Source: Haloferax volcanii DS2
GTDB taxonomy: Archaea > Halobacteriota > Halobacteria > Halobacteriales > Haloferacaceae
Direction: 5' to 3'
DNA length: 32,000 nt
Assembly (NCBI RefSeq): GCF_000025685.1
Contig: NC_013967.1
Span: 1,830,001 to 1,862,000 of the forward strand
A program made the position numbers and the translations under genes. Each line of letters starts with the position of its first letter. Positions within the stretch are counted from its first letter, which is position 1. Of the stretch, positions 1 through 32,000 are shown piece after piece. The notes below the pieces were generated by a model. The model saw nothing but the letters and a program-made list of their open reading frames with translations. It searched no databases and was not told the DNA's origin.

Positions 1-373
1 CGACCTCGGGGATGACGAAGCCGTGGATGTGCTCGACCGCCCCGCGCTCGGGGTCGGTGATGTCGAGCATGTGCTGGAAGCCCTGATATCGGGTCTCGGG
101 GCTGTCGCGGTGCCAGACCATCCGGGGGTGAATCTCGCCCGGGAACTCCGCGCCCTGTTCGGAGATGACTTCGACGATGTTCTCGGCTCCCTCGTCGCGC
201 ATCGACGGCGCGGTGGCGTCCTCGTTGTCGGGGACCCACACGTCGGGCGCTTGCATCCCGCGGAGGCCGGCCGCCCGTCGGAGCATCTTCGCGGAGTCGT
301 CTTCGCCCTCGACGGCCGTCGGCGAGGTGAAGAACGTCCGCACGAACTCCCTGTCGTGTCTGCGCTCAGTCAT
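1..373 (-). CDS. aceB: Malate synthase, haloarchaeal AceB type. Only the N-terminal ~124 codons are present; the gene runs off the left edge.
   Basis: Own minus-strand translation from ATG (373-371): [124 protein letters not shown]. It is acidic and GC3-rich, and I recognise it from memory as the Haloferax malate synthase N-terminus. The start overlaps the aceA stop by 8 nt. It is absent from the ORF track because the window truncates it. Confidence 0.85.
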
Positions 374-1403
374 CGTCGTTGCTCGTGATGGGGTCGGCCT
401 GCTCCTCGCTGAACCCTTCGGACTCCTCGATGCGGCGGCGCGCCTCGGGGTCGAACTCCGTCTCGATGTCCTGGTACCGCGAGACGAACGACAGCTCGTG
501 GTGGCTCTCGGTCGGGTGGTCGAGGTAGCGCTGTTCGAGGTCGAACTGGCCTTCCTCGTCCTGTTCGGCGAGCTTCTTGAAGTCCTCGTAGACGGCGTGC
601 GCGCCCGAGTGGAGGCCGAACAGCGTGATGAAGATGTACTTGTAGCCGAGGTCGCCCAGCTCTTGGAACGTCAACGGGTCCTCCTCTTCGGACCACGCGA
701 ACGACGACGAGTAGTTGAACGCGAGCTTCAGGTCCGGATGCGTCTCGTGAATCTCCTCGGCGTAGGCGACGGCGTCCTCGCGCGAGGGGTTCGGCATCTC
801 GGGCCAGACGATGTCGACGCCGGCGTCGGCGTAGATGCGGCCGCGCTCGACGTGCTCGTCCCAGTCTCCGTTCGAAGAGCCGTAGGCGTCGGTGCGGGCG
901 ATGACGACCGTGTCCTCCGACTGCTTGGCGTCGACGGCGGCCTCGAAGCGAGCCTTGGCCTTCTCGCGGGAGACGATTTGCTTGCCCGCGATGTGGCCGC
1001 AGCGCTTGGGCGTCGTCTGGTCTTCGATGTGGACGGCGGCGACGCCGGCCTTCTCGTACTCGCGGACGGCGCGGCGGACGTTGTGGATGCCGCCGTAGCC
1101 CGTGTCGCAGTCGGCGATGACCGGCAAGTTCGTCGCCTCGACCATGCGCTTTGCGTTCTCGACCATCTCGGTCATCGTGACCATCTCCAGGTCGGGGAAG
1201 CCGAACTGCCCGAGGACGGTCGAGTAGCCGGACATGTAGGCGGCGTCGTGGCCCGTCATCTCGGCGAGGCGGGCGTCGAGCGCGTGGTACATGCCGGGGG
1301 CGAACACGAAGTCCTGCGTGTTCAGCATCTCCCGCAGTTCGCGGGCCTTCTGGTTGTCAACATCCTGTGCGAAGACGTCGCTGTCGAGTTCGGTCGGATT
1401 CAT
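366..1403 (-). CDS. aceA: Isocitrate lyase (isocitrate lyase/PEP mutase superfamily)
   Basis: ORF 366-1787(-) trimmed to the internal ATG at 1403-1401 ([27 protein letters not shown]...). The catalytic K-R-C-G-H motif is present ([12 protein letters not shown]) and aceB lies directly downstream. The 128 upstream codons of the ORF are Arg/Pro/His-rich and overlap another frame, so they are not counted as coding. Confidence 0.9.
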
Positions 1404-1537
1404 TGGGTGTCGGTGGACTGCATCGTTCGCTCGATGCGGTTCAGTTGGGCGCGGAGCGCGGCGAGTTCGCGCCGAATCGTCGTCATCTCGTCGTCCTCGC
1501 CCGGCCGCTGGATGAAGGGGACGAGCGGCGCGTCCAT
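1400..1537 (-). CDS. Candidate 45-aa leader or small protein translationally coupled to aceA
   Basis: Part of ORF 1400-1654(-). ATG at 1537-1535 gives [45 protein letters not shown], with an acidic N-part and an amphipathic heptad-like helix. Its TGA overlaps the aceA ATG (ATGA at 1400-1403). The longer version from ATG 1654 adds a Thr/Arg-rich stretch of doubtful coding quality. No homologue recognised. Confidence 0.35.
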
Positions 1538-1780
1538 GTTCTCCTCGTTGTTGGGGTAGCGCCGCACGGCGGGGGGACGAGTCGGCGTCGAGCGAGCGGT
1601 GGTCGGCGTGCGGGTCGTCGTGTCGGTTCGGGTCGTGTTGTCGCGGTTTGTCATCGGTTACGTTGGTGAGGTCGGCGGTCGGTAGCGGTCGGTTCGTATC
1701 GCGGTCGTCGAGCGGTTGGACGCGTGGTGTGCTGCGGATACTACCATCGGATGTCTCCTCACCCGGTTCGACTGCCGAGT

Positions 1781-1860
1781 CGTACAAATAGTTAATGATT
1801 GATAATGATAATATTAGCCAATGACTTAATTCTGTACGAACGAATATAAGGCCCTAATTT
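1781..1860. promoter_or_regulatory. AT-rich divergent control region between the ace operon (-) and the ABC transporter (+)
   Basis: About 29% G+C by hand count over 80 nt in a ~66% GC context. Inverted repeat CGTACA (1781-1786) / TGTACG (1833-1838). AATGA(T/C) occurs three times (1794-1799, 1804-1809, 1820-1825). Several TATA-like runs are present (TGATAATGATAATATTA, CGAATATAAG). Confidence 0.5.
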
Positions 1861-1999
1861 GACACGCGGTAACACACTATCCGTTTCGCAGGGTCAGAGC
1901 GTCGTCGGCTCCACCCGGCGACCGGGCGTGCCACGCCGTGACGGGGCGTTCCGCGGACACTACGCTTAATCGCGTCCACGACCGACGACGCACCAACGA

Positions 2000-2953
2000 A
2001 TGGCATCTGCGATTGAGATACGCGACTTGACGAAGTCCTACGGCGACGTCCGCGCCCTCGACGGCGTCGATCTCGACGTTCCCGAGGGGTCGTTCTTCGG
2101 GCTGTTGGGGCCGAACGGGGCGGGGAAGACGACGTTCATCAACATCCTCGTCGGTCTCGTTCGCAAGACCGGCGGTGAGGCGAGCGTCTTCGGCTACGAC
2201 GTGGAAGACGACTACCGCGAGGCCCGCGACCGCATCGGCCTCGCACCGCAGGAGTTCAACGTGGACCGCTTTTTCCCCATCCGCGAAGTGCTCGAACACA
2301 AGGCGGGCTACCACGGAATTCCGCACGACGAGGCCGCAGAGCGCGCCGACGAGGTGCTCAAGCGCGTCGGCATCTACGACAAGCGCGACACCCGCTTCGA
2401 CTGGCTCTCCGGCGGGATGAAACGCCGGTTCATGCTCGCGCGGGCGCTCATCACCGACCCCGACCTGCTCATCCTCGACGAGCCAACCGCCGGGGTCGAC
2501 GTGCAACTGCGCCACGAACTCTGGGAGACCATCGTCGACCTCAACGACAGCGGGACGACCATCCTCCTTACGACCCACTACATCGAGGAGGCCGAACGCC
2601 TCTGCGACGAGGTCGCCATCCTCGACTCCGGGTCCGTCGTCGAGGTCGCCAGCCCCGAGGAACTGATGGACCGCGGCACCGACGACATCGTCGTCCAACT
2701 CCGCGACCCGCCGACCGCAGTCCCCGACTTCGCGGCCGACGACGACCGCGTCGAGGCCGTCGAACTCGACGGCACCCGCCTCGTCGTGACGGCCCAGCAG
2801 GGCGGTCTCGTCGCCCCCGACGTGGTGCAGGCGCTCGACCGGCAGGGCCACGAACTCGTCGACCTCGAAATCTCGCGCACGTCGCTCGAAGAGGTGTTCG
2901 TCGAGATGACGAGACAGGGCGAGGGCCGCGCCACCGCGGAGGTCGAGCAATGA
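2000..2953 (+). CDS. ABC transporter ATP-binding protein (ABC-2/DrrA-NatA-like exporter subfamily)
   Basis: Walker A GPNGAGKTT, signature LSGGMKRR and Walker B LLILDEPTAGVD. The stop overlaps the permease start (ATGA at 2950-2953). Confidence 0.9.
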   Translation: MASAIEIRDLTKSYGDVRALDGVDLDVPEGSFFGLLGPNGAGKTTFINILVGLVRKTGGEASVFGYDVEDDYREARDRIGLAPQEFNVDRFFPIREVLEHKAGYHGIPHDEAAERADEVLKRVGIYDKRDTRFDWLSGGMKRRFMLARALITDPDLLILDEPTAGVDVQLRHELWETIVDLNDSGTTILLTTHYIEEAERLCDEVAILDSGSVVEVASPEELMDRGTDDIVVQLRDPPTAVPDFAADDDRVEAVELDGTRLVVTAQQGGLVAPDVVQALDRQGHELVDLEISRTSLEEVFVEMTRQGEGRATAEVEQ

Positions 2954-3735
2954 GCCTCACGAGTCTCACGAGCCTCGACGTGACCGGCTTTTACGCCCTG
3001 CTTCGCCGCGAGATCCTCCGGTTCGTCCGCCGCCCGCGCAACACGTTCGTCCCGCCGTTTATCACGAACGTGCTGTACTTCTCCGTGTTCGGCGTCATCC
3101 TCGGCGAGCGCATCAACGAAATCGCGGGCGTCCCGTACATCCTGTTTATCCTCCCCGGGCTCATCGTCCTCGGGGCCGTCTCCAACGCCTTCGAGAACGC
3201 CTCTTTCTCTATCTTCCACGGCCGCTGGAACCGCTACATCGAGGAGGCGCTCACCTCGCCGCTGTCGTACACCTCGATGGTCGGCGCGTACGTCCTCTCC
3301 AGTGCGACCCGCGGGGTGCTCGTCGGCGCGCTCGTCGCCCTCATCGGGGCGTTCTTCACGTCCGTCGGCGTCGCCCAACCGTTCTACCTCGTCGCGTTCA
3401 TACTCGTCATCACCCTGCTGTTCGCGGGCCTCGGCGTGGTCGGCGGCCTCTGGGCCGACGACTTCGACGACCTGACGATGATGAACCAGTTCATCCTCCG
3501 GCCGCTGGTGTTCTTCGGCGGCGTCTTCTACTCGCTCAACGAGATTCCCGCGACCTTCCAGCAGGCGTCGCTGCTCAACCCGATGATATACATGGTCAAC
3601 GGCGTCCGCTACGGCTTCCTCGGCGTCACCGAGGTGGACCCGAACCTCTCGCTCGGCGTGCTGACGGCGCTCACGCTCGGGGTCGTCGGTCTCAACGTCG
3701 TGCTGTTCCGGCGCGGCTACGGACTGACCGACTGA
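2950..3735 (+). CDS. ABC-2 type transporter permease
   Basis: 261-aa hydrophobic protein with about 6 predicted TM segments, translationally coupled to the ATPase. The length and layout are typical of ABC-2 permeases. Confidence 0.85.
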   Translation: MSLTSLTSLDVTGFYALLRREILRFVRRPRNTFVPPFITNVLYFSVFGVILGERINEIAGVPYILFILPGLIVLGAVSNAFENASFSIFHGRWNRYIEEALTSPLSYTSMVGAYVLSSATRGVLVGALVALIGAFFTSVGVAQPFYLVAFILVITLLFAGLGVVGGLWADDFDDLTMMNQFILRPLVFFGGVFYSLNEIPATFQQASLLNPMIYMVNGVRYGFLGVTEVDPNLSLGVLTALTLGVVGLNVVLFRRGYGLTD

Positions 3736-3827
3736 GGCCGGGCGACCGTCATCGACCGTCTCCGGTGACGGCCCGCCGTAGTCGGCTCATTTCGCCCCGC
3801 CGCCTCGCGTTCTTGTCTGAACAAATG

Positions 3828-3852
3828 TCTTTTACTATGACAAGTATTTTCA
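3828..3852 (+). promoter_or_regulatory. TATA-like promoter element upstream of sppA
   Basis: AT-rich TCTTTTACTATGACAAGTATTTTCA lies 30-50 nt upstream of ATG 3881 in otherwise GC-rich DNA. Confidence 0.4.
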
Positions 3853-3880
3853 CAGCCGCTCTAGAAGTCACGTCCGAAGC

Positions 3881-4780
3881 ATGGTATCAAAACCCTCCTC
3901 CGCGGCGTCGGCGCGGACCGTCTCGGTCCTCGCCCTCGTCGCGGCCGTCCTGGTTGGAGCATTCCTCGCCCCCGTCGTCTACGACGCGGCCGCGCCCACC
4001 CCCGACAGGGTCGCGGTCATCTCGGTCGACGGGACCATCACCTCCTACACAGCTGACCAGCTGGAAGAGGACCTCCACGAAGCGCGAGAGAACGAATCGA
4101 TAAAGGCGGTCGTCCTGCAGGTCGACAGCCCCGGCGGCTCCGCGGCCGCGTCCGAGCAGATGTATCTGGCGGTCAACCGGACCGCCCAAGAGATGCCCGT
4201 CGTTTCGAGCGTCGAAGGAACGGGCGCGTCGGGCGCGTACTACACGATGCTTCCCTCCGAGAGCATCTACGTGACGCCCTCCTCGGTCATCGGGAGCGTC
4301 GGCGTCCGCGGGTCGGCCCCCATCGGCGGCTCGTCCAACGAGATTCGCACCGGACCGGACAAGGCGTCGATGACCCTCGACCACCGCGAAGCACAGATTG
4401 AGACGCTGAAGCACGCCTTCGTCGGTAGCGTCATGGAGCACCGCGGCGACGAGCTCTCGCTGTCGCGCGAAGAGGTCGCCTACGCGAAGGTCTACACCGG
4501 CGCTCGCGCCACGCAGAACGGCTACGCCGACGACATCGGCACGCTCCAGACGGCCATCGACCGCGCCGCCTCCGAGGCCGGCCTCGAAAACTACGAGGTC
4601 GTCGAGAAGGAGCCGTCGACCCGCTCGGGAATCATCCTTCTCAGCTCGCAGAACGGCAACTCGACGGTCGTCGTCGAAGAGAGTCCCATCGGCTACGACG
4701 GCGTTCGCGCGCCGCAGTTCCTGATGGTGTACGGACAGGTGCAGTACGAAGACGAGGTGATCGGCAATGTCTCAGCGTAA
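3881..4780 (+). CDS. sppA: Signal peptide peptidase SppA (S49 family, 36K type), N-terminally membrane-anchored
   Basis: N-terminal TM segment (VSVLALVAAVLVGAFLAPVV). S49 motifs VLQVDSPGGS and GASGAYY, plus a downstream conserved Lys region. From memory this corresponds to the annotated Haloferax SppA. Confidence 0.85.
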   Translation: MVSKPSSAASARTVSVLALVAAVLVGAFLAPVVYDAAAPTPDRVAVISVDGTITSYTADQLEEDLHEARENESIKAVVLQVDSPGGSAAASEQMYLAVNRTAQEMPVVSSVEGTGASGAYYTMLPSESIYVTPSSVIGSVGVRGSAPIGGSSNEIRTGPDKASMTLDHREAQIETLKHAFVGSVMEHRGDELSLSREEVAYAKVYTGARATQNGYADDIGTLQTAIDRAASEAGLENYEVVEKEPSTRSGIILLSSQNGNSTVVVEESPIGYDGVRAPQFLMVYGQVQYEDEVIGNVSA

Positions 4781-5816
4781 CTTACTCGGCGGGACGGTCG
4801 TCTTCGCGGTCGCACTCGGCCTCATTCTGGTCGGGGCCGCGGTGGCACCCTACGCCGTCCAACTCGGCGGCAGCGACTCGGCAGACACCCAGAACGCCGC
4901 GAAACAGGCGTTCGACGCGGACGAACTCGTCGCCACGCCCGGCCCCGAATCGGGCGAGGTGACGATGGACTCCAACGCCGCGTCGAAGACCGTCCTCATC
5001 GACGTCGGCCACGGCAACGACGTGAGCGAGTCCGACGTGCAACCGCTCGTCGACGCGCTCGTCGCCAACGGCCATCAGGTGAAGTACCTCACCCGCGAGG
5101 ACGCCCAGCGGAACTTCAACGGCTCGCTCCGGAAGGCCGACGCCTTCGTCGTCGTCAACCCCGAACAGCCGTACACCGGCGGCCAACTCGCCGGCCTGCG
5201 GTCGTTCGAGGACGCCGGCGGCCGCGTCGCCCTCCTCGGGGATCCGCAGTCCGCGGGCACGACGAGCATCCTCGGTCTCATCACCGTCTCGGTGTCGTCC
5301 GGGACCACCGGCGGCGACGCCGGACTGACCTCCGACTACGGGGTCTCGTTCGGCTCCACGTCGCTGTACAACATGCACGACTACTACCTCAACTACGAGA
5401 ACGTCTACGCCACGCCGGAGGGCGACACCGCCCTGACCGAGGGCGTCGACGAGGTCGTGTTCCGCGACGCCGCGCCGCTTTCGATTTCGGCCGACAGCGT
5501 CTCGCCGGCGCTCGTCTCCGGCGGCGAGACCCGCGTCGAGTCGATTCGTAAGTCCGGTCCGTACACGGTTGCCGCCCAGAGCGAGACGGTCGTCGCCATC
5601 GGCGACGCCGACTTCCTCACGCCCGAGTCGGCCTACGAGGCCGACAACGAGGTGCTCGTCGGCAACCTCGCGGACTTCCTCGTCTCCGGCGACAAGGAGT
5701 CCGGTGCGCCCGCTCCGGCCACGCCCGAATCCGGCGCCCCGGGTCCGGGCGGTTCAGCGTCCGGTCCGGCACCGGGTTCAGCACCCACCCAGGGAACCAC
5801 GCCGACCTCGGCGTAA
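4767..5816 (+). CDS. Membrane-anchored DUF4350/GldG-like (ABC-transporter-auxiliary-type) domain protein with a Pro/Gly/Ser/Thr/Ala-rich C-terminal tail
   Basis: The ATG at 4767 overlaps the sppA 3' end by 14 nt. There is one N-terminal TM segment. The core [11 protein letters not shown]...[37 protein letters not shown] resembles DUF4350/GldG N-domains (assigned from memory; needs an HMM check). The tail is [37 protein letters not shown]. Confidence 0.6.
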
Positions 5817-6030
5817 CCGAGTCGCACCGACGCGACTGACACCACCCATCGACGACGCGACCGAAGCCGGACCCCCGGTTTCGACGCGCCCCGTTCGTTT
5901 CTTTCGAGGCTCAGTCTCCGCGCCTCCGAGCGACGGCTCCCGGCCTCGCCGGGCGTCTTCGCCGCCGTCGCCCCTTGTCGCTCGCCCGCGAGTGGACACC
6001 GATAAGGCCCCCACGCGCCGAGTCGGACGC

Positions 6031-6627
6031 ATGCGCCAATTCATCGTCACCGGCCACGACGCGCCGACGACGCCCGACTTCTCGCTCGACGACATCGCGG
6101 GCGGGGCCGGCCGACTCGACGTACTCTGTCGCTGTGTCAACTCCGCGTTCTTCCTCTCGCACGACATCCGCGAGGACGTTCGGGTTCATCTCGTCCTCGG
6201 CGACGAGTACACCGTCCGCTTCGAAGGCTCGGAACTCCGTCGGCTCAACCCCGACGAGCGCTCCACCGCTGCCCTGATTCGCAAGGCGCTGGAGAAGCGC
6301 GAGGAGGCCATCGGCCACATGCCCGCCGAGTCGTCGCCGGGTGTCTCTATCCGCCGGATGGGCTTCGAGACGACGCTGGAAGAGGCCGCCAGCGACGCGA
6401 CCGTGGTCGAACTCCACGAGGACGGCGACCCCGTGGTTCAGGTCGAACCGCCCGAAAACCCGCTTTTCGTCCTCTCGGACCACCACGACTTCACCGACGA
6501 GGAAGCCGAGTTGCTGGCGGCCGCCGCCGACGAGCGGGTCCGCCTCGGCCCCGAAATCCTCCACGCCGACCACTCGATTACGGTCGCGCACAACTACCTC
6601 GACACGGCGGGCTATTCGCGGTACTGA
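6031..6627 (+). CDS. trmY: tRNA (pseudouridine54-N1)-methyltransferase TrmY (SPOUT, DUF358/COG1901)
   Basis: ORF 5569-6627 trimmed to ATG 6031 ([49 protein letters not shown]...). I recognise it as the COG1901 SPOUT family. The upstream part of the ORF is Pro/Arg-rich non-coding-like sequence. Confidence 0.85.
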
Positions 6628-6678
6628 GTCGGGGTCGGCGGTGTGCCACGGCGTCTGACGGTGGCCCGCAATCACAAC

Positions 6679-6688
6679 TGTTAAACGC
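6679..6688 (+). promoter_or_regulatory. TATA-like box for tRNA-Pro
   Basis: CTGTTAAACG is centred about 28 nt upstream of the tRNA 5' end (6712). Confidence 0.4.
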
Positions 6689-6711
6689 GACGGTGGCTTG
6701 CCTCAAAATGC

Positions 6712-6784
6712 GGGCCGGTGGGGTAGCTTGGTATCCTTCGGCCTTCGGGTGGCCGTAACCTCAGTTCGAATCTGAGCCGGCCCA
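6712..6784 (+). tRNA. tRNA-Pro (anticodon CGG), 73 nt, CCA not encoded
   Basis: Hand fold. Acceptor GGGCCGG/CCGGCCC with discriminator A. Anticodon stem CGGCC/GGCCG (6739-6743/6751-6755) with loop TTCGGGT, anticodon CGG at 6746-6748. T-arm CTCAG-TTCGAAT-CTGAG. The D-arm has GG in its loop, but its exact pairing and the position-26 spacing are slightly irregular in my fold. Confidence 0.85.
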
Positions 6785-7140
6785 TATTCTCCCCACCTTT
6801 CACGACCCGCGAGCGATAGCGAGTGGTCTGAAAGGTGTGGGCGATTTCACCCGGTGAAGATTCGAATCAAGGAACGAACGAAGTGAGTGACCGTGGTTCA
6901 CGCGAGCACAGCGAGCGTGAAGGGGCGAGACGACGTCTCGCTGGATTCGAATCTGAGCCGTACTCGCGAACGAAGTGAGCGGGTGCCTGTGACGAGCGAA
7001 GCGAGTCACAGTGGCCCATCTCTACCCCTTTCAACGCCAACGAGCACCGCGTAGCGTGTGCGAGTCCCCCCGAAACGGTTGTCTGGGTGACTGAAGATTC
7101 GAACGTCCGAGCGACAGCGAGGGAAGTTCGAATCTGAGAC
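6785..7140. repeat. Non-coding cluster of GC hairpins with a conserved (AGCGA)x2 loop, interleaved with partial copies of the tRNA-Pro 3' half
   Basis: Hairpins at 6793-6840, 6897-6921, 6987-7011 and 7101-7129. TTCGAATCTGAGCCG from the tRNA (6765-6779) is repeated at 6946-6960 and GTTCGAATCTGAG at 7126-7138. TGAAGATTCGAA occurs at 6855-6866 and 7092-7103, and CGAACGAAGTGAG at 6875-6887 and 6967-6979. Only implausible ORFs cover the region. Confidence 0.75.
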
Positions 7141-7301
7141 GGCATCTTCACGGACAACCTACCTGAGTTTTGGACAGTCGTTGCAAACGGGCGGAACCAC
7201 CGACACGGCCGCCGTTTCGACACCGACGAATCCACGGTGTCTCCGACGACTAAACGACCACTGGCAGTCGTGACCCCGCTGTCGCCCGAGAACCGAAGCA
7301 A

Positions 7302-7313
7302 TTATCTATTTTA
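7302..7313 (+). promoter_or_regulatory. TATA box for the substrate-binding protein gene (leaderless or near-leaderless)
   Basis: TTATCTATTTTA lies 18-29 nt upstream of ATG 7331. Confidence 0.45.
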
Positions 7314-7330
7314 GGTGGGCCTAAAAAACT

Positions 7331-8560
7331 ATGGAACACGACGAGACGCCACGGACGGGACTGACGCGGCGCGACTACGTGAAGTACGGCGGCGCGGCGG
7401 TCGGCGGCGGCCTGCTCGCCGGCTGTACCGGAGAGGGCGGTTCGGAGTCGACGACGGACGCCGAGACCGAATCGACGACCGAGACGGCAACGGAAACGGA
7501 GATCGAGACGCCCGAGGACAGTTCGTACTCGGTGACGATGTCGCCGGTCGGCACCGTCGAGTTCGACGAGCCGCCCCAGAGCATCTTCACGCGGCTGACC
7601 CACCACGCGGGGATGGCGTTCGCGCTCGGCCGCGGCGACGACGTGAATGCGGTCAACGGGCCGGCGTACTACGACACGACGTGGAAGCAGTTCACGGCGC
7701 GTCTCCCGGGCGTCGAGGTCGACTGGGCGGACCTGTACCCCTCGTGGGAGACGAGTAAGGAGAAGCTCTACGAACTCGACAGCGACGTGCATCTGGCCGA
7801 CCCCGCGTGGGTCGTCCAGCTCGAACAGTGGGACATGGCCGACATCGAGGAGGTCGCCGAGAACATCTCGCCGTGGTTCGGGAACTCGTTGAGCGCCCGT
7901 CACGCGTCGCCGACGGACGAGTGGACCGGCGACTACGAGTACTACACGCTGTGGGAGCAGTTCGAGAAGGTCGCGCAGATGCTCAGAGAGGAGGAGCGCT
8001 ACGAGGCGCTTGCGGCCGTCCACGACGACGTGCTCGCCACCACCGAGGCGGGGCTGCCGCCGGAAGACGAGCGCCCGAGCGTCGTGTTGCTCACCGCGTC
8101 CGACATCGAGAACCAGGTCTGGGCGTACACGGTCGGAAACCCCGGCTTTATGACTTCGCACATCCGGCCGCTCGCACCGCACGACGCGTTCGAGGGCTCT
8201 ATCGAGTCGGGGTCGACCGTCGACTTCGAGGCGCTGTTGGAGGCCGACCCCGACGTTCTGCTCTTCCTGAGCGGGATGCAGCCGAGCGTCAGCACGAACG
8301 ACCTCCGGGCGACGCTCGAATCCGACCCCGTCGCCGCGGAGATTTCGGCGGTCCAGAACGGTCGGGTCTACCCGCAGGGCGCGCGCTATCAGGGGCCGAT
8401 TCTCAACCTCTTCCAGCTTGAGATGAGCGCCAAGCAGTTCTATCCCGAGGCGTTCGGGGAGTGGCCGACCTCGGACGGCGGCCCGTACCCCGAAATCCCG
8501 GAAGACGAACAGCTGTTCGACCGCCAGCACGTCGCCGACATCATCAACGGCGAGTTCTGA
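7331..8560 (+). CDS. Tat-secreted lipoprotein; ABC-type periplasmic substrate-binding protein of the iron-siderophore/cobalamin (BtuF/FhuD-like) class
   Basis: Twin-arginine motif TRRDYVKYGG, lipobox LLAGC and a Thr/Glu-rich linker (TTDAETESTTETATETEIETPED), followed by a domain of ~330 aa. Family assignment is from general resemblance only. No cognate permease or ATPase gene is in the window. Confidence 0.7.
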   Translation: MEHDETPRTGLTRRDYVKYGGAAVGGGLLAGCTGEGGSESTTDAETESTTETATETEIETPEDSSYSVTMSPVGTVEFDEPPQSIFTRLTHHAGMAFALGRGDDVNAVNGPAYYDTTWKQFTARLPGVEVDWADLYPSWETSKEKLYELDSDVHLADPAWVVQLEQWDMADIEEVAENISPWFGNSLSARHASPTDEWTGDYEYYTLWEQFEKVAQMLREEERYEALAAVHDDVLATTEAGLPPEDERPSVVLLTASDIENQVWAYTVGNPGFMTSHIRPLAPHDAFEGSIESGSTVDFEALLEADPDVLLFLSGMQPSVSTNDLRATLESDPVAAEISAVQNGRVYPQGARYQGPILNLFQLEMSAKQFYPEAFGEWPTSDGGPYPEIPEDEQLFDRQHVADIINGEF

Positions 8561-8650
8561 GCGGTCTCGCCGCCGCTTTTTCGGCCAGCGACCGGCCGCG
8601 AACGCGTCGCTCGCCGGTCGAATATACGCAAAATGTAAGTTATCGTTCTG

Positions 8651-8663
8651 CCGCGAAACGCGG
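8651..8663. terminator. Palindromic hairpin between convergent genes, with flanking T-runs on both strands
   Basis: CCGCGAAACGCGG (5-bp stem, 3-nt loop). A T5 run at 8577-8581 follows the SBP gene, and AAAATG (8631-8636, a T-run on the minus strand) follows csp. Confidence 0.35.
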
Positions 8664-8677
8664 CGTACTAAATTAGT

Positions 8678-8872
8678 TTAAAGGCGCGTGAGGTTCGTCG
8701 CGCGGGGGCCCTTGGGGGCCTGCTCGATGTCGAACTCCACATCCGTGCCTTCTTCGAGGTCCGGGCCGCCGATGTCTTCCATGTGGAAGAACACGTCGTC
8801 GTCAGCATCGTCCGTCGAAATGAAACCGTAGCCGCCAGTGTCGTTGAAGAAATCAACGTTTCCTTTCGCCAT
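8678..8872 (-). CDS. csp: Cold-shock domain protein (CspA family)
   Basis: ORF 8678-8887 trimmed to ATG 8872: MAKGNVDFFNDTGGYGFISTDDADDDVFFHMEDIGGPDLEEGTDVEFDIEQAPKGPRATNLTRL. RNP1-like GYGFI and RNP2-like VFFH motifs are present. A TATA-like AATAAAATAAC (minus strand, about 8931-8945) implies a ~35-40 nt 5' UTR. Confidence 0.9.
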   Translation of the reverse strand: MAKGNVDFFNDTGGYGFISTDDADDDVFFHMEDIGGPDLEEGTDVEFDIEQAPKGPRATNLTRL

Positions 8873-9124
8873 TGCTTTTGAACACACACGCCCTTTACGG
8901 ATAAGACTTGTGAGGGTCGTGTTGTCACGGAGTTATTTTATTGAATACTTTTCTGAATCATCGACGGTTGTAGACGAATGTTCTGATATGTCGGTTCTGG
9001 ACGCGCTCGCCTAGTGGTTCGTCGGCGATTCCGCGGTAAGCTGTGGTATCGGCAGTTCCGCTCGTCGAATCCGGCGGGTCGCGGCCGACGAGGCTTTACG
9101 CGTGGCCGGACGGTCTCCGACACC

Positions 9125-9742
9125 GTGGATGCTAACGACGTTCGTCGGAAGTGGGCAGACCGGTCGGGAGAGTTCTCGCCGGAGTACTACGCGTACTACG
9201 GGCCGAACGAGACGAGCGAGGCGATTCGGCGGGTGTTCGACGAGCGACTCGACGCCTCGGCGTCGATTCTCGAACTCGGTTGCGGACCCGGCCGACACCT
9301 CTCGCACCTCCGCGAACACGGCTTCGAGAACCTCCACGGCGTCGACATCAACCCCGACTGCTTCGAGGTGATGGCCGACGCCTACCCCGACCTCGCCCGC
9401 TGCGGGACGTTCCACGCCGACGCCATCGAGGAGATCGTCGAGGAGTTCTCTCCGGGGCAGTTCGACGCCGTCTACTCCGTCGAGACGCTCCAGCACGTCC
9501 ACCCCGACGACGCGTGGGTGTTCGAGGCGGTCGCTCGGAGCGCGAGCGACTACGTCGTCACCGTCGAAAACGAGGGCGACCGGTCGGTGCCGCCCGAGGA
9601 CCGCGGCGTCAACGACGAGGAGTACGACTTCCCGCTGTACTACCGCGATTGGGCGGCCGTGTTCGATCCGTTTGGCTTCGAACAGGTCGCCTGCGAACAC
9701 GGCGACCGCGACACCCGCCGCGTGTTCCGCCGGGTCGACTGA
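9125..9742 (+). CDS. Class I SAM-dependent methyltransferase
   Basis: Motif I ILELGCGPGRH and post-I/II acidic residues. The start is uncertain. GTG 9125 (VDANDVRRKWADRSG...) is preferred because CTTTAC lies at 9094-9099 (-26 to -31), and because the extension from GTG 9014 is strongly basic (RRRFRGKLWYRQFR), unlike the acidic remainder. Confidence 0.7.
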   Translation: MDANDVRRKWADRSGEFSPEYYAYYGPNETSEAIRRVFDERLDASASILELGCGPGRHLSHLREHGFENLHGVDINPDCFEVMADAYPDLARCGTFHADAIEEIVEEFSPGQFDAVYSVETLQHVHPDDAWVFEAVARSASDYVVTVENEGDRSVPPEDRGVNDEEYDFPLYYRDWAAVFDPFGFEQVACEHGDRDTRRVFRRVD

Positions 9743-9772
9743 CCCCGCGAGCGCGGCCGCCCCGCGTTCAAC

Positions 9773-10531
9773 TCAGAAGCCGCCGTAGCGGAGGTACACC
9801 ATGTCGGCGATGAGGACGAGTTGGAACACTCCCTGCACGCCGCCGAGCATGGCGTTCTGTTTTCCGATGGCCGAGATGACGCCGGGGTCCGGGTCCTCGG
9901 AGGTCATCTCGAAGTACATCCGTATCTCGCCGGGCATCAGGAAGCCGAAGCCCTGCACCGAGAGGATGGTGACGACGACGAGCGCGACGACGATGGCCGG
10001 GGTCGTCATCCGGAAGTCACCGATGGTGGTCGCGACCCACGCGAGCGAGCCGACGGTGGCGACGGCGAAGACGGCCTGCCACCGCGGGTCGCGCCACGCG
10101 TTCAGGCGGCGACCGAGCAGGAGGCAAATCGGAATCAGGTTCGCGGCGGTGAACAGCGCGAGCCACGGTTCGGCGTGGGGAAACACGCCGAGTCGCTGGG
10201 CGAGCGTGATGCCGCCCGCGATGGTGACGAGCGCCATCGACGGGAGGAAAAACGAGGTCTTCGGCGTGAGGCGCTCGAACACCGCGGCGCTCTGTTCGTC
10301 GCTCAAGCCGCCGATGACCGGCCCGAGAATCGCCCCCATGAACAGGTCGGTTCCCGTCCAGAGCAGCCCCGCCATGACGTGGACGAACGTGTGTTGCTGG
10401 AGCGACCCGACCGTCACCGCGTAGGCGAGCGCGACCACCGAGACGGCGACGATGCCGCCCGCAAAGGCCGGGTTCGCCCGTCGTGCCATCCCACCGATTG
10501 TCCCACCAATCGATGCCCTGTGTTGGCTCAT
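9773..10531 (-). CDS. Integral membrane protein (about 6 TM), function unknown
   Basis: ORF 9773-10579 trimmed to ATG 10531 (MSQHRASIGGTIGGMARRANPAFAGGIVAVSVVALAYAV...). On the minus strand, ATTTATCA lies 24-31 nt upstream of it. ATG 10489 is an alternative start. Hydrophobic throughout; no family recognised. Confidence 0.6.
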   Translation of the reverse strand: MSQHRASIGGTIGGMARRANPAFAGGIVAVSVVALAYAVTVGSLQQHTFVHVMAGLLWTGTDLFMGAILGPVIGGLSDEQSAAVFERLTPKTSFFLPSMALVTIAGGITLAQRLGVFPHAEPWLALFTAANLIPICLLLGRRLNAWRDPRWQAVFAVATVGSLAWVATTIGDFRMTTPAIVVALVVVTILSVQGFGFLMPGEIRMYFEMTSEDPDPGVISAIGKQNAMLGGVQGVFQLVLIADMVYLRYGGF

Positions 10532-10608
10532 CACATCCGAGACGCGTATCACCGATGATAAATCCGGCGACGGACGCACTTATCCCCTCCAATCGCCACC
10601 TTCCGACC

Positions 10609-11340
10609 ATGACTGACGCCCTCTCGTTCGATATCGCGAGCGTCGACGACGTTGCGGCCAACCGAGACGAGGTCGTCGCCGCGGTCGAGGCCCACGCGGG
10701 CACCATCGCGCGCGAACTCGCCATCCTCCAGGGCGGCGACTACGGCCAGGAGACGTTCAAGACGCGCCGCGGGACGTGGACGCTCAAGTACGAGGCGGGC
10801 GCGCTCCAGTATCTCCGGTTCAAGGGGAAGTCGGGCGGCGAGACGTACGTCGTCTCGACCAAACAGCCGCCGGAGCCGAAGGCGCTCGGAACGGCGATGC
10901 AGGACTACCCGGCGTTCGTGGAGGCGTACAACGAGCACGTCGAGTCGCTCGACGGCGTCCTCGACGACGTGCCGACGGCGTTCCCCGCGGTGACGACGAC
11001 CGAGGAAATCGTCGCCCAGCGGGACCAACTCGTCTCGACCATCCGCGAGGTGGCCGACACCATGGCGGGCGAACTCAACCGCTTCGACGGCGAGTACGGC
11101 ATCTTCACCCAGTGGGTCGGCGGCACGCGCTGGGAGCTGAAGTGGGACGGCCCGCGGGCGTCGTACCTCCGCGTCGGCGGCGAGGGCGGCATCTACCTGC
11201 TGTCGCAGTACGAACCGCCCGCCGCGCCCGACGTGCGCGAACTCGCCGGCGACTTCGTCGCGTTCGTGGAGGCGTACAACGAGTACGTCGACGACCTCGA
11301 AGCCGACCTCGCGACCGTCTCGTTCGACGACGCTGGGTAG
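10609..11340 (+). CDS. Conserved-looking acidic hypothetical protein built from two tandem ~115-aa homologous halves
   Basis: ORF 10483-11340 trimmed to ATG 10609 (MTDALSFDIASVDD...). Half 1 (...TFKTRRGTWTLKYEAGALQYLRFKGKSGGETYVVSTKQPPEP...YPAFVEAYNEHVESLDGVLDDV) aligns by eye with half 2 (...FTQWVGGTRWELKWDGPRASYLRVGGEGGIYLLSQYEPPAAP...FVAFVEAYNEYVDDLEADLATV). Confidence 0.7.
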   Translation: MTDALSFDIASVDDVAANRDEVVAAVEAHAGTIARELAILQGGDYGQETFKTRRGTWTLKYEAGALQYLRFKGKSGGETYVVSTKQPPEPKALGTAMQDYPAFVEAYNEHVESLDGVLDDVPTAFPAVTTTEEIVAQRDQLVSTIREVADTMAGELNRFDGEYGIFTQWVGGTRWELKWDGPRASYLRVGGEGGIYLLSQYEPPAAPDVRELAGDFVAFVEAYNEYVDDLEADLATVSFDDAG

Positions 11341-11385
11341 CGGGGCACCGCGACGCTTTTGGAATCACCGCCGGCACGTGATGTC

Positions 11386-11982
11386 ATGAGCGACGACTCC
11401 GAGACGGCTGACGGCGGGTCCGAGCCCGCCGCCCCCGGCGACGACCTCGCGTGGGAGACCACCGACACGCGCATAGACTACTCGTGCCCCGGCTTCGACA
11501 TCCGCATGGACGACGTTCGGCTCCCCGACGAGACCGAGTCGGACTTCCACTACGTCGACGAGCCGGCGGCGGTCGTCGTCCTCCCCCTCACACCCGACGG
11601 CGACGTGGTCGTCATCGACGAGTGGCGACAGGCCGTCGGCCGGACGAACCGCGGACTCCCCGCCGGCGGCACGGAACCGGACGACGACGACGACTACGCC
11701 GCGGCCGCCCGGCGCGAACTCGCGGAAGAGACCGGCCACGAGGCCGAGGCGGTCGAACCGCTCGTGACCGTCGAGCCGGCCAACGGTATCGCCAACTCGG
11801 TCCACCACTACTTCGTCGCGCGCGGGTGCGAGCCGAGCGCCGACCAGAACCTCGACTTCAACGAGAGTATCCGCCCGACGACGGTCGGCTACGACGACCT
11901 CGAGCGGGCCGTCCTCGCGGGCGAGGTCCGCGACGCGCGGACGGTCCTCGGCGTGCTCTACTACGAACTCGCCGGCGAGTAG
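11386..11982 (+). CDS. NUDIX hydrolase (ADP-ribose pyrophosphatase-like)
   Basis: ATG 11386 (MSDDSETADGG...). The Nudix box core is RELAEETGH, preceded by an unusual poly-Asp variant (GGTEPDDDDDYAAAARRELAEETG). Confidence 0.8.
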   Translation: MSDDSETADGGSEPAAPGDDLAWETTDTRIDYSCPGFDIRMDDVRLPDETESDFHYVDEPAAVVVLPLTPDGDVVVIDEWRQAVGRTNRGLPAGGTEPDDDDDYAAAARRELAEETGHEAEAVEPLVTVEPANGIANSVHHYFVARGCEPSADQNLDFNESIRPTTVGYDDLERAVLAGEVRDARTVLGVLYYELAGE

Positions 11983-12073
11983 CGCACCCGGTCACTCGCG
12001 CGCCCGCGTTCGCCCCTCGAACCCCGTTCCGAGGCGAGAAGGATTTTGACGCCGGCGCTCCAACTGGTCGCCT

Positions 12074-12847
12074 GTGTCTACTACGACGCGTTTCCCCGAC
12101 CTCGCTCGGTCCTTCCTCGCAGCTATCGCCCTCGGCGGCGGCGGTCTCGTCGTCGGCACGATACTCGTCTTTATCACGCAGTTCGCGGCGGCGAGCGCGG
12201 GCGTCGAACTGACGCCCCTCGCGCTCGTCGTCACGTCGCTCATCCTCTTGCAGGGCATCGCCTTCGGCGGCGTCGCCCTCGTCTACACCAGATACCGCGG
12301 CCTCGACCGCTCGTACTTCGGCGTCTCGATGCCGTCGCTCCGCGACCTCGTCGCGGTCGTCCTCGGCTACGTGACCGCGCTCGTCGCGGCGTTCGTCGGC
12401 GCGTTCCTCGTCTCGACGTTCGGCGTCCAAGCGGGGTCGAACCAAGTGACCGAAATCGCCGCACAGGACCCCGAAGTGCTGTTGCTCCTCGTCCCGGCGT
12501 CGTTCCTCCTCATCGGCCCCGGCGAGGAACTGCTGTTCCGCGGGGTCGTCCAGAACCGCATCCGCGAGTCGTTCGGCCCGGTTCCGGGCATCGCCCTCGC
12601 CAGCGCCATCTTCGCCGCGATTCACTACGTCGCGCTCACCGGCGGCGCGGGCGGCCGCCTCGTCACCATCGGCATCCTGTTCCTCCCGAGCGTCGTCTTC
12701 GGCACGGCGTACGAACTGACCGACAACATCACCGTCCCGGCGCTCATCCACGGCGCGTACAACGCGACGCTGTTCTCGCTCGCGTACCTCGTGTTCAAGC
12801 TCACCGAGATGAGCCCCGGCGGGGTTCCGACCGGACTGCTGTTCTGA
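12074..12847 (+). CDS. CPBP family intramembrane glutamic endopeptidase (CAAX protease/Abi family)
   Basis: Multi-TM protein with the family motifs GEELLFRG, FAAIH and HGAYN. The GTG start at 12074 is the only start upstream of the first TM segment. A T5 run (12867-12871) follows the stop. Confidence 0.75.
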   Translation: MSTTTRFPDLARSFLAAIALGGGGLVVGTILVFITQFAAASAGVELTPLALVVTSLILLQGIAFGGVALVYTRYRGLDRSYFGVSMPSLRDLVAVVLGYVTALVAAFVGAFLVSTFGVQAGSNQVTEIAAQDPEVLLLLVPASFLLIGPGEELLFRGVVQNRIRESFGPVPGIALASAIFAAIHYVALTGGAGGRLVTIGILFLPSVVFGTAYELTDNITVPALIHGAYNATLFSLAYLVFKLTEMSPGGVPTGLLF

Positions 12848-12895
12848 GCAGTCGTCGATACCAGCCTTTTTCGTTCTCTGTCCCCTCGAACAGAT

Positions 12896-14767
12896 GTGTT
12901 CTTTTCCACACTCGTGTCGGTAGTCGAAGGACTCGTCCCGGCGGCCGTCACGGGCGATATGCTCGTCGTCTTCGCGCTCATCCTCCTCTCTCTCGTCTTG
13001 TTCGCCACCGAGTGGCTCCCCATCGACGTGACCGCCATCGTCGTGATGGTCCTCCTGATGGTGTTGGAGCCGTGGACGCAAATCACCCCGCAGGAGGGGC
13101 TCTCGGGATTCGCCAGCCCCGCGACTATCACCGTGTTGGCGATGCTCATCTTGAGCACTGGCGTCAACCGAACCGGTATCGTCCAGCTCATCGGCCGGAA
13201 GATGGCCGAGTACGCCGGCAACAGCCAAACGAAGCAACTCGCCGCGACGATTGGCGTCACCGGCCCGGTGTCGGGATTCATCAACAACACGCCGGTCGTG
13301 GCCATCCTCGTCCCGGTCGTCGCAGACCTCGCGCACAAGGGCAAGACCTCCCCGTCGAAGCTCCTCATGCCGCTTTCGTTCGCGTCGATGCTCGGCGGCA
13401 CCCTGACGGTCATCGGCACGTCGACGAACATCCTCGCCAGCGACATCGCGGCCCAGCTCGGACGGGAGTCGCCCGGCCTCAGCCTCCACGCCTTCGGGAT
13501 GTTCGAGTTCACCAAACTCGGCGTCATCGTCTTCGTGGTCGGCGCGGTCTACCTCATGACGGTCGGCGTCCGCCTGCTCCCGAAGCGGGTGCCCGCCGGG
13601 GACGACCTCCTCGAGGAGTACGCGCTCCAGGAGTACCTCGCCGACGTGGTCGTCCCCGCGGACTCGTCGCTCATCGGTCAGACCGTTCAGGAGGCCCTCG
13701 GGAACGACGACCTCGACATCGACGTGTTACAGCTCATCCGCTACGGCGAGCAGTTCCTCGAACCGCTGGCCCGCAAGGAGATTCACGAGAACGACACGCT
13801 CCGACTCCGCACGAACCGGGAGACGCTCGAACGAATCATGCGCTCGGAAGGGCTCACGTTCGTCGGCGGGCCCCGCTCGGAGAGCGAACTCCACCCGGGC
13901 GAAGAAGAGCCGGTCATGGTCGAAGTCGTCATCCCTTCTGGTTCGTTTCTCGTCGGCGAGAGCCTCGCCAGTTCGACGTTCCGCCAGCGCTACGACGCGA
14001 ACGTCCTCGCCTTCCGGACCCGCGGGAAGGTCGTCCGCGACCGGTTCGAGGACATCGACATCCGCGTCGGTGACACGTTACTCGTGCAGGCCCCGCCCGA
14101 CAGCCTCACCCGCCTCGTCCAAAACGAGGACTTCATCGTCGCCCACGAGTTCGACGACGTCGACTACCGAACTGAGAAGACGCCGTTCGCGGTCGCCATC
14201 ATCGCCGGCGTCGTCGCGCTCCCGGCGTTCAACGTCCTTCCCATCGTCGTCTCTGCGCTCGGGGGCGTGGTCGCGATGATTCTCACCGGCGTCCTCAAGC
14301 CGAACGAACTGTACAAATCGGTCGAGTGGAACGTCATCTTCCTGCTCGCGGGCGTCATCCCGCTCGGCGTCGCGCTCCAACAGACGGGCGCGGCGGCGCT
14401 TCTCGGTGACGCCGTCGCCTCGACCGCGACGTTCCTCCCCGCAATCGGCGTGCTGTGGGTGTTCTATCTCGCCACCGGACTGCTCACGAGCGTCATCTCG
14501 AACAACGCGAGCGTCGTGCTCATGATTCCGGTCGCCGCCAGGGCCGCCCAATCAATCGGGGCCAACGCGTTCGCGTTCGTCCTCGCCGTGACCTTCGCGG
14601 CGTCGACGGCGTTCATGACTCCCGTCGGCTACCAGACGAACCTGTTCGTCTACGGCCCCGGCGGCTACACGTTCTCGGACTTCCTCCGGGTCGGCGCGCC
14701 CCTGCAATTGCTCCTGTCGGTCGTCACCGTGGCCGGCATCGCCTTCTTCTGGGGCGTCGGCGCGTAG
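12896..14767 (+). CDS. SLC13/DASS-type permease with two central TrkA-C (RCK C-terminal) domains
   Basis: N- and C-terminal transporter halves (…SGFINNTPVVAILVPV…, …SNNASVVLMIPVA…) flank two soluble repeats (…ADVVVPADSSLIGQTVQE…, …VEVVIPSGSFLVGESLAS…). The start is GTG 12896, or alternatively ATG 12959. Confidence 0.85.
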   Translation: MFFSTLVSVVEGLVPAAVTGDMLVVFALILLSLVLFATEWLPIDVTAIVVMVLLMVLEPWTQITPQEGLSGFASPATITVLAMLILSTGVNRTGIVQLIGRKMAEYAGNSQTKQLAATIGVTGPVSGFINNTPVVAILVPVVADLAHKGKTSPSKLLMPLSFASMLGGTLTVIGTSTNILASDIAAQLGRESPGLSLHAFGMFEFTKLGVIVFVVGAVYLMTVGVRLLPKRVPAGDDLLEEYALQEYLADVVVPADSSLIGQTVQEALGNDDLDIDVLQLIRYGEQFLEPLARKEIHENDTLRLRTNRETLERIMRSEGLTFVGGPRSESELHPGEEEPVMVEVVIPSGSFLVGESLASSTFRQRYDANVLAFRTRGKVVRDRFEDIDIRVGDTLLVQAPPDSLTRLVQNEDFIVAHEFDDVDYRTEKTPFAVAIIAGVVALPAFNVLPIVVSALGGVVAMILTGVLKPNELYKSVEWNVIFLLAGVIPLGVALQQTGAAALLGDAVASTATFLPAIGVLWVFYLATGLLTSVISNNASVVLMIPVAARAAQSIGANAFAFVLAVTFAASTAFMTPVGYQTNLFVYGPGGYTFSDFLRVGAPLQLLLSVVTVAGIAFFWGVGA

Positions 14768-14800
14768 GCGCGCCTCCTCGGCGCGCGAGTCGGCAGAAAA
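14767..14800. terminator. GC hairpin plus A5/T5 run between the convergent permease and transducer genes
   Basis: GCGCGCC (14767-14773) pairs with GGCGCGC (14779-14785). AAAAA at 14796-14800 is a T5 run on the minus strand, about 50 nt after the transducer stop. Confidence 0.35.
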
Positions 14801-14850
14801 ACGTTCGTCGGGGGCGCTCGCCCGTGCGCCGGTCGTCGGTCAGTTCGGGT

Positions 14851-16359
14851 TCAGTCGTCGCCGCCGTCGGCCCGCATCGCTCGGTTCGGGGCCGAAGCCG
14901 CGGGCGTCGCCGTCTCGCCGCCCGGTGCGCCGCCCGCCGCGCGTCCGGACTCGAACTGCGAGACGAGCGACTTGAGCTGTTGTGCGCGCTCCGAGAGCGA
15001 CGAGGACGACGCCGCAATCTGCTGGGTCGCGGCCGTCTGTTCTTCGGCCGCGGCGGAGACGTTCTGGGCCTCGGAGGCCGTCCGGTCGCTGAGGTTCGTT
15101 ATCTCGTCCATCATCGTGACGACCTCTTGGGTCGACTGCGCCTGCTCGTCGGTGGCGCTGCTGATGGACTGGATGGAGTCGTTGCTGTCTTCGATTTTGT
15201 GGACGATTTCTTCGAGCACCTCGACCGTCTCACCGACGGTCTCGCGGCTGGACTCGACTTCGGCCTGCGTCTCGAAGGTGTCTTCGGCGACGTTCTCGGT
15301 CGACTGCTCGATGTCACCGATGAGGGAGTCGACCTCTTGGGTCGCCTCGGCGGTCTCCTCGGCGAGCGTCTTCACCTCGCTTGCGACGACGGCGAAGCCC
15401 TCGCCCGCGTCGCCCGCGCCCGCCGCCTCGATGGAGGCGTTGAGCGCGAGGATGCTCGTCTTCTCCGCGATGTCGTCGATGAGGTCGACGACTTCGCTGA
15501 TCTGCGTGACCGACTGCTGGAGGTCCTCGACCTCGCTGACGGTCTCGGTCGACCGCGACTCCAGTTGCTCCATCTTCTCGATGGTCGAACTGGCGGCCTC
15601 CTGGCTCTCTTTAGCGCGCCCGACGGTCCGACGCGACTCGCGAGCAATCTCTTCGGAGGACGACGCAATCTCCTCGATGGTCGCAGAGAGGTTGCTCAGT
15701 TCGGACTCCGCGGCGTTGAGGTTCCGGTGTTGCGTCTCGTTGCCCGCCGAAATCTCCTCGATGCTGTTGGCCACGTCCGTGCTCGTGGTCTTCACGGCGT
15801 CCGCGCTCGCGGTGACTTCGGAGCTCTTGTCGTCGACCTGCTCCGCGAACGTCTGGATTCGGACGATGACCGAGTCGATGGCGTCTAACATCTCGTTGAA
15901 GCCCAGCCCGATGCGGCGCATCGCGTCGTTCTGACTCTCGGCGTCGACGCGGACGGTGAGGTCGCCGTCGGCGGCCTTCTGCATCGCGTCGCCGTACGTC
16001 TCAGCTTGTTGTTCGAGGTCCGTCGTGAGCGCGTCGAGTTCGCGCCGCCGTTCGTCGGCGTCGTCGACGAGTTCTTTCATGTCCGCGACGATGGCGAGCG
16101 TCGCGGTGCCGCCGATGGCGAAGACGGCGACCGTGGCGGTCATGAGCGGCGCGGTCACGAGGTTGAATACCTCGGTGTAGATGCCGAGTTTCTCCATCGT
16201 GAGGCTGATCATCCACAGAATCGCCAGCACGGAAGCGAACACGTACGTCAGCCAGAACGACGACTCCGCGTCGGTGTTGCGGTAGTTGAGCCACGCCAGC
16301 CCCGCCGCGCCGATGAACCCGAGGGTCCCGATAGCGTCGAACAGCGCGTCGATTATCAC
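14851..16359 (-). CDS. Methyl-accepting chemotaxis protein / haloarchaeal transducer (Htr) with an N-terminal multi-TM module and a HAMP domain
   Basis: The conserved signalling hairpin is [47 protein letters not shown]-like segment follows the last TM. Three (possibly four) N-terminal TM helices are present with no sizeable extracellular domain. The start codon is GTG (16359-16357), overlapping the upstream ORF's stop. Confidence 0.9.
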
Positions 16360-16637
16360 GAGGCGTCACCGCCGTTGATGACGTTTTTCCGGCGCAGGTA
16401 CGCCGCCGCGAAGAAGGTGGCTCCCGCGAGGCCGATGCCGAACGCGTGCTCGACGAAGTTGAGCACCGACCCGAGGAAGAACACTTCGAGGTTCGTCGCG
16501 ACCATCCCGATGACGAGCAGGACGTAGCCCGCGGTGAACAGTTTGGTCTCGTCTCTGTACTGCGTGATAACCGGTATCAACCCGACGAGGGCGACGGCGA
16601 GCGCGGTTACTTCGAGTGGTGATAAGTCGGCTAACAT
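16356..16637 (-). CDS. 93-aa three-TM membrane protein translationally coupled to the transducer
   Basis: [93 protein letters not shown] has three clear hydrophobic helices. Its TGA overlaps the GTG of the transducer (GTGA). A TATA-like TTTACAAA (minus strand, about 16661-16670) lies ~27 nt upstream. Confidence 0.6.
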
Positions 16638-16825
16638 CTATACTCTCGGTTGACTCAATCTCTTTGTAAACTGTTCGCCCAAAAAATCACGTTTGATATC
16701 TCTCATGTCTGTTTTTCTAGAATATTTCGATGAATAAACCGGTATGTCGTCGTGCGTCTATTTTTCTCCCCGACGACCGGCCCGCGAACGCAACCCTTAC
16801 CGCCGCGCTCGGGAAACGCCACTCC

Positions 16826-18376
16826 ATGCGCGACCACTTCGAACTCCGCGACGGGGACCTCGCCGGCCGAATCGGCCGGCTTTCGGTCCCGCGTGCGGGG
16901 GTCACCGTCGAGACGCCGGCCCTCCTGCCGGTCGTCAACCCGAACATCGACACGATTTCGCCCGCGCGGTTGGAGTCCGAGTTCGGCGCGGAGATTCTCA
17001 TCACCAACTCCTACATCATCAAGACGAACGACCACCTCCGCGAGGAGGCCCTCGACGTGGGGCTCCACGAGATGCTCGACTTCGACGGGGCCATCATGAC
17101 CGACTCGGGGTCGTTCCAACTCGCCGAGTACGGCGAAATCGACACGACGACCGAGGAGATTCTCCAGTTCCAACGCGACATCGGCACCGACATCGCCACC
17201 CCGGTCGACATCCCGACGCCGCCGGACGTGGCCCGCGAGCAGGCCGAGGCGGACCTCGAAATCACCAGACAGGCCCTCGCCGACGCCGAGGCCGCCGACA
17301 CGGGCGAGATGCTCGTCAACGCCCCCGTGCAGGGGTCGACCTACCCGGACCTCCGCGAGGAGGCCGGCCGCCACGCCGACGCGACCGACCTCGACGTGTT
17401 CCCCGTGGGCGCGGTCGTCCCGATGATGAACGCCTACCGCTACGACGACATGGTCGACGCCGTCGCGGCCGCCAAGCGCGGGCTCGGCGTCGACGCCCCG
17501 GTTCACCTGTTCGGCGCGGGCCACCCGATGATGCTCGCGCTCGCCGTCGCGCTCGGCTGCGACCTGTTCGACTCCGCCGCCTACGCCCTCTACGCCCGCG
17601 ACGGGCGGTATCTCACCGTCCGCGGGACCGAACACCTCGAAGACCTCGACTACCTCCCGTGTACCTGTCCCATCTGCACGGAGTACTCGCCAGACGACCT
17701 CCGCGAGAAAGGGTCGAAACGACAGGAACAGCTGCTCGCCGAGCACAACCTCCACGTCACGTTCGCGGAACTCCGCCGCATCAAGCAGGCCATCCGCGAC
17801 GGCGACCTCATGGAACTCGTCGAGGAGCGCGCCCGCTCGCACCCGGCGATGCTCGACGGCTACCGCGCGCTTCTCGCCCACGTCGACCAGCTCGAACGCG
17901 AGGACCCCGCCTCGAAGGGCGCGTTCTTCTACGCCTCCAACGAGAGCGCCCACCGCCCCGAGGTTGCACGCCACCACGCCCGCATGGACCGCCTGACCGC
18001 CGAGGGCCACGTCCTCCTCACCGAGGGCGGCGTCCCCTCCGGCGACGACTTCGACGCGACGTGGCGGGTCGTCCCGCCGTTCGGCCCGTTCCCGCGGTCG
18101 CTCTCCGAGACGTACCCGCTCACCGCCGAGGTCCCCGAGCGACTCGACCGCGACGCCTACGAGCAGGCCGCCCGCGGCGTCTCGCGGCTGGTCGAGGAGA
18201 ACCCCGACGCGGCGTTCACGCTGGCGCACGACGACTGGCCCGAGTCGGCGCTCGCCCGCGTGCCCGAGTCGGTCGAGTTGGAGTCGCTGTCGGCGGTTTC
18301 GGAGCGATTGGGCGACGAGGCGTCGGTCGGCGGGGACGACGGGGACGACGGCGGTTCGGCGTCGTCTGCCGAGTAG
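16826..18376 (+). CDS. tgtA: Archaeosine tRNA-guanine transglycosylase (ArcTGT catalytic protein)
   Basis: ORF 16730-18376 trimmed to ATG 16826 ([19 protein letters not shown]...). TGT motifs are present: the MTDSGSFQ catalytic Asp region, the zinc site CTCPICTEY and LLAEHNL. It ends in an acidic disordered tail with no PUA domain. Confidence 0.9.
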
Positions 18377-18448
18377 CGCGCCTCGGTCGGTCGCGTCCGT
18401 GTCTGTCGGTCGATGCTCTTAGGTTCACCCGACGTATCAACGAATACG

Positions 18449-18724
18449 ATGGAGGCTGTCCTCTGGTACGTGCTCACGGGAACCCGCGGGGGCGAAAACC
18501 GTGTGCGTATTCTCAAGACCGTAGAGGAGCAGCCGCGAAACGCCAACCAACTGGCCGAGACGCTCGACCTCGACTACAAGACCGTCCGACACCACCTCGA
18601 CGTGCTCATGGACAACGACGTGGTCCAGCGGAGCGGCGACGACTACGGCGCGGTCTACCTCCCGTCGCCGCGGTGTCGCGCCAACTGGGAGACCGTCGAG
18701 ACAATCGTCGAGCGGATGGACTGA
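18449..18724 (+). CDS. ArsR-like winged helix-turn-helix transcriptional regulator
   Basis: ATG 18449: MEAVLWYVLTGTRGGENRVRILKTVEEQPRNANQLAETLDLDYKTVRHHLDVLMDNDVV.... This is the typical haloarchaeal wHTH pattern (QLAE.LDLDYKTVRHHL). Confidence 0.7.
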   Translation: MEAVLWYVLTGTRGGENRVRILKTVEEQPRNANQLAETLDLDYKTVRHHLDVLMDNDVVQRSGDDYGAVYLPSPRCRANWETVETIVERMD

Positions 18725-18803
18725 GCGTGCGACACTGTGACGCCACGATTATGGAAAGATTTGGGAAAGCGTATATCAGGATGACGGGGAAAGGAGAGAA
18801 CGA

Positions 18804-19109
18804 ATGAGTATCTGGGTGGACGTCGCGACGGTCTCCTCGGGCGTCAACGTCGTCGTGCTTCTCGCACTGTCGGCGGTGTGGGCCCGAAACTACCTGACCT
18901 TCAGGTCCAAACACGCCGTCGGCCTCCTCGTGTTCGGGGTGTTCCTCCTCGCAGAGAACGCGCTCGCGTTCTACATGTACATCCTCGACCCGACGCTCTC
19001 GGGGTGGTTCAGCACCGACGTGCCCGTCATCGCCTGGCGGCTGATGATGCTGTTGCACGTCTTCGAGACGGCCGGGCTCGTGTTCCTCGCGTGGATTACG
19101 TTCGACTGA
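18804..19109 (+). CDS. Small three-TM membrane protein, 79 nt downstream of the wHTH regulator
   Basis: 101 aa with three hydrophobic helices (VNVVVLLALSAVWA, LLVFGVFLLAENALAFYMYIL, LMMLLHVFETAGLVFLAWI). Same strand as the regulator. No family recognised. Confidence 0.6.
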   Translation: MSIWVDVATVSSGVNVVVLLALSAVWARNYLTFRSKHAVGLLVFGVFLLAENALAFYMYILDPTLSGWFSTDVPVIAWRLMMLLHVFETAGLVFLAWITFD

Positions 19110-19159
19110 AACCGCTGTTTTCTCCCGCTCCAGTCCGGTTTTGACGCACCTTCGCCCGC

Positions 19160-20023
19160 TCAGTCCCGGTGTTTCCGCTCGTGGGTCGGGTGTTCCGAGA
19201 TGTAGACGCTCGTGTGGTCCGGCACGTCTTCTGTGACCCACGAGTTCGCGCCGATGCTCACGTGGTCGCCGACGGAGACCGCGCCGAGCACTTTGGTCCC
19301 CGCGCCGATGACGACGCTGTCACCGATGTCCGGGTGGCGTTTGTACCCCTTCTTGAGCGAGTGTTCGTCGTCTTCGTCCTCCTCGAAGTGGAGCGCGCCG
19401 AGCGTCACGTCCTGATAGATGCGCGCCCACTCGCCGATAGTCGTCGTCTCACCGATGACGACGCCGGTGCCGTGGTCGATGAAGAAGTAGTCGCCGATGG
19501 TCGCGCCGGGGTGGATGTCGATGCCCGACTCCATCTTCGCGTACTCGGCGAGTTCGCGGGCGTACGCGGGCGCGCCGGCCTCGTAGAAGGCGTGGGCGAC
19601 CCGGTGGACGACGATGGCCTGCACGCCGGGGTACGACCGGATGATTTCGACGTAGCTGCGCGCGGCGGGGTCGCCTTTGTACGCCGCCTCCACGTCTTTC
19701 TTCAGCCGCTCGCGGATATCGGGGAGTCGCCTGACGACCTCGTCCACGATGGGCTTGGGGTCCTCGTCTATGTAGGGGTCGATACCGGAGTAACAGAGCG
19801 CGCCGAAGTTGGCGACGCCGTCGCGGAGGAGTTCCTCGTCTGCGACCCACGGCCCCGCGTTCCAACACCGGGGAAACAGGAGGCGCTTGATGAGGTCGAC
19901 GTCCTCTCGCAGGTGGTTCCGGCGCGGGAACGAAAGCGACGTGTCCGTGGGGAAGGGGTCGTCGTCGGCGCGGTAGGACGCCGCGAGCCCGAGATGCGCG
20001 TCGCCCGAGTAGGTGTAGGACAT
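19160..20023 (-). CDS. cysE: Serine O-acetyltransferase
   Basis: SAT N-terminal helical region (DPAARSYVEIIRSYPGVQAIVVHRVAH) followed by left-handed beta-helix hexapeptide repeats (GIDIHPGATIGDYFFIDHGTGVVIGETTTIGEWARIYQDVTLG...VIGAGTKVLGAVSVGDHVSIGANSWV). TTAAATA (minus strand, about 20050-20060) lies ~30 nt upstream of the ATG. Confidence 0.85.
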   Translation of the reverse strand: MSYTYSGDAHLGLAASYRADDDPFPTDTSLSFPRRNHLREDVDLIKRLLFPRCWNAGPWVADEELLRDGVANFGALCYSGIDPYIDEDPKPIVDEVVRRLPDIRERLKKDVEAAYKGDPAARSYVEIIRSYPGVQAIVVHRVAHAFYEAGAPAYARELAEYAKMESGIDIHPGATIGDYFFIDHGTGVVIGETTTIGEWARIYQDVTLGALHFEEDEDDEHSLKKGYKRHPDIGDSVVIGAGTKVLGAVSVGDHVSIGANSWVTEDVPDHTSVYISEHPTHERKHRD

Positions 20024-20247
20024 CCGATAGCGATAGTTGGTGGACGAGCGGTATTTAACCCCGTCTCATCGGGCCCGATTCGCCGTCTTCGAGTCGCGGA
20101 TTGTGTGTTCGAACTGGCGCTCGACAGCCGGCGCGTTCGCTCTGCCGACCCGGCGTGAGCCAACCGCCGGATAAGGATTCTGGCCGCCGAAATCGGGCGA
20201 CTGGGGACACATCGGGGAGAGATTTGGGTGACAGTTCGGAAAATCTT

Positions 20248-20259
20248 CTTTTAAATATT
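20248..20259 (+). promoter_or_regulatory. TATA box for the repeat-protein gene (leaderless geometry)
   Basis: CTTTTAAATATT lies 17-28 nt upstream of ATG 20276. Confidence 0.45.
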
Positions 20260-20275
20260 CGTCCCCCTCTGAGAC

Positions 20276-22315
20276 ATGCGACGCACACTCGCAGTGTTGA
20301 TGACACTCGTCGTGGTCGTCGGGGGCATCCCGGCGGCCGCAGCGGCACAACAGGAGACCACGGCCGTCTCCTTCGAGAACCAAGCGACCGGCGGGACGAC
20401 CGTGACGGTCGACTCCGTCACGCTCCCCGACGGCGGCTTCGTGACGATTCACGACGCCTCCGTCACGGACGGCAACGTCCTCGGGAGCGTCGTCGGGTCG
20501 TCGGCGTACCTCGACGCCGGCACCCACGAGGACGTGACCGTCCACCTCGACGAACCGGTCGACGAGTCCGGCACGTTCGTCGCCATGCCCCACATGGACT
20601 CCGACGGCGACCGCGTCTACTCGTTCGTCGCGGCCAACGGCGAGGCGGACGGCCCGTACACGGCCGACGGGAGCGCCGTCGTCGACACCGCGACGGTCAA
20701 CGCGAGCGCGACCGTCTCGATGTCCGACCAGCCCACGACCGGCGACTCGGTCGTGGTCGACCGGGTCGAACTCTCGCAGGGCGGCTTCGTGACGATTCAC
20801 GACGCCTCCGTCACCGAGGGCGCGGTGTTCGAGAGCATCCGCGGCACCTCGGCGTACCTGCCCGCCGGCGTCCACGAGAACGTCCGCGTCGAACTGGACG
20901 CGCCCGTGACCGAGAACACGACGCTCGTCCCGATGGCGCACATGGACACCGACGGTGACGAGACGTACACCTTCCCCGAGTCGGAAGGCGAGACGGACGG
21001 CCCGTACACGGCTGACGGCAGTCCCGTCGTCGACACCGCGATGGCCATGCCGTCGGACAGCGCGAGCGTGAACTACACCGCGCAGGCCACCGGCGGCTAC
21101 TCCGTCGTCGTCGACTCGGCGTACCTGCCCGACGGCGGCTTCGTGACGGTCCACGACGGGACGGTCACGGAAGGACAGGTCTTCGAGAGCATCCGCGGCA
21201 CCTCCGCGTACCTCGAACCCGGCCTGCACCGCGACGTGCGGGTCACCCTCGACTCGCCGCTGAACGAGACGACGACCGTCGTCCCGATGGCGCACATGGA
21301 CACCGACGGCGACGAGACGTACACCTTCCCCGAGTCGGAGGGTGGGGCCGACGGTCCGTACACGGCTGACGGCAGCCCCGTCGTCGACAGCGGCGAGGCG
21401 ACCGTCTCCGCCAGCGTCGACTACACGACGAAGGCCTCGGACGGCGCGACCGTCGTGGTCGACCGGGTCGAACTCTCCGAGGGCGGCTTCGTGACGATTC
21501 ACGACCCGTCGCTGTCGGGCGGCGCGGTGTTCGACAGCGTGGTCGGCACCTCGATGTACCTGCCCGCCGGCGTCCACGAGGACGTCGCAGTCACCTTCGA
21601 TGAGCCGATTCGCTCCTCGCAGGTGCTCACCCCCATGGCGCACATGGACACCAACGACAACGAGGCCTACGACTTCGTGACCAGCGAGGGCGAGGCGGAC
21701 GGCCCGTACACGGCTGACGGCGGCGCGGTCGTCGCCAGCGCCCACACCTCGGTCAACGCGGTCGTGACCGCGATGGACCAGTCCGGCGACGGCACGACCG
21801 TCACCGTCGACTCCGTCACGCTCCACGACGGCGGCTTCGTGACGGTCCACGACGCGACGGTCACCGAGGGCGCGGTGTTCGAGAGCGTCCGCGGCACCTC
21901 CGCGTACCTCGACGCCGGCACCCACGAGAACGTCGAAATCAGCCTCGACGCGCCGCTCGACGAGTCCGGCACCGTCGTCCCGATGGCGCACATGGACACC
22001 AACGGCAACGAGGCCTACGACTTCGTGACCGGCGAGGGCGAAAACGACGGTCCCTACGTGGCCGCCGGCGGTGCAGTCATCGCCACGGCCAACTACACGG
22101 TCGAAGGCACGATGTCCGAGACGACGACCGACGAGCCGACCGACTCGATGACAGACGAACCGACCGAGACGATGACCGACGAGCCCGCGACCGAGATGAC
22201 TGACGAGTCGATGGAGACGACGACCGAGTCGTCAACCGACGCGCCCGGCTTCGGCCTCGTCGTGGCCCTCGTCGCGCTCGTCGCGGCGGCGCTCGTCGCC
22301 GCCCGGCGTCGGTAA
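20276..22315 (+). CDS. Secreted cell-surface protein: Sec signal peptide, five tandem ~115-aa domains, a Thr/Asp/Glu-rich linker and a PGF-CTERM anchor (predicted archaeosortase substrate)
   Basis: Signal peptide MRRTLAVLMTLVVVVGGIPAAAAAQQ. Each of the five repeats contains GGFVT(I/V)HD...(A/M)YL.(A/P)G.H..V...(L/F)D.P...(M)PH/AHMD(T/S)(D/N)(G/D)(D/N)..Y.F...(E/N)G..DGPY. The C-terminus is STDAPGFGLVVALVALVAAALVAARRR, which is a PGF motif, a TM helix and a basic tail. Confidence 0.85.
   Translation: MRRTLAVLMTLVVVVGGIPAAAAAQQETTAVSFENQATGGTTVTVDSVTLPDGGFVTIHDASVTDGNVLGSVVGSSAYLDAGTHEDVTVHLDEPVDESGTFVAMPHMDSDGDRVYSFVAANGEADGPYTADGSAVVDTATVNASATVSMSDQPTTGDSVVVDRVELSQGGFVTIHDASVTEGAVFESIRGTSAYLPAGVHENVRVELDAPVTENTTLVPMAHMDTDGDETYTFPESEGETDGPYTADGSPVVDTAMAMPSDSASVNYTAQATGGYSVVVDSAYLPDGGFVTVHDGTVTEGQVFESIRGTSAYLEPGLHRDVRVTLDSPLNETTTVVPMAHMDTDGDETYTFPESEGGADGPYTADGSPVVDSGEATVSASVDYTTKASDGATVVVDRVELSEGGFVTIHDPSLSGGAVFDSVVGTSMYLPAGVHEDVAVTFDEPIRSSQVLTPMAHMDTNDNEAYDFVTSEGEADGPYTADGGAVVASAHTSVNAVVTAMDQSGDGTTVTVDSVTLHDGGFVTVHDATVTEGAVFESVRGTSAYLDAGTHENVEISLDAPLDESGTVVPMAHMDTNGNEAYDFVTGEGENDGPYVAAGGAVIATANYTVEGTMSETTTDEPTDSMTDEPTETMTDEPATEMTDESMETTTESSTDAPGFGLVVALVALVAAALVAARRR
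20360..22107 (+). repeat. Five tandem coding repeats with a period of about 345-355 bp
   Basis: The landmark GGCGGCTTCGTGACG recurs at about 20434, 20779, 21134, 21482 and 21829. Confidence 0.85.
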
Positions 22316-22403
22316 CCCCGCTGAGACGCACCGACCCACCACCACACAGAGGCACCCTTTTTCGTACGCCGCGCGGGCCACAAGCCACCCCCGCGCGGCA
22401 CGC

Positions 22404-22424
22404 ACCCCGATTCGGGGTTATTTT
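22404..22424 (+). terminator. Stem-loop followed by a T-rich tract downstream of the repeat-protein gene
   Basis: ACCCCGATTCGGGGT (6-bp stem, 3-nt loop) is followed by TATTTT. An earlier T5 run lies at 22358-22362. Confidence 0.35.
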
Positions 22425-22583
22425 GCGCTGTCACACGTCGGAGAGCGTCCGCGTTCTGCCTAGCTAACAGACAGCTCTACCCTTGCCTGCAAGACAGCCG
22501 CTGTGTTCTGGTGAGTCTCTCAACTACGTCGGTTCGTCGTTGCACCCCAAAGCGCATACGAGACGAAGAGCGAAATTACGTCG

Positions 22584-23080
22584 ATGCGACTGCCCTCCCG
22601 CAGAATCGTTCTCGCCGGTCTCTTGACCGGTCTCGTACTGGTCGCCGGTTGTACGTCACTGCTCTCCGACGATGAGTCACAGGATCTCATCGAGAACGAA
22701 CGAGAATCAAGCTACTCGGTCACGGTCTTCCAAAGCGCCCACGAGACCCCCGAGAACCTTCCGACGTTACCACGGGGGACGGTCGCCAGAGACTCGTTCG
22801 GAGAGCGGAACTACGGACCGAGGCGAACTACACCAACGTCACTCTCCACGACCCGGTCCGTTCGGACCGTGTGTCGACCGTTCCGAATGGCAACAGTACG
22901 GTGTTTGTCGACGATTGGAACGAAAGCCAGACGACTGTTTACGTGGTCGAAACACACCAAAATGAACTGTTGGAGGTTTACGTCATGCAGTGTGGTCTCG
23001 ACATGGCACTCACGTTCACGACCACGCCGGACGGGGAGTTTAGAACCACTTCACGCTGCGTTCAGGATGTCCACGGGTGA
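22584..23080 (+). pseudogene. Lipoprotein gene interrupted by a frameshift (or affected by a sequencing error), in a lower-GC patch
   Basis: The ATG 22584 frame gives a signal peptide with lipobox (MRLPSRRIVLAGLLTGLVLVAGCTSLLSDDESQDLIENERESSYSVTVFQSAHETPENLPTLPRGTVARDSFGERN), then degenerates into basic nonsense. A plausible continuation (NYTNVTLHDPVRSDRVSTVPNGNSTVFVDDWNESQTTVYVVETHQNELLEVYVMQCGLDMALTFTTTPDGEFRTTSRCVQDVHG*) lies in the frame of ORF 22871-23080. Skipping 22809-22825 (17 nt, flanked by the repeated AACTAC) joins the two in frame. Confidence 0.5.
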
Positions 23081-23231
23081 TTACCACGCGCAAGTCGCGA
23101 CTGCTTGACTGGACCCGACTGCATACACACTGTATTGGCCGCACAGCGTCCGGTCGTGTTATCTTCTGAGGTTTCAACAGGTCCTCCGATTTCGCTACGC
23201 AATCAGTAACCGGAGAGTTCACTAGCACCGA

Positions 23232-23693
23232 CTACTCCGACGAACGCATCCGCGCCGCGTAGTCCCACGTGTGCACCCGCTCGGGTCGAATCCGAATCAC
23301 GACCTCGTCGCGCTCGGGCGAGAGCAATCGCTTCGCCAGTTCCGAGTCGGTGTCGCCGAGATAGCGCGTGATGAGTCGCCGCAGCACTGCCTTCTCCGCG
23401 TCGGGTTCGACGGTCGCGGTGCCCCGGCCGCGGACGCCCCGGTACGGCGGGTCGTTCGTCGAGATTTCGAACGCCACGTCGTCGCGGGCGCGGAGGAATC
23501 GCACCACGTCGGCGTCGGCAGAGGTGGCACACCGGAGTTCGGACGCTTCGGGGTCCCACTCGTACCACAAAGAGAGCATCCAGAGGTCGTCCGCCGGGGT
23601 GCGACACGAGAGCCGAACCGGGACGGTCGCGTCGGCGAGGAAGCCGTCGACGCGGGCGCGTGACCACGGGCCGGTGGGGTCGGAGGCGTCCAT
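23232..23693 (-). CDS. Pyridoxamine 5'-phosphate oxidase-like FMN-binding split-barrel family protein (putative)
   Basis: ORF 23232-23774 trimmed to ATG 23693 (MDASDPTGPWSRARVDGFLADATVPVRLSC...). Its size (~153 aa) and pattern (...VAFEIS...YRGVRGRGTATVEPD...) resemble PNPOx-like proteins. The assignment is from memory only. Confidence 0.55.
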   Translation of the reverse strand: MDASDPTGPWSRARVDGFLADATVPVRLSCRTPADDLWMLSLWYEWDPEASELRCATSADADVVRFLRARDDVAFEISTNDPPYRGVRGRGTATVEPDAEKAVLRRLITRYLGDTDSELAKRLLSPERDEVVIRIRPERVHTWDYAARMRSSE

Positions 23694-23806
23694 ACCGTCA
23701 CTTCGTGGTCCGGGGGCTAAGTCGTGTAGGCCGAGTGGTCGGTCTCGGTCGCCGGGCGCGCCCGCAGAAGACAAGTTAATTGCCTATCGGGGGCCGAAAA
23801 GCGGGT

Positions 23807-25564
23807 ATGACCGACTACTTCGAGGTTCACGCCCGCGACGGCGCCGCCCGAATCGGGGAGTTGCGGCTCTCCGACTCGGTGACGACGCCGGCGGTCGTGG
23901 ACGACGTGCTCGCGGACGCCGGAAGTCTCTGGGCGGCCGAGCGCGAACTCCCCGACGGCTCCGACGACGTGCTGACCGTGCTCCCCCACCGCTCGCTCCC
24001 CGCCGGGAGCGCCGACGAGGTGCGCGAGTCGTTTTCGGTGGCCTACCCCGACGTGGACTTCCCGTCGGCCGCCGTCGTCACCGCCGACACGGCCGACGAT
24101 TTCGGCGCTGACGCCTACGTCCTCTCCGACGCGCAGGGCTTCGTCGGCCACGCGCGCGCCTTCCGCGACAACGTCATCGAGGCGAAGGAGAACCTCCCCG
24201 CCGACACGGCGCTCGTGCTCTCGGGCGTCGCCACGCCCCGGAACGTCTCGCTTCTCGTCTACGCCGGCGTCGACCTCGTCGACGAGAAACTCGCCCGCGC
24301 CCGCGGGCTGGAGGGCTTCTACCTCACGAGCGACGGCGAGTACTTCCTCGAAGACCTCGACGAACTCCCCTGCGCCTGCGAGGCCTGCCGCAAACCAGCC
24401 TCCGAGTTCACCCGCGCCGACGCGGCCGACCACAACGCCAACGCCCTGCGCGCCGAACTCGCTCGGGTCCGGCGTCGCGTCCGCGACGGGCGGCTTCGGG
24501 ACTACGTCGAGGGGCAGGCCCGCCACGACCAGTGGTTGACCGCCCTGTTCCGCCGGTTCGACCAGCAGTACAGTTTCATGGAACAGCGGGTTCCCGTCAT
24601 CCGCGATTCGGAACTCACCGCGGCGTCCGAGGAGTCAATCGACCGCGTGGAGATTCAGCGGTTCGCCGACCGCGTGACCAAGCGCTACCGCAACCGCTTC
24701 GACAACCCGCTCGTGCTCCTGCCGTGTTCGGCCAAAAAGCCGTACAGCGAGTCACAGAGCCACCGACAGTTCCAGGAGGCCGTCCAGTACCGCGCACACA
24801 TGGTGTCGATGACTTCGCCCATCGGCGTCGTCCCGCAGGAACTCGAACTCACCTACCCCGCCCAGCACTACGACTCGGTCGTCACGGGCGACTGGTCGGA
24901 AGACGAGAAGTCGTTCGTCGCCGAGGTGCTTCGGCGCTATCTGGAGCGCAACGACTACCCGCGAATCATCGCGCACCTCCCGCCGGGCGCGTACACGGAC
25001 ATCGTCGAACGCGTCGCCGACGACTTGGACCTCGACGTGGAGTTCACCGTCTCCGAACACCCGACGACGACGGAGTCCATCGGCAACCTGATGCGGACGC
25101 TCGACGGCGAACCCAAGTTCACTCGCGAGGAGCGCGAGCACAACGTCGTGAAGGCCCTCGCGGACTACCAACTCGGCCCGGACGCGGGCGACGCGCTCTT
25201 TTCGGACGTGGCGTTGGAGATGACGAGTCGGTATCCCAAACTTCAGGTGTGGAACGATGCAGGCGTGCAGTTGGCGACGATGGTCCCGCAGTACGGCGTG
25301 CTCTCCTTTACGCTCGAAGGCGCGAAGGTGTGGCGCGACAGCGACGCGCCGACGAAGACGGTCGAAATCGACGGCTTCGTTCCCCACGGCTCGGTCCTCG
25401 CGCCGGGCGTCGTCGACGCCGACGAAGACATCCGTCCGGGCGACGAAGTCGTCGTCGAGGGGCCGAAGGCGTTCGCCATCGGCCGCGCGGAGATGGGCGG
25501 CCGCGAACTGGTCGAGTCCACGCGCGGCATCGGCGTCGAAATCCGCCACGTCGAAGAGCGGTAA
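23807..25564 (+). CDS. arcS: Archaeosine synthase ArcS (TgtA2; TGT-like N-domain plus C-terminal PUA domain)
   Basis: ATG 23807 (MTDYFEVHARDGAARIGELRL...). Zinc motif ELPCACEACRKP, a central ArcS-type domain (LLPCSAKKPYSESQSH) and a C-terminal PUA-like segment (IRPGDEVVVEGPKAFAIGRAEMGGRELVESTRGIGVEIRHV). Confidence 0.85.
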   Translation: MTDYFEVHARDGAARIGELRLSDSVTTPAVVDDVLADAGSLWAAERELPDGSDDVLTVLPHRSLPAGSADEVRESFSVAYPDVDFPSAAVVTADTADDFGADAYVLSDAQGFVGHARAFRDNVIEAKENLPADTALVLSGVATPRNVSLLVYAGVDLVDEKLARARGLEGFYLTSDGEYFLEDLDELPCACEACRKPASEFTRADAADHNANALRAELARVRRRVRDGRLRDYVEGQARHDQWLTALFRRFDQQYSFMEQRVPVIRDSELTAASEESIDRVEIQRFADRVTKRYRNRFDNPLVLLPCSAKKPYSESQSHRQFQEAVQYRAHMVSMTSPIGVVPQELELTYPAQHYDSVVTGDWSEDEKSFVAEVLRRYLERNDYPRIIAHLPPGAYTDIVERVADDLDLDVEFTVSEHPTTTESIGNLMRTLDGEPKFTREEREHNVVKALADYQLGPDAGDALFSDVALEMTSRYPKLQVWNDAGVQLATMVPQYGVLSFTLEGAKVWRDSDAPTKTVEIDGFVPHGSVLAPGVVDADEDIRPGDEVVVEGPKAFAIGRAEMGGRELVESTRGIGVEIRHVEER

Positions 25565-25801
25565 TTCGGCCCCGGTTTGGGCGAGAGGTTTCCGACTCGA
25601 CCGAACGCGACCCGACCGGACCCAAAACCGTCTGACACGCCGAGGCAATTCCCAAACCACTTTTCTGACATTTTGATTCTGATGGTTAATCAGCCTTTGA
25701 ACGCCGCTAAATGGGCCGTTAATCGGTTTTCTATGCACAGGTCCATGGCAGAAATATCATGCCACTACAACTTTAAGTAGTATCACGGCCCAAGGTGGAC
25801 A

Positions 25802-26071
25802 ATGATGGCAGAACGACAGGAGAAAGAACGACCGGAGTTCGACGAGCTTCCCGACGAGGGGGCGGTAGACTGGATGATTACCCATGCGCTGTTGGCGGCG
25901 AGCGATTCGACCTCGCGGGCCTTAGAATCGCATCTGTTGCAGTCGCAGTACCACGGTGACGCCGGTTTCGACGCGGCGGTGACGGCGCGTCACATCGACG
26001 ACGCAATCGACCGACACACGCGAATTCTCGAGGACTTACGCCTCGCGCGCGACGCGCTCGACCACCGGTAA
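25802..26071 (+). CDS. Small acidic helical hypothetical protein (89 aa)
   Basis: MMAERQEKERPEFDELPDEGAVDWMITHALLAASDSTSRALESHLLQSQYHGDAGFDAAVTARHIDDAIDRHTRILEDLRLARDALDHR. A TATA-like CTTTAAGTAG lies ~27 nt upstream. Composition is coding-like; no family recognised. Confidence 0.5.
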   Translation: MMAERQEKERPEFDELPDEGAVDWMITHALLAASDSTSRALESHLLQSQYHGDAGFDAAVTARHIDDAIDRHTRILEDLRLARDALDHR

Positions 26072-26173
26072 CTCGACCCGAGACCGCCGCGTTGTTGTTC
26101 CCCGCCGCGCGAGCCCGACCGGACGCCCTCCCACATAAGTTGTTTATTTAACAGCGGCTACGAACAACCGCGT

Positions 26174-26482
26174 ATGAAGTTGGCCGTCCCAACTGACTTC
26201 GACATCCTCGAAGCGCTTTCAGATCGGAGGCGAAACACCGCCGTGAACCTCTCGTATATCCTCGATAAGAACCGCTCGTACATCAACACGCGACTGCCGA
26301 TTCTCGCGGACTACGGCCTGTTGGCGCGAGTCGGGCCCGCGCCGAACTCCGGGCTGTACGAAATCACCGACAAGGGGCTGGTCGTCCTCGACAACCGCGA
26401 CCAGTACCGAGCCGACGGCGTCGACTTCGACGCGCTCGTCGAGTCCGAACTCAGGGCGCGGACCGACGAGGCGAACGCCTAA
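26174..26482 (+). CDS. Winged-helix DNA-binding protein of the type annotated in haloarchaea as a PhiH1-repressor homologue
   Basis: MKLAVPTDFDILEALSDRRRNTAVNLSYILDKNRSYINTRLPILADYGLLARVGPAPNSGLYEITDKGLVVL.... This is the characteristic D..ILE.L....R.....L.......Y...R...L...GL......G.Y.IT..G pattern. TATA GTTTATTTAA (26142-26151) lies 23-32 nt upstream. Confidence 0.7.
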   Translation: MKLAVPTDFDILEALSDRRRNTAVNLSYILDKNRSYINTRLPILADYGLLARVGPAPNSGLYEITDKGLVVLDNRDQYRADGVDFDALVESELRARTDEANA

Positions 26483-26666
26483 CAGGAGCAACGCGCCGCA
26501 ACCGAAGGTCGGGACGGCCTTCGGAGGCACCCCGGCGCGCTGTTCCTCGCGCGGAGTGGCAACGCCGCTCAGCCCCGCGTTGTCGACGGGGCCGTGGCGT
26601 CGGGAGTCACCGCGCTGTGCTGCGACCGTCGCCGCCTTTTTGCCGCTTTGCCGCCCAGTTCGAGGT

Positions 26667-27056
26667 ATGGCTATCGAACCACTCTCGCTCGGCGTTCCGA
26701 AGCCCATCATCGACTCGCTACCGGAGGCGGACGGCACGGCGGCACAGGACATGCAGCGCGCCGTCGAGGGACTCGAAACGCGACTGAACCGCGCAATCGA
26801 GGACGCCGACACGGAATCCGAGGCCGCCGGCTACGTCGTCGACGCGCTCGAACGCCTGGAAGGCCACTACGAGCGCTACGACGAGTTCATCCCCGAACTC
26901 CGCGCGTGGGGGCAGTCGCCCATCTACGCCATCGCGTGGCGGAACCTCCAAGCGGACCTCATCCTCCAAATCGAGGAGTACGACTGGCTGAAACCCCACA
27001 TCGACCGCGAACGGAACCTCAGACTGGTCGAAGACGGCATCAGGTACGGCAAGTAG
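26667..27056 (+). CDS. Acidic hypothetical protein (129 aa)
   Basis: ORF 26556-27056 trimmed to ATG 26667 (MAIEPLSLGVPKPIIDSLPEADGTAAQDMQRAVEGLETRLNRAIEDADTESEAAGYVVDALERLEGHYERYDEFIPELRAW...). A T-rich element CCTTTTTGCC lies ~30 nt upstream. No family recognised. Confidence 0.55.
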   Translation: MAIEPLSLGVPKPIIDSLPEADGTAAQDMQRAVEGLETRLNRAIEDADTESEAAGYVVDALERLEGHYERYDEFIPELRAWGQSPIYAIAWRNLQADLILQIEEYDWLKPHIDRERNLRLVEDGIRYGK

Positions 27057-27140
27057 GTACGTCGCCCGCGGCGTCGACTGGGGTGTCGTTTCCGGAGCGA
27101 ACGCTTGTTCAGTCTTGAAGAACTGTGGATAAAGAACACG

Positions 27141-27345
27141 ACCGTGGACAACCTCGCCATATATAAAATTTATTCACCAAACTCGAATGCTTGTTTTCTG
27201 ATTATATTAGTAGAATATATTCTAAAATAGCTATATAACTCGAATAGTATCATGAATGTCGGCAGATAATACTCTATATCGATACTCTTGACTCGACCCT
27301 CCTGTCCCTCAATAGTATTGTCTATTTAAAACACTACTACGCTCC
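27141..27345. other. AT-rich island with short palindromes and direct repeats and no plausible ORF
   Basis: About 27% G+C by hand count over 27161-27290. Perfect 12-bp palindrome AGAATATATTCT (27212-27223). AACTCGAAT occurs twice (27180-27188, 27238-27246), ATACTCT twice (27269-27275, 27282-27288) and AATAGTAT twice (27243-27250, 27311-27318). Multiple TATA-like runs are present. Confidence 0.7.
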
Positions 27346-27640
27346 GAAATTCGCCCTCTCACCTGTGTTCTCTCGTTCGGCGGCGGTTCGGATATCTCGC
27401 TCGACCACCGCGAGTCGGCACTTCCCTCTCCCTGCCCACTCCGTGGCAGACCGACCGGTTTGGTGTCGACCGACGCCGGCGGTGGCGGCGGGCTCGACTC
27501 GACCCGTCCGAGTGATTCATATGACAGCTATCCGGGACGACTTCCGCCGGATTCGAAGCACCTCGTTCGCGCCCGGCCGTTCGACGTCACCGACGCTCTC
27601 TGGAGAGACACAACAGCACAGTCGTTAGTGAGAGTCAGTA

Positions 27641-27705
27641 GTCGCGCCCCGTAAAGGGGTGACCGAACCTAATGGGGAAGGGGGGAAGGGGGGATGAGTT
27701 CGGTC
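27641..27705. other. Two adjacent stem-loops, the second enclosing a G4-AA-G6-AA-G6 purine tract
   Basis: The first hairpin is GTC(GCG)CCCC-GTAAA-GGGG(T)GAC (27641-27663). The second has a perfect 8-bp inverted repeat GACCGAAC (27661-27668) / GTTCGGTC (27698-27705) flanking CTAATGGGGAAGGGGGGAAGGGGGGATGA. Confidence 0.6.
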
Positions 27706-27912
27706 ATGTGGATGCGTCCGAGGGGTTACTCTGTACGGTGTTGCATCCAATTGAGTACAACCACTTCGGATATATAAATCATTCTGATTGTCAGCCCAGA
27801 GGACAGTCTCGGAGTTGGTGTAATAAGTGTAATGGTGTTATACAAGATGAAACGACTCCGGTACTCGGTAACGTAGCCTGCGATACGGCGGGACCTCTTT
27901 CCACCCATCATT

Positions 27913-28141
27913 AACGACACCTTCGACCGGGCCACCGCTCGCGTCAACCGCGCCGAAGAGTCCCCGTGGAATGCGTTCGCGACCTCCCGGACGACGCGGA
28001 CGACGAGTTCGGCCGACTGTTCGAGCGGTTGTGGCCGTACGGAACGAACTCCAGCGGGTGTCGACTCCCGACGACGCGGACGCCGTGGAGGGCGCAGGAG
28101 AGTCGCGGCGTCCCTTCGAGTTCCCGACGACCGACGACTGA
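27913..28141 (+). pseudogene. Possible decayed gene remnant readable only by switching through three frames
   Basis: Acidic, coding-like pieces occur in successive frames: NDTFDRATARVNRAEESPWNAFA, then VRDLPDDADDEFGRLFERLWPYGTNSSG, then VSTPDDADAVEGAGESRRPFEFPTTDD*. Each piece degenerates into Arg-rich nonsense outside its segment. No start or family identified. Confidence 0.25.
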
Positions 28142-28183
28142 CCGCGGTTCGCCTTCGGGCGGAGTTCGCCGGACCGGGGTTCG

Positions 28184-28633
28184 CTACGCTGCCTGCTTCT
28201 CTAACCACTCGCTCGCGTCGACGACGAGGTCGGACAGCGCCTCCTCGACGGACTCGTCGCCCGCGAGGCCGACGCTCCAGGTGACCTGCGACTGTATCGC
28301 TTGCAGGCTGAGCATCGTGTTTTGGACCCGCGACGCCAGCACTACCGGCACTGTCGCGTCGAACCGACGGATACCTTTGACCGCTTCGATGCCCTCGAAC
28401 GCCGGCGGGGCGTGGAGGCAGATAACCAGATGCACCGGTCTCTCGGTCAATCGCTCGAACAACTCCCGACTCGACCCTACGAACTCGACGTTCACGTCGC
28501 GCTCTCTCGCCCCCAACCCCTCGGGCTGCGGGCCGTAAGCGAGGATGCGCGGCGTCGCCGCTATGCTAGTCTCGGACACGCATTCGACTGTTCGTCGAGA
28601 GGGTATTTGACAGTTTCTCCGACCCGAGTCCAC
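28184..28633 (-). CDS. Receiver-like (CheY-fold) single-domain protein lacking the canonical phospho-acceptor residues (pseudo-receiver)
   Basis: Alternating beta/alpha receiver-like pattern. PRILAYGPQ stands where the DD pair normally sits, VHLVICLHAPPAFEGIEAVKGIR where D..MP..G is expected, and VPVVLASR where the T/S motif is expected. It lies 73 nt downstream of cetZ on the same strand. The start is ATG 28633 or GTG 28579. Confidence 0.5.
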   Translation of the reverse strand: MDSGRRNCQIPSRRTVECVSETSIAATPRILAYGPQPEGLGARERDVNVEFVGSSRELFERLTERPVHLVICLHAPPAFEGIEAVKGIRRFDATVPVVLASRVQNTMLSLQAIQSQVTWSVGLAGDESVEEALSDLVVDASEWLEKQAA

Positions 28634-28706
28634 GCCGGACGCCGACGGCGGTCGCGCTCGGCGTCGGACCGCGGGACCGGCGGGAGCTATCGTCGAGGCG
28701 GTCGGG

Positions 28707-29891
28707 TCAGAACAGCGAGTCGAGGCGGTCGTCGACGACGGCCTCCGTTCCGTCCTCGCGGTCGGCGGCGTCGCTCGCGATCCGTTCGCGGCGGTTCTGC
28801 TCGGCTTCGACGGCGGTCGACCGAATTTCGGCCACGCGGTCGCTCCGCGACACGTCGCCGAGGAGGACCAGCACGCCGACGTGGTTCGACTCCGAAAGCG
28901 GGTAGTCGCCCCCGCGGACCTCCATGCTCCCGGTCTGTTCTTCGACCCACGTCCGACTCCGCTCGACGGCCTTCCGGTTGAGCCACTCGGGCGGGCCGCT
29001 GACGACGACCAGCCCGCGGGAGGCGGAGTCGACGTCGCACGGGAGGGTGAGCTGTCCGAGCACAGCCTTCCGCGTCTGGGTCGTGATGCGGTTGATGGAG
29101 TCGAGTTCGTCCGTCGACGACGAATCCCCGCCCAAGAGCCCCTTGATGCTGAACCCGCCGCCGCCGTCGCTCTCGGGGAGTTCGCTTGCCGCGTAGCCGA
29201 TCGTCGAGATGCCGCCGCCGCGGAGGGTGTTGATGACCTCCGAAGAGTCGACGACGCTCTCGGCGACCGTCCCCGACTCGGCCACTTCGCCCGAGGCGAA
29301 GAGGATGCCGAGGCGTCGCACGAGCACCTCGTTCATCGTGTCGTGGGCCTGCGCGACGTCCTCGCCGCTTTCGGCCCACGCCCCGTTGTCGAACGCGAAG
29401 ACGTGGTCGGTCACGTCTACCAACGCCTTGAGCGACCGCGCGGCGTTGCGCGAGTACAGCGCGCCCTCGTCGGCGGCGGGGAGGATGCCGACGCCGTAGA
29501 TGGGCTGTTCGTAGATGCGGTTGAGATGCTTTGCGAGCACGGGGGCCGCGCCGCTGCCCGTCCCGCCGCCGAGACCCGCGAAGATGAGAAACGCGTCGGC
29601 CGTGGAAGTCGGCGCGCCGTCGGTGCCCCGCAGAAGCTGTCGGCTGTCGCGCTCGGCGAGTTCGGCGGCGAGTTCATTGTCCGCGCCGACGCCGTGACCG
29701 CTCACCTCGTCCGCGCCGAAGAGAATACGGTTTTCCTCGGGAACGAGGTCGAGGCCGCGGAGGTCCGCCGACGCGGTGTTGTACGCGACCGCGTCGACGA
29801 CGTAATCGGCGTTCGTGCGCTGTTCGTACCGGAGGAGGGCGTCGAGGACGTTCCCACCCGCTTGTCCCATTCCGAAGCAAAGGACCTTCAT
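28707..29891 (-). CDS. cetZ: CetZ-family tubulin/FtsZ superfamily protein
   Basis: ORF 28707-29912 trimmed to ATG 29891 (MKVLCFGMGQAGGNVLDALL...). Tubulin signature FAGLGGGTGSGAAPV and a CetZ-like N-terminus and length (394 aa). Which CetZ paralogue it is cannot be determined here. Confidence 0.9.
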   Translation of the reverse strand: MKVLCFGMGQAGGNVLDALLRYEQRTNADYVVDAVAYNTASADLRGLDLVPEENRILFGADEVSGHGVGADNELAAELAERDSRQLLRGTDGAPTSTADAFLIFAGLGGGTGSGAAPVLAKHLNRIYEQPIYGVGILPAADEGALYSRNAARSLKALVDVTDHVFAFDNGAWAESGEDVAQAHDTMNEVLVRRLGILFASGEVAESGTVAESVVDSSEVINTLRGGGISTIGYAASELPESDGGGGFSIKGLLGGDSSSTDELDSINRITTQTRKAVLGQLTLPCDVDSASRGLVVVSGPPEWLNRKAVERSRTWVEEQTGSMEVRGGDYPLSESNHVGVLVLLGDVSRSDRVAEIRSTAVEAEQNRRERIASDAADREDGTEAVVDDRLDSLF

Positions 29892-30014
29892 CGTCTCTCT
29901 TTGACACGTCATCAGTGGTGAATCTTCTGTTAGTTGCCTGCCACACCGAGTCGAACGCGCCGCCGGGGACGGGGTAGTTCTATACGACCCGGGCGAGAAT
30001 CATCGGCAAACTGC

Positions 30015-30512
30015 ATGACTTGTCCGCGGTGTTCACAGCCACTCTCGACGCTCTCGTTCGACGGTCGCGCGGCGCGCTACTGCGAGCGCTGCGGCTTCGT
30101 CGGCGTCGAGACCGTCCACGAGCGCGACGCGCCGAGCCGAGAGTCGTGGGACGACGCCATCGCTCGCTTCCACGAGCGGGCGCTCCGCGAGGCGCGCGAG
30201 CGGGACGACGGCGCGGGCGGTACCGGCGGAGCCGACAGCGGCGAGGCAACCGACGGCGACACCGCGGTCGAAGCCGAGCGCAACGGAGCCGGCGCGGAGG
30301 ACGATGAGACGCACCCGGCGGACGATGCGACCGACGCGGCGGACGACGCCGAAGCCGAACACGGGGGCGGCGACACGACTGAAGACGTGGCTGCTGCCGG
30401 TGACGACGAGGGCGACGACGAAGCAACCGACCGCGAGCCCAGTGACTCGCAACTGAAAAACGGGGAGGACGGCGACCGCGGGGACCGCGCTGACCGCGCG
30501 GGCGACGAGTGA
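30015..30512 (+). CDS. C4 zinc-ribbon protein with a long poly-acidic disordered C-terminal tail
   Basis: ATG 30015: MTCPRCSQPLSTLSFDGRAARYCERCGFVGVE (CxxC...CxxC), a short helical segment, then ~110 aa rich in D/E/G/A/T (…DDETHPADDATDAADDAEAEHGGGDTTEDVAAAGDDEGDDEATD…). TATA-like TTCTATAC lies ~30 nt upstream. The 27 codons upstream in the ORF are Arg-rich and are excluded. Confidence 0.6.
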   Translation: MTCPRCSQPLSTLSFDGRAARYCERCGFVGVETVHERDAPSRESWDDAIARFHERALREARERDDGAGGTGGADSGEATDGDTAVEAERNGAGAEDDETHPADDATDAADDAEAEHGGGDTTEDVAAAGDDEGDDEATDREPSDSQLKNGEDGDRGDRADRAGDE

Positions 30513-30593
30513 CGCGCGCTCGCGCGTCGCCGGCGGCGCGTCGACCTCGGTCGTGACGTACTGTCCGGCCGGTGTGTCAGCTCGGACCGGCGC

Positions 30594-31631
30594 TCAGTTC
30601 GATTCCGGCGCGGCTTCGGCTTCCGGTTCGGGGTCGGAGGCGCCCCCGTCGGATTCCTCTTCGGAGCGGGCGGCGACGAGCGACCCGCGGGCGACGCTGT
30701 ACAGGGGGCGGTCGATGCTCCGGACCTCGTTGACCGAGAACGGAATCGTCGAGTCTTCGAGGTGGTGTTCGAACAGCTCCTCGAAGCCCTCGGGGCTGGA
30801 GGTGCCCCCGGTGACGACGACGGGCACGTCGAGGCCCTCCTCGATGTCTTCCTCGTCGACCTCGCGTTCGATGTTCTCGATGACGTAGTCGAGGAGGTTC
30901 TCGTAGTAAATCGACAGCGCGCCCTCGACGCCGCCGACGTCCGTGCGGAAGTCGAGCTGGAAGTCGTCTTCCTTGATGGACGTGACCTTGTCGACGGCCG
31001 TCCCGGTGGCCTGGGCGGTCTGCTGGTCTATCCAGTCGCCGCCGCGGGCGATGGAGAACTGCATGACCGGCACCGCGTAGTACGCCAGGCAGATGTTCGT
31101 CATCCCCGCGCCGAACGAGACGCCGAGGCCGGTGAAGTTGTTGTCGGCGAGTTCGCTGTAAATGACCGCCATCCCCTCGTTGATGGGTTCGGGGTCGTAG
31201 CCCATGTCGCCGAGCATCGATTCGAGCGTCTTGTCGTGATACAGCGTCGAGAGGTCGGAGTCGATGGGGTCCGCCGGACTCGAATAAAACAGGCGCTCGT
31301 TCGGCCGGGAGGGCGAGCCGACGACCTGCTCGATGATGAGCTTAATCATCGGAATCGCGGAGGACTCCTCGCTGGAGAGGATGCCGTGTTGCATCGGCCG
31401 TCGCGTCTCCTTGCCGAAGATGTTCGCGAAGTTGAGCGCGTCGTCGCCGACGACGTACACCTTGTCGTCCTTGCGGATGTGGAGCACGTCGCTTCGCGAG
31501 AGCATCTGCTCCGCCATGTCGCTGTAATCGATTTCGACGAACGAGTTGCGCTGCTGGACAAATACGGTCTCACTCCCATCCTGACTCGCGGACAGGATGT
31601 TCATGGTTCCTACGTCAAGGCCTTTCGCCAT
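30594..31631 (-). CDS. volA: Actin-superfamily ATPase matching what I remember as volactin (Haloferax actin homologue linked to disk-shape formation)
   Basis: Actin-fold motifs: phosphate-1 GLDVGTMN, phosphate-2 [10 protein letters not shown] and the adenosine motif [13 protein letters not shown]. The tail is acidic. Its position next to cetZ matches my memory of the H. volcanii locus (unverified). Confidence 0.85.
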
Positions 31632-31653
31632 ACCTCACGCGTCGTAGGGCTGT

Positions 31654-31671
31654 CGCATAAATCTGTATGCG
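31654..31671 (-). promoter_or_regulatory. TATA box embedded in a 6-bp inverted repeat upstream of the actin-like gene
   Basis: The plus strand reads CGCATAAATCTGTATGCG. The arms are CGCATA and TATGCG with a 6-nt spacer. The minus-strand ATTTAT lies 26-31 nt upstream of ATG 31631, which is leaderless geometry. Confidence 0.45.
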
Positions 31672-31769
31672 CGTTTGCGATTCGGTTCGGCCGGGACCGA
31701 CGCCGAACCACCGTCGCGTCACTCCCTGACCGACGCCGCGTCAGTCCCCGCCCGCCGGCCCGCGACGCC

Positions 31770-32000
31770 TCAGGAGAACAGCCCGCGAATCCGGTCGACC
31801 AGTCCCTCGGCGTCCTCGCGTTCGGCCTCCGCCTGCTGTTGTTTCCGTAACTCGGCCAGCGCGGCGGTCTGGTCGTCCGTGCTGTCACCGACCGCCGTGT
31901 CCTTCTTCCCGCCGCGAAGTCCCTGGAGCCCCGCGACCGCGTCGTCGACGCCGCCGCCGCGCGTCTCGGTCGCTTTCGCGTTCTCGAAGCTCGCGCGGTC
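31770..32000 (-). CDS. 3' end (76 codons) of a low-complexity acidic protein ending in a short amphipathic helix; the gene continues beyond the right edge
   Basis: Own minus-strand translation: DRASFENAKATETRGGGVDDAVAGLQGLRGGKKDTAVGDSTDDQTAALAELRKQQQAEAEREDAEGLVDRIRGLFS*. Codons are GC3-rich. It is not in the ORF track because the window truncates it. No family recognised. Confidence 0.5.
   Translation of the reverse strand, partial: DRASFENAKATETRGGGVDDAVAGLQGLRGGKKDTAVGDSTDDQTAALAELRKQQQAEAEREDAEGLVDRIRGLFS

What the first reader, a model, noticed from the sequence alone, without database searches (positions are those of the whole stretch)
6785..7135. Four hairpins with a conserved (AGCGA)x2 loop but unrelated self-complementary stems behind tRNA-Pro
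H1 has an imperfect stem at 6793-6807/6825-6840 with loop AGCGA-T-AGCGA (6812-6822). H2 has stem TTCACGC/GCGTGAA (6897-6903/6915-6921) with loop AGCAC-AGCGA. H3 has stem CTGTGAC/GTCACAG (6987-6993/7005-7011) with loop AGCGA-AGCGA. H4 has stem GAACGTCC/GGAAGTTC (7101-7108/7122-7129, one mismatch) with loop AGCGA-C-AGCGA. The loop is kept while the stems differ yet remain complementary. That pattern is expected of a selected RNA or ssDNA hairpin recognised through its loop, not of random GC-rich DNA. Linear relatives CGAACGAAGTGAG occur at 6875-6887 and 6967-6979. A further degenerate hairpin lies at 7044-7061, and a 9-bp stem-loop lies at 7185-7217. No compositionally plausible ORF covers the region.
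Basis: seen in the sequence. Interest (0 to 1): 0.6.

Follow-up and report, generated by a model that had tools for sequence, protein, structure and literature searches.

The report
Hairpin cassettes trailing a tRNA-Pro gene
The four hairpins are real: they belong to short, non-coding, transcribed cassettes, built from direct and inverted copies of the tRNA's own 3' end and capped by a conserved mini-hairpin motif, that pile up behind many tRNA genes of salt-loving archaea and that I could not find described in the literature.

Summary
Observation confirmed and extended. Window 6785-7143 is an array of two ~130-nt non-coding cassettes behind tRNA-Pro(CGG). Each cassette ends in a copy of the tRNA's last ~20 nt (X). 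Each has also been expanded by a ~50-nt double-hairpin insert, which explains the exact 181/181-nt spacing of the X copies. H1 and H4 are not unrelated stems. Their arms are the tRNA trailer or T-loop segment plus its inverted copy. H2 and H3 lie in the two inserts.

The conserved cap GA-GCG(N)1-2AGC-GA matches the published 'mini-hairpin DNA' consensus. The 'linear relative' at 6967 is itself a capped hairpin with a compensatory A-U pair.

The same architecture follows about 20 of 54 tRNA genes and some protein genes in this genome. A junction motif occurs in 171 of 198 sampled Halobacteria and in 0 of 54 other genomes of the phylum.

Published RNA data show that the + strand is transcribed through the array, with 3' ends inside it. 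In one congener a 35-kb island carrying a tyrosine integrase separates the tRNA from the same cassettes, so X is a genuine att core.

Best reading: protein-less cassettes stacked at an integrase att site, whose sense-strand hairpins are under selection. Function is unproven. This scan already found the family on other DNA of this genome.

The parts
6712..6784 (+). tRNA-Pro(CGG), HVO_1990. Its last 22 nt (6763-6784) form X0, the att core.
   Evidence: ARAGORN. 100% identical in 20 congeners. The 22-nt block is repeated at the far end of an integrase island in G008.
6785..6896 (+). Cassette B body: trailer T, H1 (6791-6841, cap GAGCGATAGCGAG at 6811-6823), inverted copy of trailer and tRNA end (to AGATTCGAA at 6858-6866), then turn-around L2 (6867-6896, containing GAACGAAGTGAG).
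   Evidence: (I1). Orthologs show two compensatory pair changes.
6897..6960 (+). X1 copy (TTC at 6897-6899 and GAATCTGAGCCG at 6949-6960), split by a 49-nt double-hairpin insert at 6900-6948. The insert holds H2 (stem 6897-6903/6915-6921, cap 6904-6915) and a GC hairpin with a GAC loop (6924-6942).
   Evidence: Insert absent from G002 and G015, where B runs straight into an intact X. H2 hit by model R1 at E = 2e-4 although it was not a seed. Folds.
6961..7013 (+). Insert of 52-53 nt splitting X1 between CCG and GCCCA. It holds a hairpin at 6960-6986 (cap GAACGAAGTGA, inner pair A-U) and H3 at 6987-7011 (cap GAGCGAAGCGAG at 6994-7005).
7014..7124 (+). Remainder of X1 (GCCCA) and cassette A body: trailer, degenerate L1 hairpin with GCGTAGC cap (7041-7064), inverted copy of trailer and tRNA end, and 5' arm and cap of H4 (H4 = 7095-7135, cap 7109-7121).
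   Evidence: Cassette A is the only cassette in G004, G014 and G019. The same L1 cap lies behind tRNA-Ser(TGA) and tRNA-His.
7125..7143 (+). X2, the terminal and slightly diverged copy of the tRNA 3' part (AGTTCGAATCTGAGaCGGC). End of the array.
   Evidence: D2, 95%. Terminal copies are truncated at different points in relatives.
6785..7277 (+). Read-through transcript tail of trmY-tRNA-Pro, with RNA 3' ends at 6935, 6961, 7001 and 7031.
   Evidence: PMC7237163 Supplementary Tables 1 and 4, and Fig. 5 text. PMC6490895 transcript 1836042-1837277.
7036..7277 (-). Annotated intergenic sRNA HVO_1990s, antisense to cassette A.
   Evidence: PMC6490895 supplementary transcript table.

Best explanation
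Window 6785-7143 is an array of two members (B and A) of a family of protein-less 'hairpin cassettes' found across the class Halobacteria.

A cassette of about 105-150 nt reads: gene trailer T, cap L1, inverted copy of T and of the gene end (T'X'), turn-around L2, then a fresh direct copy of the gene end X. X is the 20-22 nt from the T-loop to the 3' end of the tRNA, which is the att core used by tyrosine-integrase islands. The array therefore reads X0-[B]-X1-[A]-X2. The tRNA stays intact and the cassettes stack behind it.

I infer that cassettes are gained, lost and shuffled by recombination at the X copies: site-specific recombination by integrases supplied in trans, plus homologous exchange. 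In H. volcanii each cassette was further enlarged by a ~50-nt double-hairpin insert carrying H2 and H3.

The hairpins form in the sense strand. Their tips are closed by GA-GCG(N)1-2AGC-GA, a self-nucleating mini-hairpin flanked by tandem G.A pairs. That would explain why the 'loop' is conserved while the arms follow the local target.

The array is transcribed as a tail of the tRNA precursor. Its most likely cellular effect is to structure, stop or stabilise that read-through RNA. Each cassette also carries a copy of the tRNA's T-rich trailer, and RNA 3' ends map there.

Shown: anatomy, family, distribution, turnover between species, transcription, and X acting as an att core. Inferred: the mode of spread and the function.
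For: Anatomy:
- Direct and inverted copies of X, with conserved caps.

Genome-wide:
- Motif hits within 500 nt downstream of 20 of 54 tRNAs, against about 2 expected; only 2 upstream.
- Direct copy of the tRNA end downstream of 20 of 54 tRNAs; inverted copy downstream of 18 of 54 and upstream of 0.
- The arms match each tRNA's own T-stem and acceptor sequence.
- The same build sits at two protein-gene ends.

Turnover in 20 congeners with an identical tRNA:
- Arrays of 0, 1, 2 or 3 cassettes.
- A/B hybrids.
- Inserts present or absent.
- Cassette lengths 127-133 nt in relatives.

Att core:
- In G008 a 35-kb island lies between the tRNA and the B+A array.
- A PF00589 integrase sits about 300 nt from the array, and the 22-nt X is repeated at the junction.
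- Cassette A's X copy starts at the same base.

Selection on pairing:
- Covariation across loci.
- Two compensatory changes among orthologs of H1; the pair-keeping one-sided changes counted (3 cells) are all G.U.
- The GAACGAAGTGAG cap keeps its inner helix as A-U, and all 5 copies lie in cassettes.
- The sense strand folds better than the antisense strand: -20.5 against -17.4 kcal/mol, P = 3e-4.

Cap:
- Matches the GCGNAGC / GCGNNAGC mini-hairpin consensus.
- GCGNAGC is enriched 3-fold downstream of tRNAs on the sense strand only.

Transcription:
-.

Distribution:
- 171 of 198 genomes and 61 of 66 genera of the class.
- 0 of 54 genomes outside it.
Against: - No integrase lies in this window or within 100 kb.
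- No excision or integration of a cassette has been observed.
- A ~130-bp double-stranded circle is very small for tyrosine recombination.
- The X copies lack the 5' T-stem half of a symmetric core.
- The inverted arm X' must be re-tailored for every target, and plain integrase recombination does not explain that.
- The two ~50-nt inserts are not bounded by X copies.
- No similar DNA was found in phage, plasmid or viral-contig collections.
- RNA 3' ends at 6935 and 7001 fall inside hairpins rather than at their feet, so a clean terminator role is not shown.
- The sense/antisense energy difference partly reflects the cap itself.
- Cap-variant counts for the 13-nt form do not show the G.U over A.C bias.
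Confidence: 0.55

Rival explanations
1. The att sites fold as single strands. The cassette is an archaeal analogue of integron attC or CTX-phage attP. In single-stranded form the unit X.T-L1-T'X'-L2 snaps back into a dumbbell whose stem imitates the double-stranded tRNA-end target. A Xer-like recombinase exchanges one strand and replication completes the insertion. The caps are DNA mini-hairpins that nucleate folding.
For: - It predicts exactly the observed product X-T-L1-T'X'-L2-X and tandem stacking.
- It explains why X' covaries with each target.
- The caps match a consensus that is far more stable as DNA than as RNA and is known from single-stranded DNA origins and hairpin promoters.
- GNA triloops predominate: 13 exact 12-nt caps.
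- The palindrome is imperfect, 71%, with internal mismatches, as in attC.
- The G008 integrase has an Xer-type SAM-like N-domain.
Against: - No single-stranded DNA stage, helper gene or free cassette is known.
- Nothing was found in virus or plasmid collections.
- The same structures are abundantly transcribed, so RNA-level selection can explain the strand bias.
- G.U-type pairs do not separate RNA from single-stranded DNA.
Confidence: 0.17
2. The hairpins are free-standing functional RNA elements, recognised by a protein through the conserved loop. They evolved in place as processing, stability or termination signals for the tRNA precursor, independent of any mobile DNA.
For: - Continuous + strand coverage and several RNA 3' ends in the array.
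- The cassette region behind tRNA-Ser(GGA) is annotated as an sRNA, and its 3' end lies about 10 nt past the X copy.
- Sense-strand bias and compensatory changes.
Against: - It does not explain the direct copies of the gene end, the shared boundary with an integrase att core, the copy-number turnover between species, or the same build at protein-gene ends.
- The cap is a poor RNA loop: the review gives r(GCGAAAGC) a Tm of 39 C against about 80 C for DNA.
- No Rfam family matches.
- No 3-nt bulge for a K-turn or K-loop (by inspection).
Confidence: 0.15
3. The cassettes are inert scars. They are what remains of successive large integrative elements that entered at tRNA-Pro and were later deleted down to their att-flanking arms, with no present function or mobility.
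For: - The tRNA is an active integration hot spot: islands directly follow it in G012, G008, G006 and G003.
- The large G008 island carries a capped hairpin (loop related to GAGCGA-N-AGCGAG) just inside its attR.
- Terminal X copies are truncated at varied points.
Against: - One conserved architecture and narrow size range (102-153 nt) at about 20 different tRNAs and across 61 genera.
- Covariation and compensatory changes argue for selection on pairing.
- Independent deletions would not converge on the same unit.
Confidence: 0.1
4. The hairpins are REP/BIME-like elements spread by an IS200/IS605-type Y1 (HUH) transposase acting on single-stranded hairpins.
For: - Extragenic hairpins at gene 3' ends, transcribed, sometimes in inverted pairs.
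- H. volcanii has two Y1_Tnp genes, one directly behind the tRNA-Ala(GGC) cassette array.
Against: - Y1_Tnp is found in only 134 of 198 genomes. It is missing from cassette-rich genomes such as G018 (19 junction motifs), G006 and G153.
- REP stems are conserved copies, whereas here the stems follow the target.
- The tRNA-Ala neighbour is an ordinary IS with tnpB and its own end hairpin.
Confidence: 0.03

Closest known systems
attL/attR duplications and serial integration at tRNA 3' ends by tyrosine integrases (archaeal and bacterial islands, e.g. SNJ2-type and Xer-like elements)
   Same: - Direct repeats of the segment from the T-loop to the tRNA 3' end.
- The tRNA is restored.
- Tandem stacking.
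- Same left boundary as a real integrase island in G008.
   Different: - Units are about 130 nt and carry no gene.
- Each carries an inverted copy of the target and conserved caps.
- One architecture serves about 20 different targets.
- No integrase is nearby.
Integron attC sites and CTX-phage attP (recombination sites that fold in single-stranded DNA)
   Same: - Imperfect palindromes whose structure, not sequence, is conserved.
- Cassettes stack in arrays at one site.
- The predicted insertion product matches.
   Different: - No IntI or attI platform.
- No GTTRRRY core.
- Cassettes are ORF-less.
- Single-stranded recombination is not demonstrated here.
REP/BIME elements with RAYT transposases
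   Same: Short extragenic palindromes behind genes, co-transcribed, able to affect termination and mRNA stability.
   Different: - Stems are not conserved copies.
- They are tied to copies of the gene end.
- The Y1 transposase phyletic pattern does not fit.
t-elements (tRNA-like processing signals) of Haloferax volcanii
   Same: They carry an authentic tRNA T-loop-to-acceptor 3' strand and lie in transcripts next to tRNA or rRNA genes (for what t-elements are).
   Different: - The T-loop bases are paired with an inverted copy instead of forming a T-arm.
- ARAGORN sees no tRNA-like fold.
- RNA 3' ends are not at the discriminator position.
Mini-hairpin DNA, d(GCGNAGC) and d(GCGNNAGC) (Hirao and co-workers)
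   Same: The caps GA-GCGAAGC-GA, GA-GCGA(C/T)AGC-GA and GCGTAGC fit the consensus exactly.
   Different: It is known from phage single-strand origins, priming signals and N4 promoters. It has not been reported as the tip of long target-derived hairpins in archaeal chromosomes.

Membership tests
Haloarchaeal tRNA-end hairpin cassettes (family noted earlier by this scan) | The unit ends in a direct copy of the upstream tRNA's last ~20 nt. | tested here: met
   X copies at 6946 (split) and 7125-7143. Intact X between cassettes in G002 and G015.
Haloarchaeal tRNA-end hairpin cassettes (family noted earlier by this scan) | An inverted copy of the tRNA end precedes each direct copy, joined by a conserved GAGCGA-rich turn-around. 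| tested here: met
   AGATTCGAA at 6858 and 7095, with L2 and the H4 cap.
Haloarchaeal tRNA-end hairpin cassettes (family noted earlier by this scan) | Copy number varies between close relatives; the array is transcribed with the tRNA. | tested here: met
   (0-3 cassettes). (published RNA data for this locus).
Integrase att-site array | The repeat equals the att core of a tyrosine-integrase element at the same tRNA. | tested here: met
   G008: PF00589 integrase, 35-kb island, 22-nt repeat at attR followed by cassettes B and A.
Integrase att-site array | An integrase or element genes lie between or next to the repeats. | tested here: not met
   No ORF of note in 6785-7330. Nearest PF00589 hit is more than 100 kb away.
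Integron attC cassette array | intI gene and attI next to the array; R''/R' core sites RYYYAAC / GTTRRRY. | tested here: not met
   No integrase nearby. The T-loop GTTCGAA does not fit GTTRRRY (sequence).
Integron attC cassette array | Recombination proceeds through a folded single strand. | not testable with these tools
   Needs biochemical or genetic assays.
REP/BIME-RAYT | Conserved palindrome sequence and a cognate Y1 transposase in the genome. | tested here: not met
   Stems differ between copies. Y1_Tnp is absent from cassette-rich genomes.
t-element | tRNA-like acceptor/T-arm fold cleaved by RNase P and tRNase Z. | tested here: inconclusive
   No tRNA-like fold found by ARAGORN. Published 3' ends are not at the discriminator. 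Cleavage was not assayed.
K-turn / K-loop (L7Ae site) | Tandem sheared G.A pairs next to a 3-nt bulge. | tested here: not met
   The tandem GA is possible but there is no bulge on either strand (inspection).

The most novel reading that the evidence does not exclude
Halobacteria harbour a class-wide population of miniature, gene-less integrative cassettes. Their attachment site is a snap-back single-stranded DNA dumbbell that imitates the 3' end of a tRNA or protein gene and is capped by extraordinarily stable DNA mini-hairpins. This would be an archaeal counterpart of integron attC or CTX-phage attP recombination. The cassettes would be mobilised in trans by host or proviral Xer-like integrases, and secondarily used by the cell as read-through stops behind tRNA genes.
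Probability: 0.17. Interest if true: 0.85.

Novelty: new variant of a known kind. Interest (0 to 1): 0.62.

Why it matters
- If the cassettes are mobile, they are a new and very small class of archaeal mobile DNA. They would show how integrase att sites can be parasitised by protein-less elements.
- If they are kept for function, they are a general and so far unannotated feature of haloarchaeal tRNA transcription units. They shape 3' ends and yield small RNAs, some already annotated as sRNAs or as 'termination sites' without recognition of the repeat.
- Either way, they bear on genome annotation, on tRNA-linked island detection (false att sites), and on the interpretation of published H. volcanii termination and sRNA maps.
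- The match of the caps to the DNA mini-hairpin consensus gives a concrete way to test whether chromosomal single-stranded DNA hairpins form in a high-salt cytoplasm.

Tried and rejected
- **Rfam**, permissive scan of 6500-7500: nothing near any gathering score.
- **Generic hairpin finder**, to compare G.T with A.C mismatches. Background hairpins are as frequent elsewhere in this GC-rich genome (113 behind tRNAs, 115 upstream, 493 in 200 random windows), so the test was uninformative.
- **Cap-variant counts.** The 12-nt form shows G.T 6, A-T 5, A.C 1, which fits sense-strand pairing. The 13-nt form shows A.C 7, G.T 0, probably chance hits in coding DNA. I did not rely on either.
- **Y1 (IS200/IS605) transposase as mobiliser.** Rejected on phyletic grounds.
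- **Viral contigs with the L2 junction motif.** Five hits, all chance matches in unrelated coding DNA.
- **blastn of the array against phage and plasmid collections.** No match.
- **K-turn/K-loop and bulge-helix-bulge readings of the cap.** Rejected by inspection: no 3-nt bulges and only a 2-bp inner helix.
- **The exact 181/181 spacing.** It looked like a constraint but is 132+49 and about 129+52 nt, a coincidence of two inserts.
- **Literature.** Searches for the motif string and for tRNA-linked repeats in haloarchaea found no description of these cassettes. The library is incomplete, and Hölzle et al. 2012 on t-elements could not be read.

Full report
**Setting**

The window is C1:1830001-1862000 of a 4,012,900-bp, five-replicon genome. 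The search tool's named control list reports Haloferax volcanii among the genomes matched, and the published H. volcanii coordinates fit this sequence. tRNA-Pro(CGG) lies at 6712-6784 on the + strand. It follows trmY (HVO_1989) and precedes HVO_1991, which starts at 7331.

**Checking the observation**

The sequence shows all four hairpins as described.

- AGCGA-N0-1-AGCGA occurs three times in 32 kb, all within 6812-7120. The expectation is 0.26, and 0 of 100 shuffles reach 3.
- Folding against dinucleotide shuffles gives z = -5.4 (H1), -2.6 (H2), -2.6 (H3) and -4.7 (H4). It gives -3.5 for a GC hairpin at 6924-6942 and -2.2 for 7038-7066.
- The 7185-7217 stem-loop is not significant (z = -0.6).
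- The 'linear relative' at 6967-6979 is the tip of an 8-bp hairpin, 6960-6986 (z = -3.5). In its cap the inner G-C pair is replaced by A-U, giving GAACGAAGTGA.
- All five genomic copies of that double variant lie in tRNA cassettes. The single A.C variant occurs once, elsewhere.

- The tRNA's 3' part TTCGAATCTGAG recurs at 6946 and 7127, exactly 181 nt apart. Inverted copies AGATTCGAA lie at 6858 and 7095.
- H4 is therefore an inverted plus a direct copy of the T-loop segment around the cap.
- H1 is the tRNA trailer plus its inverted copy. Its pairing runs on into the tRNA itself (38-nt arms, 71% complementary).

**A genome-wide family**

- The exact 12-13-nt cap occurs 32 times in the genome.
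- With one mismatch allowed there are 316 hits. Twenty of 54 tRNA genes have one within 500 nt downstream, mostly on the tRNA strand, against about 2 expected. Only two tRNAs have one upstream.
- Downstream of 20 of 54 tRNAs lies a direct copy of at least 12 nt of their own last 24 nt. Some of these direct-copy hits come from adjacent tandem tRNA genes (Asp, Val-GAC, Gly-GCC pairs), as do the 3 upstream direct copies. Downstream of 18 of 54 lies an inverted copy of at least 10 nt. None has an inverted copy upstream.
- Read side by side, the regions share one build. After the tRNA end X and its trailer T come a cap L1, the inverted T'X', a turn-around L2 with consensus close to AGGGAGCGAACGNAGTGAGCGACCGAGG, and then X again.
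- The arms match each tRNA's own T-stem and acceptor bases. Only the caps are shared between loci.
- Spacing between successive X copies is 102-153 nt, apart from the two 181-nt spacings here and one of 224.

**Selection on pairing**

- An alignment of 14 capped hairpins from different loci shows 77% paired cells, against 29-38% when partners are slid, and covariation beyond all 500 shuffles.
- Those seeds were chosen by fold, so I ran an unbiased test on all 32 exact hits. Ten have at least 6 of 8 ungapped flank pairs, against a 5% null (P = 2e-6).
- A covariance model built from the seeds finds 21 hairpins at E < 1e-3 in the genome, including H2, which was not a seed.

**Members at protein genes**

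- One hairpin overlaps a stop codon. Its arms are the last codons and their inverted copy.
- Another is followed by a direct copy of the gene's last 24 nt plus trailer.

**Distribution**

- The L2 junction motif TTYGAANCNRSGAGC is present in 171 of 198 sampled genomes of the class, in 61 of 66 genera. Its reversed control is almost absent.
- A stricter form is found in none of 54 sampled genomes of other classes of the phylum.

**This locus in relatives**

The tRNA is 100% identical in 20 congeners, but the DNA behind it differs. Two cassette types exist.

- **Type B** has the H1-type cap and the L2 containing GAACGAAGTGAG. It is 132 nt long.
- **Type A** has a GCGTAGC-capped L1 and the H4 turn-around. 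It is 127-129 nt long.
- Some species have A only. G002 and G015 have B-X-A-X with a perfect X between the cassettes.
- The own genome and five other species carry two extra pieces inside X1. One is a 49-nt double hairpin (H2 plus the GC hairpin, 6900-6948). The other is a 52-53-nt double hairpin (6961-7013, containing H3) that splits X between CCG and GCCCA.
- This explains 181 = 132+49 and about 129+52.
- One genome has an A/B hybrid.
- Four genomes have island DNA directly after the tRNA.

In G008 the B+A array lies 35 kb from the tRNA. It is preceded by the full 22-nt X and, about 300 nt before that, by a gene with Phage_integrase and SAM-like domains. X is therefore a working att core, and cassette A's X copy begins at the same base. 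The H. volcanii locus itself has no integrase within 100 kb.

Among orthologs of H1, 91% of cells pair. Two pairs show compensatory double changes (U-A to C-G, and C-G to U-A). The pair-keeping one-sided changes counted (3 cells) are all G.U on the sense strand.

**Strand and transcription**

- Sense-strand folds are more stable than antisense folds: -20.5 against -17.4 kcal/mol over 22 hairpins, P = 3e-4, with 27 G.U pairs against 16. Part of this difference is due to the cap itself.
Berkemer et al. 2020 list + strand RNA 3' ends at chromosome positions 1836935, 1836961, 1837001 and 1837031 (window 6935, 6961, 7001, 7031). The tail is continuously covered, with mean coverage 27,240 falling to 22,939. 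Their Fig. 5 shows this very locus (PMC7237163).
- Laass et al. 2019 list a + strand transcript at 1836042-1837277 and a - strand sRNA, HVO_1990s, at 1837036-1837277 (PMC6490895).
- Behind tRNA-Ser(GGA), 3' ends lie 14 nt past the tRNA and about 10 nt past the X copy, and the cassette region is annotated as an sRNA.
- Here, 7031 lies 13 nt past the X1 remainder, in its T-rich trailer.
- Neither paper mentions the repeats.

**The cap**

GA-GCGAAGC-GA and GA-GCGA(C/T)AGC-GA fit the two published forms of 'mini-hairpin DNA', GCGNAGC and GCGNNAGC. These have two G-C pairs plus a sheared G.A pair. They are extraordinarily stable as DNA and much less so as RNA, and are known from single-stranded phage origins, priming signals and N4 hairpin promoters (PMC13037366).

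The L1 cap of cassette A (GCGTAGC) fits as well. GCGNAGC is enriched three-fold behind tRNAs on the sense strand only. The flanking GA...GA can form tandem sheared pairs, and the X'/X stem of both cassettes also contains a tandem G.A step (from the sequence).

**Interpretation**

- With about 0.9 confidence, the finding is a member of the cassette family.
- With about 0.55 confidence, the cassettes are stacked and shuffled at an integrase att core and their sense-strand hairpins are under selection.
- The function is open. A structured read-through tail or back-up stop seems likeliest, at perhaps 0.3.
- The most interesting alternative is that the unit is a snap-back single-stranded att site, like attC or CTX attP. 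It predicts the same product and explains both the target-matched inverted arm and the DNA-type caps.
- Plain scars, loop-recognised RNA genes and REP/RAYT-type spread fit less well. Y1 transposase is absent from cassette-rich genomes.

**Relation to earlier work of this scan**

The scan had already found this family behind other tRNAs and behind aspS of the same genome. I treated those notes as leads and re-tested their main claims here.

New in this report:
- the dissection of this locus into two cassettes plus two ~50-nt double-hairpin inserts;
- the integrase island that displaces the same array in a congener;
- the identification of the cap with the mini-hairpin DNA consensus;
- the compensatory cap variant;
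- the published RNA evidence for this exact locus.

Noticed in passing
G000 C1:1733440-1733690, - strand (outside the window): Four tandem 54-55-nt units upstream of tRNA-Gly(CCC). Each is a double hairpin with caps GAGCGAAGTGAG and GAACGAATGTGA but carries no copy of a tRNA end. They resemble the ~50-nt inserts that carry H2 and H3.
   Followed up: partly
window 7309-7326: Palindrome TTTTAGG-N4-CCTAAAA just before the start of HVO_1991 (a substrate-binding protein gene, by its signal-peptide-like N-terminus). It is conserved in every relative that keeps the gene. Similar copies lie further upstream in three relatives and on replicon C4 near 55.3 kb. It is probably an operator.
   Followed up: no
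G000 C1:1049100-1050100: An IS200/IS605-type element (Y1 transposase plus a tnpB-like ORF, with its own end hairpin) is inserted directly behind the tRNA-Ala(GGC) cassette array.
   Followed up: yes
window 7036-7277, - strand: The published intergenic sRNA HVO_1990s runs antisense to cassette A and H4. Its promoter and role are unknown.
   Followed up: no
L039, L050 and L051 (relatives), first ~60 nt after the tRNA: In these species the L1 cap of cassette A is replaced by a perfect hairpin, GCGAGCGAC-tgttct-GTCGCTCGC. The mirror repeat GAGCGAC/AGCGAG has become an inverted repeat, as if by template switching.
   Followed up: no
G000 C1:992119-992154 and C1:2779857-2779892: Capped hairpins at the 3' ends of two protein genes. 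One overlaps the stop codon. The other is followed by a direct copy of the gene's last 24 nt and trailer.
   Followed up: partly

Follow-up and report, generated by a model that had tools for sequence, protein, structure and literature searches.

A tubulin-like gene and an actin-like gene lie close together at one end of the window (the whole stretch of 32,000 nucleotides that was analyzed), which raises the question whether these genes and their neighbors act as one shape-control module. The five open reading frames listed for this region in a preliminary description were all present, at or near the positions given and in the families given, and by sequence comparison they are the orthologs of H. 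volcanii HVO_2012 to HVO_2016. The cetZ5 gene (28707..29891, minus strand; this name and the locus tag HVO_2013 were taken from the supplementary tables of Schiller et al., PMC10869688) encodes a CetZ paralog of the tubulin/FtsZ superfamily with a length of 394 amino acids. Its start lies 702 nt from the stop codon of volA (HVO_2015; 30594..31631, minus strand), which codes for the actin-fold ATPase volactin (345 amino acids). The zinc-ribbon protein gene between them (HVO_2014; plus strand) is separated from cetZ5 by a divergent intergenic region of 123 nt (29892..30014) and from the convergent volA by 81 nt; these spacings agreed with the earlier ones, and family assignments confirmed the identification of the CetZ, volactin, pseudo-receiver, and acidic-tailed zinc-ribbon genes. 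The whole window was 100% identical to the Haloferax assembly GCA_018420055.1 and 98.3–98.7% identical to the other assemblies of Haloferax type, and to a single metagenome scaffold, that encode the same volactin.

The window contains the published Haloferax CetZ5-volactin shape locus, which is already known. The region “hvo_2013 to hvo_2020” is one of three shape regions named by Schiller et al. (2024, Nat Commun, Supplementary Note 4, PMC10869688), and the label “HVO_2013-HVO_2020 locus” was reused in a 2026 preprint on QarABC, so that the locus can no longer be regarded as undescribed as a unit. The window has the same genes in the same order (HVO_2012 to HVO_2016) but holds only one end of the published region. 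The proposed connection with cell shape is supported by the higher abundance of CetZ5, VolA, and HVO_2016 in disks of H. volcanii (Schiller et al., 2024, PMC10869688) and by the published increase of both VolA and CetZ5 in conditioned medium; HVO_2014, 2017, and 2020 respond to the loss of QarA (QarABC preprint). No analysis of the synteny of this region across genera was found in the searchable literature.

The volA side of this synteny was covered by a profile scan in which each species was represented by a single genome and which gave 421 matches; the 80 best-scoring loci were analyzed, a sample skewed to the Haloferacaceae in which 34 loci belong to Halorubrum. Among these best 80 of 421, volA is flanked by cetZ5 and the receiver gene in all eight Haloferax loci, the receiver gene always being located downstream of cetZ5, and the order receiver-cetZ / zinc ribbon / actin also occurs in three Haloferax-type metagenome contigs. 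Beyond this genus the order suggested for testing was largely lost, as none of the 72 remaining loci of this sample has the receiver gene near volA and only two have a CetZ gene within 10 kb. In Halorubrum ezzemoulense, a CetZ1 ortholog is located 1.3–2.3 kb from the triad of CdpA-like, volA, and zinc-ribbon genes.

CetZ5 is 99% identical to an H. volcanii protein (P0121) and matches the Pfam models CetZ_C (PF21011, E = 1e-70) and Tubulin (PF00091, E = 6e-30). It can be aligned end to end with the crystal structure of CetZ1 (HVO_2204; PDB 4B46; 413 bits), the tubulin of rod shape and motility, and it retains the GTP-binding signature GGGTGSG and the catalytic T7-loop Glu218. CetZ5 is a diverged CetZ1-type paralog and still looks GTPase-competent. 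Its identity to homologs is 82–99% within Haloferax, 63% for a protein on one metagenome contig, and then reaches a plateau of 52–55%, whose members score about as high as CetZ1 itself. Apart from the 63% relative, whose gene lies beside homologs of HVO_2021, 2022, and 2024 without the volA block in between, CetZ5 appears to be restricted to Haloferax. In contrast to CetZ1, its enrichment is seen in disks and not in rods, and the effects of its deletion are weak and condition-dependent. Contrary to the preliminary description, a role of this paralog has been studied: according to published work, ΔcetZ5 cells in liquid culture have no motility or morphology phenotype and GFP-CetZ5 is diffuse, and ΔcetZ5 cells in early biofilms are longer and less round. 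By inspection only, no clear TATA box for cetZ5 was seen in 29892..30014.

The gene next to cetZ5 (HVO_2012, annotated as “receiver box response regulator”; minus strand) is co-oriented with it and receiver-like, as had been stated, but it had been given as 28184-28633 and placed 73 nt from cetZ. Its start is most likely the GTG at 28579 (28184..28579; 131 amino acids, with a gap of 127 nt to cetZ), since gene callers use this codon and since, in five other species of Haloferax, no ORF longer than the one beginning here is possible. The protein scored 24 bits against PF00072, below the cut-off of 30.2. In alignments with CheY a Leu (preceded by Cys) occupies the position of Asp57, the acidic pair after strand 1 is missing, and a Ser stands in place of Thr87; these deviations are invariant across seven Haloferax orthologs. 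Judged from these residues, HVO_2012 is a pseudo-receiver without phospho-acceptor Asp, in which phosphorylation at the canonical position is impossible. [quoted passage not shown]

Volactin itself covers all 321 positions of its profile (PF25216, E = 6e-135), is 100% identical to the NCBI entry [quoted passage not shown] and keeps an identity of at least 80% across the haloarchaeal genera sampled. A CdpA-like gene (HVO_2016) occurs near volA in 46 of the best 80 of 421 loci, in about 20 named genera from families including the Haloferacaceae, Natrialbaceae, Halorubellaceae, and Natronomonadaceae. In 45 of these 46 loci it immediately precedes volA in the same orientation, the exception being one locus (L075) where it follows both volA and the zinc-ribbon gene. 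The gaps of 51–373 nt between both genes indicate a conserved neighborhood rather than a tight operon. In 43 of the same 80 loci, the zinc-ribbon gene is next to volA, the CdpA-like gene, or both. When a metagenome scan was started from the zinc-ribbon side, volA and/or the CdpA-like gene were adjacent in 71 of 80 contigs, and the other nine had less than 600 nt of flanking sequence on one side each. The zinc-ribbon gene varies in position yet remains linked: 24 contigs have it convergent with volA, 18 have it divergent from the CdpA-like gene, and in Halorubrum sp. Hd13 it adjoins the CdpA-like gene while volA is on another contig. As far as gene neighborhood indicates, the conserved partners of volactin are thus the zinc-ribbon and the CdpA-like protein, which had initially been treated as accessory neighbors. 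Adjacency is nevertheless dispensable for function, because volA is solitary in 29 of the 34 loci sampled from Halorubrum (best 80 of 421) and everywhere keeps a TATA box of its own: the motif TTTAT (31657..31661, minus strand), 26–30 nt 5′ of the ATG, is probably the TATA box of a separate volA promoter, since haloarchaeal TATA boxes are expected at this distance, and a T-rich box is present at this position in nearly all 80 best loci, the solitary ones included.

The window ends within the CdpA-like gene, of which the last 76 codons and the stop are present (31770..32000, minus strand). The preliminary description had correctly recognized the 3′ end of a truncated gene, but the presumed low-complexity protein is actually the disordered tail of a four-transmembrane DUF7139/CdpA_N protein. 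The complete gene on an identical contig (L004) encodes 299 amino acids, with a PF23600 match of 124 bits at residues 8–158. An AlphaFold2 model contains four transmembrane helices (residues 23–161, pLDDT 80–94), a cytoplasmic region that is mostly disordered, and a helix at the C-terminus (265–298). An invariant W-G-G motif falls in a predicted disordered segment, a combination typical of a binding peptide. HVO_2016 shares its N-terminal domain with CdpA, the membrane anchor of the FtsZ ring, and has the same three regions: transmembrane domain, disordered linker, and small C-terminal element (Liao et al., 2025, PMC12126565). The same study noted that HVO_2016 adjoins the volactin gene, and volactin was recovered in its CdpA-HA pull-down (log2FC 2.5, p = 0.06).

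The zinc-ribbon ORF (30015-30512) encodes 165 amino acids. Its C4 ribbon barely exceeds the cut-offs of generic zinc-ribbon Pfam models, and it is part of a conserved core of 58 amino acids (30015..30188) with the motif CPxC-x16-CxxCG[YFW]xG, followed by an invariant His and a helix motif, ESWxxAxxRF. Residues C3, C6, C23, C26, H35, E43, W45, A48, and R51 are invariant among 24 orthologs from many genera. The family is small: at E ≤ 1e-3, 195 clusters were found in a set of 1.84 billion representatives. Its domain is almost always N-terminal. The variable acidic tail (30189..30512 including the stop codon; 107 amino acids, 37% D + E) lies outside the conserved core, since 13 of 43 orthologs are only 55–59 amino acids long and lack it, and in eight orthologs a second ESW motif and then other acidic repeats take its place. 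By inspection only, a TATA-like TTCTATAC was found 5′ of the ATG. The sole mention of HVO_2014 in the searchable literature on the region is its differential expression in ΔqarA (2026 QarABC preprint).

These results are best accounted for, with a somewhat better than even probability, by a locus of composite origin in which an old CdpA-like/volactin/zinc-ribbon module has been joined by a Haloferax-specific pair of cetZ5 and pseudo-receiver genes. That all five genes instead form one integrated module, with CetZ5, volactin, and the pseudo-receiver acting together at least in Haloferax, would agree with the order kept in that genus and in the three metagenome contigs, the shared increase in disks and conditioned medium, and the response of HVO_2014, 2017, and 2020 to QarA loss. 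The longer and less round ΔcetZ5 cells of early biofilms deviate in the same direction as cells depleted of VolA, and the CetZ1 gene of H. ezzemoulense represents a second, independent tubulin-actin juxtaposition. However, we regard this explanation as unlikely: in the sampled volA loci beyond Haloferax the receiver gene never and a CetZ gene hardly ever lies nearby, the nearest relative of CetZ5 outside the genus has a different neighborhood, ΔcetZ5 lacks a phenotype in liquid culture, GFP-CetZ5 is diffuse, and the abundance of HVO_2012 does not depend on shape.

The functions within the older part are also open to other readings. The HVO_2014 family might consist of small transcription regulators of the CdpA-like gene and/or volA rather than structural partners, consistent with the altered transcript in ΔqarA, with a marginal match to a TFIIB-type zinc-ribbon model (22.8 bits, cut-off 22), and with the fact that 18 of 42 complete contigs have it divergent from the CdpA-like gene, a common layout of regulator and target. 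This is rather doubtful, as no recognizable DNA-binding domain was found in the protein, most loci have the gene convergent with volA instead of divergent from a target, and the ESWxxAxxRF motif, which is the best-conserved part after the zinc ribbon and occurs twice in some genera, rather resembles a protein-binding peptide. Distinctly improbable is a role of the CdpA-like protein in cell division like that of CdpA, perhaps with CdpB3, in which case its proximity to volA would be mechanistically meaningless. Its CdpA-type domain and architecture would fit such a role, the gene of the midcell-localized PRC-barrel protein CdpB3 (HVO_2019) is three genes distant in Haloferax, and many Halorubrum species have the CdpA-like gene apart from volA. 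Yet among the best 80 of 421 loci a CdpB3-type neighbor is confined to Haloferax, whereas the position directly 5′ of volA is kept in about 20 genera whose other neighbors all differ; moreover, HVO_2016 abundance tracks VolA in disks (Schiller et al., 2024, PMC10869688), and Liao et al. (2025, PMC12126565) set HVO_2016 apart as a separate “CdpA-like” lineage that forms the outgroup of the CdpA tree.

If the locus is composite, its old part, widespread in the Halobacteria, would comprise the CdpA-like gene, volA, and the zinc-ribbon gene. The CdpA-like protein, by means of short conserved motifs in the disordered tail on its cytoplasmic side, may tether filaments of volactin to the membrane or organize them there, much as its paralog CdpA anchors the FtsZ ring. 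HVO_2016 is encoded beside the gene of a cytoskeletal polymer, but this polymer is an actin homolog and not FtsZ. The zinc-ribbon protein, in its 55-amino acid form, may be an accessory factor of this pair that acts via the ESWxxAxxRF helix. In the crenactin-arcadin cluster of the Thermoproteales, an actin gene is reportedly also kept beside genes of small accessory proteins, and arcadin-2 is said to bind crenactin via a short helix. The resemblance of this archaeal actin gene with a small accessory-protein gene to the volA locus is a lead only. Neither the zinc-ribbon nor the CdpA-like protein is known to be related in sequence to the arcadins, and that cluster is not known to include a membrane-protein partner, in contrast to the CdpA-like protein at volA. 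The crenactin cluster is the subject of Ettema et al. (2011) and of Izoré et al. (2016); Schiller et al. (PMC10869688) cite the second of these papers in their supplement.

The second part, cetZ5 and the pseudo-receiver gene, would have been moved beside the first when the genome was rearranged in the lineage of Haloferax. Regulation of CetZ5 and volactin goes the same way in H. volcanii, with more of both in disks, but outside Haloferax nothing ties them to each other. Within this genus, the conserved adjacency of cetZ5 and volA and the matching abundance changes of their products may point to a genuine cooperation of the two cytoskeletal proteins.

All five open reading frames of the preliminary description were found in the window. 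The CetZ gene (28707-29891, minus strand) codes for 394 amino acids with both the Tubulin/FtsZ GTPase domain (PF00091, 105 bits, cut-off 33) and the CetZ-specific C-terminal domain (PF21011, 237 bits, cut-off 21.6). The volactin gene volA (30594-31631, minus strand) codes for 345 amino acids that match the actin-fold ATPase family model PF25216 over its full length (450 bits, cut-off 35; 321 of 321 profile positions) and are 100% identical to the NCBI entry [quoted passage not shown]. The gene of a C4 zinc-ribbon protein (30015-30512, plus strand; 165 amino acids) is located between them, and a receiver-like gene had been placed at 28184-28633 on the minus strand. The fifth gene, of which the window contains the last 76 codons (31770-32000, minus strand), had been regarded as coding for a low-complexity protein; the truncated part is the cytoplasmic tail of a CdpA-like protein of 299 amino acids with a DUF7139/CdpA_N domain (PF23600, 124 bits). 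The window is 100% identical to the Haloferax assembly GCA_018420055.1 and 98.3-98.7% identical to four further assemblies and one metagenome scaffold. Its CetZ has 99% identity to an H. volcanii protein, the neighboring genes match those in other Haloferax genomes, and the volactin protein is unchanged in many Haloferax assemblies. Past the window end, the Haloferax locus (positions 5088-8855 of L004, a Haloferax contig identical to the window) continues with four genes coding for a 459-amino acid pentapeptide-repeat protein (HVO_2017), a protein of 119 amino acids without family assignment (HVO_2018), a 90-amino acid PRC-barrel protein that is the published midcell protein CdpB3 (HVO_2019), and a DUF502 membrane protein (HVO_2020).

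The connection of this locus to cell shape, as proposed in the preliminary description, is genuine, but the locus is not undescribed, because Schiller et al. (2024, PMC10869688) and later papers already treat the region. The first of these studies named hvo_2013 to hvo_2020 as one of three regions of the genome with a suspected role in the control of shape, and its supplementary tables contain HVO_2012 ("receiver box response regulator"), HVO_2013 (cetZ5), HVO_2015 (renamed volactin), and HVO_2016. By experiment, the identical H. volcanii volactin forms dynamic filaments and promotes the disk shape, whereas HVO_2012 did not change significantly in the shape proteomics (Schiller et al., 2024, PMC10869688). 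Conditioned medium raises both VolA and CetZ5 (mBio 2025 paper), and HVO_2014, the zinc-ribbon gene, is differentially expressed in a ΔqarA mutant together with HVO_2017 (2026 QarABC preprint). The CetZ paralog, whose role had also been considered undescribed, has already been deleted and GFP-tagged: in liquid culture the ΔcetZ5 mutant had no motility or morphology phenotype, GFP-CetZ5 showed a diffuse distribution, and in early biofilms the mutant cells had greater length and reduced roundness. These published phenotypes are weak. The searchable literature contains no cross-genus synteny analysis and no functional work on HVO_2012, HVO_2014, or HVO_2016.

Volactin is highly conserved, with at least 80% identity across many genera. 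A volactin profile was used to scan one genome per species, which yielded 421 hits, and the best 80 loci, including 10 kb on each side, were annotated by tblastn and iterated HMMs on all ORFs. In all eight Haloferax loci the order matches that of the window, with cetZ5 and then the receiver-like gene after the zinc-ribbon gene. Among the remaining 72 of these best 80 of 421 loci, none carried the receiver-like gene and two had a CetZ gene within 10 kb of volA, one of these two being the locus of Halorubrum ezzemoulense; the gene order is thus retained in Haloferax only, and the undescribed five-gene shape-control module that had been proposed is not conserved past one genus. HVO_2017, 2018, 2019, and 2020 likewise adjoin volA exclusively in Haloferax within this set of 80 loci. 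A different picture was obtained for the other two genes: in the same best 80 of 421 loci, the cdpA-like gene is located near volA in 46, representing about 20 named genera, and a zinc-ribbon gene is adjacent in 43. The cdpA-like gene lies directly upstream of volA on the same strand in 45 of these 46 loci, the exception (L075) having it downstream. Two orientations of the zinc-ribbon gene occur: it converges on volA, or it diverges from the cdpA-like gene (Halorubrum, Halopenitus, Halonotius, and Salinirussus). The genera span several families, including the Haloferacaceae, Natrialbaceae, Halorubellaceae, and Natronomonadaceae. All-against-all clustering of the ORFs around volA was dominated by antisense ORFs of the GC-rich genomes and added only family-level neighbors, among them an arylsulfotransferase-like gene that lies upstream in part of the Haloferacaceae.

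The gaps between the cdpA-like gene and volA range from 51 to 373 nt, which speaks for a conserved neighborhood rather than a tight operon. A TTTAT box is situated 26-30 nt 5' of the volA start codon ATG (window 31661-31657), and a T-rich box occurs at the same spot in nearly all of the best 80 of 421 loci, including those in which volA stands alone; volA therefore probably has its own promoter, as judged from the retained position of this box.

The main exception to the neighborhood is Halorubrum, where volA is found alone amid unrelated genes in 29 of 34 loci (of the best 80 of 421). In two of these Halorubrum species the cdpA-like gene is located on a separate contig, and one of the two species has retained a divergent zinc-ribbon gene of 59 codons next to it. 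A second volactin copy linked to the other two genes was considered for this genus and tentatively set aside, since in two species examined the contig that carries the cdpA-like gene has no volA. In Halorubrum sp. DTA46 the place where the divergent zinc-ribbon gene would be expected is occupied by a gene of 390 codons without Pfam family (contig L090, 4598-5770), which may have been inserted there and have displaced the zinc-ribbon gene; volA of this strain is on another contig.

The three-gene adjacency was also recovered from the opposite search direction. A metagenome scan with the zinc-ribbon core, based on an alignment of eight sequences, returned 80 contigs, 71 of which carry at least one partner: 42 contain volA and the cdpA-like gene, 15 contain volA and end thereafter, and 14 contain the cdpA-like gene only (seven end there, and seven have room yet lack volA). 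The nine contigs with neither partner each have less than 600 nt of flanking sequence on one side, and no informative counter-example to the linkage was encountered among the 80 contigs. CetZ genes near the zinc-ribbon gene were restricted to three Haloferax-type contigs and one contig with the layout of Halorubrum ezzemoulense. The cdpA-like/volA/zinc-ribbon adjacency hence holds across genera from both directions.

In the H. ezzemoulense layout, seen in this species (L039, 6380-10017) and in the metagenome contig L109, a CetZ gene lies 1.3-2.3 kb from the three genes, separated from them by the gene of an acidic 254-amino acid protein with a Rho_N-like motif. An assignment of this CetZ as CetZ5 ortholog was rejected, as it is a CetZ1 ortholog (609 bits to 4B46, the crystal structure of CetZ1). 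This layout is a second tubulin-actin juxtaposition, independent of the one in Haloferax. The relatives of CetZ5 proper have identities of 82-99% within Haloferax, 63% in a single metagenome contig, and then a plateau of 52-55%, at which scores are about the same as that of CetZ1 itself. The 63% relative, the closest outside Haloferax (Ga0401367_0007011; L087, 4062-8051), adjoins homologs of HVO_2021, HVO_2022, and HVO_2024 (DUF8073) with no volA block in between, whereas in Haloferax HVO_2014 to HVO_2020 separate cetZ5 from these genes, which are thus located beyond the volactin block. This fits a rearrangement in the Haloferax lineage that joined cetZ5 and the volactin block, for which the one outgroup contig is suggestive.

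CetZ5 aligns with CetZ1 (4B46) end to end, and a residue-by-residue comparison found the GGGTGSG motif and the T7-loop Glu218 to be kept, so that CetZ5 appears able to bind GTP and to hydrolyze it in a polymer-dependent manner. Its C-terminus (window 28707-28730) reads RLDSLF, that of the H. ezzemoulense CetZ1 reads ELESLF, and that of the CdpA-like protein (window 31770-31805) reads LVDRIRGLFS, conserved as D-R-x-R-x-L-F. The ending common to the three, an acidic residue followed by x-x-x-L-F, is short and may be a coincidence.

For the receiver-like gene, the start at 28633 is replaced by a GTG at 28579, which most likely is the actual start and gives a protein of 131 amino acids, because gene callers use it and the longer ORF is impossible in five other Haloferax species. 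The protein does not reach the PF00072 cut-off (24 bits versus 30.2, profile positions 20-91 only), and its best PDB match is CheY (E = 0.0098; hhalign probability 43%). Two independent alignments to CheY-type receivers span the region from strand 3 to strand 4. The phospho-acceptor corresponding to CheY Asp57 is absent in both, its position being occupied by Leu according to hhalign and by the preceding Cys according to phmmer, and a Ser corresponds to CheY Thr87 in one of them. The acidic pair after strand 1 (Asp12/Asp13) is also missing, the strand-1 segment RILAYGPQP containing no acidic residue. These diagnostic residues are invariant across seven Haloferax orthologs, and at the sequence level "pseudo-receiver" is a fair label; a single-sequence AlphaFold2 model had a mean pLDDT of 36.6, too low to judge the (βα)5 flavodoxin-like fold.

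The 1.1-kb gene-free stretch between this gene and a DUF7971 gene harbors an element of about 100 nt (window 27660-27800, minus strand) that is a candidate small RNA. It is nearly invariant in eight Haloferax species, H. mucosum included, where the flanking protein genes are far less conserved, and it contains a GGATGC...GCATCC hairpin and the C-rich run CCCCCCTTCCCCCCTTCCCC, with a TTTATATAT box about 25 nt upstream on the minus strand and a fold z-score of -1.95. An Rfam scan of window positions 26000-32000 gave no match, for this element or otherwise. The sole tRNA gene of the window is a tRNA-Pro (CGG) at 6712-6784.

The CdpA-like protein HVO_2016 shows homology to HVO_0739 (CdpA, the membrane anchor of the FtsZ division ring), has a length within 260-400 amino acids, and contains four transmembrane segments in its N-terminal 75%, the features by which CdpA proteins were defined by Liao et al. 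(2025). It was termed "CdpA-like" and taken as outgroup in that study, which also remarked on its adjacency to volactin and recovered volactin in a CdpA-HA pull-down (Liao et al., 2025, PMC12126565). An AlphaFold2 model with 41 homologs in the input predicts four long helices (residues 23-161, pLDDT 80-94) and a mostly disordered cytoplasmic half with short helices at 180-197 and 242-249 and a C-terminal helix at 265-298, in agreement with the three-part layout reported for CdpA. Several conserved cytoplasmic segments are predicted to be disordered, including the invariant W-G-G in ELSWGGV and the C-terminal G-[VLI]-[VI]-D-R-x-R-x-L-F, and such conservation despite predicted disorder is typical of short binding motifs.

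The zinc-ribbon protein HVO_2014 matched PF06827 (23.8 bits, cut-off 21.3) and PF13453 (22.8 bits, cut-off 22), and no dedicated Pfam or NCBIfam model was matched. Its two CxxC pairs (CPRC-x16-CERC) form a predicted metal site, and the four Cys are invariant in 24 orthologs. The conserved part is a gap-free core of 55-58 amino acids, comprising CPxC-x16-CxxCG[YFW]xG, an invariant His, and ESWxxAxxRF. This core makes up the entire protein in 13 of 43 orthologs, and eight of 43 have a second ESW motif. Two ESWxDALxRFY copies occur in Haloplanus, Salinirarus, Salinigranum, and one Haloferacaceae metagenome-assembled genome (L015); the double-ESW genes are at L074 11014-11502 and in L079, L084, L015, L016, L032, and L071, and in Haloplanus litoreus (L074) four ESNEEESTED repeats come after the second copy. 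The acidic tail, which has 107 amino acids and 37% Asp+Glu in the window, is variable among orthologs. The family is small (195 clusters at E <= 1e-3 in a search of 1.84 billion representatives), and its domain is almost always N-terminal.

The best-supported reading is a composite locus, in which an old three-gene volactin neighborhood, consisting of the CdpA-like membrane protein, volactin, and the zinc-ribbon protein, received CetZ5 and the pseudo-receiver as a Haloferax-specific addition. Because their linkage to volA is confined to one genus, CetZ5 and the pseudo-receiver make weak candidates for the core partners of volactin; cooperation of CetZ5 and volactin within Haloferax is possible, since their abundances shift together there, and is a candidate only. 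In contrast, HVO_2016 and HVO_2014 are strong candidates, because many genome rearrangements have not separated them from volactin or, failing that, from each other. By analogy with CdpA, the CdpA-like protein would tether or organize volactin at the membrane, and the zinc-ribbon protein would use its ESW helix to act as an accessory factor, roles suggested by synteny, architecture, and published co-abundance. It is conceivable, if on balance somewhat doubtful, that volactin has a dedicated accessory pair conserved across Halobacteria: a CdpA-type four-transmembrane tether (DUF7139, HVO_2016 lineage) and a previously unnamed 55-amino acid zinc-ribbon protein with an ESWxxAxxRF helix that would bind either volactin or the tether and control the assembly or the positioning of filaments.

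The five-gene finding as originally posed adds little, because Haloferax laboratories already study the locus, and the useful new lead lies in HVO_2016 and HVO_2014, whose pairing with volactin is conserved. If true, the accessory pair would be the first set of anchor and regulator to be described for an actin of the Euryarchaeota and would include a new kind of small actin-associated protein. Both genes bear on the membrane attachment and the regulation of an archaeal actin, in an organism that is genetically tractable.
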